A stretch of DNA of 64,000 nucleotides, taken from positions 1 to 64,000 of the forward strand of contig JAPEUI010000027.1 of NCBI GenBank assembly GCA_026025075.1, read 5' to 3'. Every line of letters begins with the position of its first letter. Positions within the stretch are counted from its first letter, which is position 1. Below are positions 1 through 64,000 of the stretch, piece after piece. The notes below the pieces were generated by a model that saw only the letters and a program-made list of their open reading frames with translations, made no database searches and was not told the DNA's origin. The translations under genes and the position numbers were made by a program. The DNA comes from Vezdaea acicularis (Eukaryota).

Positions 1-387
1 CCCCCTCCCCCCCCCCCCCCCACCTCTCTCACCATTTCACTAGTCATGATCCGCAACCTCCCTTTTTGGTAGACTTGATATAGTAACTCTTGTTTCTTTC
101 TTCTACTGATATCTCTCCCTAGCTCCCCCGCCCCACCAACCCACCCCGAAACCAGGCCCTAATTCTTGACCCAAGCCAAGCACATTCCTGAAAAGGGAGT
201 ATCCCATGCCCTCAAGGGAAAAAAAAAGCCGTATGTTATCCGATGCATTACCACCGCAGCCAAGAAACGCGAAGAATGAAAAACGCCACGCCACACTCCC
301 CAATCCTCTACCCAAAACGCCGTCCCCACACACCCGAACGAAAACAAAAAAACGAACTCCCCCGTCCAACTTCACGCCCTCCATCCC

Positions 388-1260
388 CTACGAGCCCCTC
401 AACTGAACCTGCGTCATCCTCGTACCACCAGCCTTCCGAATCTTCTCCTCGAGCTTACCCTCATGATCGAGTTCCGCGATATCGTCGCCGCCGCCAAGCG
501 AGACGCCCTGGACGAGGACATTGGGGACGGTGGCGCGGCCGGTTCGTTTGGCGAGGAGGCGCTGCAGGAGGGGGCCGAGGGGGTGTTGGTCGAGTTCGAC
601 GACGAAGGGGGTGGGCCGGATGTTGTACCGGTCGAGGAGGATGTGTTTGGCTTTGGTGGAGTGGGGGCAGTAGGATTTGGAGAAGATGATGACTTGATTG
701 CGTTAGCTTTTTGGGGGGCGGAAGGTGAAGGGGAGGGGGAAGGAGGAGGAGGAAGTACCAGGGGATTTTTTGAGGATGCTGTTGAGTTCGGCGGCGGTGC
801 GGTGTTCCTCCTCGGTTTCGTCGTCGGCGGCGTCGGGCTGGATCGGGGCTTGTCCTTCTTTCGGGGGCATTTTCTTGCGGCCGGCGACGCTGCGCTCTTC
901 CTCTTCCTCCGTGACCTGCCACTTGCCTTCTGTTCCCATGGGTGGCTGTTCGGGCTTCAAGGGCAGTTTGCGATCGGCGGCTTGTTTGGCGGCCACTTCG
1001 GCGTCTTTGAGACGGTCTTTGATCGGCTTGTCGGGCGCGATGTAGTCGGCTTGTCCGCCATCTTCGCCGCTGGAGTGTGAGGTCGAGGGCGTGTCCGGGG
1101 TGGCGTGTTTGGCGTTCAGGGCGGCTTCGGTTTTGCGGGCGAAGGCGGAGTCGTGCGGGGAGTGGGTGTCGGAGGTGGTATACAGGATGATGCAGAGGAG
1201 GAGGGTGAGGGCGAGCGCGGTCACCTTTATGCGGCGCGTCGAGGGCATCATGGAGGACAT
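388..1260 (-). CDS. Membrane-anchored monothiol glutaredoxin (Grx6/Grx7-like), 2 exons
   Basis: N-terminal TM (VTALALTLLLCIILY). After intron 758-693 (GTACTT..GCTAAC..AAG) reads KSPVIIFSKSYCPHS...RATVPNVLVQGVSLGGGDD, i.e. CPxS active site, TVP and GG motifs. Stop at 388. Start could be 1248/1251. Confidence 0.85.
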
Positions 1261-1699
1261 GGGTAGAGATGTTTCGGTGCGAGGGGAGGTGCGGTGACGT
1301 GAGGGTGCTGGATGGCGATGCTTCGCGACGGAGATTGAGGGTGCGGAGTAATGCAGAGTTTCTCGTTCCTGCGTCGGCGTCGGGAGTAGTGGTGGACTGC
1401 GCGCTGCAACAAGCTGTAGATGTAATGCTAAGCTAGATGTCGGGGAGTTCAAAATATTGAATGGTACTTCAAAATTGATGGTATCTTATTGATACTGGTG
1501 ATAGAAAAGGGAGGGATTTGAGCGAAGCCAGTGAATAATTATTCAGAGAAGCGTGATGGAGGCTGCTAGCAACGGCCAAGTGAATGCGATAGCAAACGCA
1601 GACGCAATGCAAGAGCGAAAGACCATGAATATGGGAATGATGGAAGAAGAAGAGGGGAGTTTTCTTTACAACGAAAGAGCTCTCTCTTTCACGGCAGCC

Positions 1700-2512
1700 T
1701 TGTCCGTCCCATTCTCCCCAATGAGCGCATAAATCGCGAACGGGAGGTGCGGATAGGCCTCTGGCAGGCCCCTCGGACTTTGGGTCGGCCCCGGCATCCA
1801 GCAGAGGGCCCCCTGCCACGGCCGCCCTTCCCCACTACCAGAGCACCCCCCGTCCCTCAAGCTAACGGGGGGGGGCAAGGGCTCGGGCTAGGGCCTTCCA
1901 GGAAAACAATTTACCGAGCTCCAGCCTGGCTTCGGCTCCTCGCGCCTGCCATTGGCCGGAAGTCGGTGCCTGGACAAGCCACCGGAATCTGGGCAGGCTA
2001 CCCCCAGGGGGCGCGTCGCATGCACGATCGTGATGCATAGACTGAGGACAAAAGCTTGTCCGTATGCACGCACCGAGCACTGAGGTCATCTCGTACTGAT
2101 AGAAGGGGGACGGGAAGAACGGGTGAATGGACATAAAATGGCTATCAGTTGTTTACTGATGTCTGCATTGGGGGAAAGGGCATGCGCGACTTTTTTCCTG
2201 TTCGAAACAAAATGTTGAACGTCGTTCGACTTGTGGCTTCGAGCGAACGAGCGTCAGGGTCTGGGGAAAAGCGGGCTATGCCTGTTCGAGCCCGCGATGA
2301 ACTCCTGAGCCGCGGATTCTCCCGAGAAATAATGGAAGTGCCGTGCCTTGATGATGAACTCTTAGCTCTCGAGCTCGGGCTCTGTTAGCTACGGATATTG
2401 CTTCTGCTGTCTGCCTCGCCGGTATGAGTACGCCTAGGTCGGTTCCTCTGGATTTGAGTTCAAGGTCGGGTACCAGTTCATGCGCGGGATAGCAGACGGG
2501 CATCGTCTGATG
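1700..2512 (+). ncRNA. Candidate long structured non-coding RNA (identity unknown)
   Basis: GC-rich intergenic block with several long-range complementary helices (1708-1723/2166-2180, 2190-2198/2263-2271, 2291-2303/2475-2488). Most G-U wobbles favour the + strand. No credible ORF. Confidence 0.35.
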
Positions 2513-3199
2513 GATACCATTTCAAATGATGAAGGTAGAAATATAGTGGAAAACCCGTAGTCTTGGTAGAAATCAAAGCCTTCAAACTAAAATTTCTTCT
2601 TCGGTGACGCGTCCTAACGAGGAAGATGCACTGCCAAGGGCAACGTGAAAGCGTGGAAGCGTTCATGAAAGCGTTCGTGCAAAGAAGTATCCTTCAACAG
2701 TAGCTTCCGAGTCTCGCATCGAGTGCATCACATGCTTTCGTTCCAACATGTTTCGGGAGGACGGCGTGCAGACCAGGTTACAAATACTGCTTCGAATACG
2801 AGTATCCAAAGCGGATGGATAGCCTGCGGAATACATCGAGCCGAACCAACAAACAACGTCATCCATCTCACGCACGATGCAGAGGGGTGGCAACTGACGG
2901 CTTTTTCATTCGACAGCAAACCTAAGTTAGACTATTTCTACCTGATGACCGAACCGAATCCACCAATCGCCCTGACTAACCTAAACCCATGGGCAGCCCT
3001 GCTATAAACACACATGAGGAGGAAACGGCCAGCCCTGAAGGAAAACCCACGCCATGCATGCCGGTTTTATGCTGTGCGACAAAGGAGAGGGGGAGAGAGA
3101 AAACCGTCTAATGACTAGAGAGATCACCTACGTACGGGCTTGTCTTTGCACTTGTCTAACCCCACCGCAGCGAAACGAGATGGGAGCCGGAGCGCCGTC

Positions 3200-6100
3200 C
3201 TACGATCTGGGCGATGAAGCCTTCGGAGGGAATGCCGGAGTTATCTCGTCGATCTGGCTTGGGGGCTTGTCTCCTTTGAGCGGTTCATCAGCCACGATCG
3301 GGTCATCCGGAGCCGTTTCTGGATGAATCTCCACTCCCTTGTTGGCCTCAAGCGCTTCTCGTCCACCTAGATAGCCGAATGAGCCCTGATCGCTGTGAGC
3401 TCGGTCAATGGGAGACCACCCCGCAATGCTTCCAGCGACGATACCGGCCATGGCTGCAGCAGGACCGAATGCCGAGTTTGATCTGGAGCGGCCACGACGT
3501 CGGCTGCGCGATTCGGGCGTTCTCGGGGCATGGGATGAGCTACTACCCTCGTCGTGGCTATTTTCCCTGACGGGCGTCCTAGGGATAGAACTGCTCCGAG
3601 AGACTGCCGAGGAATGAAGTATGACCTCACGAGGATGCGAGATGGCGAACTTGATCTGATTAAGACGACCGCCTCTGAGTCGCCTCAAAAACACAAGCTC
3701 TTGTCTGATCTCTTGAAGCGCCGGATTCCATTCGAAGCGCTGCTCGTCTTCCGGGTCTGTCTTGGGTTCGGATTTACGCAGCCAGCCATAAGGCACGAGT
3801 TTGAGAAAAAGCTCGTCCGGAATAAGGCGTATGATCATGCCTACTGGTATGGAAAAGGCACCGAGGACAAGCGAGTAAGCCCATTGAGCACCGTTAAGGC
3901 GTCTGACGGAGAAAGCTCGGCCGCCAACAAAGACGATCATAACCTGGCCGGCAACTATAATGACATTGATGCCGATAAAGAAGTAGTTCTTGGTGAGACC
4001 TTCGAAGATATTGAAGTTGTTATCCAGACGACGGCAACTGTATTTGATTAGCTCTAAATATCCTTCAATGATCTGCGCCAGGGCCTTGGAACTTACTTCC
4101 ATTGATTGAAGATTTGCATCCAAACGAACGTGTTGAAAACAAGCGTTTGTAGTTGGCTGAGTTCCCGCGCGCTCGTGTAGGAAAGAATGGAGGTTGCGCC
4201 GAAGTTTAAGATGAGAGTAACAACCAGTTGATATATAGTTTGCCCAATTATCATTTTCCACATGGTTATAGTGATCAAAGGAGCAGATTTGGGATCCGGT
4301 TTCCTGTCTAGAATGCTTGGCAATGGCGGGTCCGTCGCGAGCGCAAGTGCAGCGAAGGTATCCATTATGAGATTCACCCATAGGAGCTGCACGGCTGTCA
4401 AAACGGACGTTTCACTGCTGCTAGCCACGGCAGACACAAAGGTGAGTATGACGGCTGTGATGTTGACCGTTACTTGGAATTGCAGGAACTTCCTCACAGC
4501 ATCGTTGACAGCTCGGCCCCATGCCATGGCTTTGACGATAGAGGCAAAATTGTCGTCCATGAGGATGATCGAAGAAGCTTCCTTGGCAACTTCTGTCCCT
4601 GAAATACCCATAGAGAATCCGACATCGGCTTTCTTCAAGGCAGGGACGTCATTGGTGCCATCACCAGTGACAGCTACTGTCTCTCCCATATCCTTGAGGC
4701 GTTCGACAAGGATTTCTTTATCTTTTGGGCTAGATCGTGCCAACACTTGCAAACGAGGTATGATCTCCCTCATCTCGGTACGGCCTAATCTTCGAAATAT
4801 CGGACCTTCCATTACAAGACCTCCCTTGGTGTAAATGCCGCACTCTTGACCAATAGCTTTAGCTGTCAGAACATTATCGCCAGTAACCATGCGAACAAAG
4901 ACTCCGGCATGACGGCAGGTCATGACTGCTTCCTTCACGCCTTCTCGCAGTGGGTCTTGGATACCAACAATGCCAAGAAATACCATGTTCTTGAAAATAT
5001 CATCGAAGTATGCTTGACTTGGATCGTCCCTTAGTGTCCGGGCTCCAGAAGGTGGCCATTGGCTGAAATCGCGGTAAAGTAGCCCAATAGTTCTGAGAGA
5101 GCGAGATGCGTACGCAGTTATGACGCGATTAAGCGTTGCTATGTTTTCGTGTGTAATGGATACATGTGATATCTCTTTCGTAGGATCGCGAATTATTTCC
5201 GTGCAGGCTCGTAAGAGTATTTCTGAGGCTCCTTTGACGTACATTCGGAACGTCTTATCGTCCAGCTTTACAACAACGGCCATGCACTTTCGTGCAGAAT
5301 CAAAGGGGAGTAATTGGACTATGCTAGCATTAGATCTTTCAATGCCAACTGGTCCCATGCCGAAGTGATCGCGACCAAATCCGAGGAGCGCTGTCTCAGT
5401 CTTGGAACCGATGAATGTGACCTGACCATTCTCTTCAGCTTCAAAAGCCGTAGAATTGATGGCTACGGATTGCTCATATAGCTTTTGGACTTCAGGTGCC
5501 AGAGTTGAAACGAATTCTGCAGCAGAGATGTCTTCTTCATCTTCGTAGTCCGAAGCCGGTTTTCCGCCTTTCGGTGTGTCCTCGTCGTCTGGTGGAGCGA
5601 TATGTCTATCTCCAAAGCGACTGGAAGTCCCGAATGTTGCAGCAACTACACTCATCTTGTTCTGCGTCAAAGTCCCAGTCTTGTCAGAACAGATCGTTGT
5701 TGCGTTACCCATAGTTTCACAAGCCCTGAGTACTCGAACAAGATTATTGTCCTTAAGCATCCTTGTCGTCGCGAAGGCCAAGGCGAGCGTAACAGCTAAA
5801 GGTAATCCTTCGGGAACAGCAACCACCACAATAGTAACAGCAACAATGAAGATTTGCAGGAATTGCTGAGCTTTTTGAGATGGAGTGGCATGATTTTGAG
5901 GCAGCTTCGCCAAAAATTTGATCAATGTGACGACGAAGAGTAGTAGACCTGCCGCGCCACCCAACTTTGCAATATACTCCGCCAAGGTGTTAAGTTTCGA
6001 TTGTAGAGGAGTAGCTTCCGTCTCGACCTGAAGAGAAAGCATAGTTTTTCCATAACTTGAGTGTATACCAACGGATGTGACGAGAAACGTCCCGACACCC

Positions 6101-7500
6101 TCACTTACTTTGCCTCCAGACACGATGAAAGGGTCCAGCTTTTTGACGTCTTCGTTGTTTCTGATAGCTCGATAGACTTGATCCCCTGGCTGTTTCTTAC
6201 AGAGATCTGACTCTCCGGTAGCGGAAGATTCATCACACTTGACGTTGTGACCACTGATAAAGATTCCATCGACAGGTATCAAATCCCCAGCTTCCAGGTT
6301 CATGACGTCTCCAGCATATATATCGTAGACAGAAACTTCCATTGGTTTGCCGGATCGAACAACTTGAACGTACCTATCCTCCTTTTTCTTGTTTAGCCGA
6401 ACAAACTGTCTCTCCTTTTGGAAGTCGTTTCCAGCACCGACAACAACCACAATGACGATAGCAACAACGATTGCTACACCCTCAACCCACTCGATCCGTG
6501 CCTCCCCATTCGGGTGTGGTTGGAAGGTCTGGTAGAGCCCGAGCGCGAGAGATATGACAGCAGCAACCGTTAAGATAATGAGGACTTTGTCGTTATACGC
6601 TATCCAAGCCAAAGCAAATATTGACTTAGGTTTTCTCTCTGGTAATCGATTATCCCCAAATATCCGCTTTCTATCGGAAAACTTATCTTCAGCTCGGTCG
6701 TTGGCGTGGCTTGAGGAAGCTGTATTCGTGGCCGTGACATGGTTGCCCTCAGATGTTTCTGGATGCCCTGTTACTCCGCGGTGTATGCTCTCAAAAGGGA
6801 TTGTGCCTTCAAGAGTGTATTCATCATTACTTATTCCGCTCCGTCTGTCGGTTCGAAGACCTTTTTCTATCCCTTCAAGACCTCCCAGAGCGTAGAAGGC
6901 AGAGAGGCTCTTTGGGTTCAATAACTTCGCTAACTGTCCTGGGGTGAAGGCAAATCTATTGTCTTCGACTTTGAAGTCTTTCTCTGTTCCGGGATCCTCC
7001 TTAAGTGCGTCAGGGTCATTGATAATCGCACCATTGTCGAATGATTCTGGCACCTCACGAAGATTCTGGCCCTTGCTAGAGTTCGAGGCTCCAACAACAG
7101 TGTCCCCGCCAACAGAAGTCGCTGACAGATACTCATCCTCGGAATCAGTGGAGTTAGCCCTTGATCGTGAGCCAGGCACTGCTAGGAAATTGCGAGGCAT
7201 TTCGTTGATCCTCGCATTTGACAACAGAGAATTGTATGGCGAGGTTGGTCTGCTGCCCGCAGACGTTCTCGCATGAGAATAAGATTCGGTCGGGGATGTT
7301 TGAGTGCGTGGATCAAGAGATTCGTCCTCCTGGTCCTCCTGTGCCAAGGCGAGTGACGCGTTAGGAAGTGATTGTAAAGGGATAGACTCAGGCGCTGAAT
7401 AGCTATGAAAATCACTAACAGCAGTTGTATCAATGGTGATGGTCGGTGCGCGTTGCCTCCGACCATTACCAGCAGAACCCCCAGTCTCCCTTTTGTCCAT
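3200..7500 (-). CDS. PMC1: Vacuolar/PMCA-type P-type Ca2+-ATPase (type IIB), 2 exons
   Basis: DKTGTLT phosphorylation motif, TGES, VPEGLPLAVT, GDGTND and QLLWVNLIMDT. Intron 4096-4038 joins ..FNQWN|CRRLDN. Confidence 0.95.
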
Positions 7501-9428
7501 ATTGGGATGTAGAGAGCCTTGACTTGTGTTGAACTTCAAGAGCTTTGCCTCGTAATGAACTTTAAGAGGTTTGAATTGTGACGAGCTTCAAAGAGCCAGA
7601 GTACCAAGCTGCTTGACCGTGGTATGCGATACCAGCATGCGCGTAGACGAATATACGGTATCTGCCACTAGCTCGAAAGTGATTGTGAGGCTCTGTTTGG
7701 GGGGCCAACGCGCTGACCGTAGTTCGCGTCCACCCTAGAGCCACAACGTTGGCAAGCCAACTTTATCAGAGAAGCGTGAAGAAGGGTTTGTTTGTCGAAG
7801 AAGGGTATACTTAAGTAGCCGAGTGTACCCAGCTCTAATAGTGGATTCCAACATCGGTCAGCAACGGTGTTGGTAAGAGGAAGTGTCCTTCAAGTATACA
7901 AGCAATACATCAATCGGCTCCACATCAACAACATGAGAACAATGAAAACGTATATCTTGTGTTCACAAGATATTTCCTACTCCAATAGAAAACTACCCAA
8001 CCAGGCTCACCAAAGACTCGGTACCACCGAAACTACGCCGTACCACTTCCTCCGCCTGCCCTCCCCGAGATGGGCAGACTTTCTTTCAACCAACGGCCGG
8101 TCGATCACCGTCGCGGTAAGAAGGGCCGTCCTCGTCATGCACATTTGCCCAGCAAGACTCTTTGCTCACAGCGAGCGGACCTGCCGTTTCGAAGGTGCAC
8201 CAATGGGGAATAGGGAGGATGAAACGGAGGTTGCGAATCGATCATAACTCTGCAGAGCGGAGGGAAGCGATGGGAAGCTCGGGGGTCATTGGCGCAGCAG
8301 TGAAAGGCCTGGACGGTGATGATTGCTATCGACCGGGAAGAGAACGGAAGTCGTTGACAAGACAGCGAGCTCAACTGCTTGGCATAGACGGAAGCGGCAA
8401 GGTGTCGAGAGAGATATAGTGCAGCGCCGCCTTGTCCTCGTTCCACTAACTCCCTGCCAGCAAGCTACCGGAAGAGCCAGGGACGAGGACGACGCGAGCA
8501 GATGGGGCGCAGCAAAATAGCCTAGCGCGTCGTATTTGCTCAAAGACCATCGTGCGCCTGAAATTTGCGGTATCGATATGCATTCATCGGCCCCCTCCAT
8601 TTCACATATATATGAACTTGGGCTTCTGCCCTTTCTAGTCGCACCTTATATCTCCGACTCAATAATCGAGATAATCGGAGAAATTGAGCCTCAAGTCGTG
8701 ACCTCATGCCAAGCCCGCTACATCACGGCACGCTCTTGGAAAGAAAAGCAACGAAATGAAATCTCGACGGCAGACTGCAATCGCTCTCCATTCTGCTCCG
8801 GACTCATCCTAAGCACAAATCGCCTTTAAGGCCTCTATTGTCCTCAAAGTGCAGGAATAGGAATGCAGGATCCTACTTGTACTCATCACAACGCTAGCGC
8901 TCCTATCCATAACTTGGCCTCTGGACCTCCAATCAGGTCCCTTATGATCCCGTGATTATTTGAACCGCTTGGTCTACCATGAGAAGCTTAAATATCTTCA
9001 CGTTAAGTAATCCGCCGGTGGTTCCGGCAATTGAGTGGGGTTGCTTCCTGGGATGGAATCGCTACCGAATAAAAACTCTCATCCCCGACGTCCAGAATTG
9101 AAAAGGGCGCTTTTTTAGCCACAGCTGCTTCGAGTTACCAGCGAGAGCATAGGCGGAATAAAGGCCGGTGATGGAAGCCAGATTTCTAATAAGCATTGGG
9201 CTTTCTCATCATATCCCTCATCATCATGAGCATCTCCTCGGAGTGCAAGAGAGGCGGGCATCTTGAATTGACAATGTGACCCTACGTCCGTCATTTCCGA
9301 TAGGCGTGATCGCATGACCCTGAATCTCAACCAAGATAAAAGGAGCCTACTCCTCCATACGAAATGCAATAAACTAAACCTAAATTCCCCATTGACCCCC
9401 AACCCCTATAAAACCCCAAGTCCAAGTA

Positions 9429-10265
9429 ATGTCCAGCGAAACAATAAACGAGTATGGCTTCACAGCCGTATCCCGCGACCCCGACGTCCTTCTTAGCGGT
9501 AAGAAGAACATCAAAGCTCCCTCTCCCATCCTAGTAAAAGACATACCATTCCCACAGACCGCACTAGCGCTCCAAGTGCAAGCGCACGCGCAGAAGGAGC
9601 TTCCCCCAAAAGTCTACAACCACAGCATGCGGGTATTCTACTACGGTACGCGCCCGTGAAACAAGCGCCTGCATTTTGTGAGGCTTGACTGAAAGTACTC
9701 AGGGCAAGCGATTGCACGCGAACAGTTCCCCGAGTGGAAATATTCTGCCGAGACATACGCTTTGACGTGCCTCCTACACGACATTGGCGCGACTCCGCAA
9801 AATCTGCGGGCGACGCTCCTTTCTTTCGAGTTCTGGGGTGGCATCTACGCGTTAGACTTGATCGAGAAGGAATTGAAGGCGCCGAAGGAGCAGGGCGAGG
9901 CTGTAGCGGAAGCAATCATAAGGCATCAGGATATTGGGACTAGTGGGAAGATAACGACTCTAGGACAGATTCTACAGTTAGCCACGATATTTGGTAAGTT
10001 CAAAATTATTTGCATGTGGTCTCCTTATTTAGTATGTCATCTAACTCGAAGTTTAGATAACATAGGCTCTCATGAAGATCTAGTCCACCAGGAGACTATT
10101 CGGGATGTGACAAGCCACTTCCCTCGCAACAAATGGTCATCCTGCTTTGCCGAAACCATCAACGAGGAAAAAAGCCTCAAACCCTGGGCGCACACAACAG
10201 CGCTTGGCGAGGAGGACTTTCCGAATGGAGTCTTGAACAACAAGCTCATGGAGCCATATGATTAA
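9429..10265 (+). CDS. Cyanamide hydratase (urea hydro-lyase; HD-domain, DDI2/DDI3-like), 3 exons
   Basis: YNHSMRVFYYG, CLLHDIG (HD motif), SFEFWGG, EAIIRHQD, QLATIFDN and KPWAHTT. Introns about 9647-9702 and 9993-10057. Confidence 0.9.
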
Positions 10266-10389
10266 GCGAGTCGAGATAATTCGATTTACCATACTCCTCC
10301 AATGCTCGCTCGAAATCCAGATGAGTTATGTAAAAAAACCCCGGCCCACTTTTGTCGTTGTCAAGTATCATAGCTCCTTATTTCGACCG

Positions 10390-13300
10390 TTACTGCGTGC
10401 CTTTCGTCGGTTTTACTGTCCAGATATCAAGCGTAGATCCTGCGCCAGCTATCTTGCTGCCCCCTTTCCTTGAGGAGCCACGCTCCTTTGCTGCAAGAAG
10501 CGCCTTACTAGAATATGCTAGAGCATCAACAAGCTCTCTTAGCCTCTCCGCATCAATAAAAGCTGCCAAAAGGTCCTTCTCGCTGCGTACGATTGTGTTG
10601 GAAAGATTCATGCATTGCAAAAGGTTATCTCGACTTAGAGCATGGCCTGCGCCATACAAGACGCTGTGGTAAGCCAGAAATATTTCGGGAAGGTAAATTC
10701 TGCGGATGACTGCTAAGCCGCCTTTATCGAGACCCCTTTTGAGAAACTTGAACGCGACCTTCTGGCTTACACTCCCTTCATCCAGTAAGTCAAATGAGCT
10801 CAGGGCATCATCCTGGAGCCAGCCATGGGTTAAATCATCTATACTCCTTTGCAGATGATTTAGAGTGTTTTGAGATCTCGCTTTCCAGTTTCTCATGGCG
10901 GCAGAACTGAGAGTGGATGAGCTAAATGAAACAACGACGTTAGTAAAGTTCGAGACAGAAGCAAGCCGACTTTATCTCACCGTGGTTGTTGACCAAGCAC
11001 TATAGCATGTTCCTCGAGGCATGAAAGGGTCGTTGTTAATGCTTCGAAGTGGACGTAAAGTCTCATGTGCTGGTACAAAACGAAGAGCCGATCCTGCAAA
11101 TCATGTAATATGCCTTGAGACTCATATTCTCTACAATGACTACCAACATCAATTGGTTCCCCCAATAGCTCTCTTGAAAGAGCGCATGATATATCTGTGC
11201 TCCGCATGCGTTCGGAAAGTAGCCTCGCGGCTCCTAAATGCCCTTGAGCTATAGTAGAAGTTTTATTAGTTTATGAAGATATAGAAGACGATTCACACTG
11301 CTTACAGAAGAAATGGTAGTACAATGAAGCGCCAACGAAGAAAGTTTCTCTCCAGTGGTCTATGGTGTGCAATTCAGCAAGTAGGTACCATTCAAAGCTA
11401 CTGATAAGAGCCCGTTGGTCTTCGGTTGGTGCGCCAATAAATTGTCTTTTAGTTTCCCGAATCGGTGTATTCGGATTTGGTTCTTCCAAGATCTTGATCT
11501 GCGAAGAGCGATGCTGCGGCGTTTCTCTGAAGCTGGGACGTTCTAGAACGTAAGCAAGCTGTGAACGAGCCACCTGCAGTGGGTCTATGCCAACGTTTTT
11601 CATCAGCTTGACTTGATCTCTCCGTTCTTTTGCGAGCGTAACATCTATCAAGAGTCTGCCCAAAACCTCCGCTCCTCTATCTTTTGAAAGGCAAGAAGCG
11701 TACAAGGGCAAAATGCTCATCTTCCCTGCTGTGCGCAAAAAGCCCATGTATGCAACGATGATGTTCTCCGTAGCAACCTCAGCTTTTCCATGCCCAAAAT
11801 TGAGACCAAGATCTTGATAGATGATAAGAATATGAGCAATGACGCGTAGCCCATCATGATCTATGTATGAGATAAACTTGTTATTCTTCCAATTAGGTGT
11901 CTCGCCGAGTCGGGGCATAATGCTATCAAGCCGAGGTATTATAGCTGAATCGGACTCTGCGTTTGCCAATTCCGCGAAGGATAGCCCCTGCTGATAGGCG
12001 AAATTGCTGAAGTCATTTGCGATGAGTACACCTTGTACTATCTTCATTGGTTGCTCCGCATCTTGCTGAAAGCGTCTCTCTTTTCTAAGTGTATCTATTA
12101 TACGCTTCCCAGCATCTTTATCATCACCATGATACTGGATGGAATCGAAGATGGGAAACTTTCGAACAGTCGCTGGAGAAAGCCTCCTGGGATAGTTCGT
12201 GGCCAGAAAGCTATCAAAGCCACTGAGTAGAAGGGAATTGTAATGAGCGTAAAGAAAGTCATCCCAGGATTGACACACTTTCAGGACGCTCTCAAGGTCC
12301 CCGCCAAGGAGGCCATAAACGGCTCTTTCGTATGGCTCTGTATCGGATTCTGTGTTGCGGGCAAGAGTATGACACATTCGTCTCCAGAGCGAATGAGATC
12401 GATTTCCTGTGAACCTCACATCCTCCGGCTTGATAGCATTATCGGACTGGTGCTCAGACTCGTCGATAAGCCGGAGCGAATGATTATCGATATTTCTCTG
12501 CCGAACTGGTTCTGGTCCTAGCATGCTGACGGCGCGCCAACCTTCCTTCCTATCTCGACACCAATCCCTTACTTTATCCCAATCGCTTCCACGGCGGAGC
12601 AGTTCCCAGCACCCAAGCCAGATTGCTCTCTCAAAGAATTCGTCAGCTTTTTCCAGTTTCCGTCCTTGTCTACTGACAGCATCGGGGTCCGCTTGCGTGG
12701 GAAGACTTTCGGTTCCATCCTCTCTCCTGTGATTTTCCAGCATTCCTGGCGCATTTGGATCGACCGGTCGTGTCCACGATCGAAGGCGCTTCTGTTTTTT
12801 GATGGCGAGGTTCGTGTGAAGACCGCCGCTAGCTGACAACGACTTTCCTCGTTCTGTTTGCTCATCAAGCTGCTCGACCAACAGGTCCAAGTCCTCACCG
12901 GCGCTTTCAGCTCCCATTTCCAACCACCTCATCACCGCGTTACGCTCACGGGCAAGATCATTCTTGATTAGGAATTGGCCCCACACTTTTTCTTCCGAGG
13001 AATAATCGTGAATCGTCGTAGAGTCCGATTCCATCTTCCTTGACTTTTTAGGAGGCTTTTCGAGATCAGGATACTGACAGCGAAGCATGATATGAAGAAG
13101 TTCCCATGTGCGTGCTTCTTCTTCCCAATGCTTCAAATCATCGACTGTTGTATTTACGCGTGGATCTGTATTCTCTTGGTCTTCTTCTGACTCGTCATCT
13201 TCGGCGTGTCCAGTACTTTCTAGAGAATCATCCTGCAAACCTTGGCCCGCTTGCCGCCGACGTTTCCTCCTTTGTGCGCGAAGCGATCTTCCATGATCTT

Positions 13301-13961
13301 TAGCCAGTCGTTTTAGCGTATCCTGTGCTATAATCTTGTAAGACTCAGCTAATTCAAAAGCCTCTGCACGTGTAGACTTGAGATCTGCTCGGACAAGTTC
13401 ACTAGACCGATCCAGTTGCTTGGCAAACTCCTCAATTTCATTTCCGACCCGCTTTGCTTCATGCCATAGACGGTATTTAACATGGGGTTCATCGAAACCA
13501 CTTATTGTTGGATCTGGTGAGGCTAACGAGTCTATTATAGAGTAAGAGCGGGTTAAACTCAGGAGTTGCCTCATAAAGAGTGCCAAGGCGCACCAGAAAG
13601 CAATGGTCTTGAGGATGACTAACCTTCACCTGCTTCTTCAGAATCTTCGACATCGTCCTCTTCTTGATACGAATCTATCACCGAGCTTTCACGAGAGTTT
13701 TCTGACCGTGCCTCTGACTGCTCAGGGCTTAATTAGCAACAATCCCTCGAATAGTAGTGATATATATAAGTGCCGTATGAGGACTCACGTTTGCAAAGTC
13801 CCAGCTATCTTCTCGATGTCCCTGATAGGCCACTAAAGGTTAGCTACCGATCTTGACTATTGCTGCCGGCCATATCCATTCTTTATTGGACTCACCCGAC
13901 TAGCAGGACCATCGGGCCTTATAGCTATTGAAGCTCCAGCTCGACGAGTGAGCGGCGCCAT
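10390..13961 (-). CDS. NUP84: Nucleoporin Nup84/Nup107, multi-exon
   Basis: ATG 13961 (MAPLTRR). Motifs EARTWELL, DPDAVSRQGRKLEKADE, WELLRRG, WRAVSM, YERAVYGLLGGD and IRRIYLPE. Small 5' exons splice in frame. Confidence 0.9.
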
Positions 13962-14575
13962 TTGTATTCCAGAGCCAAAGAAATCCCAAAGTTCCCAAGG
14001 CTAGTTCGTGCACAATGTTAATCCGGGAACCCGCTTTGATTCCAGCCTCAAGCGGTCATAGTGATTGTGCAATGGCCGACAAATATCGGGACGTTCTCCT
14101 TCAACACTCCGGCACGCCAATAATTCTTTGACGCGTTCTCGCCTAAGTGAAGCGCAGTCACGTGCTTGCGGAAACTCCCAAATCACAAAGACCAGAGTTG
14201 GTTCAAGTTTCTTTCCATAACAATGTCTAACCAGGCACTTTTTCAGAGTCTCGGGTCAAACCTCCAAATCGGAGTATCCATCGGTGTTTGACCAGGCCAT
14301 AAGGCCTCTAAGCGCGCTCAAGGTTGTCTCAGAAAGATCAGGCACTCGATACAAAAGACCCTCATCTCCTCCGAGATATGATTGTGGCCATCTGGTCCAG
14401 TGTCCCACAGTTGTCACCGCGTCACCCATGGCTTCCTGTTTTGCAAGAAGGCACCACCTTCGACTGCTAGATATGGCTTCAATGGCTTTCACGCCGTCAT
14501 TCAAGACGTTGGATGGTTATCTTACAAAGTTTCATTGAATATGAAGCCTAATGCATTTCATGAAGACGACGCTTG

Positions 14576-15010
14576 TTATTTCGTCTCTGTCTTCTCACCT
14601 CTCTGCTCTAACTTTACGCGAAGTAGATCCGGCTTTGGGCAACTGGCAGTGCGCGACCGATCCCCATTGCTCTCATAGAAAGCTCTACAGCATTCGTAGA
14701 GTGCGTCCACCTGGGCTTGGCACTTCTCCTCGTTGTATGAATTCTTATTCAGACACTCTAGTGCGGCTGTTAGCAAAGCCATGCAAGGAACTCGTCAGCT
14801 AGGCAGTGTGAAAGAAGAATGGCATGCTCTTGTTGGGACAATATCATTATCAAAATGTTTTTGTTCTACAGCGAGGTTCAGTATATACCTTGAATCGCAC
14901 ACTATACATTGTCAGCATAGCGCCCATGGTACGCACAGCATTTATGGGTTGCATACAGCTCTAGGGTGACAAGGCGGGCTTGAGGCTAGATCTTCCTCGA
15001 GACCCTTCAT
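14576..15010 (-). CDS. CMC4: Twin CX9C mitochondrial IMS protein Cmc4/MTCP1-like, 3 exons
   Basis: Spliced MKGLEEDLASSPPCHPRA|CAIQE|CLNKNSYNEEKCQAQVDALYECCRAFY..SCPKPDLLRVK. Includes 13-nt microexon 14901-14889. Confidence 0.85.
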
Positions 15011-15581
15011 GCGTTTTGTGAGCTTGAGCTATGCAGTCTATAATAGCAAACAAACACACCATTATCAAGGTGTTCCCCTTTATTGAAGGAATGGCCACGT
15101 GATAACCACAATGCCCCGTGCTCAGTGCTAAATGCGCTGAACGTGATGATATGCAGGCGTTACAATCTGTAGGTGAGCAAATAGAAATGACGTTCAGACC
15201 CGAAACAGAAAAGGTCTTTTCTCGCTCCCTAGCTCGCGCCACTTTCGGCACGCTACGCGGGGCACTCTTCGCGGGTCTTCCATGCCATTCACTGCTCAAA
15301 GTTGAAACCATCATTTTCTTAAGACAAACCCGTCCTGTTTTCCTTTTCTCACCCACAGAGTTCTCCGCCACAACTTTGCGACTTTCGCTGGCTCAAAGGT
15401 CTGGACTTTCCTGACTTGTAGGTTCCCCACCTTTCATCCTTAGAATCCTGCTTCACATTCTTGTTGTCATCTAACAACAAATGCGATAGATCACCGTCAC
15501 TTCAACTCTTTCACAGACTCAACGCTCAAGACCTTCCAACCTCATCCAAGACTTACCCGGGACCTCGCTCAAATCAACAAC

Positions 15582-16092
15582 ATGTCTGATAACGGATCTC
15601 CTGGAACTGGCAAGCCAGAAGACGCTGCGCCGACAGAGCATCTCAACATCAAGGTGACGGATAACAACAACGAGGTCTTTTTCAAGATCAAACGCACCAC
15701 GGCTCTAAAGAAGCTGATGGATGCATTCTGTGAACGCCAGGGGAAGAACCCCGCTAGCGTGCGTTTCCTATTTGATGGAAGCCGTATCACCCAAACCGAT
15801 TCACCTGAAACCGTAAGTAGATTTCGTCCCAAAGGCATGGGTCGCATGGCAAGCATTTTGCTATACCTGGGCGATCGCGTAGAGCCTCACCTGATATGAG
15901 TCATTTTCGTCTCTTCGGATTCGCCAGATTAAAGTCTGATGTATCCGGATAAGACTCCACTCTCTTCTTTGCAATCTGCATTTATGTTCTCTCTACAGTT
16001 CTTTGAAAGCATAGCTAACGATTTCTCTACAGCTGGATATGCAAGACGGAGACACGCTTGAGGTTCACCAGGAGCAGATTGGCGGGCACTAG
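15582..16092 (+). CDS. SMT3: SUMO, 2 exons
   Basis: HLNIKVTDNNNEVFFKIKRTTALKKLMDAFCERQGK. Intron 15813-16032. Ends LDMQDGDTLEVHQEQIGG-H* (di-Gly plus 1-aa propeptide). Confidence 0.96.
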
Positions 16093-16910
16093 ATGGTTGG
16101 CGAGGGATCTTCGTTCACACACGCTCACGAGGGATGGCACAAATGATTTCATGGCGCAAATGAGCGGAAGGGAGCATTTCACAATGTCGGCTGCATGATT
16201 CGATATCCTCTCGCCCGGGCATGGACTTTTGGCTGAAGTCGCCACGCATCGTAGCCTTTACGACTAGCTTCGAAGTTAAGGGAGAACATGCAACGACACT
16301 GATCTCCTAGCTACAGTTTAGGCGTTGTTCTTCGAAGGATTTTCAATGGCAAGCGCTTCAGCTAGGGTCGTGTCTTGAATATAATGCTCGATCTTAACCC
16401 AAAAAGAGATCTGTTGCTGTGTGAGCATCCAGCTAGAACAATGTCTTGAACAATATGCTTGACCCTAAATAACCAAAAAGAGATCTGCAGCCATGTGTGA
16501 CAGTCTAGCTTGTGAAGTGCTGAGATGGCATAACTATCATACGAAGCATTAGTAGAGTGCATTCGTGGGTGTACTGCCAAACCTGCGCCTCCCCTTAATA
16601 TTTGCAGGGTGTAGGGAAAGCTAGAATGAGTAGATATAGCCAAATTATCCCAGACCAACCCCCGACCGGTCGAGCAACAACCTAGAGCTTGCTGAGCCAC
16701 GGCCTTCAATGCAGGTGCCACAAGGAAATCAACCACTACCAACCACCACAGATGAGATACATCCCAACCATAACGACGATACCCAACCTTCCAAGCCCGT
16801 AAAAAGGGGGGCCAAAGCACCACTCCCCTACCAGAGCCACCCAACTCCCTATCCACCCAAAACACATCCCACACGCCCCAAGCCGAACCATCAAACCCGT
16901 CCTACCCTCC

Positions 16911-17463
16911 TCAATCCTCCCAAATGGCCGCCTTGGCGTTTTTCGCCTCCTCCTCCGCCTCCTTCCGCGCCTGCCGTTCCCGCATCCTCCGCTTCTCCTC
17001 CTTCTCTCTTACGGCAGCATCATACTTCCGCTGCTCCTCCGTCTTTTTCGGGGCCCGTACGCCTAGCGCGCCTGCGATCAGCCGGTTGGCGACGGCGGTG
17101 GTTTTTTCGGGGCGGATGTCTTTGTTGCGGGTCGGTGGTGAAGGGTGGTCGGGAGGGTCTGGGGGGAGAGAGAAGGGTTCGTAGATGGGCGGGTTGGTGG
17201 ATGAGGGAGTGGGTGGTGGGGCGTTAGGTGTGGGAAGGTGTTTTGAAGGGGTTTGGGGGGGTGAGGTGTCTGAGTCGAAGGCTTCGTCTTCCCAGGAGTC
17301 GGCGATGGTGGGTTGGGGCTTTTGGGGGGGGTTTGGAGATGAGGGTGAGGTGGGTGAGGATATGCTCAGGTTCTGGAGTTTGGGGGTGATGTCTGCTAGC
17401 TCTGTTAGCTGTTGCTGGTGTCCGGATATGTTCGTCGTTCTTACCGTCATTTGGGGCAGACAT
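16911..17463 (-). CDS. Conserved fungal protein with SUZ-C-like motif and C-terminal coiled coil
   Basis: ATG 17463, short exon (MSAPND), GTAAGA..GCTAAC..TAG intron, then ADSWEDE, a Pro-rich stretch, RPEKTTAVANRLIAGALGVRAPKKTEEQ and AIWED*. Confidence 0.7.
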
Positions 17464-19127
17464 TGCTGTTAATGGAAAATGGCGGTATTCCAACCTAGCA
17501 TGCGTAAAAAGCTGTCCAATGAGCATGCGACTGCATGTGCCAAGAAGAAAAAGAGAATAATCGTGAAAAGTAGCGTAATTATAGCATTTATTTATGGAAG
17601 GGTAAGGTGGTGATGGAGGAAACCCAATCATCCGTCATTGAAACTCAGCGATCGCTTGCAACCTTCACATATTTCGCACGACCAGTCCCCAATTTAGAAC
17701 GGTGACCTCACAGCTTCACCGCGTAGCATACTCAAATCTACAAAGCTAGAAGATTCACATTGCTTGTCGATACTGTTTACGAGCATCCACGCTCGAAGAT
17801 CAGAGGGGAGGCAGACAGACAGATCGATGGGCCTATCACGCTCCACGCGCTCACTAATCGAGACTCGGGCAGGAGCTGATCCACGGAACATTGTATCACC
17901 GTCGTTTTCCGAAATACACCAAGCTGTCAGCAACTTCAACCAATCCTCACCAGCAGAACGCCCGTGCAGCCATGCAGCTTGTGAGCCTCGCGGCCAAGCG
18001 AAGACCAAGGCAGAGGCACAAGCATTTCAACGGAAGCCTCTTCCCCGCCTGTTCCCCGGACTACTTTACCGCTTTCGAGGAAGTTTGGATTCTACTGTAT
18101 CTCCAATTGCTTGCCGGGTTAAGCTCAGCAGACGGACGAGAGCAAGCCACCGGCCTGCAGCTGCACGCTCAGGGATGGTATCATCTGAGGGGGGACTGTC
18201 GTGCTTGGATACGGCGGGGCAGTCACGCTACCTGGGCGCCTCGCGAATCTTATCTGGATACGAGAAAGCTTGGGCAGGTCCATGCAGAAGCGATTCACAC
18301 GCGAGTAGCAAAGAGTTTGTCACACACGAAGACGAATATGCCGCCACCAGCGCTGGAACCTCGTGGTATGACTTAAAAGGCAAAGTACGAGCTGGATGTT
18401 CACACAGTATCGAACAATCGAGGCAAGCAACCAGGCTCCAATCAACTTTACTGATCCCTCTATGTTCATGGACTGAGCGAACCTTCTGCTTCTCACGTGC
18501 CATCCCTGCTAGGAGTGCTAGGGCAAAGACCGGACCGTGGAGAGCCTCGGCTATGAACAGTCTCGTGATCTCCCCTCGAAGAGCAGCCGATGCTGTGGAC
18601 AATATCGACAACAACAGTAGTCAAAGTCGCAAAGGCATTGGCCGCAAATTGGCAGGCTTCAACTCATCCCGTTAATCCAAAACGCTTGCAACCGCTCACC
18701 AAGCTTCTTCCTGTGCGGCAGCTTAATCAATCGCCACGCCACGAACCTCAGCCTGAGCCTGGCCCTGGCCCTGGCCCTTGCCTAGATCCACCAGTCACAA
18801 GCCCGCCGCGGCGCAAGCTTCGCACCGTCGCGGCGATAGCGCCCCCACTCCCGTCATCATGCTGCAGCCCTCTGTCCACTGATAATCCAGGAATTTAGGT
18901 ATAGTATCGAGCCTCGCAGTTCCCCATCATATAGCTCGTTCAATTCACTACTCAACCCGCGCCCTACTCGCTGTGCCCCCAGGACCGACCATCGCTCGCC
19001 GCTCGATCACGCAATCCCTCACCCCAGACCTTGTACCCTCTTATAACGCCGCAATCACCGCAATTCATGCCCATCACCAACGCTACCCCACACCAACCCG
19101 TCCCCTTCAATTCCTCCTTCCGCCAAC

Positions 19128-20985
19128 ATGGTTTTTGGAAGGAAGTCTCAACTCGTCGACGTCCAGAAGGATGGACCGGCAATCACAAGTCCAAGTGGCA
19201 CTGATGGACTCTCTGAGAAGAAGGACGACTACAGATATGATGCGGAATCGGGGGGGCGTCGACGGAGTGTCCGCAGGCGGAGCCGTGTTGGTATCGACTC
19301 GGATGAAGACTCAGTACTAGACGTGGGCAAGCAAATTGAGTTGGAGGCCTCGAATGCCATCAGTTCGTTCCACTTATGTCATCCAAAAAGAGATCGTCAC
19401 TGACTAGGATAACAGAGTATCGGACCTGTAGCTGGCCGAAGGTACTATTTGATCGTATACCTCCTCTCCGATGGCGTGGCTAAAGCGCTTCATCAGACGG
19501 CCGCACTCTTGTTCTCCGAGTATATTTGTTTGGCGATCATGTCCTTTCCGTATTCATACTCGGTCTTGGGGCTGGTGCCAGGGCTCATCCTGACCGTAGT
19601 CGTTGCTGCCCTGGTGCTTTACACGTCTTTAGTCGTTTGGTATGTTGATGGTCCAGTTGCGCTATGAAGCAAGGCCGGAACGCTAACTAGGAGGAAGGGA
19701 ATTTTGCTTGCGCAATCCAGACGTCCGTGACGTCTGTGACATTGGCCAGATGCTATTCTGGGGGAAGACATGGGCCTGGTACGCCACCGCGGTCATGTTT
19801 TTGTTGAACAATACGTTTATCCAGGTAAGTTTTGGTCCCTAGTTAAACCTATCACTACCTCCTCAGAGTTAAAAATGACGAAAAAGGGTCTTCATGTCCT
19901 CGTCGGTTCTAAGTACATCAATACCATGGCTGGCAAAGGAAACGGCCATTGCACCGTCGGCTTTGGCGTCATTGTTGCGGTCGTGTGCTTCTTCTGCTCC
20001 CTTCCACGGACATTCTCTACGCTCTCGAAGCTGGCAAGCGCATCTGCGTTCTTTACCTTCATATCTGTCATCCTCGCCGCTATCTTTGCAGGAATTGAGA
20101 CACACCCCGCCGGGTACAACACAGGGTTGGTCGCAGGCGTCAACATGGTTGGCGAGCCGATCGTGACAGCACTCCCCATCAAGGGTACGACATTCGTTAG
20201 CGGCATGAACGCTTTCCTGAACATCAGCTATACCTTCATCGGTCAAATCACGATCCCGTCTTTCATCGCGGAGATGAAGAACCCGCGGGACTTCCCGAAA
20301 GCGCTCTGGGCGGTGACAATCTGTGAGATTATCGTTTTCGGGCTCGTCGGAGCCGTCGTGTATGCCTATACCGGCAACCAGTATAACACCGCTCCGGCCT
20401 TTGGGTCATTGGGGAATGTGGTCTATAAGAAGGTCTCATTCTCCTTCATGATCCCCACTCTCATCTTCCTCGGCGTGCTCTATGCTTCCGTCTCGGCGCG
20501 CTTCATCTTCTTCCGTCTATTCGAGGGAACCCGGCATAAGTCTGAGCACACCCTTCTCGGCTGGGGCTCCTGGGCCGCTATCCTTGCTGCCACATGGGTA
20601 TTGGCCTTCATCATCGCCGAGGTCATCCCCTTCTTCAGCGATCTGTTGAGTCTGATGAGCAGTCTCTTCGACTCCTTCTTCGGCTTCATCTTCTGGGGCG
20701 TGGCGTACCTCCAGATGCGACAGCAGGACTTTGGGCCTGGTTGGTGGAGGAGACTTAATCTCCGAGGCTACCTCATGCTGTTCCTCAATATCTGGATCAT
20801 CATCTTTGGCCTCTTCTTCTTGAGTGCCGGAACCTACGTAAGTCCTTCCCCCCTCCCAGCCATCCATTCCGTCGTGGCGAGGTATACTCATTCAATCACC
20901 ACAGGCTTCCGTCGAGAGCATCAAACTTAATTTCGACGCCGGCACCGTCGGCCACGTTTTCTCATGTGAATTCAACGGGCTGTGA
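19128..20985 (+). CDS. Neutral amino-acid permease (AAAP/Aa_trans family, Neurospora Mtr-like), 6 exons
   Basis: IKYRTCSWPK|TAALLFSEYICLAIMSFP, DVCDIGQMLF, SFIAEMKNPRDFPKAL and AEVIPFFSDLLSL. Many TM helices. Ends VGHVFSCEFNGL*. Confidence 0.9.
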
Positions 20986-21694
20986 TCGGGTAGAAATATT
21001 ATTGGTGTGGACTACTATACTTGAGTTTTATATAAAGTCGTCATGTAGGCGACCAGCTACGGCTGCTGCGATCTTGAGTCGATCGCGCCTGTTATTGTTC
21101 TTCGCTAGTAGATATACACTGAGCGACGGCCAAAGTAAATGACGTTTTGGAAAATGATACTCCCCTAAGCAAGCGGAGACGAAGAAAAATTTCTAGTGCA
21201 CTGAGTGACTCACGCTTCAGCAAACCCCTCCAGCCAGGTTTCCTAGCTTGCTCCATTATCAAACTCCCCGCGCAGGAAACTTGAGAGGCAAAGACCGAGT
21301 AGACTTCTAGCTGGGATATTTCGCTAGTGTAGGCGTGTTGGCTCGCTACATCCGTAGTTTCTGGAGGAGGGTATTGTGCACCCCTAGCCTATAGGTTCGA
21401 GAGCTGAAGGAGGGCCCGCTCGCGGGGGTCGGGTAGGAGGAGGTGAACTTGCTATGATGTCTTGTCTGCCGGTTGTCAGCTGCGTGGTCGGCTAGGAGGG
21501 GGGTTTGCTGGGCCGTACTTGCATTATACGGATTTTCTGCGACGGGGAGGAGTTGGTTTGGTCGTGAGCGCCCACCGACCCCCTTCCCCCCCCTCTTCCC
21601 ACAAGTCCAAGGGATCTCCCAGTAGGTCTATACCCCAAATACTGCGCGAACTGCTAAGACACAGCTCTTACCAGCCCAGCCGCGAAACACATGA

Positions 21695-22317
21695 TCAGAA
21701 GAACTTGACGCCTTGCTCGTCCTCGTTCCCAAATACCTGCGCTTTCCCCCGCTTGACCAGAACCGCGAGGGACTTTTGTAATACCTCTGGATCCATTCCA
21801 TGGAAATCTACATGCGCCCAAAACTATTAGTCCCAGTGAACCTTTCCCAGCTCCAAAGCTTACAAAGGGAAGAAAGAAATAACCAACCCTGATCAGCCGT
21901 AGCCTCGCTCTGCGTAAGCTCATAAAGCGTTAACACCGTATTCCTCTGTCCCGTCTCCTCAACCCACTCCGCAAGAACCGTGGCCCACTCCTCCGGCCGT
22001 CTCCAATAAACCCAACACGCCTCCTTCGCGTTGCCAATCCACTCGATTCTCGCCCCTCCCTCAACACTGCTCATCCAGTCAAGCACGTACTGCGTATCTT
22101 GCGGACCGAGCCGTTTTCCTAAGGACTTGTTCCAGAAGAGTGGGCTTTCGAGTGCGGAGGAGAGTTTGAGGACGAAGAGGTGGCTGTGTCGGCAGTAGTC
22201 TTGGATGATGCTTGACCAGCATTGGAGTTGGGCCCGCCGGGTTTGCTCGTTGGGTTGGAGGGTGAAGAGGGGCGGGTAGGAGTGTTCGGATGGGAAGGGG
22301 AAGGGGGGGGCGGTCAT
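21695..22317 (-). CDS. VPS25: ESCRT-II subunit Vps25, 2 exons
   Basis: FPFPSEHSYPPLFTLQPN, YWRRPEEWA and TVLTLYEL. Exon 2 is DFHGMDPEVLQKSLAVLVKRGKAQVF...GVKFF*. Confidence 0.93.
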
Positions 22318-22583
22318 GCTGGGATGGGATGGAAGCTGGAGAGAGGTTGAATGGGGATGAGTGATGTGGGTGAATGGTCGGGATATGTTATCGGATCTCT
22401 AGATATCGGGACGCGGCGGACTCCTTTGTTTGTGTAAACGCAGAGAATATCATGACGCGCTGTGATATTTTGACCATGTGGAAAGTGAAGCGAAGGTCGA
22501 GAATGATGGGGCGCCGAAGCGGAACGAGAAAAGCGAAGCTCCTCCAGAGCTTCGACAACTTCTAGACAACACCATACTACGAG

Positions 22584-23562
22584 ATGTCTCAATTACTTGT
22601 AGGGCTAGACACGATTGGGCGAAGCTTAAGGGAGAATATCAACTTTAATCAGAAATCCCTACTGAGTAAGGTCCCGCTGAATTGACTTCACCTCAGGAAA
22701 CCAGCTGATCTCAGGTATAGTTTCGGCGGCCTCGATAGCCTTCAATCCACTATTCTGGAAGTACGTCGTCCGTCGCTCTCTAGGCTCCAAGTGCGCTAAC
22801 GCATTGACAGCACTGTCGCCCGTCAAGGTTAGAACCCTACATCTGAATACACCGGAAAAGGGGGCCAAAACCGTTAATCCCATCTCAACTCCGCACAGAA
22901 TACCACCACAAGATCCTAACCAGACTATTCGGCGGCAACTCCCGCTACGGATGCTATGCACTCGCCATAACAATCTTCTCTATAGGAATCTTCCGCGACT
23001 TCCTGTTCGTCCCCCCCCAAAACCCCCCTCCCCAGCCTCACAGCACAACCACAGCTCACCCTTAGCAAGATATGAGCGAGCCCTACGGGACCAGCCGTCT
23101 CACCCGCTACTAGAAACCCAGCTCGCAAAGCTAACCTCGTACTCACTCTTACTCTTCGGCAACACGCTGGTTCTTAGCTCCATGTGGGCTCTGGGCTTCA
23201 CGGGGACGTACCTGGGAGACTATTTTGGCATCTTGATGGATGCGCCGGTTACGAGTTTTCCCTTCAATATCACGGGCGCGCCCATGTACTTCGGGTCTAC
23301 GCTGTCTTTCCTCGGCTCGGCGGTCTTGTATGGTAAGCCGGCGGGGCTGTTGTTGACGGCTGAGGTTTATGTCGTTTATCTGCTTGCGCTCAGATTCGAG
23401 GAGTAAGTTGTTGTCAAGGAGGGGTTGGGAATGAGCACATCCCCCTTCGTCCAGATCCCGTTTACTCCTGGATCCTTCGCTAACGATGTCGGTAGCCCAT
23501 TCACTTCGGAAATATATGCTAAGCGCGAGCGCGAGAGGAGCAAGGGGAAGAAAAAGGCATAA
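22584..23562 (+). CDS. OPI3: Phospholipid methyltransferase (PEMT family), 6 exons
   Basis: IAFNPLFWN|TVARQE|YHHKILT, ALGFTGTYLGDYFGILMD, FPFN..PMYFGSTL and FEDPFTSEIY. Confidence 0.93.
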
Positions 23563-23890
23563 TTCTGCATAGCATCGAAGAGGGGCAGAGGGCTTGGTGC
23601 AGGCCGACTTCAACAGTCAGCCTTTCAGCGCGCGCGGAGAAGGGAGCAGGAGTATATCCTGATCATCGTTCCGATATTGAACCATTTGATTGCGTTTAAG
23701 CGAGTATCAGTACTTCTATATACCTCGAAAATAGCATGTCTAAGATCCTTGCACGCCACATTGAAACGATGGAGAACGCGAGGCAGCCTCAACGCCACGG
23801 TATCGTGCACAGCGGAACGTCATACTAGCCATAAAGTCCCACAAACGCCACCGATCACCCAAATCCCCGCCCCATTCACAAGATTCTGCT

Positions 23891-25681
23891 CTAATTTCTC
23901 CGCCCCCTGGTCTTCTTCCCTTGCGTTCCATCATCTTCATCCTCATCGTGTCCCTTCTTCAGATCTTCATCTAGGCCCCATTCCTCTTTATCGTACCAGT
24001 CCTCGCCATCGCTCATTTCTCCCACATGGCCCTCTGCTTTGGCCCACCTGTAGACGGTCTTGCGCATCAGATCCGCGCGCATGAGGTCGTTGTGCAGTTT
24101 CTCCAGGTTGCGGCAGACCTGCTCTTGTTTCTGCACATAGAGGAGTAAGAGCCGTCGGATGTCTTCTGCTTCGGCTGGCTGAAGACCGAAGTCGCGGTCT
24201 GGGAGCGCGGACTCGGGGGCGAGGAATAGGGGGTGGATAAAGGCATTATCTAATGATTCGGGAGACTGGGAGCGCGTTCGCGCTGTTGTCGTGTTGTCGG
24301 AGGCGGCCTGAGCTTGCGCTCTTGTTGTCATGCGGTGGGGAGCTGGTTGCGCGTCTTCTGCTTCGTCGCCATCGGCTTCTTCTTCTTCTTCATCGGCATA
24401 GGACAGAGGTAGATCAGGCAAAGGCTTCTCGGCGCTATCCTCGATCTCCTTGGATGGGCCCGATGTGATGTTCACTTTTTGAGCTTCCTCAATGACTGTC
24501 GAGTGTTCGATGGCTGGATTTAGGTCTGGTGTGTTGCCATTGGACATAACAGATATGATTGGTGTCCCATCAACGCCGTCATCTTCATTCTTGACTGTCG
24601 CTTCTAATTTCTGGGTTCTCTTGTGGCCATTACTTAAACCAGCGGTAATTGATATGTCTGTCGGGGCGTCCACCATAGCAACATCATCAGCATTCACATC
24701 CTCACCCAAATCTTGTGCCGCAATTTCCTCAATCGGAGAGTTTCCGAGAAGCTGAGCCGCATCTTGAATGGTACCTTTTGCAGGGGGATCCTCGAAAGGC
24801 TGTGCTGCATGGTCAGTGGTTGCACGACCACTTTGCTCGGCCTCCGATATTAAGACCTTTCCGTTAAGCTGAAGTGGAACGGCCTGACTGCCAACAAGCT
24901 CACTCATGGCGGATCCAAAGAGCTCAATATCGCTCTCCGTTTCGAAGATACCACAAGGTTGCCAGGTATCATCCCCTCGGAACTTTGTAAGGAGCTGCTT
25001 GAGTTTCCAAAGAACAGCTTTTTCTCTCTTGACTATGCCACCAACCTGGTCCACCGTCGTTGTAAGCGCAGTAGATAGATACGGAACCGATAGAGAAGGG
25101 TGGTCTGGTAGCTCAGCAGCCGAGACAAGTGGGCGCAATAGGTCTTTTAAAGACGATCATTAGTGTAAGGCAGGACAACGGGGAAGGGGCACTTACGCTC
25201 CAGCCGAATAGGTTGGAACGGGTTGTCGTCAGGATTGACTATCTCGGAGTGCTCATCAATGTCTTCGTTATCCAACTCGTCGCCGTCCTTATCAACCCTT
25301 GCGGGGTTTTTGTTGATGATGAAGCGTGTGTAGCCAGCGTGCTCAATTTTCTAGATTGTTCGCAGGCCCAATTAGACATCTTTCGATACTGGCTTTATAC
25401 TGGTTTTGATTTCCAAATTCTGTAGTGAGAACTTACCCTCCGATACACCTTCGGACCGGTTGGAAGGTCAAGTTGCCCCTCATGGACATATTGCGCCTTT
25501 CTCTTCAGCTTGTTGCCCCGATTTGTTGGTCGGTGGATTGAGTCGTCCGACTCAGACTCTGAATTGCGATTAGGAGCTTATCAAACATAAGTGTTATAGC
25601 CCACATACCATCATCCTTTCTTGCCACTGCTCTCTTCATCCCCGCGATCGTTTCCGCGATCAGCATAGCTTGGGTCGCCAT
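23891..25681 (-). CDS. RXT2: Rpd3L histone deacetylase complex subunit Rxt2-like
   Basis: MATQAMLIAETIAGMKRA, TNRGNKLKRKAQYV, PLVSAAELPDHPSLS, LLLYVQKQE and C-terminal GEMSDGEDWYDKEEWGL. Confidence 0.8.
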
Positions 25682-26376
25682 CCTAGAGAGCGCGACCCCA
25701 AATAGTCGATACAGATGCCAATGCCGAACGACGGTATGACAGCCTTCGCTCAGGTCGACTTAGGTTATAGGTCTGTCAAGACAAGCAGCAGTCCAAGCTT
25801 ATGAAGTTCTGAAGTCCAGAGAGGACGAGGTGTGCGCGGATTCTAGGAGTCCGAGGTAGATCTTGAGATTATGAGAACGTAGCGGGACCCTAAGCAAGGC
25901 GAGGTAAGACTGATCGAGTAACGAAAGGTCTATAGCTACCTAGCATACATGGAAGTAGCATGGTGAATAGTATGTAATGTATTCTCTTGAAAGCTGCGAG
26001 TCGGCATGACGGTGCGCAACCGGGGATGGAACCGCCTCGGCACTTGCCGATGATGATCGCGGCGCGAGTTTTGTTTTAACGCGGCGAGAAAGCTCGAATC
26101 AACGAACATCATCCGCTGCTCTGCCTAACAAGAGCCCCTAAGAAGAGTACATGAAGCTAGGCGCACCTCGGCTCTTTCCTCACAGTCAAGGTTGAGGTCT
26201 CAGTATTCAGGAAATCAACGTCCAGATGCGCACGTTGGTCGCTTTCGTTATTGGGTTGATGACAGGCATTTGGATAAGCGAGGGTCCATTTCATCTAATA
26301 CCTCGAAGTAGTCGTTGCCGGATGAAGTCATTGATCTAGTGGGCGGCCCAGAGGGGCAAATGATCAGTTATATAGG

Positions 26377-29300
26377 ATGGACATCTACCCAGAAGACTAT
26401 ATCAATCATAATCTGCCACTAGTCATACTATCCGGACTAGGTTCTCAACAACCGTTCTCCATTGAAGAGTCTAGGTCTTCGTACCCTCTGCTAGAAGACG
26501 GATTTCAAATATCCTGTGGGCTTCCTCCGGTCTTGTCGCCTCTAGGCGATCTTCTGTTAGAGAATTTCCTTGAGCTTAGTACAGAAAGCGGTTCCTGGAT
26601 TGGCCGCAGAGATCAAAATGCGTTTCAGGTCAGAGCTGTGGGACGGGTATGTTCCTCCGTCCGTGCCAGGATACCTCTGCGATGCAATTGGGCTAAGAAC
26701 TTAGGAATATAAATTTCCTCCCAGAAAAGCCAGGCCGCCAACACCTAATTCTCCGACGCTTTCTCCAAGCATAAGCAGCCCAGATTCTGCTGGCGGAAAC
26801 CGGATGCTCACGCCCATTCTACATTCACCAATCTCTCCACTCTCACCAAGCTCCCCAATCTACCCTGACGGAGTTATGACCCCTTCTTGGGTATACAAGC
26901 ATCAAAGTCTTGTCCCCTGGGCCTTCGTCGCTTTCTTTTCCTTCTCCTCAGACCCCAATCTTGACTCACTTCAAGATAATCAGTTGAAAACAGAAATTGG
27001 TAGTTTGAAGAAGTCGATTGGAAGCGCCTCAAACGGAAGAACTCGACTTGTTGTTGTAATGATAAGCCAAAAATCTATAATGGAGGCTCCAGAGATCAGC
27101 GAGCGGCTTGCGACCATTCGCAGAACCACTGGGATCGATGCAAAAAGTCTCTTCTTCTTACCTCCAGATTCTTCTGCCATTGAGATAACCACTTTTATTA
27201 AGAGCATGTTAGTCACTCTTGAGCCATTCTGTATTGAGTATTATAGAGACCTATCAAAGCACGCCAGGCGAAAACGGAACAGGAGTAACGTCCCACCACC
27301 AACTGCACCCCCAGTTGCCGGAACTTCGCAAACCTTGCCCAGCCAAGGGTGGAATGTTCGTTACTCCTTCAAAATGGGCGTTTTTGCTGAGTTCAGGCAA
27401 GAGATTGATGTTGCTGGGAAGAACTACGAAGATGCCTACGACGCCCTTTTTAGACAGGATGTTTTTGGTTCAATAGCAAGTTGGAGCCCTAGATGGAACG
27501 AAGCCCGCCTCTTGGCAGATATTCTTGCAATACGTATAATCAGATGCCATCTGTGGGCCAATCAAACGACTTTGGCAGTCCAGAAGTGGGGTCGTCATCG
27601 GCGCCAGATGGAAGAGATCGTGGACCAGAAGGGCAAAGGCTCTAGAAATTATGGCTGGTTTGCCTGGGAAGCTAGGTGGGCGAAAATAATGGCTGAAATG
27701 ATCAAGAAGGTCGAAGTGCCTGCTCTTCTTACTTCCGAATCCAAGCATGTTGAGGGTGAGAATGTGCAAAATGTGATCTTTGCGGTTCCAGAGAAGCCTA
27801 TTGCCCTTATAGAACGGGCACGCCCACAGGATCTTTTGCACCATCCAGGATACTGGCTTCGGCGGTCCACAAGATATCTGCGTTCACGTCGCATGCATGC
27901 TGAAAGCATGCCTGATGAAGATCGAGCTTCGCCGGGGCAGTCACCAGCGTCTCGCGTTGCCAATAGATCTTACATTTACGACACCTATCTATGTCCAGAA
28001 CCCCATATAGAATCACCGCTTGCAGGACTGAAAGGTTTCGATCTCTCGGCACTCATCATCAAGACGATAAACGATGCCCAGTTCGAGTACAATATACGAG
28101 GACAAAGAAGGTTCACAGAGCGTTTAGAACTGGAGATTGGTCGCGAACAGATGAGGAAAGGGAACTGGGAAGAGGCATTGCAGACTCTAAGACCGCTTTG
28201 GCAAAATATGAGCTGGCGAGCGGAAAGCTGGTGGAGTGCCGTTGAGGAGGTTGGGTCCGCTCTCAAGGAATGCGCGACCCGGACAGGTGATGGAGTAAGT
28301 ATTATATCTGTCCAGTGGGAGCTCATGAGCAATGGTAAGTATATTTTTCTTCTTATTCCCGTTCAACACCATCGTTTAGGAGACTTAAGGCAAGACTTAT
28401 TAGAGGTGATATCTCCAGAAATGATCTAACGATTCTAATTTGGCTTATCACAGTTTTCAGTTTAAGAAAAAATCACTCAGAGAGCTTGAGCAATTGTTTG
28501 GACGGCATAGATAGTATAGAGTCCAAGCCGGCAGTTGTGCTTCGAGCGGAGAATGTGGTCTCCTTTGGTGAGTAATGATGACAGCTCTCGTGTTCTTCCT
28601 TAACTGGCTGATTTCTGGACATTCTGAATCTACCTGAAATTAAAAGCTGAATTAGCGGACATAAACTCACTAAACTATAGTCTCTACTACATTCGCCTTT
28701 AAAAGGGGTCAAGGGAATGTTGGCGACGTTCTCGAAGCCCAGTTCACTATATTCTCAAACGCGCGTGAAGGTTCGCGACCTGTCGCGTTCTCTGATATCA
28801 TCATAAAATTTGATGGCAGCATCAAAACAATCGTTATTCACCATAAAGCTGAGGAACAGAGGACGCTCTTTGGAGGTGGGATCACTCAGATCTCAAGCGT
28901 TTCTCTTCATGAGGTACATCCTAATCATGCAGCTTCTTCGCCTCCCACTTCTCCAACCATCGCGTCAAGTTGGACCCTCGCTGGCACTGCCGACTTAGAG
29001 CTGGCGCCCAACGAAGTCAAAGTCTTTAACATCAAAATTCCCCTCAGAGAAGCCGGGGATGGCAGAGCTTCGAGTGCTACGTTTCGCGTTGCTGAGGACT
29101 TGTTTGACGTTGACTACTTGGTTAATTTTGCTGAAATCCATCCTAAAGTAGGATGGTGGACCCAGGGCAAGAAAGGTTCGAAACAAACCAATCTCGGCAG
29201 AGAGAGACCAAGCACTGTCAACATACTACCCAAACCTCCAAAGGTCCTGTTAAATCTTCTCGATGAAGACAAAGTATTTTACACAAATGAACGGATCAAG

Positions 29301-30455
29301 CTTCCAGTTCAATTAGTCAACGAAGAAGATGAAGAAGCTGACATCTCGCTTGATATCCGAATCCTAGGGCATGCCGTCGAGAAGCCGATTGTGCAGTGGT
29401 CAGACGCAGATGACGATGCGCCAATCACAGCCACCTCAAAAGATAGTCTTGGGACGCTCTTGGCGCATCCCATTGGTCGCCTTCCAGTGGGCTCGACAAC
29501 CTCAGATTCTCTAATTATACTACCTATATCGGAGCCCGCGGAATATGTAATAGAAGTCAAGGCTACTTATCACTTGATTTCGGATCTTGAGACACAAATC
29601 ACGAAATCAATAAGCATTGTCTTGCAGATTGTGGGACCCTTTGAAGCGAATTACGACTTTTCGCCCCGAGTTCATCCTGACACTTGGCCGTCATACTTCC
29701 AAGTTGAGGAAGATTTACTGGCGGAAGATACCAAGACTACTGAGGCAGAAGCATCAGGAATTGCTCAGAAGTGGTGTTTGACCTCAAGGATCGTCTCGTT
29801 TGCCGACGAAAATCTCATCATTCAAGACCTAGAACTTTTTACGCTTGCCGTGAATGGAGGGAGTCAATGCACGATTAGGAAAAACGAATCATCATCCCAA
29901 GAGCTGGAAATCAAGCCGAAAGACGCAGAAGAAGCCAGTTTCGATGTGGACGTCCAGAAGGATAGCCTTGACGATCGCCGCTCGGTCACACTAGACCTTT
30001 CACTGAACGTCTCCTGGCGGCGTGATTCACCTACTGCTGCCGTCAATGTGACACCTTTGGCAGTACCACGCCTTCTGGTAGCTGGCGGCGAGCCTCGAGT
30101 CCTTGCTTCGACGACGTATTCAACGATTGTTCCTAATCTCATCCACCTCGACTACACCTTTGAGAACCCTACTATGCATCTGCTCACCTTCAACTTGTCC
30201 ATGGAGCCCAATGAAGACTTTGCGCTGAGTGGGTCTAAATTCAGGTCCCTTCAGCTAATTCCCTTGACTAGGGAGACAGTGAGATTTAATTTGTACCCAA
30301 CTGTAACAGGCGTTTGGATCCAGCCCAACTTGAAAGTTGTGGATCGCTACTTCAACAAGACGCTGAGAATTAGCGCGACCGAGGGCATGAGGGCAGACAA
30401 GAAAGGAATCTTGGTATGGGTGAATGCTGTAAGCGATGATATTTTGGAATCTTGA
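26377..30455 (+). CDS. TRAPP III subunit TRAPPC11 (foie gras/gryzun domains), 4 exons
   Basis: MDIYPEDYINHNLPLVILSGL, LHSPISPLSPSSPIYPDG, EYYRDLSKHARRK, RYSFKMGVFAEFRQE and C-terminal ENPTMHLLTF..VVDRYFNKTL. Confidence 0.88.
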
Positions 30456-30780
30456 GGCAGAACCCTGAAAGGTACGGTACTGCAGTTCAAAGATCAGGAT
30501 GTGTCTCTCGTCATCGGCTTGTTTGAATGGTTGCGTATTCCAGGCATAGCGATTGCGTATAGAAGGTTGTTATTAGCTGCTGCATGTTCAGGGCGCATGG
30601 CAGGGCGGAGCATGCAAATGGTACACAGCGAGGTCTAAAGTTGTTGCAGATTGACGGCCTGCTACGACCTTACCAGGACTAGAAGATGGTATATACCCGG
30701 GCCTAAAAGAAATGGATTTGATTCTATGTTTGTTACATATGGGCCCTCTCCCAACCTCAGAAAAGATAACGTAGAGGATA

Positions 30781-31082
30781 TCATTTATAGTCTACATGCG
30801 TTACGATGCCATTCTCTCCGACGTACACATTGAGCCGATCGGGGTTAAAGTCCTGTGTGACCATGGAACCCTGCTCAATGACACGATGCTTTGGAGGGAG
30901 ATCCTTCTTCGCGAATGACTGTAACAATCAGCGTGGGTAGCGCCAAGTACGCAGTGTTGGTATCTCACTATTTCATCGGTTTTTGATTCGCTGTCTTTTA
31001 AAGTCTTCCCTATTAACTTGTTCTGCCATTCGGTCTTCGGGTCTCCCGAGTTGGAAGTAATACCAGGCACGATGAGGGGCAT
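30781..31082 (-). CDS. Small peptidase-inhibitor I78-like protein, 2 exons
   Basis: MPLIVPGI..WQNKLIGK..|SFAKKDLPPKHRVIEQGSMVTQDFNPDRLNVYVGENGIVTHV matches the T-x-D-F-x-P-x-RLN motif. Confidence 0.8.
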
Positions 31083-32056
31083 GATTAATATCTTGAATGT
31101 GTGAATTTCAGATAGATGGCTTCTAAGATATAGGTTCAACAGTGAATGGTTGAAGAGGCTTATGAACAGTAGGGCTGGAACTAGTCTTCCAGCCTCGAAG
31201 TACTTAAGGGAAAGCTTTCCGCCACCAAGGCATGACGTAGACGTAGACGTAAACCTACTTACGCCAGGCACGCACGCTACCAAGGCCTTACCGTTGTAAG
31301 CTAATGCTTGAGTAGAAACAAAGCATTAGGATCAAGTGGACTCAAAGTTTATCCCGAGTATCCAACTATACTGATATCATCCCAAATGTTACAGCCGCGT
31401 TCCTGCTGTTGAATCCATCATCCTGTTGATAACATCGTCTAAATATATACATACAGGCGTTTCACCTGCCAGGGCTCTGGCATTTTCCGGTTGGCGCATC
31501 TCGCTTCCAGCTTGGCGCGTTCCGGGAAAACATGAAACCGGCGAGGGCGCTCCGGGCGGACGTTGGCTCGCGCATGCAGATGGATTGTCCGGTAAGAACA
31601 GGATGCAGCGCTTGCTGCTTCAAATGGGACGCAAAGAGCTTCACAGTGCTCTCCAGAGCCGTGAATGGCGTCCAATCCTCGGTGGCGAGGCCAAGCCGAA
31701 TCCTGTTGGTCGGCAGGGGAAAGCTGGCTTTGGATCCATGCCTGCTCCCGTCTTAGCCTGCTTTGACGCAATTTCGCCTGCGCGTCCTACAATTTCAGGA
31801 GAGCCTGTCACCGGTGTGGCTGTTCATGCGAGCCAAAGCATCCGCAACGCTCCTCTCCACTAGTACAATAAACTCTCCAACAGTCATTCATTTTGCTGCG
31901 ATCCCCACATTCGTTATGGCAGTCTTGCCCTCGATGCTTTGAGGTTCTCACCGGAGAGTAAGCTCTACTCTCCTCTTAAGGGATACTTCACGATTAATTC
32001 TTCGATTTCCTTGCTGTTAAGACCATTTGGTGCACAAGCAGGTCTTGTCGCCCACA

Positions 32057-33379
32057 ATGCGCCGATCCACGATCCTTACCCTGGTGGCCTGCCAACTTGC
32101 TGCTGTCACTGCCAACTTCGAATGTCACGGCGTCATTCTACCTGACTCTCTACGAGGTCTCTCTTGCTCTGATGGAGGGGAGCTGGGCCTCCTCGCTGAT
32201 GGACTGTCTTTAGGTAGTCTTGCAGATCTTCCCAGTTACTTGGAGACGCGTGGCTGCCGGCTGTACACTCCGTCGAATCCGGATTCTTTCTTTGATCAAT
32301 GTCGACAAGGCCAGGGGTCCTCTTTCGACGGCCAAGACAATGATTTAAGACGACGAGGCATCGTGCAGGACTTCACGAGCTGGGTGGGAGGAGGTGGTGG
32401 GGACTCGCCTTCGACGACTGCGAACAACAATAAACCCCAAAAAACATCATCGGCGAATTCAAAGTCCCAACCCACGACCAACCAGCCGAGCATGCAATCC
32501 TCTAATACTCCAACCTCGCAGTCCTCTGCTCCGACAACAATGACTTCTGCCAAATCATCATCAAGTCCTAGCACCACTTCCCAGACCTCGACGTCCACCT
32601 CGAAGTCCACCTCGACATCAAGCTCGACAACTTCATCTACCAGCTCTGAATCTACAAGTACAACCTCCTCCTCCTCTTCTTCCTCTTCAAGCTCATCGAC
32701 TACCTCAACGACAAGTACGAGCTCCAGTTCATCCAGCACTCAAACGCCGTCTCCGACGAGCACTTCAGCATTACCTACGGCCACGGTTCTTCCAGTTCAA
32801 AAGCCAAGTGGCGCATCGAATGGAACAAAAGTAGCGTTAGGTGTCGTTGGTGCGCTAGCGGGCTTGACCATAATTCTCCTTGCCTTGTTCTGGATCAGAA
32901 GAAGGAAACGTAATATAGAAAAGGCTCGGATGGCAAGATTACGTAGTGAACATCTCACAGGCAAGGACGATGATAACTGGAGGTCGTCAGACAACAGTCT
33001 TGAGGGAGGTTCTATGTTCGCCGATAAGCAGAGTAGCAGCATGCAGCACGACCGTCGATACCCCCAGAACGATACCATTCCAATGACAAGGGCGAATACG
33101 TGGAACACTGAACAGAGCGGACAGTTACCTCGGGCAAACCTTCAAAGAGAACTCTCATTCAATTCTCAGCCTGGCTCTGAAACTCTGAACCGACCTGACC
33201 CAACTTTCAATCCACCTGCACCCAAACAGGAATATGTGGCCTACAAGCCTTTCGCAAGCTCATACAAGGAGCCGGAGCCTGGCAGTACCTCACCAATATC
33301 GAGATTTGGCACACCACCTGTCCCACCACCTAACCTAGCTGTACCGCGAAAACCAGTGAGGGCAAGGACATCGGAGTAA
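32057..33379 (+). CDS. Ser/Thr-rich type I membrane protein (Mid2/Wsc-like cell-wall sensor architecture)
   Basis: Signal peptide MRRSTILTLVACQLAAVTA, 4-Cys N-domain, LRRR, about 120-aa S/T tract, TM VALGVVGALAGLTIILLALFWI followed by RRRKR, cytoplasmic tail. Confidence 0.75.
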   Translation: MRRSTILTLVACQLAAVTANFECHGVILPDSLRGLSCSDGGELGLLADGLSLGSLADLPSYLETRGCRLYTPSNPDSFFDQCRQGQGSSFDGQDNDLRRRGIVQDFTSWVGGGGGDSPSTTANNNKPQKTSSANSKSQPTTNQPSMQSSNTPTSQSSAPTTMTSAKSSSSPSTTSQTSTSTSKSTSTSSSTTSSTSSESTSTTSSSSSSSSSSSTTSTTSTSSSSSSTQTPSPTSTSALPTATVLPVQKPSGASNGTKVALGVVGALAGLTIILLALFWIRRRKRNIEKARMARLRSEHLTGKDDDNWRSSDNSLEGGSMFADKQSSSMQHDRRYPQNDTIPMTRANTWNTEQSGQLPRANLQRELSFNSQPGSETLNRPDPTFNPPAPKQEYVAYKPFASSYKEPEPGSTSPISRFGTPPVPPPNLAVPRKPVRARTSE

Positions 33380-33944
33380 ATATACGCATTCGGTTTTTCG
33401 ATAGAACTTTCTACAAATTCAATTTTATGAAGTGGAACTTGCAATATGCTTCGACAAGTGACTTGCTGAAGAGTGATATGTATCGTCGAAGCTCAATATG
33501 AGTGGTGCACTAGGTATCGTCCCGCATAGCGCAAAGGAAAGTGATGTAGACGCTACAGACTTTACATGCTTTCCTGAAAGGGGGGACAGACAGGCTCCAT
33601 ATACGTGCAGAATTTGTTGGTCTCACATGAGTGTCAGAAGTCCTGTAAGTCTGACAACGGATGAGCATCTACACGCCCTTCCCAAAGCAGGCAGAAGAGG
33701 GGTAAGAGCCAAGGTAGATCGTTCTCGAGCCATTCATAATTCTCAAATGACAGTGTTCCATAGCAGCTCTTTGCACCCTTGTAGTCTTTGCCTTAGGCGA
33801 GCTCCCCACAATTTTGTATGGTCGTGTGGGGTCTGTTTCGTCCCAGCTCACCATATAAGTTTTGGGCGTGGTCATTTCTAGAAATCGGCAGTGATCTGTC
33901 CCCCACCAGTATCAATTCAATTCCCTATAGCGCAGTCGTTCAGT

Positions 33945-35169
33945 ATGGTAAGTGCCGCAAATCTGTCATTTGCGTCAAGACTTCTAACACGATCATAGGC
34001 TTCGGCGTCTAAGAAACGCTTAGCTCTTGCCATAATTGATTTCCTATCCACTTCGCTCAAAGATGGCACTGTGTCGATCGACGATAAAGACTCTATTGAA
34101 GTCGCGCAACAATGTATCGCCGAGTCATTCGACGTTGACTTGACCGACAAGGCTGCCATGTCGGACGCACTTGGTGGGCAGAATCTACTTAGCATATATG
34201 GGGTCTATGAGAAGCTTCGAGGCAAAGGTACGGCCAGCACGGCTGGAAGCAGCAGTGCGAAGGAAGCCCGTTCATCAACTCCAGCCGCACCCGCCGCTGG
34301 TCCAACCTTAACAGCCGAGCAGAAGCAAGAAGCGGAGAACCTCAAAGGTCAGGGCAACTCAGCGATGGCGAAGAAAGACTACAAGAATGCAATCGATCTC
34401 TACAGCAAAGCCGTCAATATCATGCCTACGAACCCTGTATACCTATCTAACCGAGCCGCTGCTTATTCTGCATCCAGCAAGCATGAACAAGCTGTCATAG
34501 ATGCCGAGGCTGCTGTAGCAGCCGATCCGAAATATACGAAGGCATGGAGCAGACTCGGCCTAGCCCGATATGCGCTTGGGGACGCAAAGGGCAGCATGGA
34601 AGCATACCAGAAGGGAATCGACGCTGAGGGCAACGGCGGCAGTCCAGCAATGAAGAAAGGGTTTGAGACAGCGAAGAAGAAGATCGAGGAGGAGGAAGCT
34701 CTCGGAGGCATTGACGATGTTGGGAGCACACCGCGCGGGCCAGGCGCTGGAGGCATGCCTGATCTATCAGGCTTGGCTAGCATGTTGGGCGGAGGCGGCG
34801 CCGGTGGTGCTGGAAGCCCCGACCTCGGTTCCCTTCTCAATAACCCTATGTTTGCCAACATGGCGCAGAACCTGATGAGCAATCCGGATATGATGAACAA
34901 CATCATGAGCAATCCGCAACTCAGGCAGATGGCAGAATCCTTTGGCGGCAGCGGAGCAGCAGGCGGTGGAAGGGGGAGCGGAGGGGGTGGCCAACCCGAC
35001 CTATCTTCTCTGTTACAAGACCCAAGTATAGCAGAAATGTAGGTGACATTCACTCATAGGTTTGTATCCACATCGTTGCTGACAACTGATTAGGGCGCGA
35101 AACATGATGGGAGGAGCAGGGGGTCGGGGTCGTGGTACAGGTGGAGGACCAGGCGCCGCCTCACCATAG
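33945..35169 (+). CDS. SGT2: TPR co-chaperone Sgt2/SGTA, 3 exons
   Basis: ATG-only first exon, KKRLALAIIDFL dimerisation domain, TPR AENLKGQGN..YLSNRAAAY..KAWSRLG and Met/Asn-rich STI1 C-terminus. Confidence 0.93.
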
Positions 35170-35412
35170 CACTGATTGCGTCCTCTGATTTTGCCTAGAA
35201 TAGATATTGCCTAAGGCTTTTTCATTTCGGTGTTCAAGCATCTGGACAAGAGTGTATGTAGAGAGAATAACTCCGTCAAACCTGCATCTTCTGGCGCCCG
35301 TACTTGACCCCTCGGTTTCCCGTTCACGCCCAAACCGCATTTCATGAGGCAACCACAATTCTCCAAGCTCTCCCAACTGTAAATTTCGACATTTCCCATT
35401 AAACTTCTCGAA

Positions 35413-36081
35413 ATGTTCAAGAAAGAGTCTGCGCCTCACCTCTCCGAGACCCATTACGTACGCGATGCTGACTTCTCCACTACCAGAATAAACCCCGGCG
35501 CGAAGTCGAAGCTCAAATCCTCCGCACAGCGGGGTCTCCGCGCCAAGATTGTGGAGCAATATCCCCTCCTAGCCCCTCACATCGAAGAGATCATCCCCAA
35601 GAAATCTCAACTCGATTCCCTGAAATTGTATTGCCTCCCACCAAAAATGCAGCCCCAAATGTCTTTCTGAACCTGACAGACATCCCATAGACCCGATCGA
35701 GTGACCCTCTACGTCCTGGACAACGAACCGCTGATCTACCAACACATGGACGACGCCATACTGCCGCATCTGAAGCTAGTGCACCAGTTCCCAGAGTGCT
35801 TCCGTACGCTACGGATTGATCGAGGCGCGATTCGCTTTGTGCTGTCCGGCGCGACGCTCATGGTGCCGGGTCTCACGTCCGCGGGGGGAAGGCTGCCGCC
35901 GGCGGAAGAGGCGCTGAGGGAAGGGGATGTGGCGGTGATTATGGCGGAGGGAAAGGAGGAGGCATGTATGGTGGGAGTTTTGAAGATGGGGACGGAGGAG
36001 ATGAAGAAGAAGGGGAAAGGGGTGGCGATTGAGGCGGGGCATTATTTGGGGGATGGGCTGTGGAAGTTGCAGTTGACTTAG
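35413..36081 (+). CDS. TMA20: Translation machinery-associated PUA protein Tma20/MCT-1, 3 exons
   Basis: MFKK|..KLKSSAQRGLR, PHLKLVHQFP, IDRGAIRFVLSGATLMVPGLTS and HYLGDGLW. Confidence 0.93.
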
Positions 36082-36266
36082 TGCAAAAATGTTAATGTCA
36101 GGTTCAAGGGCCCATCCGCACTTGATGGTCATTTCGAAGTAGAGCAGATGTTATGAGCGTGATTAGATCGAGTTTCTGGGACTCGTCAATATGGTGAGGT
36201 ATTCCTAAACGCCATTGAGGCCCGTCTGTCTCCGATGCACCGACGCCTGAAAAATTGAACCTTAGC

Positions 36267-37404
36267 CTAACGTATTGGTGGCATTCCTCCCGTTTCCATG
36301 TCCACTCCATCTTCCTCTTCCTCTTCCTCCTCTAGGTCTTCAGCTTCATCTTCATCCTCAAAGCCGGTCTCTAATTTCTGCCTGATCAGGCGGTCCTTCA
36401 TATCCTCCCTCTGTTGATCTTGCCACCTGCTCAACGCCGCTGATGCGTGCACTTTGAAACCATATATCTTGGGCTCGTATCTTTCCTTGCTCTTTTCAGG
36501 GATCAGGGCAGGGTAGACTTGGAATAAGATGTTGTGGAATGAGGTGCCAAAGTAAGCTCCGTCGATCGCAGCATGTCTAGAAGATTTAGGGTTGTAGATG
36601 TCTTCGCACTTTGAGCAGTAGAGCTTTACGGGCTTTTGGTTCGGGATATCGAAGAGACCGGTAGGGAGGAGAGGATGGAGAGCGCAATGTACCCTAGGAC
36701 ACTTGCCGAAATCTCCCTTCTTATATTTCTCAAGCTGGTGGGACGATGTCAATTAAACCTCCACACTTAACGCCATAGAAGATGACGAACCATTTTTGCC
36801 AATCCCCTTGTTGTCGTTATGTACCTTGCATGTACGAGACCGTAGAGATGTCTTGCTGACTTCTCAATCTGCTCCCTCATATCATCATCGCAGTCCAAAT
36901 CGAAAACGTCCGTGACCAAATCCAGTGCATATTGGTAATACTGCACTTCCGTGTTTAGGCCAGTGAGGTTGAAGCGGTCCGTGAGATATTCCTCGTCGAT
37001 CTCGCAGAAGTACTCGTTCCCACGGGATGATATGAACTATGGAGGCGGGACATGTCAGCATGACTTCACCGTGCAGTTGTATAGCGAACTATTCAGAGGG
37101 ATATAGAAAATACCGCCGATTCGAATGACTGAGTTGAAGGATCCATGAGGAATATCTAACCAAGACTAAGGTGTAGGAGACTGTATTGCAAGGTAATCGC
37201 GGGGGAAATGGCTTCAAATCTGAACAAATTACGCAAAGAATTGCGACAGGACGGTATTACGAAAGCCTCCAAGCAAAGTTTCAGCAGAGAAGATGCACAT
37301 AATTATTTATGCACAACACATCTAAAAAGTAGAGCACAGCCACTGACCCAATCTCTCCAGTAACTTTGGTAATCACTATCTGTCTCGCTGTTGAACTCGT
37401 CCAT
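36267..37404 (-). CDS. CKB2: Casein kinase II regulatory beta subunit, 3 exons
   Basis: MDEFNSETDSDYQSYWRDW|FISSRGNEYFCEIDEEY..ARHLYGLVHARY; zinc motif CPRVHC..LYCSKC; IDGAYFGTSF. Confidence 0.93.
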
Positions 37405-39481
37405 CCCGCTGTGCGGCGACGTGCGCCTAGGTTGCACAAAAAACCGGAGCACTGTGGTTTATTATGCATTGGCCCAAGACACGCTACACGCAACATGCAT
37501 TTTGACTGTGGGTGATTGTTATTTGATACTGCATGTGAGTTGAAAATGCTCAGCGCTTTGAACGATCGCTTGTGGGTTGTTGGGTGCACGATAAGTAGTT
37601 AAACGGATACAATGGGGGGAGGCAACCGTTTTGGAGCTTCGCTACTAAAATCTGAAATTAATCCTAAGTATAACATCATCCCACATGAATTATTGCAACA
37701 ACACATTGAGGCATCATCTCGTTGACTTTGTGGGAGCAGTCTGTTGGCCAATCACTCCCGTAATTTATTTAGTGGCATGGATCAATGTGCCCTTTGTCAC
37801 GATTAAATCTGAAGCTTTTGGAAGCTCTGGGTGTAAATTATAGATCTTGCCATCTAAATTAAGGTCCACAACTAGATGTTTGTGGCAGCACCTAACCTAG
37901 AGCCAAGTGACTTGGCAAGCGGTCTTGTTGAACTTCTTAGTAATTGTTTCATCTTAATATTTACATATTTGCTCTGCTTTTATGAACTTGTCTTGCCTCG
38001 CCCCAGCTGCTTCCTCTGCGTCTAGATTTTAATAACAAGTCCTCGAGTTCTTGGGAGTGAGTTGACACATCCACAGGTTTTGTTTCAGCAACAAAGCACC
38101 TGCCTACTCTTACCCGCGGGTGAAAGCTGAATTTTGACGTCCTACTGAGTTACCACAGTCAAAAGATACACCTTTATGGTTAACTGTAACAATTGTAAAA
38201 TCAGTAGGCTCTGACGACTTTTCACGTCCTTATTCACAGTAGATCATCTGGGAAGTTCAATTTCGTTCCCATCACTTTTGCAGGGCTCTGAGTTCGTCAA
38301 ATCGCTTTGGAATTGCCATTAGCCCCTAAGTGCGTTAGACTATCAGAGGCTCTACTTGTTTTAGTGTACTCTCCTTCCTACTGGAAAACTGGCCATCTAC
38401 TACTGCCTCTCAAGATTAGGAATAGTCCATAGCTTAGTTGTCGCGAATCGCGAGTCTTTACAGTTAGCGACCTCCAGTGCGAGAGGAGCTCTATTGTCCG
38501 CAAGTGCCCTGTGAGAATTTGTTCGCTGGAATGTGACGTATGTTCTACTACAGAGGACCACAAGCCGTAGCCTAGTTGTTTTGGATTGAGTTGAGAACAA
38601 ACGGTGGTGAGAAGCATACGTGAAACGATATCGTCACCAGTGGCTTGTCATCCTCCGCATTCGGCATGCCGCGCGCTTTACTGTTGAGCGGCAACCGTTT
38701 CCGTCTGGCGCCTTCGTTGACCGTCAACACCAGCGCAAATTCCTTGCCTGCACCGAGCTGCTTGCAAGCTTCCGGAAACATTGCCTGATCACCAATAATT
38801 TTGGGGGCAACAGCAGTAATTGAGGAAAATATAGAATCATCATAGCCTTTTCATCGGGCGTCAAGGGGAGCGTATATCGTTTCACGCGCCGCCCGTTACC
38901 CCGCTACTCTACCCCCCGCGATCCTGAAAAACTTTCTAAATTGGAGGAGGTTTCGATAACCCTAGTTAAGGGGAGGCAGCTTGTGGTGACGGGGCACTGC
39001 TTCGAACGTTTGCTTAGATGATTTCCATGATCATGGAAGTCCCGTTTTAATATCCGTTGTCAAGGACGCCAGCAAGAGCGAAGCTATTTTGCCTACCCAG
39101 CCACTTTAAAATAGGTTGCAGGCTTCTGTTCATCTTTAAGTCAAATTGCTTCTTTGTTTCCAGGCTCTGCTGCGAATCATTTTCAACATTCATCCGTAGT
39201 CTGCCGCCACTAGCTAGTCTGGGCCCAATGGGGGTTTGCGATGCCGTCCTAGGCCCCTGGATTGCAGGTAGTTCGCGTTGGCGATAAGGGTAAGGGCACG
39301 AAACCGCTCACTCCCGCATTTTCTCACACTGTCGTTCGGAAAAGCGAAATTAAAGGTCATGTTGCGCTCCGCTATATATTACAGCAGGGTCGCTGAAAGA
39401 TGGTGGATGTGTCGTTAACGTCCATCTTTTGTACATTTTCGCTTTTCCTTTCAGCTGTGCTCATGTCGAATTGACTTCGAC

Positions 39482-41099
39482 ATGTCTTCCATTCTTTTCA
39501 AGACAATTACTTTCTTTCTCCTTGGCCTGGTGCCAACTGTGCTCGCCCACAACTACGTTGACTGCGTCAACTCAAAGCCAAATCTCACTGATCTTCTGAC
39601 GGAGAAAAAAGGACCATATAGCGCTGTGGGTGATTACTGTGATGGCTTCCCTCGCGGTATGCCCTCCTCCAACACCGCTCAGGCAAGTGCAGTTGGCAAT
39701 CAAGGATATCCATGGTAAAAATACATTGCTATCATTCGTGTAGATCGTGCAAGACTGATAGCTCTTGTAGGCAATTCATCTGGCCTATGCAGGATAGTGT
39801 AGCATTGAACACCCACCGCGCGTGCAATTGGCTTCAAGAAAACCCTACCTACGACCCGGAGAAGAACATCACTTCTGTCAAGCCAGGAGCCACTATTCTG
39901 ATACGCGTTTCTACTAATGCCCATTCCCACGAATACACGAAAAGGGCATCCGGACATTATAAGGTACGTTGTTCAATAGATACTCTGGCCAATTTCTAAG
40001 ATGTCAAGGCAGATATACATCGCGGGCGATGCTGGAACACACATAACTACCACGAGTCAACTCACGGATGACCGCGTTGTATTCTTTGCCCCGGAAAACA
40101 AATATGCCCATATTATCGGTATTCTCACTGGCTGAGGGCATTGCTAGATTGCGTTGCTAACGTTGTGCAGGCAATCCGTCGGCAGATAATGGTCAAGGGG
40201 ATCCAGGATATGCTTGGCTTCCGTTCAAGTTAGTAGATCCTTCTGGGAACCCACTCCCAGCAGGGACCTTTAATTTCGTGTGGACTTGGTGGTGGCCGAC
40301 TGCCGTTGGAGATCAGTTTCAAGACTTTATGATTCCTAGCTATACTACATGCTTTGATGTCACCATTGACGAAGGTGCAGAAGACGCCGGCTACCTAACG
40401 GAGGTGGTCAAAAATGACCCGAACGCTCATATTGGATTGATCGGAAACACAACGAGTCCTGGAGCGAAGGATCAAACTTCACCATGGCCACCGTATCCCG
40501 ACGGCTATCTCACTCAGAACTTTGACGGCTTAGACCCAGCTGATCCAGGCGCAAAAAGAACCTTCCAGCCATACTTTAATCAACATGTCGACGCACTGAA
40601 GATGCCGGCACCTATGCGGCAGAAGATACCACCAATCGGCTCTTGGAGCGCTGCCCAACTCGCTCAACAAATAAACTCACCCCCAGGCAGCGGTGTCTTC
40701 CCTCCCAATCTGACAGCGGCCGGAAGTATTTTGTCAAAAGGCCAGGATCAGATGCCTGTGACGGAGAAATTAGCTCCGCTAAAAGTCGGACCTGGTTCCG
40801 GCTTTGGCGATACGGACTTCTATCCTAACTCATCCGTGACAGACCCGATGATTTCCCCCAATTCATCAAACTTCACTGACGTGATGCCTACGCCGGCAAA
40901 TCTTGACTTCTTGAAGAGCGCTGCCGCCTCCACTGTGTCGCTGATGGCCACGCCGACGGCTGCGCTGCAGTCGTCATCTATACTCGCTTCCAGCGGTAGC
41001 ACTCCATCTGTCCCGTCACCACCGCCTTCTTCGCCTCTTCCGAAGCCGGCCGCAGTCTATGGCCGGCGCCAGAAAGGAAAAGAGCGAAGGCTACGCTGA
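39482..41099 (+). CDS. Secreted protein with N-terminal His, putative LPMO-like copper (His-brace) fold, 4 exons
   Basis: Exons 39482-39714, 39771-39963, 40013-40118 and 40171-41099 splice in frame via GT-AG. Signal peptide ..PTVLA|HNYVDC, CDGFPRG, RVSTNAHSH, FVWTWWWP, SYTTCFDV, then a P/S/T-rich tail. Confidence 0.75.
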
Positions 41100-41788
41100 T
41101 GCTTACAACCCGAGCGAGGAAAGGGACCATGCACGGGCTGGGGATACGTTTGGGGCTTGAATTTGTATATCTCAGCTGTGAAAGAGATTAGAGTACCTGT
41201 GGGCAGTGTTGTAAAGCTTCTGTTGGACGTAGAATGTATATATCTTGCTCGCCCAGGTCTATGTATGTCTGGTGTTGGCGTATGTTCCATTAATTACAAA
41301 AAGCCCAGCTATATCTATCCTGAATGACTGAAGAAGACCTTGAGAGGATGAAAAGAATGCTTTGTTGATGAGGAGTTTCCATAATGGTTATTTGATATCT
41401 TTGTAGAACGAAGATGGAGCCTATGATGCCTAGGTAAGGCCTGAGGAAAGTCGTTGGCGCTTAACTCGCAATATGAAACATATTACCTGTATCATCTTCA
41501 CCAGCGTATCAAGATGAACGCCAAACAATTTTGGGTTTAGAACGCTATTCGACGTGTTTCCTCGAGGACAGTCTTTTCGCAAACCTTGCACATAAACCCT
41601 GCTAGGCTCCTCGCTCACTACAATGCCCAAATCGTCTCGTCAGCCAAATAATGTTGGTTGATGTCTTCGAAAGCTTGACAAAACAAGATAATGATGGAAT
41701 CACTCAATTCTCCGTGGAATAACCCACGCGGGTCAATTCCTCTCAGGGGATCACAATTCCCATTTACGGGGCGATAATTGATTCGCGC

Positions 41789-44700
41789 CTATGAAGGTAC
41801 CTTCGGATCATCAAGCATTGGCTTCTCAAATAAAAAGCTCCCTTCACTTGTGTCCGCTGAAGGCCTTTTCAGATCGATCATCTTCAGCGCCTCTCGCAGG
41901 GTGACGCCACTCTCGTCGAGAGCGGTAAGAAACCTCGCAAGCTCCTTGCATAGCTCCCAATCTTCTTCTTGCTTAGCGCGGGATAGAAGTCGTAGCAATT
42001 GCTGAGAGCTAGAACTTAGTTCTTCAAAAGTATGCAGAACTAACAGGTAGCCACCAGCCGTCTTCAGCTGTCCCCGGTTTAGAGACTCCTCAAACAACTC
42101 CTGTGGAGGTGGGAGATATGCAAATAATGTCCTCCAAGATCGTACTTCCGTCTTCCGAGTGCACTGGACTAGGATATCTAGGTACTGAGGGAAAGACGAT
42201 AGGAAAGAAAGAACGCTAGGCAAAAGAGTGGTCTCTTCTGATGCCCCCTTGTCGACTTCGTCGTCCAAGACATCATGAAGAAGTACTTCAAGTGCGTGAG
42301 GGAAATATGTGAGAGTCTTGTATTGGTGCGCGAGGTGTAGCGCTGCCGGAGAATCATATGACGATAGATGGTAGCGAAGCAAATGCGGTAAGAAGAGATG
42401 GGTCTATCACTATCATCAGCTCTAGTCTATGATCGTTTGCAAATGTTGGCTTACTCTGGTTATGAAGCGGAAGAAGGAGAAACCGATGTCCGTTCGCTGA
42501 AAGAGTTCTGGTTCAACGCCAAGAATGATACCTTTATTCAGTAGAATTGACAGTGGGTAGAAGTCAATCCAGATGTCTACGGCATCCGGCAATTCGTGAC
42601 CTAAGTCGGCGGGAGCTTGTCTTATAACATCTTGAACATCAGACCAAGCGCGGACTTCGCAGCCATTGAATATCCATAGCGAGTCCCTAAGGCCATGCCC
42701 GTTGCTGTGCCCATTCAAGTATGCATCAGGCAGAGGGCTTAGTGGAGGCTCATCGTTCAGAGGCAGTAGGTTCGTAGAGAGTTGATCGCGGGCAAGTACG
42801 AAATATTCAACCTGGGGTGCGAGTATCCGCATATCGTATCTTAGCGCTCCAGTTTCACTAGGCCAAGGCTGGAGCAGAACTAGCTTGCCGTCGACAAGGA
42901 AAAGAACAGCTGCAACAGCAACGTCTTGAGATGGATCACCATCCCCTAGATATTGAACTATATCAGGAGAGCCTAACGTTCTTGGAGTGATTTCACTTAC
43001 GTAATTGATCCTCTGGGAGTATCCAGCTCATAGCACGGACCCTTGCAGGTGCTCTAACAATTCCATGAAAGGCAATTTGTCCCACCATCACTAGATTTAC
43101 TTTCTCTGCGGTTGTAGTAATCGTGAAATGGTGGAGGATATTATCGTAAGTATAAACCAAAAGCGAATCCTCCCCCGATATTGCAATGAGGACCGCTGGC
43201 GAAGACAAAGTCTCTGTATGAAGAAGCAGCGTGTTGTCCAATAATTTTTCGCGTGAGTATAAACGCAACTACAGATATCAGCTTTATGGTGGTGTATCGT
43301 AACGTCAGGCTTACCTCAAAACGTTCGCTAGCTTCGATAGCAGCTATGAGAATATGCTGGTGCCAGCACATTCCACCTCGGACACTGAAATCATTCTCCA
43401 TGCCCACATTTGCAAAAGTTTTCCATCGCCCACTGTTGACACTATAGTGTGCTAGGCCCCGTCGACCAGCCACCGCCACATATCTCCCGTCCGGAGAGAT
43501 GACTGCGCACCGGATAGGCCATTGGTCGATAAGATAAATGTTGGGTACTTGTACTTGATGCCATAACGAAGACTCTGTAGATAGAGTTGTAAGATCTGGG
43601 AGATCATAACCTCGATATACCAACAAGCCCGTGTCAGTCTGCAAGAGAGATCGCGAGATGGTTGCCGAGGAGTAGCACCCAGTCACAGCGCTTCGAGCCA
43701 TGTCAAGAAGCCAGAGTCGAAAATCATCTCTTCCTACTAATAACATCTGAGAGCCACCGCCGAGCCAGCTTCCCGCAGTTACCCCTGTAAGCCATGATTC
43801 ACCATGGCCTTGTCCAACTTTGCGATCGGCAACGAAACTCGACCCACCAGGTTTACCGTACACACTCCACATTGCCCAGCCCTTTTCGTAGCCTACAAAT
43901 AGACAATAACCATCCATGGAGTAACTGAGATCGGTTATGCGCCCGCATGCAGAGAAAGACACCGGAGCTCTTAGTTTGTGTGAGAGAGGGACGCTTCCAG
44001 CGTAGTCCTTAACGGTATATATACATAGGCTTCCATTCGCGCATCCAATGGCGATGATGGAAAACCTTGCATTTATAGCTGCTTTGATTGCGACTTCATC
44101 ACTGGTATTCGGCCCGTGAAAGCAATGGCCATGGAAAAGCTTTTTTGGAGAATCTGGATCTTGAGTTACTGTAGGCACACGCTGTACAGCGTAGGCTCTG
44201 CCATCGCTCATGCACCAAGTCGAGAGACCCATTGGCCTATCGTGAACCATGTCTGATATACTTGCCTTCTTGGGGATCCAGCTCATCTTACTGAGTAATT
44301 CGGTGCTTGCTTGATTCCCAGCGCTGTCAGGTGTCCATCGAATGCATTGAACCGCAGGAGGCTTTTCAGTCGCAACCACCAGGTCGTTGTCTAGTGCCAG
44401 TGCTCTGCTGATACCTGCATCTACCTTGATTACCATCCGAAATCGTATGCTGACCTCCCGTACTCCTCCACCTTCTCCAGCGCCTAGCATCGAATCTTGA
44501 GCACCTCCGAACCCCCTAGACCTTCCCGTGCTTTGTATCCGCGCATTGCCTCCAGTTGCAGAGAGTATCTGGTTCTTATAAACTCGAGCATCATTGTCAG
44601 TGGCAAGAGAGTAGGTTATCAGAAAACCAAGCGCAGTCTGAACGACGAAAATGGCGGAATCGGGACGCAAAAGGAGGGCAACATTTTGACCATAGGTTTC

Positions 44701-45139
44701 TATCGATGTTGACGAGCGGAGGACAGCAGCAACAACAGCAGTAGGCTTCAGCAATTGATTAGTCAAGGTGCTTTAAAATATCTACCAAGAATCTCACCCG
44801 GGTTTGCCATATAACCAAAGATTTTGCAGTTATGGTTGCAAATAGGAGTCCATTGCGCGACACACGAAGACTAAGGATAGGGCCATCTGCATCCAAGCCT
44901 TGCCTTGCAGCTTTGCCGTTTGTCTTATTTCCAACGCGCTCTGAAGAATCCTCGTCAGAAGAGGTCGCAGCTTTGTCACTCTGAACCTCGACCTCGATCT
45001 CTCTCTCAGGCCACCTTGCACCAGGGTCAGGAGCAGGAGCTCCAGAATCTAGGCCATCCTCCGAAACCAATATCCCCTCACTCGAGGGTCCAAAGGAAGC
45101 TGCAGTGTATATTCGAGGAGCACCAAGGGGCCAGTACAT
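41789..45139 (-). CDS. RIC1: Ric1 (Ypt6/Rab6 GEF subunit), multi-exon
   Basis: MYWPLGAPRIY, SPDGRYVAVAGRRGLAHYS..WKTF, DFYPLSILLNKG, YFPHALEVLLH, CTRKTEVRSW and LCKELARFL. Confidence 0.92.
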
Positions 45140-45679
45140 TGCTAACGGGTGGTGCTACATAGAGCACGTGTGCCACTGATGGATAGGTCTATGGATTGCA
45201 CCACATCTTTAATTGCATTTCGTTCGGTTGAGAACTCCGCAACCTTAAAAATTGATCATACTGTCATTACCATTGTCTTTACCCGAGTCGTCTGCGCTGT
45301 TGACGATCTCTGAGCAGAAGTAGAGGCCATGATCATAGAGAGCAAGTCGCGTTCGGCAAAACGTCGGCAAGGGAAGGAGCCAATCAAAGCGAGATCACAA
45401 AACGTCTCGAATAGAAGAGTGTCTTACTGTTCACAGATACTTTACTGCTTAAATATATATTCTAGCTAGAACAAAACTGATTACAAGACTTTTACCTCTT
45501 TTAAAGTTTGCACGACAGGCTCCAGCTAGCAATATCATGCTTCCTCTCCTCCTATCAACATCTGAAGATCCTCGAGGTATGGGGTCTTCTGACCTACAAG
45601 ACAGCCGAAAGTAGAGGGTGATAGCGCAGAGCTTACGTAAATAGTCCTGAAAGGGTTTCTGTGCAGTTAGCGACAATGC

Positions 45680-47395
45680 TTATTCCAGGCCAGTCATTTC
45701 ATAGCCGTGATAGCCATCGCCTCCAGAACCCCGTTCTTCACTCCGAGTCCAGCCGTCCCTTTTCTTAACCCATTCGCCACCGAGAAATTGGCGGATGCAG
45801 GTATCGTCTGGTTTCTTTTGTGGAGACTCTAAAGGAACCAGCTTATAGAAGTTCTCATCTATCGATGTTGGCTCACATGCACATCGACCCGCTGAATGAG
45901 GAGGACAGTGCCTACAGGGCGGTTATTAGTCATGGTGTATATGAGAGTAACTATGACCAGCCTACCGATTGATGTCATGCTGATATCCAATATCATTGAA
46001 GTACCAAATCTCGCTCTTTGGGACGAATAGAGCCACGCTAAGTGTGTGAATTGGAGCGTCTCCGTAACGCTCGTAGAAAAATCCACCACCACGGTCAAGC
46101 CAGTTGAAATACCTCTCATTTGCTTCACCACGGAAAAAATTAAGACTTCCAATTTCGAAATTTGAGAAGAACTGACAGTTGTTGTAATCTCCGCCGTTAG
46201 ACGCATCTAGGAGCCAGTCTAGATCCGCTTCTGGATGGATCATGTCGGGATGTGAATTGATAAAGGACCGGGTGCGGCTCCAAAGGGATGGAAAAGAGCG
46301 TGCATCGTCAAGTATATTCATATTGAAGCCATACTTCATGTTGTTATCCTGCATAAAGCGGAAGACGTCGTAGTTGATATCGCAGAAGAAGTGAACCTAG
46401 CCACTGTCAGCTGATCCCCACTGGAATGGAAAGACTTGAATTACATCCGGCTCAACGCGCCAGTACCAATCAAACTCAGCAAGTCGCGGGTGTTTGTAGA
46501 AGAAGCCACTGTTCCATCGGCACATATGGCGATAACTCACCATCCACCCCTTCCCTACACCTATTGCGCCTAAATACTCGAGACTGTTCATGAACCGTCC
46601 TGTATCTACGAAATCGGGGGTCGACCAATGCACTTCCGGGACAACCTCATAGTAACACTTTGCAGACGTCAAATTCTGGGTCGCCGCCTACGAGGCATTA
46701 GCAAGGACGCGTCCTATGGCATACAAAACCCTACATACCTTGAACTCGGCTGTAAATGGCTCTTCATTAAAGAAGATCCAGGGGTATTGGTATTTGTGGT
46801 TCCAATGATATTCCAACTGTGACATACTTTGGACCAATCCTGGAAGCTCTGAATTTCGTACAAGGCTGATGAGTGCTGCTCGAGGCCGTGATGAGGACTG
46901 ACGTGGCATGAGAGTGGAGACCCAGCCACCATTGGGCATCTCAGAGTTGTCATCTGAGTTCATGCTTAGCCAGAGTTCTGGGTCTGGTGTGTTGCTCCTC
47001 AGCACCTTGCTTTGGTATGGGCGCAGAGCCGCCATATCCAACCTTCTAGTCTCTCCATGGTGAGCCCATCTGTGAGGGCTGGGCGTGAACAGGACAAAAA
47101 TAGTTATGGCCACGCAAAGAAAAACAGCAAATTGACGTTTGGAAATCGGACCTCGCGTTATTGCGGGCATAATTTGGTACCATGATCGACTAGAGGACCG
47201 GGAGCTGGCCATCCAAAAAAGAGAACCCGAAGACGTGGAAGAGAGACTGGACGAGGATGAGTGTGCTGAATGAAAGGATAGGTCTGAGCTAGAAGAGAAG
47301 CTGGGTGTCGCCTCGAGTGTTGGAGAGAGAGCACTTGGGCGCTCGATTCCGGGCGTTTTAGTCGTAGCCGATGAAAACGCTGTCATGAACCCCAT
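45680..47395 (-). CDS. GT15 alpha-1,2-mannosyltransferase (KRE2/KTR family), 4 exons
   Basis: TM anchor, AALISLVRNSEL, YPWIFFN, SYRHMCRWNSGFF, YWRVEPD, CQFFSNFEIG and GGFFYERYGDAPIH. Ends GGDGYHGYEMTGLE*. Start Met uncertain. Confidence 0.92.
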
Positions 47396-47830
47396 CTTTC
47401 TGTCACAATTCTAAGGTTTGCTTACTTAGTTAGCTGAATCCATTGACAGCGTCAGCGATACAGCTTGAAATTGCAAGGAAAGCGGTCTTGTATCGCGAGA
47501 ACGTAAAGTTCGAGAGGTATATGGTAACACTTAGCGAACTTCATCTCCTAAGCTAGGACGCGACTCAATCAACTACGATGTCGTACAAGTTGATTCGCAC
47601 TGCAATTAATTTACAAGATCTTGAGAAATTTTAGAGTATAAGGAGAACAGGGGTCACTAATCTATTTCCAGAGATGAATCTCAATTGCAAATGCTCAGCA
47701 GGCTCTGAGCCCAATACAATACGATTTTAAGAGATTCGCCGTGTTCGAACTCCTGAACAACGTATGCCCCGTACGCCGCCCTATGCTTGATACTCATGCT
47801 CAGAACAATTCATACCATAAAAGGGAGACG

Positions 47831-50800
47831 CTAAAGCGTCATGGGCTCGTCGGTATCTACTCCGTGGTCGTCGAGAACACCTAGGACCTTTGCGTACGGT
47901 ACTGTGATCCGCTGAAGGTCTCGATGTTTGCCTTGATAAATTGTTAGCGGCGAGTATGAACAACGCTAGCTCGAAGTACTTGCCAAGTATGAGAATGACG
48001 CTTTTCAACAACTCTCGTCTGTCCCAACCGCACAATTGCTCACGATTGCCATCCCAACCCCGTTCTGCCCCAAGCTGCGAGGTCTCTTTTTGACTCTGAT
48101 CGCTCTCTCCGTTGGTAGCATTAGTGTCACGGAAAATGCCACCAAGCAGACTCTTCAGTAGTTCCTCGACTTTGGATTTCAGACCCTCAGCTCCCAACCT
48201 CTTCGCATACATCTGTAGATATAAGCGGAACTCTTCCTTGGCCTCTAACTCAAGAGCAGCTGCCAGTCGATTTTCCAAGTGGCCCACTGAGATGGCTGAC
48301 TCGAAGCCCTCGTAGCCTTCTCTTGAGAGCAGAGACTTCACCAGGCGCTGTAGGTAGTATGCTCGACCCTTCACAAGACACTCTGTCGTTGTCCGGCGTT
48401 CAAGGTGGGGAATGATGCCGGCAGAAACGTTCACCAGATCCCTTTCCCTGCTGAGTGTTCCATTTTGCTGATCAAGGGACTGCACAGCGCCAACAGAGGA
48501 ATCCGTAGAATTCCAGTATTGGCTTCCAACAGCCCACCAGACTTCTGACAGACGTTGCCACGCATACATGGCAGGAGAATAGGTGTAGCCATCCCCATTC
48601 GATAGCGTTGCAATGATATGGCCCTTTGAGTTAAGCCGCGCAGAGGTAAGCGCAGGTGCGCCAGTTGGTAATGCCCCTAGAGTGTGGGTGGCAATTTCTA
48701 GAATTGGTCCGAGGGATATTGGGGGATGAGGGGACGAGAATGCTTTAACGTTCCAGACATGGCACATTCCAACTGCTGTGACACACAGTAGCCAAGGGCC
48801 TTTTGACTCTAAGATGACGGGCTGTGCATCAAGAACCATAGCGTTGATGAGACGACGGCCTGCCGGCGTCCATATGTGAAGAGTCCCATCTTCACAAGCA
48901 GCGGCCCACATATCTTGAGTGCCGGTCACCAGCAGGACACTCTTGGGCAAAAAATCTTGCCACAAGCTTTGACCTCTCCTTGTAACACTAATGCGGGTGG
49001 GGTCTCGATCCTGGGGTCTTCCAGTTGATGCAACGCCCGTAGGATTCTTGACTTCAAGCACAGTGTCAACAGGAACAGGTTGAGCAAGTGGAGTCCCGTC
49101 AACCTCAGTTGTTATCGCAGGGTTTCCGTAGCTGTCATGATTCCGAAGGATGAGACTTCGGACCTTTGGAACCATAAGTCTAATCTGAGCTACCGTGAGA
49201 CTAGCACTCACAACTGCAGGACGTAAGAATTCTGGCGTAGGCTGCTGGCCATGAGGCTGTGCCTGTATCTGTGCTGGATGGAGACCATCAACTCCATTGA
49301 CCACGACAGGCGTTGCACCACTGCGGCTAGCACGGTCGAGCTGTCTTTCAACTTTTCCGTTACTGTCGCCTTCATTAACGGCGATTTTCCTCTTATTTCC
49401 GAGCAGCAGACCACTCAGACCGCCCGGTGGAAGGCCATCAAACGGAAGAGACATATCCAGAATGTTCTGTGGTCCTTCGTTTCTCGAGCCCGGGGTGTCT
49501 GAAGTGGTCATAAGCTGACTATTGGGAAGCGACGATTCTGCAGCTCCAGCGGATGCTGTGACAAGTAGCGGAGCAATTCTTTTCTTGCCATCCTTGGTTA
49601 TCGTTACCCTCTGTTTGAGCCTCTCGAGCTTCGCCACATTTGGATCGGTGGTAGGCACGTTCGCCCTAGCCTGTGTCCTGGCAGGGTCCCGATCGACTTC
49701 CATAGCTGAGTGGCTTGCGCTACCATTGACCTGAGCAGAGGTACCATTGACAGTGACCTTCACAGAATTTGAGCTATTGTCACCCATGAGCTCACCCATT
49801 CGACCTTCAACACCTTTGATCTCGCCAACCCTACTTTTCTCTTCCAGGAGAAGGCTTTCAGTCCCCTCCACCATGGCAGCCCCTCTTCTGCTTCCTCCGT
49901 ATTTTACTAAAGCCTGTTCAATATCCCCAACACCCATGACATATCCCAGATCTCCCTCTTCGAAAACCAAGGCTATGACGCTGCCGTCCAGACTAGTCAT
50001 GAAGAGATGTCTACCACTAGGACCCCAAGCTAGGTCAGAAATAGCTTTACCGGCCAGCTCTTGAGTGATTAGGAGCGGCCTAGGATTACTTGTTTGCCAA
50101 ATACTGAGAGCTCGATCTTGGCCAGCGCAGGCTATCACAGTGATAAGATTCTGTGTGCTATGTCCACTATTGTCCTGATTTGCAGTGTCGGGGGGATCTT
50201 TACCGTAGAGTCGCGGTGAGAAAGCGCAAACCTCAACAGGCGCCTCGTGACCGATCAGATTGATATCTCCGTCCCAGGTGCCTCGAGTGATGATTGCTAC
50301 AGAGCTCACAGGTCCGTTCACAGCATTCGCTGCAGCAATGTGGAGACCGTCTGGAGCCCATGAACACCTTCGGAAGTATGTAGTAAGTGGGGATGATGTG
50401 AACGGGGCCTGAATGGTTGTTTCCACCACAAAGTTATTCATCTGATCGTGAGCTGTGGCGTTAGGTGCTGGAGGAGTGAATCTAACTATCTTGATAGTAC
50501 GGTCGTCGCTGGCAGTAGCGAAGTATTTATTTGCTGGATCAAACGCTAGGCCTTTGACATGACTTTGATGGCTTGACAAAGTCTTGAGCTTCTCAAATGT
50601 GTATCCCGACCATATAACAACTTTGGAGTCCAACCCGACCGAAACCAGGATCGAGGAATCATAGGACCAGCCGAGGTCTTGGACGTCGTTCTCGTGCCCT
50701 ATGAGACGCCTAAAGATTCTCCAATTTTCTACCGGCGGAGGCTCGTTGGTCCCTATAAAGTTAGCCACCGCATTATGAGAGAACATATATCACTCACCAA

Positions 50801-51311
50801 ATGAAGATGCGTGAGATGGCGGGTTTGGATCAAGGGTATAGACACAGACAATCTTGTCATCGGCTCCAGAGGCTAGATATCGGCCATTTGAGGAGAAGCG
50901 CACAGTGTGTATAGTCCCTGAGTGGTAACTCATGGAAGCTAATTGTTTGGGTTTCGCATAATTCTCATCCCCGGCATTATAGATTGCATCTGTAGACCAA
51001 ATGCGGACATGGCCATCTAAAAATGCACTGAGCTAAGTCTTCGACGACTCGAAGGATGCACCGAAATGGTGGCTCACCTCCAGCGGCTGTGACCAGGCGG
51101 CTTCCGTCAGGGGAGACATGGCAACTATAGACCTCAAAGTCTTTCTTTTCACCTATTGTGTACGAGCCAGAGAGGCTCTACAGTTAGCCCAGGTTGATTT
51201 TGCAGGATATACGGGCAATGGAGCGCGTCATTGCGACTGGGAGACCAATCAACGATCCTTCGCGCATAGCTCACCATGATGAGAGAGCCACTCGGGCTTG
51301 ATGTAATGCAT
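47831..51311 (-). CDS. HIR1: HIRA histone chaperone Hir1, multi-exon (last intron GC-AG)
   Basis: MHYIKPEWLSH, WD40 repeats (GHENDVQDLGWS), B-motif QRVTITKDGKKRIAPL, GHLENRL and C-terminal GKHRDLQRITVPYA. Confidence 0.94.
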
Positions 51312-51746
51312 TGTGGCTACCGTGACCAATCTAATGTCTGTATCATTTCGGCATAAACAACAAGACAGCACCAAGCATCACGCGCAGGATCTCGAGTCAA
51401 TGCAGCAGTGATTCGGCTTCTGATTCTCGGCTCCTGGATCAGCTAAAGCCAGGTAAGTCGGGGACTGTAACAAATATGGGCACAAACTCACCGGAGACTC
51501 AAGGACTAAAGGCGCTGGCTTGTACTCAATAAGGAGAGCGCAAAATTTGGAATTGCGCATCCCTAGAGAGTAGTTTATACGGCCAGTAACGTTGGTAACA
51601 GGAAATGTTTCAAGTTCACGAGGGAGCTTCTCCGGCTTTTAGTTTTTCCGCAGCGGATATACCATTGAAGCTCAAGCCCAAGCTTGAGCTCGACTGGTAA
51701 TTCTACGCCCTCAATCAGCGATCTGTCACGTTTTCACTTTTCAAAC

Positions 51747-53198
51747 ATGTCGGGCCCTACCAAATACATCTTAGTGTCGTTGCCGACATCAATTGTACCG
51801 TCAAATCATGCTGAAGAAGCTCTTCAAGCATTGCAAGGAACTATTTCAAAGGATAATGGGACGATCATGCCGTTTAGAATACCGGAATTCAAGATCGGAA
51901 CATTAGATGCATTGGTACAGCAAGCAGATGAATTGGGAAAATTGGCTGCAGCATGTGAAGGGGTCGTCGTAAAGGTTGGAGACGCACTACGGAATATACT
52001 GGAGGGCGATGAGGATAAACTTGCCCAGCAAAAGAATGTGGATGATAGTGTGTAGAACCTCCCTATCCTGTAGATATCGGTACGCTATCAAGCCATTGTT
52101 ATCACTTGCTGATAGTTGTTGGTTCTAAGAACCTGTGGATCATTATCTTAGGTCCTTCTCATGGAATAAAGTGAAGTACCGTGCGGATAAGCCATTGGGA
52201 GAGCTAATAGACTCGTTACATAAGGTGGACTACGCTTCTTTCTAGATAACATGCTCGTATACACTGGCTGATGGCTTGGCTAGGAAATCATAAGTATCGA
52301 CAACGACATTAAGACCAAATACAATCAATACAACCAAGTCAAGACAAATTTGACTGGTCTGCAGCGGAAGCAAACGTGAGTGGTCTCCATAAGGCGTCAG
52401 CGGCCTATTGCAGAGTATGCGTTAACAAGTATGAAGTGGGAATCTTTCCACTCGATCACTCACTACAATAGTTGATTCATCAATTCTGATTAAAGATTCG
52501 GAATACCTCGAGACCCATCTTATCGCAGTGCCAAAGCAAGGAACCAAGGAGTTTATGAAGACATATGAGACATTATCGCCTATGGTCGTGCCGCGATCAG
52601 CAATTCGCGTTACTGCTGATGACGAATTCGTCTTATTTGCGGTAACTGCTTTTAAGAAGCACGGCCAGGAGTTTGTGCACAAATGCCGAGAGATGAAATG
52701 GACACCACGAGATTACAAGTACGTGGAAGGCGGTAAAGAGGAAGAGCAGAAGGAAGTAGAAAGAATAGCGCGGGATGAGAGGAAGCTGTGGGGTGAAGCC
52801 TTGAGGTTGGGCCGAACTGGGTGGGGCGAAAGCGTTATGATATGGATACATATATTGACACTGCGAGTCTTCGTGGAGACAGTACTACGTTACGGGCTGC
52901 CACTTGACTTCGTATGTGGTATAGTAGAGGTCAGAATCTTAGCCAGGAATGGCCTCTGACGCTATAGGATATCGAGCTGACATCTTCAATGCAGACAAGT
53001 CCTAAGTTGGCGAAAAGGATAAAGCAATCACTAGATTCGGCTTATTCTTATCTTGGTGGAAACGCTTTCGGGCGAGATAAAAAGGGGAGAGTGACGAAGG
53101 ATGACTCGGACTTATCTAATGACATGGCAGCAGCTGGGCATTCTGGCGATGGTGGTAACTATAGCGCATATGTTTATTACGAATTCGAGATCATCTAA
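51747..53198 (+). CDS. VMA5: V-ATPase V1 subunit C, 5 exons
   Basis: IPEFKIGTLDAL, FSWNKVKY, GNLSTRSL, YETLSPMVVPRSA and LRVFVETVLRYGLP. Confidence 0.95.
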
Positions 53199-53344
53199 GC
53201 AGGAAAAATGAATGCAGCGGTGTCACTATGAGCGGTAATTTAATCCGTGTGAGTCTTTATGTCAAGTGATGGATGCCTGAGTGCCAGCTCTTTTGCCAAT
53301 ATGCTTAGAGAAGCTGAAGCGGAAAGAAGACGGGTTGAGCATGT

Positions 53345-54092
53345 CTAAGACCCGAGCTTTATAAGACCCTTTTGTTCTAAGTATTTGACGATCTCCGCGA
53401 CAGCTTGCTCAACAGTTAGCTGGTCACTCCGAATGTGAATATCCGGATTTTCAGGAGCCTCGTAAGGTGCAGAGATGCCGGTGAACTCTTGGATCTCGCC
53501 AGCCCTAGCCTTCTTGTACAACCCTTTTGGATCCCGTTTTTCTGCGATCTCTACAGGTATATCGACAAAGACTTCAACGAAAGGGATTGGATCGTCGTTT
53601 CCATGCTCACTAGCCTTCTCGTGGAGTTCACGTGCGATCTGACGGTCTGCCTTATATGGCGAGATAAATGATGCGATAGCAATCGTGGAGGAGTCTGCGA
53701 AAAGCTTCGCTACCTTGAGGAGAAGCATGTGAGTAGGATGTGAGCATAAATGAGTGAGGGAGGGATATCCAACCCACCTCTGCAATCCTACGAATATTCT
53801 CATTCCTGTCCCTCTCCGAAAAGCCAAGGTCCTTATTCAAGCCAAAGCGAACGTTATCACCATCAAGTCGATAGGCAGCATAGTGAAGGTGCAGTAAGTG
53901 TTGCTCAAGGGCTGTCGCTATCGTTGATTTCCCAGACGCAGAGAGCCCAGTGAACCATATCGTATAACCTTGCTGTTTCCGTAGTGAATTGCGCTCGTGT
54001 CGAGACAGTGAAGGGTGCCAGGTAATATGCCTAGGGTTCAACACATGAGCACCGCACATTCACCAAGTGAGGAAGGTACTGTACGTTGCCAT
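53345..54092 (-). CDS. MET14: Adenylyl-sulfate (APS) kinase, 3 exons
   Basis: [23 protein letters not shown]-loop, [17 protein letters not shown] and [26 protein letters not shown]. Confidence 0.96.
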
Positions 54093-54254
54093 GGTATCTC
54101 AATTTCTCAACACCGACTGAACCATGAAAGGGCAGCGCGCGCTTCTACCTCAACTTAACTCTACTTCTTGACTGAACTCTCAATTAACCTTTACAACTTT
54201 CGCGCATGCGTGCTGATATGATTGTTCCCATTCGACTTCACTTGCTGTAGCAAG

Positions 54255-55742
54255 ATGGCTCGGCTTCTGGATAGGCTCTTTTCGCTCTGCGCTGGCCGCG
54301 CATTGTCAGACCGACTTGAACAACATAGGATTAGGAAATGGGCGGAGGAGTGTGATAAAACGTCTACAGCACATATAATTACGCCATTGCTGGGCATACT
54401 GCCTCAACAAACGACGAATAGCGACGACGCAATGGGCACCAATCCTAGTCCTCAAGCAGCAGCACTGGCCGCACAATCGGCATGTCATCCTGCGCAAGCC
54501 ACCACGACCTTGCACCTGTCTCAGTCAGTGGAACTCGAGCCGACGCGATCTAACTTCATCGACCCATCGACCCTGGCTGCCGTTGCGCCAGATCTGGCTA
54601 GCCCCCCGCCAAGCGCGCCTGGTCCGCCTCTCTTTCGCGCCCCGCCAATGCCTGAGATGATTGGCATCGGGAAGTTTCGTCGAGCAAAAACAGCCACCGA
54701 AGAATGGACGCGCAACAACTATCACGCCCATACAAGTGTCCTCGGCACATGGGTGAAGGATACTTTGATACGATCAGAGACATTGCCGCAATGGGAGAGG
54801 GATACTCTGGAAAGAAAGGATAGCGGAGTCTGTGTGTCGCCTTCAGGCGAGACAGGAACTCAGAATGTCGAAATCGATTCGGAAAATGGCAGTATGACAG
54901 TTCGAGGCTTCATGTCGCAAGGCTCTTCACTTGTATCAACTCCTATTCGAACCTCCATCATTACTCGCCCTCGTCGTCTATCACTTCTCTCCATTGCCAG
55001 CCGAAACCGCACCATTGTGGATGATATCAACGCCCTAGTCGTCTCACCCCAGGAGCTGAATACCAAGCTTGCGAGTGCCATTGGAAGTCCTGCCTCGATT
55101 GTATCTTTTCCACTATCAAACTCGCCCTTTCTGCCAGCGTCCGGCGCCGGTCAAGCAGCGCAGAAAAAACGAACTCGTCTCGAATTGCTCGTGAACCTAC
55201 GAGCTCTCTTTCAGAGTGGCTGCTACGAGGATGTCTTTGAGAAAGACTCCCCACCTACGGCTTCCGCTGCGATAGGCATGGAAATCGTCAAGTATATGGC
55301 AGAACCGGAAGTTACCCCCGCTCAAGCAGTGCCAGTCACCATCAAGCTTCGCGCAGACACATCAAATACGGGAAACATGGCCGTGCCTCCTGCTCGCCGT
55401 GTCAGACCTACGGTAAAGGTCGCAGGACAGAGAAAGTCGCAACACGTTCGAAAGTCAGCAACTCGGCCTTCTAGAACAGTTGCCCACGCTAGAAATAAGT
55501 CTGAAGAAAGCAATAGATCGAAAAAGACAGGAGTCGCTATCAAAACGTGTGTGGCGGCGCATAAGAGTGCTCTGCAGCAGACCAAACCTATCGTCGCCGG
55601 CTTAGCAGATCACCGAAGGAGAATCACTTGGGTAGATGGCTTGAACGATGAGAAAGGCATTACTTCAGACGACAAGTCAGAGGAAGGAAGAGTAACGCAC
55701 TTGGAAGACGTGGTGGGGAAAGGAGAGCTCATCTGCACCTAA
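54255..55742 (+). CDS. Hypothetical, likely disordered orphan protein (about 495 aa)
   Basis: Uninterrupted 1.5-kb ORF filling the space between MET14 and GCV1. S/P/T/R-rich with no recognisable domain. Confidence 0.55.
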   Translation: MARLLDRLFSLCAGRALSDRLEQHRIRKWAEECDKTSTAHIITPLLGILPQQTTNSDDAMGTNPSPQAAALAAQSACHPAQATTTLHLSQSVELEPTRSNFIDPSTLAAVAPDLASPPPSAPGPPLFRAPPMPEMIGIGKFRRAKTATEEWTRNNYHAHTSVLGTWVKDTLIRSETLPQWERDTLERKDSGVCVSPSGETGTQNVEIDSENGSMTVRGFMSQGSSLVSTPIRTSIITRPRRLSLLSIASRNRTIVDDINALVVSPQELNTKLASAIGSPASIVSFPLSNSPFLPASGAGQAAQKKRTRLELLVNLRALFQSGCYEDVFEKDSPPTASAAIGMEIVKYMAEPEVTPAQAVPVTIKLRADTSNTGNMAVPPARRVRPTVKVAGQRKSQHVRKSATRPSRTVAHARNKSEESNRSKKTGVAIKTCVAAHKSALQQTKPIVAGLADHRRRITWVDGLNDEKGITSDDKSEEGRVTHLEDVVGKGELICT

Positions 55743-56212
55743 GCCCTATCAGCGCGATGGAGCACCAAACAGACGGTGCCCTTCTCGGTACAAAACTATG
55801 GCAGCCATCTTCTCCATCCTGCATGCGGGATCGGGCAGGGTACTCTCGTTCCCAACCACCTCTTATAATCTACGACGCTCGTTCCAAACCTAGCGTATCA
55901 TACATAGCTTCGGTTTTACCGGCTCTTATTGGAGTCGACTAAGCCCTAATACTACAAATAATGGGGGTAATCAAAGAGGCACAGGCTGGGCTTCCTTCAG
56001 GGGCTGCAAGGCCGGATGGCGATAATGGTAATAATAATAGTAGCGGTTTTCTGGCCGAGTCTTCTTCGGCGGCTATTGGGCCAGGCGTTTCTCAAAGATT
56101 ATCAGACCACTGAAATTGCATTTGGAACTTGATTCCATCACACTCTACCCATGTTCTAACCACAGTGCGTGATTGTTGCTGTGCATGCGAATCAGAATCA
56201 CTTGGACTTGTC

Positions 56213-57675
56213 CTAACCCCTCCAATACTTCGTCTCCACAAATGGCATCTTCGTAACGATCGCTTTCCGCCTTTTCCCTCTGACCAACACGCCCAGCTCC
56301 GTCCCCGACTTGTGCATCCCGCTTTTCACATACCCCATCGCGATGTTTTTCCCGACTGTCGGGCCAGGACACCCACTCGTGACTTTCCCAATCACCTCAT
56401 CGCCATCACCAACAATCTCCGCGCCCTCCCTCGCCGGTGCCCCCTCGATCACCAAACCTACCCTCCTCTTCTCCACTCCTGTCCCACCATCCTTCTTCGG
56501 CTTGAGCTGCCTTAGAATGACGCCATCGCCGTTGAAACCCCCCTCAGTCCGACGATCCTTCCCAACTACCCAGCCTAGGCCCGCCTCAACAGGGGTGATG
56601 GTCTCATCCAGATCATGTCCATACAGACACATGCCCGCCTCCATGCGCAGACTATCTCTGGCGCCCAATCCAGCCAGATGAACACTTTCCTCCCTCTCCT
56701 GATTGATCCCTAAGAAGGCGCGTGCGACTTTCTCCGTGATGGGCGGGGGCAGTGAGAGCTCGAACCCGTCTTCGCCCGTATAGCCACCCCTCGCGACATG
56801 CACTGGCTCCGTAGGCGTGCCCTTGAGCTCGAGACGGAGTGGCAACATGCGCGACTGGCCGAAGTGCAGGCTTGGGAGGTCGTCGGCGTCTGGGCGTGCG
56901 AGGAAGTGTTCGAGCACCCATGCGGCTTTGGGACCTTGAAGGGCAAGCAGACCCCAACCTTCTAGTACTTCCCAATTGATGGATTTGGGATCACTGGAGG
57001 CGTTGATGTGCTCGTCTAGAAATGCGAGGTCTTTGTCGCGAGTGGCGCCGTTGGTTACAACGTAGAACCTTTCGGGGCCAAGGCGCGTGATGACGCAGTC
57101 GTCGACGATGCCGCCTGTTTGGGGGAGAAGTAAGACGGAGAGAGTGGAGTGGTGGACAGGAAGGGTGACGATAGAGGAGGGGGTTATTCGCAGGAGGAGC
57201 TCCTGTGCGCCGGGACCAGAGATATAGTGTTGGACCCTAGCGATGAGAGTTAGGAAAAGGGTAAGAGCTTTGGAGTCGGCGAAACCTACATATGGCTCAC
57301 GTCGAAGATACTGGCATTCTCCCGAGTCCACTTGTGGCTTTCTGAGATTGATAGGTTTTCGTATTGAACGGGCATGGAGTAGCCTGCAAAGGGCACCATC
57401 TTTCCGCCATGGGCGACATGGAGGTCGTAGAGGGGTGTGTGGCGGAGAGGGCTATCTGAGGTAGCTGGCGGTGCGGTACTGGATGTTGGGAGCTTATCTG
57501 GAGGCCTAGCTTGCTCACTTGCACTCCTGGAGAGTTTGTGGAAGCCCGGAATGAAAGGAGAAAGTAAATTCTTAACTCTAGGGGCAGGGCGACAGAGTTG
57601 ATGAACATTACGGAGCCGTACTTGGCCAATTGAAGCTGGCTTAAGGCCAACTGAAGTTAACTTTATTCTCTTCAT
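56213..57675 (-). CDS. GCV1: Glycine cleavage system T protein (aminomethyltransferase), 2 exons
   Basis: Basic presequence, [49 protein letters not shown] and [18 protein letters not shown]. Confidence 0.95.
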
Positions 57676-57951
57676 GGTCCTTCGCTATAGATATCATAAG
57701 CCTGATGTATATGGGAGGGAGAGTGGAGTTTGAGTTCTTTGCATTGTCGCACTAGTGACGTGGGAGGGGCACGTCGGCTAACAACTTTGTGGCGTATATT
57801 TTCTCAAGCCACATGCAACCAACCTTAAATCATGCCGAGGACCCGATGATTTTAGCAAACGTATCATATACTCTTGGCAATACCGGCAATATGGACACAG
57901 ACTTACAATATTTCATTGTTGAGCGGTAACGAAGGGAGCAAAGGCAGTGCG

Positions 57952-58977
57952 ATGTCTAGTGCTTCCCAGTCGCGCTCATCGTCGTCTTGTGAGTCCTTCG
58001 CAGCCCTCCACCCAGCTCCAGCATCTAATGTCCGCCCCATAGCCTTCCACTTTTTCGCCGGCCTCAGCTCTGGCATCTTCTCAGCAGTTCTCCTCCAACC
58101 TGCAGACCTCCTCAAAACCCGTGTCCAACAATCCGGGTCCTCGTCCCTCCTCCAAACCGTCCGCGTCATCGCCAACAGCCCCCAGCCTATCCGCGGCCTC
58201 TGGCGCGGGACGGTCCCGTCAGCACTTCGCACAGGCATAGGTTCTGCTTTATACTTCTCCAGCCTGAACGCCCTTCGCCGATATGTAGCTACGTCTCGGA
58301 TTTTCGTCCCGTCAGGGACTATGGCCAACGCAGGACCGCATAGCTCGTCCGCCCTACCAAAGCTATCAAACCTCGGCAATATGCTGACGGGCGCCGTGGC
58401 ACGCGCAAGTGTTGGCATGGTCATGATGCCTATTACAGTGATCAAAGTGCGATACGAATCGAACTTCTACGCCTACAAGTCGCTTCTGGGAGCGAGTAGT
58501 GACATCTTACGCCGGGAGGGACTAAGGGGGTTCTTCGCCGGCTTCGGCGCGACCGCCATTAGAGATGCGCCATATGCAGGCTTGTACGTTTTGTTCTACG
58601 AACAAAGTAAGAAGCGGATGAGTCACCTAGCGCAGAGAGCGCCTGGCGCGAACTTGGCCCGCTCCGAAGGGATGAAGATGCGCACCTCCGCCAGCATCAA
58701 CTTCCTGTCTGGAGTACTGGCTGCTGGGATAGCAACTGCGATCACGAACCCGTTCGATGCGATAAAGACAAGGATTCAGCTCACGCCGAGCAAGTACGGG
58801 AATATGCTGCAGGCAGTGAAGTTGATGATCAAGGAAGACGGGGCGAGGAGCCTACTGGACGGGTTGGGGTTGAGGATGGGCAGGAAAGTGGTGAGCTCGG
58901 CATTGGCGTGGACGCTATATGAGGAGCTCATCAGGAGAGCGGAGGTGAGGTGGTTAGACAACGCAGAGACCATGTAA
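57952..58977 (+). CDS. HEM25: Mitochondrial glycine carrier (SLC25A38/Hem25)
   Basis: Three carrier repeats [22 protein letters not shown] and [11 protein letters not shown], plus RDAPYAGLY and R..RK..SSALAW typical of Hem25. Probable 54-nt in-frame intron 57989-58042. Confidence 0.88.
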
Positions 58978-59250
58978 GATGAGCGCAGGATTAATTGAAG
59001 TCGATACAAATGTCGCCTAAAGGAGTCAAAGGGAGTGAAAAGGAAATGGGATTATCTTCGAAACGCAACTCTAGAGGGAAGTTTTGTATTAAACAAATTA
59101 TAGAGAAAAACAATGCAGTCTCCAAAAATCTCTATGCAACAAACTATCCCACTTGCAACCCCGCATGAATGACATACTATGCAAATTCTTCATGGCTGGA
59201 ACATAGCTTCGTGTCTTCATAAAAATATCGGCTTATCATTGCTGGGCATG

Positions 59251-60621
59251 TCACCTAAACAACCCACCAAAGACTGACGGCGTGGATTTCCTTCTCTCGG
59301 CTTTCTTCCTCGCAGCAAGCTTCTGGGCTTTCGTTTCCGCTTTGTCGACAACTACTTCGACGCCAGCTGCTCCAACATAGGCCTTCTGCATGCGTAGCCG
59401 TGCGGTATGATCCCACCACGCTTGTCGTTCCTCAGGAGGGACAAAGCGCCTGATTATGACGAAGTTTGAGTCGGTCTGAAAACAATTTTTAGCTTCACTC
59501 TAGGCAGATATAGTGTCATGGCAACTCACAGGATCGATATAGAAGTCCACTTTAAATGTATCCAACGTCTTCAACGAGACGTGTCGCCTAGACATCTTCA
59601 CATGGACTGGTTTGGTCATGTCCACTGCGTTTGGTGGAGGGCCCCAGGGGGAGCCGACAGGGGGCGGGGGAGGTGGGACGCCCATTGGTCCACCCATTGG
59701 GCCGCCCATCGGCCCGCCCATCGGACCACCCATTGGTGGGAGGGCTCCAAATAGAGGTGGTCCACCTGCAGGAGGAAATGCCGGAGGCGGCGGCGGACCT
59801 CCTGGTGGGCCAAATCCGGGCAACTGATTGTCGAAGGGCGGTGGGGGTCCAAACGCTGGAGGACCGCCCATCTGAGGTGGGCGTAACTTTTCTCCGCGTA
59901 GGATCGCGTCGATCTCTCTTTGAGGGAGTACGCCACCAAACTGGCGCTGCACGCGCTCCTTGTATTCCAGCTCTCTTTGCTCTTGATCTCTCTTAGCTTT
60001 TGCCTTCTCCTCATCTTGCTTCTTCTTGAATTTCTCAATCGCTTCGGCCTCCCATTGCTTCTTCCGCTTCTCCTCCTCACGGCGTTGTTCCTCCTCTTTA
60101 GCCTTCAGCAGGGCCGCCTCTTCTCTAATTCTCTTCTTTTGAGCTTCTTCTTTTTTCTCCTTGTTGTACAGCATTAGCTGCTTCTTCATCTGCTCCTTTT
60201 CGGGGTCCTCTCGAATTTCTGCCAGCGCCCATGCGTTCGGAGAGGGTTCGCGCGAACCATAAGTAGACGCACGATATCTCCCACCTCCACGGTATTCGGA
60301 ACGGGAAGACTGCATAGAATAGGGACTGGGGTCACGGCTATCAAATGTGTAATCCGCTTCATACACACTGCTGGGCCGGCCGCGCTCAGGTGGGAACTGG
60401 TCAACAATTACTGGGCGTGAGACGGGGTTCCGGTGGCCAGTAGAGCGCGATCTTTGGAGTGGTTCGCCTCCGGCGAAGTCTGGTGCCATATATCCTCCTC
60501 GAGTAACATAGAAGGGCGCAGTGCGGTAGTCATCGCTTCGCATGCGACGACGACTCGGTCGAGCATGGTCGACTCTTACTGGCCCATCGCCGGGGTCGAC
60601 GTACTCGAAGCCGGTATCCAT
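59251..60621 (-). CDS. Conserved fungal hypothetical protein: coiled coil, Pro/Gly repeats, C-terminal domain of unknown function, 2 exons
   Basis: E/K/R coiled coil, (MGGP)4 and HVKMSRRHVSLKTLD..IDP|TDSNFVIIRRFVP..WDHTARLR. Stop at 59251. Confidence 0.75.
59680..59740 (-). repeat. 12-bp coding tandem repeat encoding (MGGP)4
   Basis: Translation PPMGGPMGGPMGGPMGGPMGV. Confidence 0.85.
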
Positions 60622-61292
60622 TGTAAGATGACCGCGATATTACGTGGAGCAGACAAGGGTTAATTGAACAAGTGGATGTCTTAGGTGCTGTTATCAAAGT
60701 GTGAACGTGCAACAGGCAACAGCCCGGGTATACTACACTGCTACCGCAACAGATTGAGAGCGTGAGAAGATCCAGACAAGATGGAGAAGTCGGTGGGTCG
60801 CGAGATAAGGGAGCGAAAGCTAAGGGGGATGGGTGCAAAAGGAAGGGAGAAAGTGAAACAGAAGTTGGTGGGGTTGTTCGACGCTCCTGTTCTTAATGGG
60901 AGTTGCCGTGGTCGAATCGCACGACAAGAGCCGAGTTGGAAGATTTGGGGGCGCTAGCAAAGTTCCAGTCATAAACGGAGAACGGTCCCTCCAGATAAAC
61001 GCCACCTCATATAATGGAACAGCCAACGTGTATCGGAATCAGGATGAGCTGTCGATGGTGTCCGGCTGCACTTAAGGCTGCACACCTTTCCTGTGCTTTA
61101 TGACTGCGTCGACACGGTGACCGCTTAGGTGTGCCGCCGGCTGATCAATGAAGGATTCGCGAAAAGATCGGCACCAGCGACAGGCGGCAGGGGTTTGTGT
61201 TGCCTGAGCAGTGCCGGCGTGTTGCGCGGGGCGTTATGGCAGTCTAGCCCTACCAGAGGGCGCCCGCTCTGCTGCCTTAATTTTAGGCACAT

Positions 61293-61324
61293 GATGAACG
61301 ATGAACGATGAACGACGAACGACG
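61293..61324. repeat. 7-bp tandem repeat (GATGAAC)3-GACGAAC-GACG
   Basis: Directly visible in intergenic sequence. Confidence 0.85.
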
Positions 61325-63045
61325 CGAAACACACACATAATCCGGTTTACCGAAGAATGTAGGGCCCAATGGTGACAACCAAACCATGAACGGCAAGAAG
61401 GAGCAAGAGGCAGCAAGAAGCAGCGTCGATATTCACATCATTATATCGCGATTCTTTTGTTGATGATCTGCTAGTTCGTTTTTTGAGGCTTCGAGGGGTG
61501 TTTTGGCACCGCCACCCGGAACCATGCCGAGCGTCACTCCTCCCACCCGGTCGGCAAGGATCCATAGATCAGTCGATCATTTCTTTCTAGTGCACGCTTG
61601 ATAGCATCAGCATCATGCCTGCTTCATGGAACTAGCCACCCAATGGCGACATCTGCATTTGATGCAGGAAGCAGAGGCCCAGCTCTTATAAATAGTGTTC
61701 CGTTATACGAAAGCACATATGTTGACCTGCAAGTAACCCTACAGAAGCGAAGATGCATACCCGGCACGTACTTATCTTGAAACGTCTAGTAAGGAAGGCA
61801 TCAGAGGCCCAAAATCGTCTTGGCAGTGGTGTTTCATCTCGAAGATCTGTCCGTAGTCGTTGTGCAGACAATTGAAGTAGCTTCATGTCCAGTTCATGCT
61901 CGCCCTCCGGACTTGAAGATTTGATCCATATGGCTTCGGCTGTTTTTATACGTGGTCTCAAGGTAGTGTAACTTCTTTTCTAAGCTGCTAATGTCTCCTT
62001 TCAGCTCCGAGGTTTCCTTTCGTATTCGTTTGTTGACATTGTCAATTGGACTGGATACGAACCTAAAGGAGAAGAGGTGTCAGTGAGGCTAAACTAGAAC
62101 TCGTGATTGCTAAAAGAGTGTTCTACATCTTTCCCACTCCTTCGTAGACGATAGTCTCTTTTGGAAGAACTCCCACTTCGCTGGACGTAAGTTCTAAAAG
62201 GCGTATATCACGCTGTTTGGCTGCAATTTGACTCTTGACGACATTGATCTGTTGTTGAGACAGGAGGGCCTGTGATTCTATTTCCTGCACAAGCTATGTG
62301 GCGGATGAGCATGGCATCCACGGAAGGGTCATAAGCATCCTTGGCCTACCTTCTGAAGCGCTTCATTCGGGATAGACATCCCGACTTCGTTATATCAACC
62401 TTTCAATGAGTATTTTTGCATATACCACTGGGGCAATATGCGGAGTTTATTGTGAAACGCAAAGAGCGTGCCAAATACTGCGAAGATAATTTCTCAATAT
62501 TAGGTCTATCAGTAAATCAGGATCGAGATGTTGCTCTGATGTGAAAGCTCTCAATCGTAGGGACCTTCGGCAAAGCGATGGGATCTCATTGGGCATGACC
62601 CAGGTCGACTCGCGGAGTGATCCCAAGATCAGAGATTTTAGATAGAAGTCTCGTCGATAATAACGCTAAATTACAAGCTTGGAATCTAAAATCACAACTG
62701 AAACCGAAAAAAGAATAATTTTCATATTCTTTCACACACTGTTCTCGTCTAGCTTTTCTACGTCACTGACGCCATTCTGCAGCCCTACGTTGTCGCGGAA
62801 CCAACACCGAAGTGGCCGCGCAAGCGCGTCTTATACAACTATCCGCCAGCAGCCGTGAATATGCCATCATAATCCTTACGACCGTCGCTACTTAAATCTA
62901 ATCACATATATAGTTTCATTCTTGACCTTCTATTTACTTAGCCTCTTCGCCCCGAATGCCCGCCCTTTGAACGAGTTCTGGTGCTGAATAACCAGCAGGC
63001 TTCCAAGTACCTCCTCCGGTCTCATCTGCTAGCGATCCACACAGG

Positions 63046-64000
63046 ATGGTCTCCTGGTTGCCATCTGTGCCATATCAGCAAGCTGAGCATGGGTTCTGGG
63101 ATCCCGTCACCGCGACGCTGAACTGGTGTGAAGAAGTGAGTAGATCTAGGCTATTATGCTGAAATATAAGCTGGCTAAAAGAGCGTTTCATGCTAATTTT
63201 TACGTAGGACTACTATGCGACAAGATACGTAGCCGAGATAGTAAATACCTTGACGAACTTACTTTTCGTCTACTTGGCAACCAGGGGAATCCGAAATTGC
63301 CTCAAGTATGGACATGACACAATATTCCTCATTGCGTTTGTTGGGTATGCCCTCGTTGGACTTGGAAGCTTCTGCTTTCATGCAACCCTGACATGTATGT
63401 ATATCAACTCATATGGACAAGTCAATAAAGCTCGCAAGATCCTCTCACAATCAATGAAAAATTTACACAGCGATATTATGCCAGCTCTATGTAGACTCTC
63501 TTATTCCGAAAGAAGACAAAGTTCTAATGGTGAATTCTTGCACACTAGATCCTATGCAGCTAGTCGATGAGCTATCCATGATATACACAACCTGTCTAAT
63601 GGTTCACGCAACCTTCTCTTACGAAAAATCCAGGAGGTTCTCTATGTTCCTTGCTTTTTGTCTTGTTGGCTTGGCCGTCTTCATCACCCTTTATTATCAC
63701 TACCTCCAGGATCCCGCCTTTCACCAAAATGCTTACGCTCTATTGACTGCTGCGGTACTACTTCGGAGCATGTACATGATGGAGATGTATTTACGCCCTT
63801 CGCTTAGGCAGCAATCAGAGCCATCTCACCAGAAGGTGTTGACTAGAAAGGCTGACGCGATTCAGAAAGGTCACGATCGTCGCGATGAGCGTATACTAAC
63901 ACTTATGTGGATATTGGTTGGAGTAGGGCTTTCGGTATTTCTTGGGGGCTTTGCTATCTGGAGTCTTGATACCAAGTATTGCTCTCAACTAAGGTCCTGG
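63046..64000 (+). CDS. Alkaline (phyto)ceramidase Ypc1/Ydc1 family, 3' truncated by window end
   Basis: GFWDPVTATLNWCEE|DYYATRYVAEIVNTLTN, GLGSFCFHATL, MQLVDELSMIY and GGFAIWSLD. Confidence 0.93.

Follow-up and report, generated by a model that had tools for sequence, protein, structure and literature searches.

The stretch of Vezdaea acicularis DNA analysed here, 64,000 nucleotides of contig JAPEUI010000027.1 and hereafter the window, carries between positions 39,482 and 41,099 an intron-split gene whose product would begin with histidine once its leader is removed. The question raised by this locus is whether that protein is a copper histidine-brace protein of the LPMO type, to which family it belongs, and what it might do outside the cell.

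Gene model and predicted secretion

The gene is real, intact and conserved. Four exons separated by introns that all run GT..AG give a splice translation of 486 residues with no internal stops; the features discussed below, all on the forward strand, are as follows.

39482..39714 (+): exon 1, with the leader (residues 1-22), His23, Cys28, Cys53 and the GFPRG motif
39482..39547 (+): predicted 22-residue signal peptide ending V-L-A, from hydropathy and the -3/-1 rule
39548..39550 (+): His23, the mature His1 and predicted bidentate copper ligand, from relatives and the fold alignment
39715..39770 (+): intron 1, 56 nt, GTAAAA..TAG; absent from the paralog P0028, and P0050 reads through the same place
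39771..39963 (+): exon 2, with Gln79, His93, Cys96, His129-x-His131-Glu132 and His140
39922..39930 (+): His129-Ser-His131, with His129 predicted as the second ligand of the brace and His131, specific to the clade, as a possible fourth
39964..40012 (+): intron 2, 49 nt, GTACGT..CAG; position common to P0028
40013..40118 (+): exon 3, with an invariant KYxH motif (His175)
40119..40170 (+): intron 3, 52 nt, GTATTC..CAG; position common to P0028
40171..41099 (+): exon 4, with the end of the LPMO-fold domain, the conserved extension, the low-complexity tail, the basic C-terminus and the stop
40335..40352 (+): Pro233-Ser-Tyr235-Thr-Thr-Cys238, in which Tyr235 is predicted to be axial and Pro233 stands where the second-sphere Gln/Glu usually is
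40374..40853 (+): conserved C-terminal extension, residues 246-405, of moderate model confidence and little regular structure
40854..41096 (+): P/S/A-rich disordered tail with a Lys/Arg patch at its end, pLDDT below 50 for residues 421-486

Enumeration at the locus found 33 open-frame GT-AG combinations, and the alternative splice forms among them are ruled out by homology. The paralog P0028 from the same genome (G000:C253:59632-61490, loci L005/L006; two introns, His-rich basic tail) shows 54% identity over 384 residues and aligns gap-free at all three junctions, and the contig-called relatives P0001, P0004 and P0005 are continuous across junctions 2 and 3. The chosen splice form is letter-for-letter identical to P0046, which is NCBI KAI9860364.1, a "hypothetical protein" of Vezdaea acicularis; that record is also a gene prediction, and the independent support for the exon model is the homology. 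A preliminary description of this DNA had also given four exons, and its positions for His23 (39548), His129 (39922), His131 (39928) and Tyr235 (40341) are all exact; the gene is not unannotated, its protein being already in NCBI. Its signal peptide likewise agrees with hydropathy and with the -3/-1 rule: the leader is hydrophobic, has small residues at -3 and -1 and is followed directly by His in all seven full-length proteins examined. No GPI-type hydrophobic end was seen, the best 15-residue hydropathy in the last 40 residues being 0.24 and the end being Lys/Arg-rich.

The gene sits among housekeeping genes. A divergent casein kinase II beta gene lies 2.1 kb upstream, RIC1 is convergent with the window gene, and beyond these two are SGT2, a KRE2-type mannosyltransferase and HIR1. 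Pfam matches were obtained for 12 of 17 further long ORFs of the window, all of them housekeeping or transport; the long frames of the window that have no Pfam match at E <= 0.001 are 464-1432 (-), 17698-18675 (+), 30801-31325 (-), 32021-33379 (+), 54222-55742 (+) and 59500-60639 (-). The upstream gap of about 2 kb, previously described as gene-free, does lack genes by these measures: positions 37405-39481 (2.1 kb) have no stop-to-stop frame above 105 residues and no Rfam match, and contain no notable repeats and a GCTG count at chance level. A perfect 14-nt inverted repeat has one arm upstream of the gene (39345-39358) and the other in exon 4 (40265-40278), 906 nt apart, and is probably due to chance.

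Calling this an accessory gene is unsupported, since the same genome has the paralog and two canonical genes of the Pfam family DUF7492 discussed below, and the base composition is ordinary (GC 0.517 and GC3 0.513 for the coding sequence; 0.478-0.547 and 0.448-0.553 for nine neighbouring ORFs). Horizontal or recent transfer was rejected because both values fall within the neighbours' range; the tree described below cannot place its long outgroup rows. The paralog P0028 also lies amid housekeeping genes, with Pfam matches in 7 of the 11 ORFs there, and a gene cluster reading was dropped because both paralogs have such neighbours. Among the neighbouring ORFs scanned there is no gene cluster, redox partner, glycoside hydrolase or copper-transport gene. 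Scans for relatives' loci with exact patterns, one of them intron-spanning, gave 106 and 40 pattern matches in metagenomes and 12 in prokaryote genomes, none of which was confirmed.

Predicted fold and putative copper site

AlphaFold2 modelling of P0046 with 34 sequences predicts a beta-sandwich at residues 23-245 (mean pLDDT 69.1, pTM 0.76), with pLDDT of about 83-94 in the core strands and below 50 in loops 41-50, 73-81 and 83-85. When this model was searched against 48,161 PDB representatives, ranks 1-23 of the best 50 matches were all LPMO-fold chains (Z 7.3 to 5.0), comprising AA15, AA10, AA9, AA11, fusolin, AA13, X325, AA16 and AA14, and the first unrelated chain appeared at Z 5.0. A second fold search returned LPMO-fold chains in 50 of the 50 best matches, with a top Z of 7.5. 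These scores, 5.0-7.5 and never 8 at rmsd 3.3-5.2 A, lie in a range below 8 that may reflect common arrangement only, and they prefer no family. The case for the LPMO fold comes instead from the uniform identity of the matches and from His1 being in register: the alignment begins at His23, opposite the first mature residue of the matched chain, in 22 of the 23 LPMO-fold matches of the wide search and 49 of the 50 of the second. Foldseek gave three matches at E <= 0.001, all AA9 or AA10, and the model of P0028 gave the same fold result. A viral fold library gave no match at E <= 0.001, and searching the PDB by sequence gave none for the domain of the canonical paralog and one chance match (E 0.54) for the clade profile.

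The individual comparisons are close to one another: CvAA9A (5NLT) at Z 7.5, rmsd 4.2 and 179 aligned residues; TdAA15A (5MSZ) at Z 7.3, rmsd 3.5 and 156; ScLPMO10C (4OY7) at Z 7.0, rmsd 3.5 and 149; and AfAA11B (9HDG) at Z 7.0, rmsd 3.8 and 153. Among the matches listed, AA11 and AA16 rank level with other families or behind them, and no AA17-labelled chain occurs, which excludes nothing. The window protein has in common with AA9, AA10, AA11, AA13, AA14 and AA15 the predicted fold, His1 in register and a Tyr in the x-x-Y-x-x-C register; it stands apart from them, with the families tying, in its 9-20% identity, the lack of a Pfam match, the absence of the usual Gln/Glu and its H-x-H motif.

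By profile the protein is not AA9, AA10-type, AA14 or X325. The AA9 profile (PF03443) does not match P0046 and matches three other loci in its own genome; LPMO_10 (PF03067, for AA10-, AA13- and AA15-type proteins) also fails to match, with the control for the genome search matching in 1 of 14 genomes. AA14 (PF22810) gave no match for P0046 in the Pfam scan, and the corresponding genome search, which found nothing anywhere including control genomes, is uninformative. The X325/Bim1 profile (DUF6595, PF20238) does not match at the window locus and matches two other loci of the genome. AA18, which we take to be CelOCE, was set aside on its presumably different fold. AA18 is credited to Santos et al. 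2025 in PMC13431639. As a separate observation, an AA9 gene of this genome (L012:1201-2300, G000:C282) has a second-His loop, WPHPGP, that is shorter than usual, and a stop near its N-terminal His may mark an intron.

The model, the uniformly LPMO-fold top matches and the missing AA9 Pfam match agree with the original proposal of a His-brace-type beta-sandwich outside AA9 and AA11, and we consider it very probable that this secreted protein behaves as an LPMO-fold His-brace protein. Its standing as an LPMO enzyme, judged from its sequence, is that of a candidate.

Residue conservation was counted over 28 non-redundant relatives (from 45), the denominators being relatives that cover the column; P0041, an unrelated cluster member of 54 residues, and the low-scoring P0053 were left out. 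His23 and Cys28 are each kept in 4/4 and Cys53 in 8/8, the count for His1 being thin because most relatives are fragments. His129, invariant in 18/18, is paired in the alignments with the His of the DUF7492 ENGH motif and with the sole His at this place in the distant relative P0026. Two residues on, His131 is present in 16/18 (Gln or Ser in the other two) and lies at a loop or turn in the AlphaFold2 model. Further histidines are conserved at 93 (11/12), 140 and 175 (18/18 each), and none of these three nor His131 occurs in canonical DUF7492 proteins or P0026. Tyr235, found in 21/22 with Phe in the remaining one, has its register set by E-I-Y-T-T-C of DUF7492 and Q-N-Y-P-Q-C of an AA9 from the same genome. 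Cys238 is kept in only 8/22; in the Letrouitia/Bacidia group (P0009, P0011, P0032-P0036, P0042, P0045) Ser replaces it and the extension has new Cys residues, so that the disulfides are wired differently.

The residue two before the axial Tyr, which is Gln in the AA9 of this genome and Glu in both canonical DUF7492 copies, is Pro233 here and in 22/22 relatives, and the usual second-sphere Gln/Glu is thus absent. According to the available text of PMC10472438, Gln or Glu occurs in more than 96% of AA9, AA10 and AA11 proteins at either of two backbone positions, some AA10s using the second position, and all the characterised ones covered there have one. Gln79 (12/12, in a low-confidence loop), Glu132 (17/18) and Asp229 (17/17) are candidate second-sphere residues from such an alternative backbone position, of the SmAA10A type. 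Aligned sequences thus mark the putative site of the clade by Pro at the second-sphere position and the H-x-H motif, together with three more conserved His and the conserved C-terminal extension.

That extension is conserved at 58% mean identity over residues 246-311 (n=22, equal to the domain), 39% over 312-360 and 35% over 361-410. Residues 251-400 have pLDDT 66-88, AA9 chains align out to residue 383, and the extension probably wraps the domain. What had been described as a P/S/T-rich tail following SYTTCFDV is therefore domain-like over residues 246-311, and the description holds for the low-complexity far end. Basic disordered tails are present on many AA9s, active ones included (PMC10990093, partial text), and AA9-X282 offers a loose precedent for a conserved belt-like extension (PMC10354095, partial text).

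Relation to DUF7492 and distribution of the clade

The whole protein matches Pfam DUF7492 (PF24320) marginally, at 28.9 bits against a 27-bit gathering cut-off (E 8.5e-07), and exon 4 alone matches below the cut-off. Of 12 other clade proteins none reaches the cut-off and 11 have a sub-threshold match, whereas canonical members score far higher, at 363 bits, with 365.5 and 279.9 bits for the two canonical copies of this genome. By hhalign the clade aligns end to end with the canonical protein P0006 over 211 columns (probability 84.6%), and a larger alignment gives 94.4% over the N-terminal 109 columns. The alignment pairs His23 with His1, Cys96 with Cys, His129 with the ENGH His, the Trp strand with its counterpart, and Tyr235 with the Tyr of E-I-Y-T-T-C. 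The link to DUF7492, which had been put forward in the preliminary description, is thus upheld by the Pfam match and by this alignment. Searching the ESM Atlas with the domain of the paralog gave DUF7492 as the top match (0.92); below 0.9 there were leads to a cluster, 23% of it LPMO_10, and to one from Mucoromycota that carries the automatic name LPMO.

Both groups share the leader followed by His1, G(Y/F)PRG, a Cys, a second His after the same strand, a W-x-W-x-W-P strand and Y-T-T-C-x-D. The window protein differs in having TNxHxHE (TNAHSHE) in place of ENGH and Pro in place of the Glu two before Tyr (P-S-YTTC), lacks the DDGRC/WC cysteines, and gains the Cys28/Cys53 pair, three His and a conserved extension of 160 residues. 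The motifs it lacks (ENGH, DDGxC/WC and E-x-YTTC) were taken from the two canonical copies of its own genome and not from the Pfam seed. These copies, at G000:C243:62149-62874 (L001; P0006) and G000:C293:76431-77226 (L002/L004), both have His1, ENGH and E-x-YTTC, and the C293 copy stops just past its domain. With their second-sphere Glu kept, the canonical copies would be stronger candidates than the clade proteins for genuine LPMO activity.

When 1.84 billion representatives were searched by profile, only 24 proteins came out at E <= 0.001, made up of 22 clade members, P0026 and one chance match. No canonical DUF7492 protein was among them, which makes the clade a small group standing well apart. 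Another search found 18 matches among 8000 candidates scored. P0027, a bacterial-looking match in the search of 1.84 billion (E 5e-4), is without the clade motifs and was dropped. P0026, an ENA record, is complete in length but only distantly related; it has His1, a single second His and the motif P-D-F-T-T-C, with Phe at the axial position and Pro at -2. It has no Pfam match and is nearer to the clade than DUF7492 is (hhalign 99.5%), and a search seeded with it recovered only P0026.

In a tree of 26 rows, from which 29 short or redundant rows were left out, the window gene groups with P0007 of V. aestivalis and metagenome rows (SH-aLRT 99), P0028 groups with P0008 of V. aestivalis (88), and Letrouitia and Bacidia form a third group (91). 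Because each V. acicularis copy pairs with a V. aestivalis copy, the duplication predates those species. The record P0007 (KAI9894677.1) joins the likely ortholog, represented by its exons 2-4, to a WLM protease gene and a FAR-17a/AIG1-like gene; the fusion, from which the His1 exon is missing, is probably due to faulty annotation.

Nine clade records are named (four from Vezdaea, four from Letrouitia and one from Bacidia), and the rest are metagenome ORFs. Letrouitia and Bacidia are lichen fungi. The ascomycete genus Vezdaea is lichenised or lives in association with algae (PMC13616976, partial text). All nine named members thus come from lichen fungi, a bias that is a lead and not a range because the other members are metagenome ORFs and the collections searched cover intron-split genes poorly.

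The idea of a new family needs tempering: the protein fits none of the characterised families tested, but its clade is a divergent one at the edge of an existing, uncharacterised Pfam family. Through this clade the models would place DUF7492 in the LPMO fold. In the literature searched, mostly outside subscription journals, we found no paper naming DUF7492 or PF24320, and among papers on new His-brace or LPMO-like families, likewise mostly outside such journals, no description of this clade. Specialists may already track the family. The available text of PMC10714830 lists unannotated LPMO-like structures from another ascomycete, one of which could be a DUF7492 protein.

Possible functions of the protein

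Our preferred reading, held tentatively and at somewhat less than even confidence, is that the protein may be a secreted monocopper His-brace protein that acts in the manner of an LPMO, as an atypical peroxygenase whose target is a glycan of the wall or matrix and not plant cellulose. Starting from the intact and conserved gene, the leader would be cut before His23, as the sequence rule and the homologues suggest, and the alignment and predicted fold would have the amine and ring of His23 together with His129 bind Cu above Tyr235. By analogy with LPMO chemistry, a reductant would prime Cu(I), H2O2 would be activated and a glycan C-H oxidised. As Pro233 cannot position H2O2, our guess is that a conserved acid or amide elsewhere in the protein (Gln79, Glu132 or Asp229) takes over this role, as in chitin-active AA10s. 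We also guess that the conserved extension and the basic disordered tail might hold the protein in the wall and, from the lifestyle of these fungi, that the substrate might lie in the fungal wall, the lichen matrix or the algal wall; lichen fungi have reduced plant-wall enzyme sets according to the available text of bioRxiv 10.64898/2026.07.28.741190. The LPMO-fold matches, the conservation of His23, His129, Tyr235, Gln79, Glu132 and Asp229 and the alignment with the E-x-Y-x-x-C of DUF7492 favour a peroxygenase, and so does the absence of a GPI end, unlike in X325. Against it count the invariant Pro at the Gln/Glu position, which speaks against a plain LPMO, the possibility that His131 fills the open copper position, the poor modelling of the loops expected at the substrate face, the lack of a redox partner or glycoside hydrolase among the scanned neighbours, and the fact that X325 and MtAA16A, with the same fold, can lack polysaccharide activity.

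It is also possible, if rather doubtful, that the protein binds or handles copper without catalysis, His23, His129 and His131 closing a four-nitrogen site like that of pMMO CuB. The Gln/Glu would then have been lost because no H2O2 is activated, His93, His140 and His175 might bind more metal, and the role of the protein would be to buffer copper in the wall or to deliver it there, by analogy with what has been proposed for X325/Bim1. The likeness to X325/Bim1 extends to a fungal, secreted protein with an LPMO-like fold and His1 (LaX325, 6IBH, is among the tied fold matches at Z 6.5, rmsd 3.7 and 141 aligned residues) and to a possible protein-derived fourth ligand, for which the candidate is His here and Asp in X325; the domain of the window protein is the larger. 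The clade-specific H-x-H motif and additional histidines point the same way. The likeness to pMMO, an N-terminal His plus an H-x-H pair, is one of sequence motif only, pMMO being a different protein with a different fold (PmoB is cupredoxin-like). In the available text of PMC12576850 the CuB ligands are PmoB His33 (N-terminal, bidentate), His137 and His139, the same H-x-H spacing as here, and in that of PMC10952591 cleavage that frees the His1 amine switches on the brace and fourth-ligand brace variants are tied to copper handling. However, the Tyr at the axial position is kept, His131 is replaced in two relatives and sits at a loop or turn, there is no GPI signal, the genome already has two X325/BIM1-like genes, and no copper-transport gene was among the neighbours scanned.

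Returning to a catalytic role, we regard as improbable an AA16-like copper oxidase or peroxidase that cuts no glycan, oxidising instead small reductants or phenolics and supplying other enzymes with H2O2. MtAA16A (7ZE9), which resembles the window protein in fold and His1 (Z 5.0, rmsd 4.3, 135 aligned residues), has a normal brace and no glycan activity and boosts AA9s (PMC10088020, partial text); the three AA9 loci of this genome would suit such a partner, and the large extension could close a flat face into a pocket. Yet AA16 is smaller and among the weakest LPMO fold matches, and MtAA16A keeps the second-sphere Gln that the clade has lost (PMC10088020, partial text). Similarly improbable in our view is that His1 binds Ni, Co or Zn in a geometry other than a brace, or that the protein has a structural role in the wall and its site is vestigial. 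A preference for Ni can occur in secreted proteins that begin with His1 (PMC12537917, partial text), and six conserved His permit other geometries, but the Ni-preferring proteins described in that text belong to bacterial families of other folds, and here His1, the second His and Tyr are strongly conserved in the LPMO register.

A bolder and on balance unlikely possibility is that the clade has an LPMO scaffold with a copper site undescribed in fungi, made of His1 plus H-x-H with four nitrogens and no second-sphere Gln/Glu, perhaps with a second His-rich metal site; the clade and the wider DUF7492 would then form an LPMO-like family that has no number yet, and where fungus meets alga this branch would handle copper or remodel walls. 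Each added His-brace family has widened the known roles of the copper site, with new glycan substrates, H2O2 supply and copper handling. If copper binding and activity prove true, on which all significance here depends, the clade would be a natural experiment on whether the loss of the usual second-sphere Gln/Glu still leaves an LPMO functional, and on what a four-nitrogen brace does in a soluble protein, which should be easier to handle than pMMO. The carriers named so far are all lichen fungi, so the protein is also a candidate player in lichen-wall chemistry, of which little is known, and these fungi may have in it a copper enzyme or copper carrier of a new kind.
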